Below are positions 1 to 24,000 of a stretch of 24,000 nt of DNA, in pieces. A program made the position numbers and the translations under genes. The notes under the pieces were generated by a model that saw nothing but the letters and a program-made list of their open reading frames with translations, had not been told where the DNA came from and ran no database searches. How positions within the stretch are numbered: the first letter of the stretch is position 1; each line of letters begins with the position of its first letter. The DNA is from an uncultured Elusimicrobia bacterium (lineage in GTDB: Bacteria; Elusimicrobiota; Elusimicrobia; 2-01-FULL-59-12): assembly GCA_964604825.1 (NCBI GenBank), contig CAZSAL010000015.1:18291-42290 (forward strand). The letters run 5' to 3'.

Positions 1-169
1 TCATCCCGATTTTTCCGGGATCCATTCCCAGGCCTAGATTGAGAACGATTACCATGCAGCCCAGCGCCGCAGCCAGCATGTTATTGGCAAGAGACCCCAG
101 ACCGTAAATTATTTTCTGAAATGTAGGAATGCGATCCTGCGGAAGAATGGCTGTCTGCTGTGAGCTCAT
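1..169 (-). CDS. MFS/GPH-type sugar:cation symporter, N-terminal fragment (gene runs off the left edge)
   Basis: ATG at 169-167; absent from the ORF track because under 60 aa lie in the window. Hand translation: MSSQQTAILPQDRIPTFQKIIYGLGSLANNMLAAALGCMVIVLNLGLGMDPGKIGM. The YGxGxxxxN motif followed by a hydrophobic TM segment is typical of glycoside-pentoside-hexuronide transporters. It is divergent from a glycoside hydrolase. Confidence 0.5.
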   Translation of the reverse strand, partial: MSSQQTAILPQDRIPTFQKIIYGLGSLANNMLAAALGCMVIVLNLGLGMDPGKIGM

Positions 170-299
170 GCGGGTCCCTTTCCTTCTGACAATTAGCAAA
201 AATCAAACCCGCCCGACACTGATCAGGCGAGTCTGACTCCCTGAAAAACTTGTCCGCATCAAATCATAATGGCTGTTATTTTGTCAACAAACCTGAAAT

Positions 300-2342
300 A
301 TGCTGAAATATATATCCTTGATGAAAAGTTGTTCAATCCTATTCGATCCCCGTCGTATTCTGCGTACGGTTTCCCTGATGGCCATGGTCGTCTGGACGCC
401 CGTATTTCTGCTGGCTGGTAAAAAACCGGACAAATGGCACGCGGTCAATCGCGACGAATGCGTACCCAGCAGCGATACTCTTACCCTTTTTGCGCCTGGC
501 ATAAAAGGTCCCATTCCTTACGATAAGTTCGGGAGCTTTGATGAAGTCGGAACCCCCCGCTTCCATTACCTTATTAAAGACCGTCCCGGTCTGGTGCGCG
601 CGGCAGGGGAAGGCATTTATCCCAACGCTGATGTGTTCAAGGATCCCCGGTACCTCGCCTTAAGAAAGGAAGGTAAGCTCCGCGGCAGTCAATGGATGTT
701 CACCGATACTCCGGGCGCGGCGCTTAATTTTTACCGCTGGGCCACTGCCGCCGAAGATCCCGGTATTAAACAGTTTTATTCCGCGGTCATGTTTGAACGG
801 CTGGGGATGATCGAAGAGGCGGTCAAAGGCTTTTACGCCGTTGCCGTCCATTTTCCGAAGACGGTTTCCTATACATATTTCAACACGCCGTGGTATGTGT
901 CCTGCGCCGCTCTTGACCGCATGGAACAGCTTCTCCGCCGTCATCCAAAAATCAAAATGCACTGGATACCGGGAAGCATCAACGTGGAAGGCAAATACTC
1001 CAACCGGCCTAACGGCAGGTTCATTTCCATTGATCCCGGACAGTTGTTAAAGGGGCGGGCGCGCAAGAATGCCGATACCGTTGATCTTTCCAGGGTCGCG
1101 GTTGTGAAGACTGTTGGCGGGCCGAAGGTGCAGCTGAAAAAATACGCCAACGGGCACTGGCAGCTTTTTGTAGACGGTAAGCCGTTTACCGTCAAGGCCA
1201 TCGACTATTCGCTGACTCCAATCGGTCTGAGCCCCGACCGCGGCACCTGGAATGTGTCCCGTGACTGGCAGCTTGTGGACACGAACAAAAATGGACTGCA
1301 TGACGGGTTTTTCGAATCTTATATTGACCGCAAGGGCACAGGTGTAAGAGAACCTGATGAGCCTGTAATTGGAGACGCCAGACTGATGAAGGATATGGGT
1401 GTAAATACTCTCCGCGCTTATCATCATCTTTATAACAAGGAGTTGTTCCGCCGTCTCTACAAGGAATATGGTTTTTATGTTCTCGCCGGAGACATCCTGG
1501 GCGGCTACGCCGTCGACAGCGGGGCAAAGTGGGACGACGGCACCGACTACCGCAACCCGGAACAACAGCAGAAAATGCTTGATTCCCTGCGCGCGATGGT
1601 CGAGTCATATAAGGACGAGCCTTACATCCTGATGTGGGTGCTGGGTAACGAAAACGTTTACGGCGTCGGCAATAATTCCGGGAAGGAACCGGAAGTTTTC
1701 TACGCGTTTGTGGACCGGGCGGCGCAGATGATTCATCAAATCGATCCTTCGCGGCCCGTCGTGCTCGCCAACGGCGATCTGCAGTACCTCGATATCATCA
1801 AGGCAAAATGTCCGAACATCGATGTGATGGGCGCGAACGTTTATCGCGGGGAACAGGGATTCGGGCGGCACTTCTTCCTCGACGTGCGCAATGCGATGGA
1901 TAGGCCCGTGCTTATTACGGAATTTGGAGCGCCCGCATGGGCGGAAGGATACTCGACTGAGGAGGCGGAAGCCTATCAGGCAATGTATCTGGCGAACAAC
2001 TGGGAAGACATCACCGCGCATATGGCCGGGCGCGGCGTAGGAAACGCTCTGGGTGGAGTTCTTTTTGAATTTATCGATGAATGGTGGAAGGCCAACAGCG
2101 ATCTTCCCCTGAAAGTGCAGCAGGAAAGAGCCGAGTGGTATGCCCCCAGATCGGCAATTTATAAGAATCTGCAGCCGGACACGCACGAGACGGTACCGCA
2201 ATTCGGCGGCCCTTATCTGGACGGCTGGAGTTATGAGGAATGGTTTGGTGTTGTCAGCCAGGGATCCGGCAAAGGCAGTCCCTTCGCCCGGACTCTGCGC
2301 CCCGCCTACTTCCGGATGAAAGAAATCTGGAACCACGAGTAA
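300..2342 (+). CDS. Clan GH-A (beta/alpha)8 glycoside hydrolase (GH2/GH5-like TIM barrel) with an unassigned N-terminal region
   Basis: 680-aa ORF. The C-terminal half has an acid/base NE in WVLGNENVYG and a nucleophile Glu in PVLITEFGAPAW (beta-glucuronidase-like spacing), preceded by FVDGKPFTVKAIDYS. The hydrophobic stretch MAMVVWTPVFLLAG looks like a signal peptide or anchor. The start is ambiguous (ATG at 300, 321 or 378; none has a clear SD). Confidence 0.7.
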   Translation: MLKYISLMKSCSILFDPRRILRTVSLMAMVVWTPVFLLAGKKPDKWHAVNRDECVPSSDTLTLFAPGIKGPIPYDKFGSFDEVGTPRFHYLIKDRPGLVRAAGEGIYPNADVFKDPRYLALRKEGKLRGSQWMFTDTPGAALNFYRWATAAEDPGIKQFYSAVMFERLGMIEEAVKGFYAVAVHFPKTVSYTYFNTPWYVSCAALDRMEQLLRRHPKIKMHWIPGSINVEGKYSNRPNGRFISIDPGQLLKGRARKNADTVDLSRVAVVKTVGGPKVQLKKYANGHWQLFVDGKPFTVKAIDYSLTPIGLSPDRGTWNVSRDWQLVDTNKNGLHDGFFESYIDRKGTGVREPDEPVIGDARLMKDMGVNTLRAYHHLYNKELFRRLYKEYGFYVLAGDILGGYAVDSGAKWDDGTDYRNPEQQQKMLDSLRAMVESYKDEPYILMWVLGNENVYGVGNNSGKEPEVFYAFVDRAAQMIHQIDPSRPVVLANGDLQYLDIIKAKCPNIDVMGANVYRGEQGFGRHFFLDVRNAMDRPVLITEFGAPAWAEGYSTEEAEAYQAMYLANNWEDITAHMAGRGVGNALGGVLFEFIDEWWKANSDLPLKVQQERAEWYAPRSAIYKNLQPDTHETVPQFGGPYLDGWSYEEWFGVVSQGSGKGSPFARTLRPAYFRMKEIWNHE

Positions 2343-2369
2343 CCAAACAACAGTTCAAGGCTCAATAGT

Positions 2370-3905
2370 TCAAGGTTGCTGGCGCAGTTTTTTGCGGACG
2401 AAAGCCAGCGCTTCCGATATTGAATGGATGCGGCTCTCGGACTGGGCATCCTGCACCGCTTCCAACAGACGGCCTATGAGAGGGCCCGGCTTCAGCCGGA
2501 GTTTTTTCATCAGGATGTGACCGTCGATTATCTTTGGCGGCAGCACTTTTTCCCGGCGCAGGTAATAGCTCTCCAGCAGCCTGCGGCAGGCGATTTCTAC
2601 AGGATCAACGCCTTTTCCCCTTTTCGCTTTCGCCAGGTAGGTGTAGTGATCGGCAAGCGATATCAGGAGCATCCCGGCGGTATCTCCTCCGAGATCGCGC
2701 AGATAATGTGCGATTGCCTTGTCCGTGAGTCTGGGTGCGGCGGCGAGATTTCCGAGCCGCATATGGTTCTGAACCCACAAACCGACCAGCGCCGATTCCT
2801 GCCGGCTGAAGCGCAGTTGCGCGGTCATTTTGCGCGCGAGGCCGGCGCCGACATGTTCATGACCGAAAAAACGAAGCCGCCGGTGAATTACTTCCGCCGC
2901 CGCCGGTTTTCCCACATCGTGCAGCAGCGCGCCGAGCTTTAAGATTGCCGGACGGGGAAAGCCGCCTACCGGCATTGAGAGATAACCGCGCACGCTTTCC
3001 TGAACGGTTTTATCGCTTACGAAGTCAAGGCGCGGGTTTTCGTGAGTGTCTGCAATCCGTTCTATAAGCCATTCAAGATTTTCTACCGTCTGCAGCACAT
3101 GCTTTACCACGCCGCCGCGTCCATAGTAGGTCAGCCCAACCCGCCGCGCGGCTTCAAGCTCAGGGAAAATCCGCGTCAGCAACCCGCAGGAATCCATTTC
3201 AAGCAGCGCTTTTCCGGCACGAGGCTGGCTGAGCAATCGAAGCATTTCTTCCCGCACTCGTTCCCGTGCCACGCGCGAAATTTCTGATCCCTGACGCGCG
3301 ATTATCCGGCGCGTGCGCGCTTCAATCGTCCAGTTAAATTGAGCGGCAAAACGAAATGCCCTCACAAGGCGAAGCGGATCCGACTTAAAGCAGCCGGGAG
3401 TTACGGCGCGGATCATCCCCTTTTTAATGTCGCGCTGCCCGTGGAAAGGGTCAAAGATTTTGTCTTTCATGCCCTCCCCCCTTGTGGGGGAGGGCGAGGG
3501 TGGGGGGATGGCTGTGGCGGTTGTCACCCCCATCCCAGCCTTCCCCCATCTAGGGGGAAGGGGTTCTTGAGGTAAATCAGTGAGGCGCAGGGCCATGGCG
3601 TTAACGGTAAAATCCCGCCGGGAAAGATCGTTTTCGATGGTCTTCCCCTGGAGTTCCGCGAAATCCAGTTTGATATTCCCTGTAAGAACGCGATAGATGC
3701 GGTTTTCTTCGTCGAGAATTATCAGGCGGCCGCGCAGGGCTCGTGAGACTGCGCGGGCTAATTTTTCGGCGTGCCGTGAAACAAAATCCCAGTCTTCGCA
3801 ATTCCGGTTCAGCAGCATGTCTCGCACCGGCCCGCCCACAATATAGAGCGGCATGCCGAAACGCCGGCCTTTATCCAGAAGGATGTTTTTTATTCGCAGG
3901 TTCAT
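2370..3905 (-). CDS. cca: CCA-adding tRNA nucleotidyltransferase (class II) with C-terminal HD domain, carrying a 31-aa in-frame insertion
   Basis: 511-aa ORF. Head motifs GGPVRDMLL..EDWDF and RRDFTVNAMA; body motif DPLRLVRAFRFAAQF; HD motif ALLHDVGKP. The distance between NAMA and DPFHG is about 46 aa, where relatives I recall have roughly 10. Confidence 0.85.
   Translation of the reverse strand: MNLRIKNILLDKGRRFGMPLYIVGGPVRDMLLNRNCEDWDFVSRHAEKLARAVSRALRGRLIILDEENRIYRVLTGNIKLDFAELQGKTIENDLSRRDFTVNAMALRLTDLPQEPLPPRWGKAGMGVTTATAIPPPSPSPTRGEGMKDKIFDPFHGQRDIKKGMIRAVTPGCFKSDPLRLVRAFRFAAQFNWTIEARTRRIIARQGSEISRVARERVREEMLRLLSQPRAGKALLEMDSCGLLTRIFPELEAARRVGLTYYGRGGVVKHVLQTVENLEWLIERIADTHENPRLDFVSDKTVQESVRGYLSMPVGGFPRPAILKLGALLHDVGKPAAAEVIHRRLRFFGHEHVGAGLARKMTAQLRFSRQESALVGLWVQNHMRLGNLAAAPRLTDKAIAHYLRDLGGDTAGMLLISLADHYTYLAKAKRGKGVDPVEIACRRLLESYYLRREKVLPPKIIDGHILMKKLRLKPGPLIGRLLEAVQDAQSESRIHSISEALAFVRKKLRQQP
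3471..3563. repeat. 93-nt G/C-rich palindromic element (three stem-loops) inside the cca reading frame
   Basis: Hairpin 1: GCCCTCCCCC (3471-3480) / loop cttgt / GGGGGAGGGC (3486-3495), 10 bp perfect. Hairpin 3: CCTTCCCCC (3539-3547) / loop atcta / GGGGGAAGG (3553-3561), 9 bp perfect. Central imperfect pairing: GGGATGG (3505-3511) with CCATCCC (3530-3536). The length is exactly 31 codons, translated on the minus strand as PLPPRWGKAGMGVTTATAIPPPSPSPTRGEG. Confidence 0.75.
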
Positions 3906-3931
3906 ATTAATTTTCGTCTGTGGAGCGTATT

Positions 3932-5461
3932 CTACCGCAGTTCGCTGCGAAGCGCACGCTTCAGGACTTTGCCTATGGCGTTTTTGGGAAGTTCTTTTCG
4001 GATTTCCAGATCACGCGGGCATTTGTAGGACGCGAGCCTGCCGCGGCAAAGCTTCAACAGTACGGCCTTGTCAACGTTATGTCCTTCCTTAAGTGTGACG
4101 AAGGCTCTTATCAGTTCGTCTCCGGTCTCGTCCGGGATGCCGATCACGGCGGCGTCCGCCACAGCCGGATGGGTAAGAAGAACGTCTTCAACCTCACGGG
4201 GATAAACGTTCAGGCCTTTGACGATAATCAGGTCCTTCTTGCGGTCGGAAATATACACATAGCCCTCGGCATCCATGTAGCCCAGATCGCCGGTGCGCAG
4301 CCAGTGTCGGGAGCTGTCAAGGAACGCTTCGCGGTTAGCCTCTTCCTGGTGATAGTATCCCTTCATGACGTTTTCGCCCCGCACGCATAGTTCGCCCACT
4401 TCTCCGGCGGACACTTCCTTGTCATCCGTGCCGACGATTTTCAGGCCGATTCCGGGAAGCGCCCGGCCGATCGATCCTGTGATGCGTTTTTCCTGCGGAT
4501 TGAGCGTCACAACGGGACTGGCCTCGGTCAAGCCGTATCCCTCCATCAGCGGGATGCCGAATTTCTTTTCAAATTTATGGTGCACCGCGGGCGGCAGCGC
4601 CGCGGCCCCGGAGATACAGAAGCGTATGGGATTGATTAATCTGAGCGGCCACCAGAACGGCACGCGGAGCAGCGCCGAGTAGATCGGCGGGACGGCCACG
4701 AAGATCGATACCCGCCGCCGCAGCACGTTTTTGATAACGTTATCAAAAGGCTGGATCGACTCGATGATCACCGTGCTGCCTCCGAGAAAGAGCGGCAGCA
4801 CCACGCAGACGGTCCAGGAGAATGAATGAAACATCGGCAGCAGGCAAAGGAAAATATCACGACGGCTCAGTTTCACCATGCCGCAGCATTGCTCGGCGTT
4901 GGCGATAAGGTTACGGTGGGTTAAAGGCGTGCCTTTGGGACTGCCGGTTGTGCCCGAGGTGTATATGAGCATGGCGATCGCATGAGAATCTGTGGCGCGG
5001 GGCAAATCTGGAACGCGCTCGGCCGTGTCCATGAGATGGCGGTAGGAGAGCGCCTGATGAACATGGCGATCATCGCCGGAAACAATTACATCGCGGAGTT
5101 TTGGCAGCTTCTTGCGCGCTTCCAGAACGGCGGCCAGAAACGGAGGCTGCGTGATCACGCCGACAACGCCTGCATCCCCGAAAATAAAAGAAATTTCGTC
5201 CGCCTTGCATTGAAAATTTACCGGAACGGCCCTGGCGCCAAGGCGGGCAAGCGCGAAGAATGTCACTACGAATTCTACGGAATTGCGCATGACTATCCCG
5301 AAATTGTCGCCGCTTTTAACGCCGCGGTCGCGCAGCGCCGAAGCCCAGCGTTCGATGCGGTCCTGCAGGTCCAGGTAAGTGACAATTTCTTTCTTCAAGA
5401 TCAGCGCGGGAGCCCTTGGACGGGATTTCGCCTGGCGTTCGATAAGTTCGTGCAGAGTCAT
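3932..5461 (-). CDS. AMP-dependent acyl-CoA synthetase/ligase (long-chain fatty-acid-CoA ligase-like)
   Basis: 509-aa ORF. Adenylate-forming motifs IYTSGTTGSPKGTPLTH, GYGLTE, and TGDLGYMDAEGYVYISDRKKDLIIVKGLNVYPREVE. Its start overlaps the upstream ATPase stop as ATGA (5458-5461). Confidence 0.85.
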   Translation of the reverse strand: MTLHELIERQAKSRPRAPALILKKEIVTYLDLQDRIERWASALRDRGVKSGDNFGIVMRNSVEFVVTFFALARLGARAVPVNFQCKADEISFIFGDAGVVGVITQPPFLAAVLEARKKLPKLRDVIVSGDDRHVHQALSYRHLMDTAERVPDLPRATDSHAIAMLIYTSGTTGSPKGTPLTHRNLIANAEQCCGMVKLSRRDIFLCLLPMFHSFSWTVCVVLPLFLGGSTVIIESIQPFDNVIKNVLRRRVSIFVAVPPIYSALLRVPFWWPLRLINPIRFCISGAAALPPAVHHKFEKKFGIPLMEGYGLTEASPVVTLNPQEKRITGSIGRALPGIGLKIVGTDDKEVSAGEVGELCVRGENVMKGYYHQEEANREAFLDSSRHWLRTGDLGYMDAEGYVYISDRKKDLIIVKGLNVYPREVEDVLLTHPAVADAAVIGIPDETGDELIRAFVTLKEGHNVDKAVLLKLCRGRLASYKCPRDLEIRKELPKNAIGKVLKRALRSELR

Positions 5462-6216
5462 GGCAGTTTGGGTACCGCTCTTAACAGCGCCTGCGTGTAC
5501 GTGTGTTTTGGTTCGGAAAGGATTTCCCGGGCCGAGCCTTCTTCAACAAGACAGCCGTTTTCAATAACTGCGACACGGTCAGCAAATTCTTCAGCCACGG
5601 CAAGATCATGCGTGATGAACAAAATCGTCAAATTATAATCGCTCTTGAGCTTTTTAAACAAACGCAGGATGTGCGATTGGATCGTAACATCAAGGGCGGA
5701 TAAAGGTTCATCCGCAATCAGAAGCTCCGGTTGCGGAGCGAGGGCGCGGGCGATGGCTATGCGCTGTCTCTGTCCGCCGGAAAACTGGAAAGGATAATGC
5801 CCGGCGGCTTCAGCTTCGAGACCGACCGTCTGTAAAAGTGCGGCTGCGGAAGAAGAGGAATGGAGCACCTCGCCCAGTTGCGTGCCTACGGAAAGTTTGG
5901 GATTGAGAGAAGCGAACGGGTCCTGAAAGATCATCTGGACGCGTTTTGCGCGTTCCCGGCGACTGTATCTTTCCAGAGACATTCCTTCCCAGATCAGATC
6001 GCCGGAATCTGCGGTAATCAGCCCGGCAAGGATCCTGGCAAAGGTTGATTTCCCGCATCCCGATCCGCCTACCAGGGCAAGAGTTTCGCCCTTCTGTATC
6101 GAGATGGAAACATCCTTTAAAGCCTGAACCGTTCCGATCCTGCGGCGGAATATTCCGCCTTCAATCGGGAAAGTTTTGCAGATATTTCTGGCTTCAAGCA
6201 GGACCATGGGTGACAT
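5458..6216 (-). CDS. Peptide/nickel-type ABC transporter ATP-binding protein (OppF/DppF-like)
   Basis: 252-aa ORF. Walker A GGSGCGKST, signature FSGGQRQRIAIARAL, Walker B LLIADEPLSALD. Confidence 0.9.
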   Translation of the reverse strand: MSPMVLLEARNICKTFPIEGGIFRRRIGTVQALKDVSISIQKGETLALVGGSGCGKSTFARILAGLITADSGDLIWEGMSLERYSRRERAKRVQMIFQDPFASLNPKLSVGTQLGEVLHSSSSAAALLQTVGLEAEAAGHYPFQFSGGQRQRIAIARALAPQPELLIADEPLSALDVTIQSHILRLFKKLKSDYNLTILFITHDLAVAEEFADRVAVIENGCLVEEGSAREILSEPKHTYTQALLRAVPKLP

Positions 6217-6219
6217 ATA

Positions 6220-7020
6220 TTATCGGATTCCTCGCGTCATTGCAGGAAGCGCCTCTATTAATTCTTTTGTATATGAATCCCGGGGTTGACGGAAAAGCGT
6301 CTGCGTTTCCCCTTCTTCCACAAGCCGTCCCTCTTTCATAACGGCGATTCGCTGTGTGTAGTTCGCGACAAGCCCCAGGTTATGCGAGATAAAAAGCATG
6401 GCCATTCCCAGTTCGCGCTGAAGCCGGAACAGGAGATCCAGAATATCCTTCTGGACCAGGACGTCAAGTGCTGTGGTAGGTTCGTCGGCCAGAAGCAGTT
6501 TCGGCCGCGTCAGCAGAGACATGGCAATCAATACGCGCTGTCTCTGCCCGCCGGAAAGCAGATGCGGATATGCTTCCAGCACGCGTTCCGGATCAAGCTG
6601 TACCTGACGGAGGGAATTAACGAGGGGGTCAGACCCAACATCAGCGGCAACAGGGGGTCTGATCCCGTGGGCTTCCAATACTTCCGCCATCTGGTCCCGC
6701 ACGCGCATGACTGGATTCAGCGCAGTGAAGGGATCCTGAAAGATCATGCTGATATCCCTGCCGCGGATCTGCCGCATCGCGGAATCCTTCAGACAAAGCA
6801 GGTTGGATTCCCCAAAAATAATTTTCCCGCAGGTTATGCGGCCTTCATTCGGGGCAATCAGGCGGAGAATTGCCAGGGCCAGGGTGCTTTTACCGCTGCC
6901 TGATTCGCCTACGAGACCGAGCGTTTCCCCCGGGGCCAGGGTAAGCGAAACATCCCTGACCGCAGGAATCGTTTTCCCGCGGCGATAGTATTCAACGGAA
7001 AGATGCTCGATGTTCAACAT
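6220..7020 (-). CDS. Peptide/nickel-type ABC transporter ATP-binding protein (OppD/DppD-like)
   Basis: 266-aa ORF. Walker A GESGSGKST, signature LSGGQRQRVLIAMSL, Walker B LLLADEPTTALD. There is a 3-nt gap to each neighbouring gene. Confidence 0.9.
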   Translation of the reverse strand: MLNIEHLSVEYYRRGKTIPAVRDVSLTLAPGETLGLVGESGSGKSTLALAILRLIAPNEGRITCGKIIFGESNLLCLKDSAMRQIRGRDISMIFQDPFTALNPVMRVRDQMAEVLEAHGIRPPVAADVGSDPLVNSLRQVQLDPERVLEAYPHLLSGGQRQRVLIAMSLLTRPKLLLADEPTTALDVLVQKDILDLLFRLQRELGMAMLFISHNLGLVANYTQRIAVMKEGRLVEEGETQTLFRQPRDSYTKELIEALPAMTRGIR

Positions 7021-7023
7021 GAC

Positions 7024-7851
7024 TCAGCTTCTTGGGTCCAAAACATCTCTCAGCCCTTCGCCCAGCAGATTAAAAGACAGTACGGTAATAAGAATGGCGC
7101 AGGCGGGGAACAGCGAGAGCCACCAGGCAATGTGCAGATAATCCCGGCCAATGGAAAGGATGTTCCCCCACGACGGCATCGGCGGCTGCACGCCCAGTCC
7201 CAGGAAGGACAAGGCTGATTCCGTGAGGACCGCGCCGCCTACGCCAAGGGTGGCGCTGACAAGAACCGGCGCTATAACGTTAGGGAAAATATGAACCCAC
7301 AGGATCCGGAAATTGGAAATCCCCGCCAGACGCGCGGCCTGAATATAATCCCGTTCCCGGACGGACAGGCATTCCCCCCGCACCAGCCGCGCCAGTCCGG
7401 GCCATGCGGTAAGACCGATAATCGCCATGACGTTGTAGATGTTTGGTCCAAGAAACGCCAGTACCGCCAATATAAGGAAGAGCGTAGGAATTGAGAGCAT
7501 CACATCCACCAGGCGCATGATGATCGTGTCGATCCATTTTCCGAAGAACCCGGCGATCAGCCCCAGCGTTGTGCCGATAATCAATGAAATTCCCACGGCA
7601 ACGAATCCTACGGAAAGGGACACGCGCGTCCCAAAAATCAGACGGCTGAGCACATCGCGGCCAAGGTCGTCGGTCCCCAGCCAGTGGCGCGCGGAAGGCG
7701 GGGACAGGCGCTGGGTCAAGTTTTGGATGATGGGGTCATGCGGAGCGATTCTGGCGGCGAAGATAGCCAGGAACGCGAGGAAAATAATCACGGCCATGCC
7801 CGCGATGGCCAGCCGGTTCCTCCGGAAGCGTTCAAAGTAAAGGGTTATCAT
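7024..7851 (-). CDS. Peptide-type ABC transporter permease (OppC/DppC-like)
   Basis: 275-aa polytopic ORF. N-terminal FRRNRLAIAGMAVIIFL and an EAA-loop-like region YIQAARLAGISNFRILWVHIFPN are typical of the binding-protein-dependent permease family. Confidence 0.9.
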   Translation of the reverse strand: MITLYFERFRRNRLAIAGMAVIIFLAFLAIFAARIAPHDPIIQNLTQRLSPPSARHWLGTDDLGRDVLSRLIFGTRVSLSVGFVAVGISLIIGTTLGLIAGFFGKWIDTIIMRLVDVMLSIPTLFLILAVLAFLGPNIYNVMAIIGLTAWPGLARLVRGECLSVRERDYIQAARLAGISNFRILWVHIFPNVIAPVLVSATLGVGGAVLTESALSFLGLGVQPPMPSWGNILSIGRDYLHIAWWLSLFPACAILITVLSFNLLGEGLRDVLDPRS

Positions 7852-7894
7852 GAAAACAGCTCAATTAACATAGGGTCCAAACAAGACCTCACCA

Positions 7895-8027
7895 GGTGTA
7901 TCACTAGGTGTATCATAGTTGTATCAGTGTATCAGCAACTGATACACCTCGATAATTTATCGTCGATGTCGTAGGTGTATCAGTAGGTGTATCATAGGTG
8001 TATCAGTGTATCACCAGGTGATACACC
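7895..8027. repeat. Iteron-like array: two co-oriented 54-bp modules, each with four direct copies of (G)GTGTATCA plus one inverted copy, flanking a 13-bp palindrome
   Basis: Direct copies start at 7895, 7907, 7918, 7927 with an inverted TGATACACC at 7940-7948. Palindrome CGATAA-T-TTATCG lies at 7950-7962. Direct copies start at 7974, 7986, 7997, 8006 with an inverted copy at 8019-8027. The modules differ at 5 of 54 positions. Each ends in a 9-bp stem / 3-nt loop hairpin (7927-7947 and 8006-8026). Confidence 0.9.
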
Positions 8028-9004
8028 TACCTGCCGGCGTACCGGATTCTCGGGTCCGCATAAGCGTATAAAATATCAGCCAGCAGATTGCCCAGCACGG
8101 TTAAAAGCGCCGAAATCACCGTTATGGCCATGACCAGATTGTAGTCACGGGTCATAATTGCTTCATACCCGAGCCGGCCCATGCCCGGATAAGCAAAGAT
8201 TGTTTCGATGATCACCCCCCCGCCGATCAGGTCGGGGATCATCAGGCCGAACATCGTGAGCAGAGGGATCAGGGCGTTGCGCGCCGCATGAACGCCGTAA
8301 ACCCGCCAGTTGGAAAGGCCCTTGGCTTTCGCCGTACGGATAAAATCCTGGTGAACAACCTCCAGCATGCTGTTGCGCATGTATCTTGAAAGCCCGGCCA
8401 GATCGGTCAGTCCCAGGACCAGCGTCGGCAGAACAAGATGGCGGGCCATGTCCAGCATGCGGGCGGTCAAAGGCATAGGCATAAAAGAAAGCGACCTCAG
8501 CCCTGAGATAGGCAGCCATCCGAGCTCCAGTCCGAAAATAATCATCAGGAGCAGCGCCAGGGCATAGGTTGGTACGGAAAAACCCAGAAAAACAAAAACG
8601 GTAGAGGCTTTATCGAACCAGCTGTTGGCTTTAACCGCAGATATGGCTCCTATGGGTACGGCCACAAGGAACATGAAAAGGATGGAAAGGATGTTCAGGA
8701 GCAGCGTCGCCGGAAGGCGTTCGGCGATTTTCCGCAGCACCGGGCGGCCGTCGTTGAACGATTTGCCGAAATCAAACCGCGCCATGCGTCCCGCCCAGCG
8801 CGCATACTGCACCGGGATGGGCTGGTCAAACCCCATATCGTGGCTGATGCGCTGTTTTACTTCGGGCGTCACATGCGGGTTTAGATCCGCAATTTGGTCG
8901 ATCGGACCCCCCGGAGCCAGCTGTATGAGAAAAAAGCTGATGATGGAAATCCCGATCAAAGTGGGAATGACCTGCAGCAGGCGGCGGAGAAGGTAAGGGA
9001 TCAC
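8027..9004 (-). CDS. Peptide-type ABC transporter permease (OppB/DppB-like)
   Basis: The ORF track gives 8027-9052. I prefer the GTG at 9004-9002, which overlaps the upstream SBP stop as GTGA and yields the canonical N-terminus (M)IPYLLRRLLQVIPTLIG. The C-terminus is YADPRIRYAGR. The stop TAG (8029-8027) lies inside the terminal repeat unit. Confidence 0.88.
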   Translation of the reverse strand: MIPYLLRRLLQVIPTLIGISIISFFLIQLAPGGPIDQIADLNPHVTPEVKQRISHDMGFDQPIPVQYARWAGRMARFDFGKSFNDGRPVLRKIAERLPATLLLNILSILFMFLVAVPIGAISAVKANSWFDKASTVFVFLGFSVPTYALALLLMIIFGLELGWLPISGLRSLSFMPMPLTARMLDMARHLVLPTLVLGLTDLAGLSRYMRNSMLEVVHQDFIRTAKAKGLSNWRVYGVHAARNALIPLLTMFGLMIPDLIGGGVIIETIFAYPGMGRLGYEAIMTRDYNLVMAITVISALLTVLGNLLADILYAYADPRIRYAGR

Positions 9005-10707
9005 TGGATCATCTCCGTCTTGTAGCGCTGCAGTTTTTCCGGGACATACCACTGCCAGAAATTCCAGCCCAGGCCCGCAGGCGCAACTTCGGGCCCGATG
9101 AAGCGTTTATGAACGGCCTGCAGCTCGTCCGGCGAATACAGAAATACGTAAGGCAGATCCGCCGCAATCAATTCGTGCGCGCGCCAGTAAATTTCCTGGC
9201 GCTTTTTCTGGTCGAAAGTCTCCCTTCCTTCCACGAGCAGCCGGTCAACCTCCTTGTTCGAATAGCCGCAGAAATTGTACTGGCCTTCCTTCTGCTGGGA
9301 AGAATGCCACATGGCATAGATGTCGGGATCGCGTCCAAGCTGCCAGCCCATGACGAGGGCCTCGAAATCTTTCTTGTCAATGTAGTTCCGGATAAATGTC
9401 GACCATTCCATGATGCGGATGCGGACTTCGATTCCCACCCGGCCAAGCTGCTGCTGAATGACTTCCGAGCAGAGCTGCCGCACCTTGTTGCCCTGATTGG
9501 TCATGATCGTGAAAGAAAATACCCGGCCGTCCTTTTGCAGCCAGCCGCCTGGACCGGGACGCCATCCCGCTTCATCCAGCAGCCTCCTGGCGCGGGACGG
9601 ATCATAGGGAGGCGGAGTAACATGGGGGTTGTAAGCCCAGGACATTATGGCGAAGGGGCCGCTGATAGGCTGCCCCAGGCCGAGCTGCAGTCCCTGGACC
9701 AGAGCATTGCGGTCAATCGACAAGGCGATGGCCTCGCGAACGCGCCGGTCCTGGAACAAAGGATTTTTCAGGTTGAACCCTAGATAGACGTAGCGGAATG
9801 CCGGATAACGGAAGCGGTTGTGATGCGCGAAAATGGCGTCATAAGCCTTGTACTGATCCGGCGTCAGGGTCATTGCGTCGATGGACTGGTTTCTCAGCTC
9901 GAGGAATTCCACCGCCTGATCCGGAATAATGCGGTAGATATATTTCTGAATATAAGGCCGTCCCAGGAAGTAATCGGGATTTGCTTCGAGAAGGATGTAC
10001 TGATCGGTCTTCCATTCCTTGAACCGGAACGGCCCTGTGCCGATCGGCGCCCGGTTGGCGTGGTGCGTGTTGAAGTCTTCGGGGTTATGTGCGTTTTCAA
10101 AAACATGCCTGGGAATTATTCCCATTCCCCAGGAAGCAAGACCGGGAGCGAAGGGCTTTTTGTATACGACGCGTACCGTATAAGGATCAGGCGCTTTGAC
10201 GGACTCGACGTCGTCAAAATCACTGGCATAGGGAGTATGCACGCGCGGATCGCGCAGTTTTTCGTAAGTGAACAGGACGTCGTCTGCGGAAAAAGGCGCG
10301 CCGTCGTGCCAGCGGACGTTCCTGCGCAGGTGAAACACTATTACCAGGCCCTTCTTTTTTATTTCCCACGATTCCGCCAGATCGCCTGCGAGGTTCAGAT
10401 CTTTGTCGTATTTGACCAGCCCGTTGAACACCTGGTTGTTGATGTCATTGGAGGCGGAGTCGGACGCGAGAACAGGGTTCAGCATGCTTGCGTCGCCGAT
10501 GGAGCTGTCGGCGTAGGCGTCGCCGTACGCGGGGGCGGGAGTGTCAGCCGCCTGCAGCGGAGATGTCAAAATGCAGAAAGAAATCAAGCCGGTAATTGAC
10601 ACAATTCGTCGTCCCGGCAAGCCGTAGGCCGGGACCCAGGTGTTTTTCCTTAATGATAGGCCCCGGCCTGAAGCCTGCCGGGGCGACGATAAAGGATGTA
10701 AGTTCAT
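9001..10707 (-). CDS. ABC transporter substrate-binding protein, family 5 (oligopeptide/dipeptide/nickel type)
   Basis: 568-aa ORF with an N-terminal signal-like segment ITGLISFCILTSPLQA. Size and sequence pattern fit OppA/DppA-type binding proteins. Its start overlaps the upstream M16 stop as ATGA (10704-10707). Confidence 0.85.
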   Translation of the reverse strand: MNLHPLSSPRQASGRGLSLRKNTWVPAYGLPGRRIVSITGLISFCILTSPLQAADTPAPAYGDAYADSSIGDASMLNPVLASDSASNDINNQVFNGLVKYDKDLNLAGDLAESWEIKKKGLVIVFHLRRNVRWHDGAPFSADDVLFTYEKLRDPRVHTPYASDFDDVESVKAPDPYTVRVVYKKPFAPGLASWGMGIIPRHVFENAHNPEDFNTHHANRAPIGTGPFRFKEWKTDQYILLEANPDYFLGRPYIQKYIYRIIPDQAVEFLELRNQSIDAMTLTPDQYKAYDAIFAHHNRFRYPAFRYVYLGFNLKNPLFQDRRVREAIALSIDRNALVQGLQLGLGQPISGPFAIMSWAYNPHVTPPPYDPSRARRLLDEAGWRPGPGGWLQKDGRVFSFTIMTNQGNKVRQLCSEVIQQQLGRVGIEVRIRIMEWSTFIRNYIDKKDFEALVMGWQLGRDPDIYAMWHSSQQKEGQYNFCGYSNKEVDRLLVEGRETFDQKKRQEIYWRAHELIAADLPYVFLYSPDELQAVHKRFIGPEVAPAGLGWNFWQWYVPEKLQRYKTEMIQ

Positions 10708-11939
10708 TTCGGTGTTATCTCAATGGTCACGCGCGGCTGTCCGAGGAGGTCGCGTGCAAGATTCCGAAGCTGGCCGGGAGTAATCTGTTCGAGCTGCCGC
10801 AGGAAGCGATGCCCGTAGGAGACATCCCTCCCGAGAAATGTCCACCATGCGGCGTACCAGGCCTGCCGCCGCCGTGTCTGCAGTTCCATGAGGTAGGAAC
10901 CCCTGATCATTTTGATCGCCTGACGGACTTCTTCCCGGCTGGGAGGTTTGCTCTGGAGATCTTCCAGGATTTGTTCAAGCATCTGTCTCGCCCGCGGCAG
11001 CTTGTTCGGAGGAAGACCGAGATAGAATACCCACTGGCTGGTAAAAAGCCTGGTAGGAAAAAATGAAGAGACTTCGTAAGCCAGCCCGGCTTCCTCGCGC
11101 AGCTTAAGGAAAAGCCGGGAACTCATGCCGCCTCCAACCAGAGTGTTCAGAACCTTAAGCTGAGCGTAACGCAGGTCCGTTGCGCCGGGTGCGGAGACTC
11201 CCGTCATCAGGTAAGCCTGTTCAAAGTCGGCCTTGACGGAAACTTCCGTTTCTTCGACTGACGGCAGGGCTGCGCGCAGCGGTTCGCGCAGAGGGATATT
11301 CGACCGCCATGCGCTGAAGCTTTGTTCAAGCAGCCTTTTCACCCCGCGAGTAGGCAGTGAGGAAACGATGGAGAGAATAGATCGCTTGGGAAGGAAATGG
11401 CCCTTGTACCAGTGGACAATCTGACGACGGCTGAAGGACCGGACGGTTTCCTTTTTCCCTTCGGTAGGCCAGCTGTATGGATGCGTCCCGTAAAAGATGG
11501 AATTAAACCGGTCATATGCTTTGTTAAAGATCGTATCGGTCCGGCTTTGCAGGTCTGCGAGAATATGTTCGCGTTCTTTTTCAATTTCGTAGGGAAGAAA
11601 TCTGGGATGCGCAAGGACGTCAACCAGCACCGCAAGCGCCTTGTCGAGTTTGGCCATCGGCGCGGTGAACCCGAATTCCGTGAAATCCTCAGAGGCATGA
11701 CAGCTGAGAGACGCGCCTATCGATTCCATTTCATAGGCGATCTGGTGCGCGGAACGGCGGCGTGTCCCCTGCAGAAGGATTTCAGCGGTGAGATTTGCGA
11801 TCCCCGACTGCGCCGGAGATTCGTCGATGCTTCCTGTGCGCAGCAGGAGCGTCGCGGCGGCCAGCGGTATTCCCGGGCTTTCCTGGTAAAGGACCTTCAT
11901 GCCGTCGGGATGAGTCCATTGTGAGCGTTTGATAGCCAT
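10704..11939 (-). CDS. M16-family peptidase homologue lacking the zinc-binding motif (probable non-catalytic partner subunit)
   Basis: 411-aa ORF with M16 architecture. The position of the HxxEH motif reads GIANLTAEILLQGT, with no His or Glu ligands. It begins 1 nt after the stop of the active M16 gene. Confidence 0.75.
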   Translation of the reverse strand: MAIKRSQWTHPDGMKVLYQESPGIPLAAATLLLRTGSIDESPAQSGIANLTAEILLQGTRRRSAHQIAYEMESIGASLSCHASEDFTEFGFTAPMAKLDKALAVLVDVLAHPRFLPYEIEKEREHILADLQSRTDTIFNKAYDRFNSIFYGTHPYSWPTEGKKETVRSFSRRQIVHWYKGHFLPKRSILSIVSSLPTRGVKRLLEQSFSAWRSNIPLREPLRAALPSVEETEVSVKADFEQAYLMTGVSAPGATDLRYAQLKVLNTLVGGGMSSRLFLKLREEAGLAYEVSSFFPTRLFTSQWVFYLGLPPNKLPRARQMLEQILEDLQSKPPSREEVRQAIKMIRGSYLMELQTRRRQAWYAAWWTFLGRDVSYGHRFLRQLEQITPGQLRNLARDLLGQPRVTIEITPK

Positions 11940-11940
11940 G

Positions 11941-13275
11941 TTAATTTTCCACTACCGCGCTGGACAGGGCGTCTGGATGAAAGTACCTGTTTATCACGGG
12001 CTTCAGCTGAGAACCCGTCAGGCCGGCAATCTTATCAACGTAATTTTCCAGCCGGTCCAGCCTGTCTTCGACGGCAAAAAGGCCGATGATCGAAGCCTGA
12101 TTATGATAGCTTTCAAAACTTTGGAGCCATGAGTTTAGAATAATATTTTTTGCCCGTTCTATTTCATGTCTCGCGGGAGGCCGGCGAAGCAGCATGGAAA
12201 AATGCCCTCCAATTTCCCGGCCCAACAGGGCCCTTTTTTGAGGATCGCATTCGGCGAAGATCGCAAAAATTCCCGGTCCCTCATGCGTGATATTCCCGGC
12301 GTGAATGGACCATGCGATTTTCTTTTTCTCCCGCAGGGAGGAGACAAGGCGTGAACTGCGGCCTTCCCCAAGGATCGTAGCCAGCAGATCAAGCGCCTCG
12401 TGATCGGCGCTGGACGACGGCGGCGTCGGCAGGGCCAGGGCCAGATAGGACTGCTTGACGGGTTTCTTGATTTTTAAATCCCGCATTGCGGGCCTGCTCG
12501 CGGCAAGTTGAGGTCTTTGAACTTCCCGGCCTGCGGGCATTCCGCGGAATGCGGTTGTAATCCAGGCCAGCATTTTCCGGGGGTTCAAATCTCCGGCGGC
12601 GACAAGGATGCAGCGGGCTGCGTTGTATCGATCGTGGTAATATCCGGCCAGTTCCTCACGGGACAGGTTCTTCACTGTTTCCGGCGTCCCGATTACGGGG
12701 CGGCTGAGCCGCCGTTCGGAATAAATCGCCTGACTCAGCAGATCCCATAACAGCGCGTCAGGGTCGTCATTCCTGCGCTTCATTTCTTCCAGAATAACAA
12801 AGCGCTCGCGCTGCCATTCTTCCGGAGGAAAAGTTGCACGGTGCATCATCTCGCCCAGCAGGGAAATCGCTTCCCGGGAGCCTGCGCTGGGCAGATCGAC
12901 GAAGTAATGGGTATATTCCCGCGAAGTCTCGGCATTAAGTGAGCCGCCAAGGGATTCCATCCAGCGGGATATGCCTGAAGCCGCATGCCGGTCGGTTCCT
13001 TTAAAGACCATATGCTCCAGGGCATGAGATATCCCCGCCTGTGATTCTTCTTCGTCTATGGATCCGGCGCGCAGCCAGGTTTGAATGGATACCAGCGGCC
13101 AGGAGTGATCTTCTTTTAAATAAACGCGCAATCCGTTGGAAAGGCGGTAGGTGTGAAGCTGATCCAGCGGTGAGAAAGACTTTGACGTCGGAAAACTCCG
13201 CGCGATCCTAGATTGAGGTGGTGACCAGCGTTTCGGTCGAGGCGACGCCCGGTACGGCGCGTATCTTCCCGACAA
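11941..13275 (-). CDS. M16-family zinc metallopeptidase (pitrilysin/insulinase type), catalytic subunit
   Basis: Inverted zincin motif HxxEH in GISHALEHMVFKGT; N-terminal strand YRLSNGLRVYLKE. The only in-frame canonical start is TTG at 13275. It has no SD and overlaps the upstream gene by 68 nt, so the 5' end is uncertain. Confidence 0.8.
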   Translation of the reverse strand: MSGRYAPYRASPRPKRWSPPQSRIARSFPTSKSFSPLDQLHTYRLSNGLRVYLKEDHSWPLVSIQTWLRAGSIDEEESQAGISHALEHMVFKGTDRHAASGISRWMESLGGSLNAETSREYTHYFVDLPSAGSREAISLLGEMMHRATFPPEEWQRERFVILEEMKRRNDDPDALLWDLLSQAIYSERRLSRPVIGTPETVKNLSREELAGYYHDRYNAARCILVAAGDLNPRKMLAWITTAFRGMPAGREVQRPQLAASRPAMRDLKIKKPVKQSYLALALPTPPSSSADHEALDLLATILGEGRSSRLVSSLREKKKIAWSIHAGNITHEGPGIFAIFAECDPQKRALLGREIGGHFSMLLRRPPARHEIERAKNIILNSWLQSFESYHNQASIIGLFAVEDRLDRLENYVDKIAGLTGSQLKPVINRYFHPDALSSAVVEN

Positions 13276-13441
13276 CGACGTTGGTCATTGTGTGCAGATC
13301 TGCGGCTTCGATGTCGGCGACGATGTCCCAGCGTCCAAAAACGGCCGATAAATGCGAGACGCCTTTGATGTCTTTCAGCTTCGCCATGGTGAGTTTTTCG
13401 CGTCCGGCTGCCAAGCGGATTAAAACCAAACCTGTGATCAT
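13208..13441 (-). CDS. Stand-alone Lrp/AsnC-type ligand-binding (RAM) domain protein, no DNA-binding domain
   Basis: 77-aa ORF (MITGLVLIRL...VSHLSAVFGRWDIVADIEAADLHTMTNVVVGKIRAVPGVASTETLV) matches the beta-alpha-beta-beta-alpha-beta RAM pattern. A strong SD, GGGAGGG, lies upstream of the ATG. Confidence 0.7.
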   Translation of the reverse strand: MITGLVLIRLAAGREKLTMAKLKDIKGVSHLSAVFGRWDIVADIEAADLHTMTNVVVGKIRAVPGVASTETLVTTSI

Positions 13442-13483
13442 GATTTTCCCTCCCGTTTATCCGCCAATAACTCAGTGGCGGGT

Positions 13484-13828
13484 TTAAGTTATTTTAGAGT
13501 TCCGTCTTCGAACGCCGCCAAGATATGCGTCAATGACGCCGTATACCCACAATATGCCCAACATGGCTTCGTAGGTATAAAAAGTGAATGTGTGATCCTT
13601 TACGATATGGCCCTCGATAATCTGGCGCAGCATATTACGGTCTACGGAATTTATATCTGCAGGAAGGTAAACCAGCGCCGCCCGGCTCAGCCAGATGGAG
13701 AATGCCATCAGGATGCCCAGGCTTGCAAGAATAAGCAGGCTGCCTTTCTTAAATTCCCTGTTGAAAAGCTGGCCTACGCCAGGGCCAAGCAAAAGCGACA
13801 ACAGGACAGGGATGAGAATTAATGTCAT
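13484..13828 (-). CDS. Small membrane protein, function unknown
   Basis: 114-aa ORF with hydrophobic segments at the N-terminus (LILIPVLLSLLLGPGVGQLF), middle (SLLILASLGILMAFSIWL) and C-terminus (AMLGILWVYGVIDAYL). I do not recognise a family. Confidence 0.55.
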   Translation of the reverse strand: MTLILIPVLLSLLLGPGVGQLFNREFKKGSLLILASLGILMAFSIWLSRAALVYLPADINSVDRNMLRQIIEGHIVKDHTFTFYTYEAMLGILWVYGVIDAYLGGVRRRNSKIT

Positions 13829-13858
13829 TTCTACGAAATTATATTAAATCAGACAGTT

Positions 13859-14470
13859 TTACGTTGCCAAACTTCCGATAAGCGCCAATGCCAGCGCTGC
13901 CGCGGCGATAATCGCCAGGGATAGAAGCAGCGCCAGCAATATCAGGAACGGACTGACGGCGGCCGCTGTTGCCGCCCAGCGCGGCCACAAAGTAGTCCGC
14001 TGAAGGCCGTTGATCGCTCGGAGCAGGACAAGGATCGCTGCCGCGGCCTTTGCCAGGCCGAAAACGACAAACCCTCCAGGCAGCGGACGGGTTATGATCG
14101 CGGCGGGAAGCAGGAGGTGCAAAGGAGCTGCGGCTTGAGCGCTTATCTCAAACAATATTTTGTAGGGGATGGTTTTAACCGTTCGGACGATCAGCATGAG
14201 TATTACAAAAAACGATCCGGCAACCAGGAAATTAATCAGGAAGGAAGTCCATAAAATATTCCACGAAGAAAAAATATTATGTGAATCTTGAATCGCATAG
14301 GCTCCCGCGAGGGACGCGGCAAAAACGGCGGCCAAAAGCTGGCAGCAAAGGTTCCAATATGAATGATTTTGAGAACCGTACTCGTTAGTTCCCGGAGCGA
14401 TGATCCAGTCCCATGCGGCGGTCCCGATCATGCCGCCGCCTTTTTGTACGCCGGAAGCGGGTTGCGCCAT
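13859..14470 (-). CDS. Polytopic membrane protein (possibly Yip1-like), function unknown
   Basis: The ORF track gives 13859-14533, whose first 44 nt overlap sppA. Internal ATGs at 14470 and 14431 avoid the overlap, and 14431 has AAGG upstream. There are four to five hydrophobic helices rich in Ala and Leu. The start is uncertain. Confidence 0.5.
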   Translation of the reverse strand: MAQPASGVQKGGGMIGTAAWDWIIAPGTNEYGSQNHSYWNLCCQLLAAVFAASLAGAYAIQDSHNIFSSWNILWTSFLINFLVAGSFFVILMLIVRTVKTIPYKILFEISAQAAAPLHLLLPAAIITRPLPGGFVVFGLAKAAAAILVLLRAINGLQRTTLWPRWAATAAAVSPFLILLALLLSLAIIAAAALALALIGSLAT

Positions 14471-14489
14471 AAGCAAGGAAACGGTGGGA

Positions 14490-15413
14490 TCATTGCAGCC
14501 GGTATTCGAGGGATATGCCGGTTTCGCTTTCATGCAGCCAGGGAATAAGGTTGGCCCACCGGCTTGAAATAAGCTGCATCATTGAAAGCAGGGAATGGGT
14601 TTCGTCAGTGTAAATTTGCGGATTCTCCGGAAGATCGGCCATATCGATGGCGAGTTTTATGGCGTCACGGCTGTTGCCAAGCTGGTCGACAAGACCCGCG
14701 GCAAGCGCCTGGCGTCCGGTAAAAATGCGGCCGTCCGCCAGAGCCTTAACCTTTTCGATGGGCATGCGGCGGCCCTGCGACACGGCGTCTGTGAACTGGT
14801 TATAGGCGTCATTAATGGAAGCCTGGAGCATCTGCCGTTCTTCAATGGTTAACGGCCGGGCGGGAGAGCCGATATCCTTGTGTGCGCCGCTTTTAATGAC
14901 CTGTAATTTGACTCCCAGTTTTTCAAAGAGCCCTTCCAGATTACCGAATTCCAGAATGACGCCGATGCTGCCTGTAATCGACCCGGGATCGGCAACAATT
15001 CGATCCGCGGCAGAGGCGAGATAATAACCTCCGGAAGCCGCAACATCGCCCATGGAAGCGATCACCTTTTTCCCCTTGGTTTTACAGCGAATAATTTCCG
15101 TGTAGATTTCCTGAACGGCGCCGACAGATCCGCCGGGAGAATTGATCCGCAGGAGCACGGCTTTAATATCATCGTCTTCGGAAATTTTGTGCAGGCGGCG
15201 AACGATCTCGTCGGTATCCGGTCCTCCCCATCCGGTCGATGTTTCGCGCGTATGAATAAGTCCGTAAATGTGCACAATGGCAAGAGCGCCTTTTTTACCT
15301 CTTCCCAAATGAAAAAGAGATTTTGGAAGGAGCGAAAACAGCGCAATAAGAGTCGCCGAGAGGTAGAAGATCCAGAGCAGCTTGAGAAATAATTCTTGTT
15401 TAGAACTTTGCAT
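14490..15413 (-). CDS. sppA: Signal peptide peptidase SppA, 36K type (S49 family)
   Basis: S49 motifs RINSPGGSVGA and GDVAASGGYYLASAAD (Ser nucleophile), plus GSIGV. There is one N-terminal TM (LWIFYLSATLIALFSLL). The track ORF extends to 15482 but that extension reads through a tRNA gene. I use the ATG at 15413 (MQSSKQELF...). Confidence 0.85.
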   Translation of the reverse strand: MQSSKQELFLKLLWIFYLSATLIALFSLLPKSLFHLGRGKKGALAIVHIYGLIHTRETSTGWGGPDTDEIVRRLHKISEDDDIKAVLLRINSPGGSVGAVQEIYTEIIRCKTKGKKVIASMGDVAASGGYYLASAADRIVADPGSITGSIGVILEFGNLEGLFEKLGVKLQVIKSGAHKDIGSPARPLTIEERQMLQASINDAYNQFTDAVSQGRRMPIEKVKALADGRIFTGRQALAAGLVDQLGNSRDAIKLAIDMADLPENPQIYTDETHSLLSMMQLISSRWANLIPWLHESETGISLEYRLQ

Positions 15414-15424
15414 AATCAGCACCC

Positions 15425-15496
15425 TGCCCTTGGCCAGAATCGAACTGGCATCCTCGGCTTCGGAGGCCGGTACTCTATCCATTGAGCTACAAGGGC
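15425..15496 (-). tRNA. tRNA-Arg (anticodon CCG), 72 nt, no encoded 3' CCA
   Basis: Folded by hand: acceptor GCCCTTG/CAAGGGC; D arm GCTC-AATGGATA-GAGT; anticodon arm CCGGC-CTCCGAA-GCCGA (27-43 is a C-A mismatch) with anticodon CCG at plus coordinates 15463-15461; T arm GCCAG-TTCGATT-CTGGC; discriminator A. It is followed by GGGTGC, so CCA is not encoded. Confidence 0.9.
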
Positions 15497-15519
15497 AGGC
15501 TGCCGACGTTTCGGCCGCG

Positions 15520-18222
15520 TTACTTGGATGATTTGACTGTCAGCTTTTTGACAAAATTTCCCACCTGGCCGAGCGCGTTTTCCAGCGCCGCCAAGTTTTT
15601 TCCTCCGCCCTGGGCGAAATCAGGTCGTCCTCCGCCGGAACCCTGAAGAAGAGATGCCAGTTCCCGTGCCAGCGAGCCGGCGTTCAGGCCGCGCTCCACG
15701 GCGGTTTTGCTTACGGAAATCACAAAACTTACTTTTTCCTCTTTTACGCTGGCGATGACGACCAGATCAAGATTCCCGCTGTCCCGCAGACGGTCGGCAA
15801 TTTCACGAAGCTGCTTGTCGTCAATGCCATCCATGCGTTGACTGATGAAGCGAATGCAGCCGACTGTCTGAGATGATTTGGCTATGTCATCAAATTTGCT
15901 GCGCAGGGCGCTTGATTTCAAACTGCGGATTTCTTTCTCCAGATCTTTTTCCTGCTGAAGAATCCTGTCGATGCGCGTTTGAATCTCCGCCGGAGTGGTA
16001 TGTAGAACTTCGGCTGCGGTAGACAGCTGATACTCCATGCGCCGAACGGCCTGAACCGCCGCCTTGCCTGCGACTGCCTCGATGCGCCGTACTCCCGCCG
16101 AAATTGCGGTTTCGCTGAGTATCTTAAAAAAGCCAATCTGCCCGGTTGCGTTGACGTGTGTTCCGCCGCAAAGCTCCAGGCTCCACGCTTCCGGTGCGCG
16201 CTGCCAGTCTTCATCCGACACCATCACCGCGCGCACCTGGTCGCCGTACTTTTCGCCGAAAAGCGCCATGGCTCCGGCTTTCTGCGCTTCTTTGATTGAA
16301 ACCTGATGCACATGCACGGATACATTTTTCAAAATCTGCTCGTTTACTAGATCTTCAACGCGCTGGCGCTCCTCCTGCGACAATGCGGCGTAATGCGTGA
16401 AGTCAAACCTGAGGCGGTCCGGCGCAACCAGCGAGCCGGATTGGGTGACATGTAAGCCAAGGACCTGGCGCAGGGCCTTGTGCAGCAGATGTGTCGCCGT
16501 ATGATGGCGCATTGTGGATGCGCGGCTTTCAGCGTCAACTTCCGCCTTGACGGAGTCGTCCGCCGAGAGAACCCCGCTTAAGATCTGAACGCGGTTAACC
16601 GTAAGCCCTTCTACCGGAGCCCTGGTGTCAAGAATCCTGGCCTTGCCATGAGCGCTTTCAAGCACGCCCTGATCGCCCACCTGACCTCCTCCTTCCGCAT
16701 AAAATGGAGTCTCGGACAGCGCCAACTCCCCTTCCTGTCCCGCCTTCAAAGACGAAGTTTCGACCCATTTGTCGCCTTCCTTAAGAAACATGGGCCTTGC
16801 GATTTTCGTCTGCACCGTGAGCGAATCATAGCCTCGAAAAACGGATGAGACTCCTACTTTGGACTTCCAGTCACGATAGCGTCCTACGTCCTGCGCTCCA
16901 GACCCTTTCCATGCCTGCCTGGCCAGTTCCACGGCCTGGGCCTGAGCCTTTTTGAAACCGTCTTCATCTACGGTAAATCCCATACCTTCCGTCATCTCCC
17001 GGGTCAGTTCAAACGGGAATCCGAAAGTATCATAAAGCTGAAAAATTTCTTTGCCCGGCAGCGTGGTCTGTCCCCGTTTTTTTGCTCCCTCCACAAGCTG
17101 TTCAAGCTGACGGGTTCCCGTATCCAGCGTTTCCAGGAATTTCTCCTCTTCCATTTTGACAACCGTCGCTATGGTTTCGCGCCGCTGCCGGACTTCAGGA
17201 TAGGCTTCCTGGATGTCGTCTACTACGGCCCCGGTTAGTTTGTAAACAAAAGGCTCCTGAACTCCCAATGTTTTTCCGGCGCGAACAGCCTGGCGCAGGA
17301 GCCGGCGCAGTACATATCCCCGGCCTTCGTTCGACGGAAGGATGCCGTCGCAGATCATAAAGGTTATGGCGCGGCTGTGGTCCGCTATGCGGCGGAAAGC
17401 CGCTTTATCCGGCGCGGCTTCTCCCGGTTCGTTTTTCTCTCTGGGGATTTCACGGTCAATGATTTTTCCCAGCGCCCGGAAGATCGTTTGGAATGCGTCC
17501 GTACCGAAAGGGCTGGCCACTCCCTGCACCAGCAAACTAAGACGTTCCAGTCCCATCCCCGTATCAATATTTTTCCTCGGCAGCGGGGTCAATTTGCCGT
17601 CAGCGCCGCGATTAAACTGGGTGAAAACAAGATTCCATACCTCAAGATATCTATCGCAGTCGCAGCCTACTCCGCAGCCCGGCTTGCCGCAGCCCCATTC
17701 CGGCCCGCGATCCCAGAGAATTTCCGAACAGGGACCGCATGGTCCGGTGGGCCCCATCGTCCAGAAATTAGTGTCGTCACCCAGCTTAATAATCCGGTCC
17801 TCGGGGAGATAAGACTTCCAGAGGTTAAACGCCTCGTCGTCGCTGTTATGAACCGAAGCGTAAAAACGGTCCTTCGGCAGTCCGATGGTAACCGTAAGAA
17901 ATTCCCAGCCCCATTCAATGGCATCTTTCTTGAAATAATCACCGAAGGAGAAGTTTCCCAGCATCTCAAAAAAGGTCAGATGCCGGAGAGTGTGGCCTAC
18001 CCTGTCTATGTCGGATGTGCGCAGGCACTTCTGACATGAAGCCGCGCGCTTGAATGGGCTTTTATCGGGATTTTCGAAGTTTGGTTTGAACTGCACCATG
18101 CCCGCGCTGGTGAATAAAAGCGTGGGATCTGTTGAGGGAATGAGGGAATCAGATGAAACAACACGATGCGCGCGTTTCTCAAAATACGCGAGAAACGCCG
18201 CGCGCACGTCTGCGGTTTTCAT
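15520..18222 (-). CDS. alaS: Alanine--tRNA ligase
   Basis: 900-aa ORF. N-terminus MKTADVRAAFLAYFEKRAHRVVSSDSLIP..DPTLLFTSAGMVQFKP; editing-domain motif HHTATHLLH and CGGTH; C-terminal DHHA1-like region. Confidence 0.97.
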   Translation of the reverse strand: MKTADVRAAFLAYFEKRAHRVVSSDSLIPSTDPTLLFTSAGMVQFKPNFENPDKSPFKRAASCQKCLRTSDIDRVGHTLRHLTFFEMLGNFSFGDYFKKDAIEWGWEFLTVTIGLPKDRFYASVHNSDDEAFNLWKSYLPEDRIIKLGDDTNFWTMGPTGPCGPCSEILWDRGPEWGCGKPGCGVGCDCDRYLEVWNLVFTQFNRGADGKLTPLPRKNIDTGMGLERLSLLVQGVASPFGTDAFQTIFRALGKIIDREIPREKNEPGEAAPDKAAFRRIADHSRAITFMICDGILPSNEGRGYVLRRLLRQAVRAGKTLGVQEPFVYKLTGAVVDDIQEAYPEVRQRRETIATVVKMEEEKFLETLDTGTRQLEQLVEGAKKRGQTTLPGKEIFQLYDTFGFPFELTREMTEGMGFTVDEDGFKKAQAQAVELARQAWKGSGAQDVGRYRDWKSKVGVSSVFRGYDSLTVQTKIARPMFLKEGDKWVETSSLKAGQEGELALSETPFYAEGGGQVGDQGVLESAHGKARILDTRAPVEGLTVNRVQILSGVLSADDSVKAEVDAESRASTMRHHTATHLLHKALRQVLGLHVTQSGSLVAPDRLRFDFTHYAALSQEERQRVEDLVNEQILKNVSVHVHQVSIKEAQKAGAMALFGEKYGDQVRAVMVSDEDWQRAPEAWSLELCGGTHVNATGQIGFFKILSETAISAGVRRIEAVAGKAAVQAVRRMEYQLSTAAEVLHTTPAEIQTRIDRILQQEKDLEKEIRSLKSSALRSKFDDIAKSSQTVGCIRFISQRMDGIDDKQLREIADRLRDSGNLDLVVIASVKEEKVSFVISVSKTAVERGLNAGSLARELASLLQGSGGGRPDFAQGGGKNLAALENALGQVGNFVKKLTVKSSK

Positions 18223-18237
18223 GACTCTTTGGGGTTT

Positions 18238-18675
18238 TTAGAACTTTCCCTGGCAGTTACGAAGTGGTGTCTTATAGCAGCGGCCATCTGCCGTCTGCAT
18301 TCGTGCCACGATGGTATGTTTGCCGGGGGTAGCCGTCCAGTCGTGCCACCAGTATCCGGCTGCGAACCGGCACGGCAGCCAACTGCCTCTGTCGATGGAA
18401 ATGTCAACCGAATCGGCGCCGCCAACTCCGAGACGAATGACATAATTGGACCCGAACAGCGTTTCACCTTCCTGCGGATAATCGATCCAGATATACGGCG
18501 GCTGCGGCGCCTTGCCGGGGATGGGCGATTCCGCGAAAAGGATTTCTTTTTTCTTTGACTCTTTCAGTCCGGATACGCGTTTGGCCAGACCAGAGGTTTT
18601 TTTTGCCATTTTTCTTTTTACTCCGGTGAGCAATTCGCTCGCCGTAGGAACTGAGCTGCCGCTTTGAAATACCAT
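18238..18675 (-). CDS. Small protein with a Lys-rich N-terminus and a C-terminal beta-sandwich (Ig-like/CBM-like) domain, function unknown
   Basis: The track ORF (219 aa) overlaps the GH57 gene. The ATG at 18675 has a strong SD (AAGGAGGGGTTC-ATG) and gives 145 aa. The C-terminal pattern YIWIDYPQEGETLFGSNYVIRLGVGGADSVDISIDRGSWLPCRFAAGYWWHDW..GKHTIVARMQTADG resembles Ig-like domains of the form VEVSxDGGxxWxxA...W.W. Confidence 0.6.
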   Translation of the reverse strand: MVFQSGSSVPTASELLTGVKRKMAKKTSGLAKRVSGLKESKKKEILFAESPIPGKAPQPPYIWIDYPQEGETLFGSNYVIRLGVGGADSVDISIDRGSWLPCRFAAGYWWHDWTATPGKHTIVARMQTADGRCYKTPLRNCQGKF

Positions 18676-18703
18676 GAACCCCTCCTTGGGATGATCTCTT
18701 AAA

Positions 18704-20317
18704 TCAGGCGACGGTCGCTTCCCTCTGGGCCGTACGGAAAACCCTGTAGTCCAGGTGAGGGAAGATATTGTCGCGCCGTTCAATTTCCGCCAAATAAGTT
18801 TCGTCGATCGTCCCACGCCGCAACTGATCGTTGAGACACAAAAATCGCTGCAGGTGATCACGGGTGCGTTTGCATGCGTAAGTATGCGCCGTGCCAACGG
18901 TCATAAGGAAAGCCCAGTCCGAGGATTGCGCCAGATATAGTTCACGTGCCGTCTGATTCAAAGCGCGTTCCTGAAGGCCGGAAGCGGCTGGAAATCGTTC
19001 AGCCAGTTCGATCATCGTTTCAGACGCCTTATGAAGATGCCGGTAAATCCAGTCGTTTGCCCCGTTGAGCCAGACTTCATGATAACCCTTGTCTCCCCAA
19101 GAGGACATTTCGGGCTGGATCATCTGGTTCTGCGGATTTTCGTTCAAATATTCGCTTGGAGTAATAAGGCTTACGTCCTTCTGGTCGTAATGCAGTTTTC
19201 TGCAAAGCATCTCTAGAAAATCCGGCCCCTCGTACCACCAGTGCCCGAAGAGTTCTGCGTCGTACATTGAGGTAACGATTGGTTTTTTGCCAAGAAAGCC
19301 GTGAAGGTGCATGGCCTGCTGCTGCCTGTTGAACATGAAGTTCCCGGCGTGTTCCGCAGCCACGTTGCGGGCTTCCTCGGGATTGTATGGCATTTTCGCG
19401 TGCAGAGGCACGCGTCCGGTTATCTTGTAGTATTTGAGGCCCACATTTCGACGCACGCCATCAGCGTGCAGATACGGCCTGATGTAGTTGTAGTCAAGAT
19501 CGTAGCCTACGTCACGGTAGAATTCTCGGTATCTGGAATCTCCGGGGTATCCGGCGTCCGCGGACCATACCTGGTGCGCAGACTCCATGTCGCGTCCAAA
19601 AGCGGCAACGCCCGACGGACAATAAACCGGCGCGTAAACGCCGTAGCGCGGGCGCGGCCTGCCGTACAGAAGTCCGTGCGCTTCCATGAAAAAGTAGCGG
19701 ATGCCGTTTTCCCGCAGGAGCTGGTCATCTCCCAGATTGTAAGCGCATTCCGGGAGCCAGATGCCGCGCGGGCGGCGTCCGAAATGGCGCTGATAGTCGT
19801 CAACCGCAACGCGGATCTGCGCGCGCGCCGCCTGGCGATGCAGCATCATAGGCAGGTAGCCGTGTGTTGCGCCGCAGGTGATAATCTCCAGAACCCCCTG
19901 GTCTTGAAGCTGCCGGAAAGCCTGGATAAGATTGCCTCTGTACCAATCGTCGAACAATTGGCGGCATCGTGAAATTTTACGCTGATACATCAGCGCGGAC
20001 CCATGGAACTCGGGCTGATTCCGGGTACGAAACTCCTCTTTGTTCGAAAGTTCCAGCAGGTTGTAAAGGTAGCGCCTGTAGCGCGATTGCAGAAGGCTGT
20101 CTGAAAGCATTGCGCACAGAGGCGGCGTGAGTGACATCGTGAAACGGAAATGGATCTTTTCCGAAGAAAGCCGCGTCATCATGTCGATGAGCGGAATATA
20201 GGTTTCCGTTATCGCCTCATAAAGCCAGTCTTCCTCCAGAAAGTCTTCGTGCTCCGGGTGGCGCACGAACGGAAGATGAGCATGGAGAACAAGAGAGAGG
20301 TAGCCGTGTTCACCCAT
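18704..20317 (-). CDS. GH57-family 1,4-alpha-glucan branching enzyme
   Basis: GH57 signatures: N-terminal GYLSLVLHAHLPFVRHPEHEDFLEEDWLYEAITETYIPLI, nucleophile region GIWLPECAY, acid/base region YDAELFGHWWYEGPDFL. I prefer the ATG at 20317 (MGEHGYL...), which overlaps the DUF4912 stop by 8 nt. The track's upstream extension is out-of-frame overlap. Confidence 0.9.
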   Translation of the reverse strand: MGEHGYLSLVLHAHLPFVRHPEHEDFLEEDWLYEAITETYIPLIDMMTRLSSEKIHFRFTMSLTPPLCAMLSDSLLQSRYRRYLYNLLELSNKEEFRTRNQPEFHGSALMYQRKISRCRQLFDDWYRGNLIQAFRQLQDQGVLEIITCGATHGYLPMMLHRQAARAQIRVAVDDYQRHFGRRPRGIWLPECAYNLGDDQLLRENGIRYFFMEAHGLLYGRPRPRYGVYAPVYCPSGVAAFGRDMESAHQVWSADAGYPGDSRYREFYRDVGYDLDYNYIRPYLHADGVRRNVGLKYYKITGRVPLHAKMPYNPEEARNVAAEHAGNFMFNRQQQAMHLHGFLGKKPIVTSMYDAELFGHWWYEGPDFLEMLCRKLHYDQKDVSLITPSEYLNENPQNQMIQPEMSSWGDKGYHEVWLNGANDWIYRHLHKASETMIELAERFPAASGLQERALNQTARELYLAQSSDWAFLMTVGTAHTYACKRTRDHLQRFLCLNDQLRRGTIDETYLAEIERRDNIFPHLDYRVFRTAQREATVA

Positions 20318-21038
20318 TTGGTTTTTCCTTTGTCTGCTGAGGCGGCAGGCTGCGCGAACCGGAATAAGAAGAAACGGATGAAGAAATTCCAAACTCGAAA
20401 GGCTTTGACTGTGAAAAAGCTCCGGAGAAAACCGCGCGCAGGAATTCCCAGCGCAGCGCCATTCGATTAACCTGAGCCGCTTCCGGCAGATTTGCGGAAC
20501 TGCGTTGTAATGCGCCAACGTGCATCATCTGCGTCCATTCCTCCAGCGAATAGTCGACTGAGACCCAGTCTGCGTCAGTAAGGTCCGAAACACGCCCGAA
20601 TGGCATGGTGATGCAGTTTGAACTGAGAATGCAGAGAAATCGTCCATCCTTCAATCGCAGTCCCAGCTCTGCCCTGTAGGTGCGGCCTGATTGATCGACA
20701 TTAACGTACCAGTTCCGGCTGTCAAACTGGACATCCACGTCAAAAAAGCGCGGCCGGCTGGAGCCGTCCGATCTGCCCTCGTTGGAAATATCGTATACAC
20801 GAAGAATTTGCTGTCCTTCCTGCCATACCTGCTGCCCGTTCTGACGGGTAATTTCTTCATAGCGGTCGTTGGCGATATCCCAGTAAGCGAAAAACCAGAC
20901 CGGGTCGCGCACCATAATGACAAGCCGGTTGTCTCCGTATGCTTCCGGAATATCGGCGCCGTTGTCGAATTCTTCGGCAGATTCGACAATGAATTTCGGT
21001 GCTTCCTGTTGAGGTTGAAAATTACCGCTATTATCCAC
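20310..21038 (-). CDS. DUF4912-domain protein
   Basis: 242-aa ORF. The motif PEAYGDNRLVIMVRDPVWFFAYWDI is characteristic of DUF4912. GTG start at 21038 with AAGGA 6 nt upstream. It is often found next to GH57 genes. Confidence 0.75.
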   Translation of the reverse strand: MDNSGNFQPQQEAPKFIVESAEEFDNGADIPEAYGDNRLVIMVRDPVWFFAYWDIANDRYEEITRQNGQQVWQEGQQILRVYDISNEGRSDGSSRPRFFDVDVQFDSRNWYVNVDQSGRTYRAELGLRLKDGRFLCILSSNCITMPFGRVSDLTDADWVSVDYSLEEWTQMMHVGALQRSSANLPEAAQVNRMALRWEFLRAVFSGAFSQSKPFEFGISSSVSSYSGSRSLPPQQTKEKPNG

Positions 21039-21091
21039 AAGATTCCTTTACTTCAATTTAGATGAAAAGGTGGGGTATATCTATTAGAGTT

Positions 21092-21121
21092 AGTCTACCT
21101 GATCTGAAAAAGCTAAGTCAA
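21092..21121 (-). promoter_or_regulatory. Candidate sigma70-type promoter for the DUF4912-GH57 cluster
   Basis: The minus strand reads TTGACT (21121-21116), an 18-nt spacer, then TAGACT (21097-21092), in an AT-rich non-coding stretch about 55 nt upstream of the GTG start. This is a sequence match only. Confidence 0.3.
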
Positions 21122-21220
21122 GAAAATCCCTAAAAACGAAGCGTCTATCCTACCAAAATAGAAGCTAAAAATATCCGCTCTCGCGTCGAATAATCAGACC
21201 GTAAGGCCTACAGAAAACAT

Positions 21221-21385
21221 TTAAACCTTATCGTATTTTTCTACGAATTTTTTAATTTCTTCGATATGATTCAATACTAACTTTGCTTTTCTGACGCCGA
21301 ATGAAAAGGGAAATTTATCATCCGGAGTATTTTTAATTATAAGAACGGGATTCCCTTTATATTCCGCTTCGTTTGCTTCTGACAT
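21221..21385 (-). CDS. Small hypothetical protein (54 aa), AT-rich
   Basis: Not in the ORF track (under 60 aa). Hand translation: MSEANEAEYKGNPVLIIKNTPDDKFPFSFGVRKAKLVLNHIEEIKKFVEKYDKV. A strong SD (AAAGGAGATCCGACC-ATG) precedes it, and it starts 20 nt after the purH stop. G+C is about 32% by hand count (52/165). Confidence 0.55.
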   Translation of the reverse strand: MSEANEAEYKGNPVLIIKNTPDDKFPFSFGVRKAKLVLNHIEEIKKFVEKYDKV

Positions 21386-21405
21386 TGGTCGGATCTCCTT
21401 TAATA

Positions 21406-22980
21406 TTAATGTCGGAAATGGCGCATGCCGGTAAAGATCATTGCCATATTGTACTCATTGGCGGCGCGAATGGAATCATCATCTCTAACTGATCCTCCAG
21501 GCTGTATAATCGCGGCAATGCCCATCTTATGCGCTTCGTCGACGCAATCCCGGAAGGGAAAGAAGGCATCGGAAGCCAATACAATGGGCGATTGATGCGC
21601 AATGATCAGGTTCTGCTGTTGTTGTGCTTTCATCCAGGCAACCCTTAACGCATCTACGCGGGACGTCTGACCGGCGCCCAGCCCGATGGTCTGAAAACCG
21701 CGTGCCAGAACGATAGCGTTGGATTTCATATGTTTTGCTACCCTCCAGGCAAATTCAAGAGACGCCATCTCTTCCGCAGTAGGAGCGCGCCTGGTGATTG
21801 TCCGGGTTTCCGTGTGCCGTGCGAAATCTTTTTCCTGGACAAGTACTCCTCCGGAAACACGGCGCAAATCCAGTTCCCTGGCGGCTGTTGTCAATACTGA
21901 TGGCAGCTGGAGAATCCGTACGTTTCCCTTTTTTTTGAATATTTCAATCGCTTCCGGGCGATAACCGGGGGCCACAACGCACTCTAGAAATATTTTTATC
22001 AGTTCCTCTGCGGTCCGTCCGTCTATTTCCCTGTTGATTCCGACAATGCCGCCAAAAGCGCTGAGCGGATCGCAGGCAAGAGCCAGGCGAAACGCTTCGT
22101 CAGGACGATCCGCCAGGGCCGCGCCGCAGGGCGTATTGTGTTTGACGATCACACAGGCCGGCTTGTCAAACTCGCTGACGCAGTTCCAGGCGGAATCCAG
22201 GTCAAGATAATTGTTGTAAGAAAGTTCTTTTCCCTGGAATTTTTTCGCCGTGGTTATTCCCCAATCGCAGCTGCGGGCTCCGGTTTCGAGGTAGAGCGCC
22301 GCCTTCTGATGCGGGTTTTCCCCGTAGCGGATTGTTTGCATTTTTCTTAGGCCGATAGTCAGTTCTTCGGGGAACGGGTCCGTCTCTTTGCCGCGCTCCC
22401 GGAAATAGGAAGAGATAACTGCGTCGTAGCGTGCCGTATGCGCGAAAGCCTTGGCGGCCAGACGCCGCCTTGTCTCGAGCTGTATTTCACCGTTTGCTCC
22501 CGACATCTCTTCAAGGATTTTCGGATAATCCCCGGGATCGCAAACGATCGCCACATCATGAAAGTTCTTACCGGCCGCGCGCAGCAGCGCTACGCCCCCG
22601 ATGTCTATGTATTCAAGGAGGTCTTTTTCTTCGAGTATCGTTTCCGTGACAACTTTTTCGAACGGGTAAAGGTTCACGATTACCATGTCGATCGGATCTA
22701 TGCCGTGTTTAGACATGTCCTTCTCATGACGGGGGTTTCCCCGGATGGCGAGAAGCCCGCCAAATATTTTTGGATGCAGGGTTTTGACGCGGCCATCCAG
22801 AATCTCAGGATAACCGGTAAGCTCTTCCACCTCACGCACGGGGACTTCACCCTGTTTTAGCGCTTTGGCTGTTCCGCCGGTGGAAATAATTTCCCACCCC
22901 TTGGCGGCAAGGGCACTGGCAAACTCGACTATGCCTGTCTTATCGGTGACACTGATCAGAACGCGTTTTTTCACGGGCAT
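21406..22980 (-). CDS. purH: Bifunctional AICAR formyltransferase / IMP cyclohydrolase
   Basis: 524-aa ORF. N-terminal MGS-like domain (RVLISVTDKTGIVEFASALAAKGWEIISTGGTAKAL), C-terminal AICARFT domain, and ending FTGMRHFRH. Confidence 0.97.
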   Translation of the reverse strand: MPVKKRVLISVTDKTGIVEFASALAAKGWEIISTGGTAKALKQGEVPVREVEELTGYPEILDGRVKTLHPKIFGGLLAIRGNPRHEKDMSKHGIDPIDMVIVNLYPFEKVVTETILEEKDLLEYIDIGGVALLRAAGKNFHDVAIVCDPGDYPKILEEMSGANGEIQLETRRRLAAKAFAHTARYDAVISSYFRERGKETDPFPEELTIGLRKMQTIRYGENPHQKAALYLETGARSCDWGITTAKKFQGKELSYNNYLDLDSAWNCVSEFDKPACVIVKHNTPCGAALADRPDEAFRLALACDPLSAFGGIVGINREIDGRTAEELIKIFLECVVAPGYRPEAIEIFKKKGNVRILQLPSVLTTAARELDLRRVSGGVLVQEKDFARHTETRTITRRAPTAEEMASLEFAWRVAKHMKSNAIVLARGFQTIGLGAGQTSRVDALRVAWMKAQQQQNLIIAHQSPIVLASDAFFPFRDCVDEAHKMGIAAIIQPGGSVRDDDSIRAANEYNMAMIFTGMRHFRH

Positions 22981-22993
22981 TTATCTTCCTCTC

Positions 22994-24000
<1,007 letters not shown>

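Follow-up and report, generated by a model that had tools for sequence, protein, structure and literature searches.

A dispersed, probably MITE-like repeat separates the two permease genes of an ABC-importer operon in an Elusimicrobia-like bacterium

The permB-permC junction and its repeat array

The window analyzed here, a stretch of 24,000 nucleotides, holds a minus-strand operon that comprises two M16 peptidases, an SBP_bac_5 binding protein, the permeases permB and permC, two ATPases and an AMP-binding enzyme. permB (8027-9004, minus strand) encodes an OppB/DppB-type permease of 325 amino acids and permC (7024-7851, minus strand) an OppC/DppC-type permease of 275 amino acids, and the importer is an ABC system of the peptide/nickel type. 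The start of permB is a GTG at 9004 that overlaps the stop codon of the binding-protein gene, and not position 9052. The surroundings of the operon are chromosomal housekeeping genes (AlaRS, tRNA-Arg, a GH57 branching enzyme, PurH and LigA), and the gene order across operon and flanks is the same in chromosomal contigs of Elusimicrobia relatives. The best named homologues of permC likewise come from Elusimicrobia MAGs (74-78% identity).

The two permease genes are separated by a spacer of 175 nt (7852-8026), whose G+C content of 0.411, compared with 0.542 for the whole window, agrees with the length and the approximately 41% first reported for it. Within this spacer the 8-mer GTGTATCA occurs nine times exactly, all inside 7896-8026 (expected 0.18; maximum of 2 in 100 shuffles), a tenth unit at 7919 is the one-change variant TTGTATCA, and no GTGTATCA was found elsewhere in the 24 kb window. 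As a first-pass annotation of the sequence had described, these ten copies fall into two co-oriented modules with 5 differences between them. The modules, of 56 nt each (7894-7949 and 7973-8028, plus strand), differ at 5 of 56 positions (91% identity) and recur with a period of 79; in each, four direct units are followed by one inverted unit. The direct units start 12, 11 and 8 nt apart; the earlier count had the first two right and gave 9 nt for the third. In module 1 the direct units begin at 7896, 7908, 7919 (the variant) and 7927 and the inverted unit occupies 7940-7947, while in module 2 the direct units begin at 7975, 7987, 7998 and 8006 and the inverted unit occupies 8019-8026.

Together with the 23-nt linker between them, CGATAATTTATCGTCGATGTCGT (7950-7972), the modules form a core repeat element of 135 nt (7894-8028, plus strand), which was delimited by profile matches and alignment and of which about 132 nt are common to the copies described below. 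The left terminal inverted repeat, AGGTGTATCA (7894-7903, plus strand), where similarity between copies begins, is the perfect complement of 8019-8028, the right terminal inverted repeat TGATACACCT (minus strand). The last bases of the right repeat belong to the new permB stop codon TAG (8029-8027), in line with the observation that this stop is part of the terminal unit, whose end it overlaps. In each module the last direct unit pairs with the inverted unit in a hairpin with a 9-bp stem. The hairpin of module 1 (7927-7947; stem 7927-7935/7939-7947, 9 bp, 3-nt loop) has the form reported for it, and that of module 2 lies at 8006-8026 (stem 8006-8015/8017-8026, 9-10 bp). The G+C content of the stem (GTGTATCA) is 37.5%. 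The 13-bp palindrome CGATAATTTATCG (7950-7962) stands between the modules, and 42 nt that are present in the window copy only (7852-7893) separate the core element from the start of permC; these 42 nt were without a match at any other locus except the same site in contig L121. L121 differs from the window by 1 base within the array and by 0 of 7851 in the flank.

An insertion in one lineage

We compared the permB-permC junction in six related lineages (permC identity of 79-83% in the relatives used), a check that the first-pass annotation had proposed. In five of the six (L128-130, L131/132, L133, L126/127 and one JGI contig) the two permease genes share 4 nt (ATGA) or 1 nt; the junction reads ..CGNTAYCG|ATGAT.. 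and the permB stop overlaps the permC start. Because the two genes directly overlap in these five lineages, the array is an insertion that one lineage of an Elusimicrobia-like bacterium carries in this operon. The segment that is extra in the window lineage, and absent in the same five, amounts to about 186 nt between ..CGGTAC and ATGATAACC.. (7852-8037), and the C-terminus of permB changes from ..RIRY[RK] in the relatives to ..RIRYAGR in the window.

The element landed in the 4-nt ATGA overlap that coupled permB and permC, and the insertion supplied a new permB stop and three new C-terminal residues and left permC 175 nt from permB. We found no target-site duplication, either where the element lies in the window (..CGGTAC|GCCGG.. 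and ..GTTTTC|ATGATA..) or at the two other sites that carry it, L140 and L156. Target duplications of MITEs decay with age (PMC10969869). The window insert is more than a clean insertion of the core, since 42 plus about 10 nt of it are absent from the other copies.

The sixth lineage (L123-125; Elusimicrobia RIFCSPLOWO2_01_FULL_59_12) bears an unrelated insert of 94 nt with a hairpin of its own at the same junction. The permB-permC junction appears to be tolerant of insertions.

Dispersed copies and the anatomy of the repeat family

The same two-module element is present in two contigs of one sample, L140 (6071-6201) and L156 (3471-3604). The metagenome scan, whose pattern was two adjacent perfect units, returned 26 loci, most of them unrelated tandem repeats or iteron arrays. 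All three copies have their parts in one order, with a run of four direct units closed by an inverted unit both before and after the linker, and the window copy is 94% identical to the L140 copy over 122 nt. An nhmmer profile of the three copies matched the window with an E-value of 7e-43, L140 with 3e-42 and L156 with 1e-40, and detected no fourth copy in any DNA retrieved for analysis. The flanking genes are unrelated among the three copies and have no function in common: those beside the L140 copy encode an HATPase_c protein (co-directional) and a protein of 230 aa, and those beside the L156 copy encode a CsgG/FlgO-like lipoprotein (divergent) and an alcohol dehydrogenase of the Zn-dependent type. 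We also considered that the array might be a conserved promoter region and no mobile element, and rejected this, as the genes downstream of L140 and L156 are not homologous. The search for copies beyond the locus, by which the first-pass annotation had meant to tell an ordinary repeat from a locus-specific system, came out in favor of an ordinary repeat, with three copies documented.

In tetranucleotide composition the three loci correlate with one another at 0.96-0.97 and with same-clade relatives at 0.79-0.87. Logan run SRR6946416 holds identical proteins from all three loci, and L140 and L156 co-occur in two JGI samples. One genome very probably contains all three loci, an assignment made by composition and co-occurrence and not from a closed assembly. 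All four Logan contigs that reach a copy terminate within it, because the three copies share exact runs of 41-43 nt, which exceed the k-mer size of the Logan assembler (31, as we take it to be). These breaks were not accepted as proof of many copies, since the shared exact runs of the three known copies suffice to produce them. The figure of three documented copies refers to a scan that demanded two adjacent perfect units and to a genome covered in part. When genome contigs were scanned with a looser pattern (TGTATCA three times), the matches listed included chance tandem repeats from unrelated phyla and none with the element, and those with GG ahead of the motif were at chance level in number. 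blastn against plasmids and phages gave one weak 44-nt match only, and a literature search for the 9-mer gave primer sequences only. Finding copies through spurious ORFs in a protein database was also discarded, as stop codons break every frame.

Similarity between the copies starts at AGGTGTATCA and stops at TGATACAC(CT), which gives the element a perfect 10-bp terminal inverted repeat; each module is also bounded by a perfect 10-bp inverted repeat. The terminal motif AGGTGTATCA is at the same time the internal repeat, and the element consists almost wholly of reiterations of this 10-bp sequence. Because module 1, linker and module 2 are found in all three copies, the dimeric build is older than the dispersal. 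Module 2 is the best conserved part of the family. The conserved positions of the linker are ..AAT.TTA.CGTCGATG..GT, with CGTCGATG kept in 3 of 3 copies; the palindrome noted earlier at 7950-7962 is there in the window, where it is perfect, and is imperfect in the other copies. Similarly, the TAG or GTAG said to precede most units stands ahead of some of them and is not conserved between copies.

Across the six modules the hairpin loops are all different (GCAAC, GTAAC, AGGT, CCAGG, GGGA and GTGA), and 8 of the 9 stem pairs are invariant. The ninth pairs in four modules but not in the other two, so the compensatory swap that had been taken to preserve the stem concerns a single base pair and does not go beyond chance. 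Relative to the neighboring genes, the element runs antisense in the window and sense in L140, and in L156 it lies where two genes diverge; its core is non-coding, with all six frames interrupted by stop codons in 3 of 3 copies. Past the right end, L140 and L156 remain alike for about 29 nt more (19 of 29 identical), a stretch that is absent from the window copy. It includes TGGTATAAT / TGGCATAAT, located 6 nt ahead of the neighbor gene's ATG and, judged by its letters, possibly an outward extended -10 promoter; a consensus promoter scan did not pick it out in either L140 or L156.

A MITE-like family and its alternatives

The array is a dispersed repeat and not a locus-specific control system of the transporter. 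We favor, with a probability of roughly 0.7, the reading that it is a copy of a short, non-coding, dispersed MITE-like repeat, a new family of an ordinary kind. With a core of 135 nt it is small (below 500 bp) and non-coding, it has perfect 10-bp terminal inverted repeats whose motif is also the internal repeat, its intergenic copies are dispersed over three unrelated contexts in what we infer to be one genome, and five related lineages provide empty sites that are without the spacer. A target-site duplication, a further feature of a MITE, was found at none of the three loci, and no transposase or larger element with the same ends was found in the approximately 60 kb of genome examined. Relative to the typical binding sites of DDE transposases, 8-10-bp sites spaced 8-12 bp apart are short and dense, and the length and spacing of the units therefore count against the MITE reading. 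As a MITE-like family it has an uncommon build: the terminal motif is itself repeated to make up the body, and what moves is a tandem dimer. Such an element would be mobilized in trans through the binding of a protein to the reiterated 10-bp motif; a transposase encoded elsewhere in the genome would be the natural candidate, and the hairpin of the last direct and the inverted unit may act as the recognition structure. The strong RNA hairpins immediately after permB, the lost direct translational coupling and a short ORF at the junction would then be by-products of the insertion and not its raison d'être.

The first-pass annotation had offered a REP/BIME- or MITE-like insertion as one of three readings, with no choice made among them, and the insertion and the dispersal it implied are both seen; its REP version, in which a RAYT (IS200/IS605-like HUH) enzyme would recognize the hairpins as single-stranded DNA next to a GTAG head, we consider unlikely. 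An 8-bp hairpin is retained in six of six modules while the loops are free to vary, the lack of a target-site duplication is what HUH enzymes would lead one to expect, the position is extragenic, and GTAG does stand ahead of two units in the window. However, REPs are defined by a GT[AG]G head that abuts a GC-rich palindrome (PMC2817692), whereas here the stem is AT-rich at 37.5% G+C and the hairpin is abutted by another repeat unit. The GTAG varies between copies (CCAGG, ACAGG, GTCAG and TTAGG are also present), the modules are co-oriented rather than alternating in all three copies, three documented copies compare with more than 100 typical for REPs, and no Y1/RAYT gene lies in the 60 kb examined. 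It is quite doubtful, too, that the element is a portable protein-binding and promoter cassette, in which the 10-mer would be an operator or iteron array that puts the neighbors under the control of its binder, and the right end would bear an outward extended -10 promoter. The direct units are 11-12 bp apart, about one helical turn, in two clusters round an AT-rich, partly palindromic linker, as in iterons and operators; the extension common to L140 and L156 carries the candidate promoter 6 nt before an ATG; similar 9-mer arrays are origin iterons within a lambda-O-like gene of a viral contig; and Correia and BrickBuilt MITEs carry promoters (PMC10969869). Yet the window copy is without the promoter-like extension and its outward direction there is antisense to permB, neither site was flagged by the consensus scan, the genes beside the three copies have no function in common, the neighborhood encodes no candidate binding protein, and the viral arrays were picked by the search pattern itself and are no proof for the element. 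In its fullest form, to which we give the same low credence, such a cassette would be a mobile array bound by one DNA-binding protein, flanked by a terminator-like hairpin and, on the opposite side, by an outward extended -10 promoter, and would rewire its neighbors. If that were true, it would be an iteron cassette moved by a type of enzyme not yet linked to such dense, 8-12-bp-spaced sites, and in the window it would split the ABC-importer operon into two separately controlled halves.

That the array is a selected intra-operon RNA element, whose hairpins set the ratio or stability of the permB and permC halves of the mRNA, is very unlikely. REP sequences play such a part in the malEFG and hisJQMP operons. 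When folded, the minus-strand RNA of 7840-8040 reaches -59.3 kcal/mol (z = -3.85), and a hairpin begins directly at the permB stop codon. Several direct units can pair with the single inverted unit, and the best fold has a low ensemble frequency of 3-25% with alternative registers available. There is also an ORF of 22 codons (MIHLVIHLVRSCLDPMLIELFS*; 7848-7916, minus strand) whose TGA overlaps the permC ATG as ATGA and which may partly restore translational coupling to permC. The folding and covariation check suggested by the first-pass annotation returned a strong fold and no usable covariation, with 8 of 9 stem pairs invariant. Against selection for such a role, the element is missing in five of six related lineages, in which direct coupling is kept, and the other copies, which have the opposite orientation, do not stand between cistrons in the same way. 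No terminator-like or promoter-like site occurs within the spacer itself, and Rfam gave no family at gathering score (a permissive search gave miRNA-type noise only, E > 0.8). Because the orientation relative to genes differs among copies, a strand-specific RNA role cannot define the family, and an RNA structure as the reason for the element, as had been suggested, finds no support; a side effect of the element on the permB-permC transcript is possible. We regard as next to negligible the chance that the array is a local minisatellite made by slippage or a plasmid-type parC centromere. Its short tandem units and the strain-level change of 1 base in the L121 array, compared with 0 of 7851 in the flank, would suit a minisatellite, but a purely local origin is incompatible with the near-identical module-linker-module copies at two unrelated loci. 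The form resembles R1 parC, with two clusters of approximately 11-bp repeats round a core, and the iteron reading in the first-pass annotation rested on this formal likeness. However, a parC would be expected on a plasmid beside parM/parR or parA/parB, and the neighbors here are the ABC importer, M16, AMP-binding, AlaRS, LigA, PurH and tRNA-Arg genes, with no partition genes in this housekeeping context and with dispersed copies. DnaA, Fur and LexA boxes, dif, matS, uptake sequences and type III toxin-antitoxin repeats, which were compared by eye, are weak matches or misfit the distribution of copies.

Several known repeat families resemble the MITE-like element in part. The MITE Chunjie from Geobacter uraniireducens Rf4 (178-235 bp, flanking direct repeats, at least 38 copies; Chen et al. 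2008, as reported in PMC10969869) is, as far as that account describes it, likewise small and non-coding with terminal inverted repeats, and has one copy in an ABC-transporter (phosphate uptake) operon and others in intergenic positions. Compared with that account, the present element has no duplication, three documented copies and a body made of the reiterated terminal motif. BrickBuilt and MITEPgRS of Porphyromonas gingivalis are MITE-like elements with an internal tandem repeat, are always intergenic, number about 10-20 copies and have promoter-like segments (PMC4596501). The internal tandem repeat is a point in common, but here the 8-12-nt unit is the terminal inverted repeat sequence itself, and there is no known parent IS. 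REP/BIME sequences are also short extragenic hairpin repeats found between genes of ABC-transporter operons without target duplication; their GT[AG]G head beside a palindrome rich in G+C, their copy number above 100 and their alternating orientation are not seen here, where three copies are documented (PMC2817692). Correia/NEMIS elements of Neisseria are similar in size (100-200 bp) and in having terminal inverted repeats, and they are co-transcribed with their neighbors, form RNA hairpins and in some subtypes carry outward promoters; they differ in their 26-bp inverted repeats, TA duplication, more than 100 copies and a body without internal iteration of the terminal motif (PMC10969869). Finally, R1 parC and plasmid or phage iteron arrays have the same two direct-repeat clusters with approximately helical-turn spacing and a central core, and in viral contig L143 a similar 9-mer array serves as origin iterons inside an O-like gene. 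Unlike these arrays, the present element is chromosomal and dispersed, has no partition or replication gene near it, and closes each cluster with an inverted unit.

For annotation, these results mean that the permease genes are intact and that the spacer is an inserted repeat, not to be taken for a regulatory system of the transporter. Copies of the element break short-read assemblies of the organism at each copy. A literature search found no report of such a repeat family in this Elusimicrobiota-like phylum, to which the element adds one. Its uncommon build, a reiterated terminal repeat in a tandem dimer, could help to identify the enzyme that moves it, and the permB-permC junction provides a natural case in which an ATGA-coupled permease pair has been pulled 175 nt apart with both genes intact.

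Repeat-unit arrays in other genomes

Using a search pattern for the repeat unit itself, we picked out arrays of GGTGTATCA-type units at 12-nt spacing in unrelated viral contigs (L143/L163 11642-11882; L155 2733-3109), which, beyond this unit, share no further similarity with the two-module MITE-like window element (7894-8028). One viral array lies within a lambda-O-like replication initiator gene and likely represents origin iterons; the other is located directly upstream of a tyrosine integrase. In addition, the Chloroflexia MAG MFD00991.bin.3.206 carries a dispersed repeat, distinct from the window element, on three contigs (L083 438-472; L093 6462-6530; L103 51-141), composed of tandem GGTGTATCA 9-mers and a GAGTCGAGGCGACTC hairpin. 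In a Dehalococcoidia MAG (L111 5948-6267) we found a 13-nt unit, C[GC]CCGGTGTATCA, present in 25 tandem copies.

Gene calls elsewhere in the window

The mechanical ORF of the S49 peptidase (14490-15482) overlaps tRNA-Arg(CCG) (15424-15497), and therefore the peptidase must in reality start downstream of the called position. A 77-aa ORF (13208-13441, minus strand), located upstream of the genes for the M16 peptidases, occupies the place of the relatives' 77-78-aa AsnC_trans_reg gene, a correspondence by position, and the gene order here agrees with that of the clade.

The window array and the permB/permC junction

We compared the window with L121, the contig of the SRR13221498 strain, which carries its copy at the same site. 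Window position 7919 reads GTTGTATCA, and the SRR13221498 strain (L121 position 9) reads GGTGTATCA; the downstream 7851 nt are identical. The array evolves faster than its flanks. The start of permC, ATGATAACCCT (7841-7851, minus strand), matches the repeat unit ATGATACACCT at 9/11 positions, a likeness that may be due to chance or may hint at a target preference.

In relatives, the importer operon is also broken at places other than this junction (JGI 3300050046 contig; L133 2281-3432): in one, a 353-aa gene on the opposite strand separates the two ATPase genes, and in another a BrnT/CopG toxin-antitoxin pair and DUF6941 lie downstream of the first ATPase gene. In the related lineage Elusimicrobia RIFCSPLOWO2_01_FULL_59_12, a 94-nt insert unrelated to the window element and containing an imperfect hairpin, GAGGATGG..CCATCCTC, is located precisely at the permB/permC junction (L123 5907-6000; likewise L124 and L125). 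Because this unrelated insert occupies the identical junction, the site appears to be tolerant of, or attractive to, insertions.
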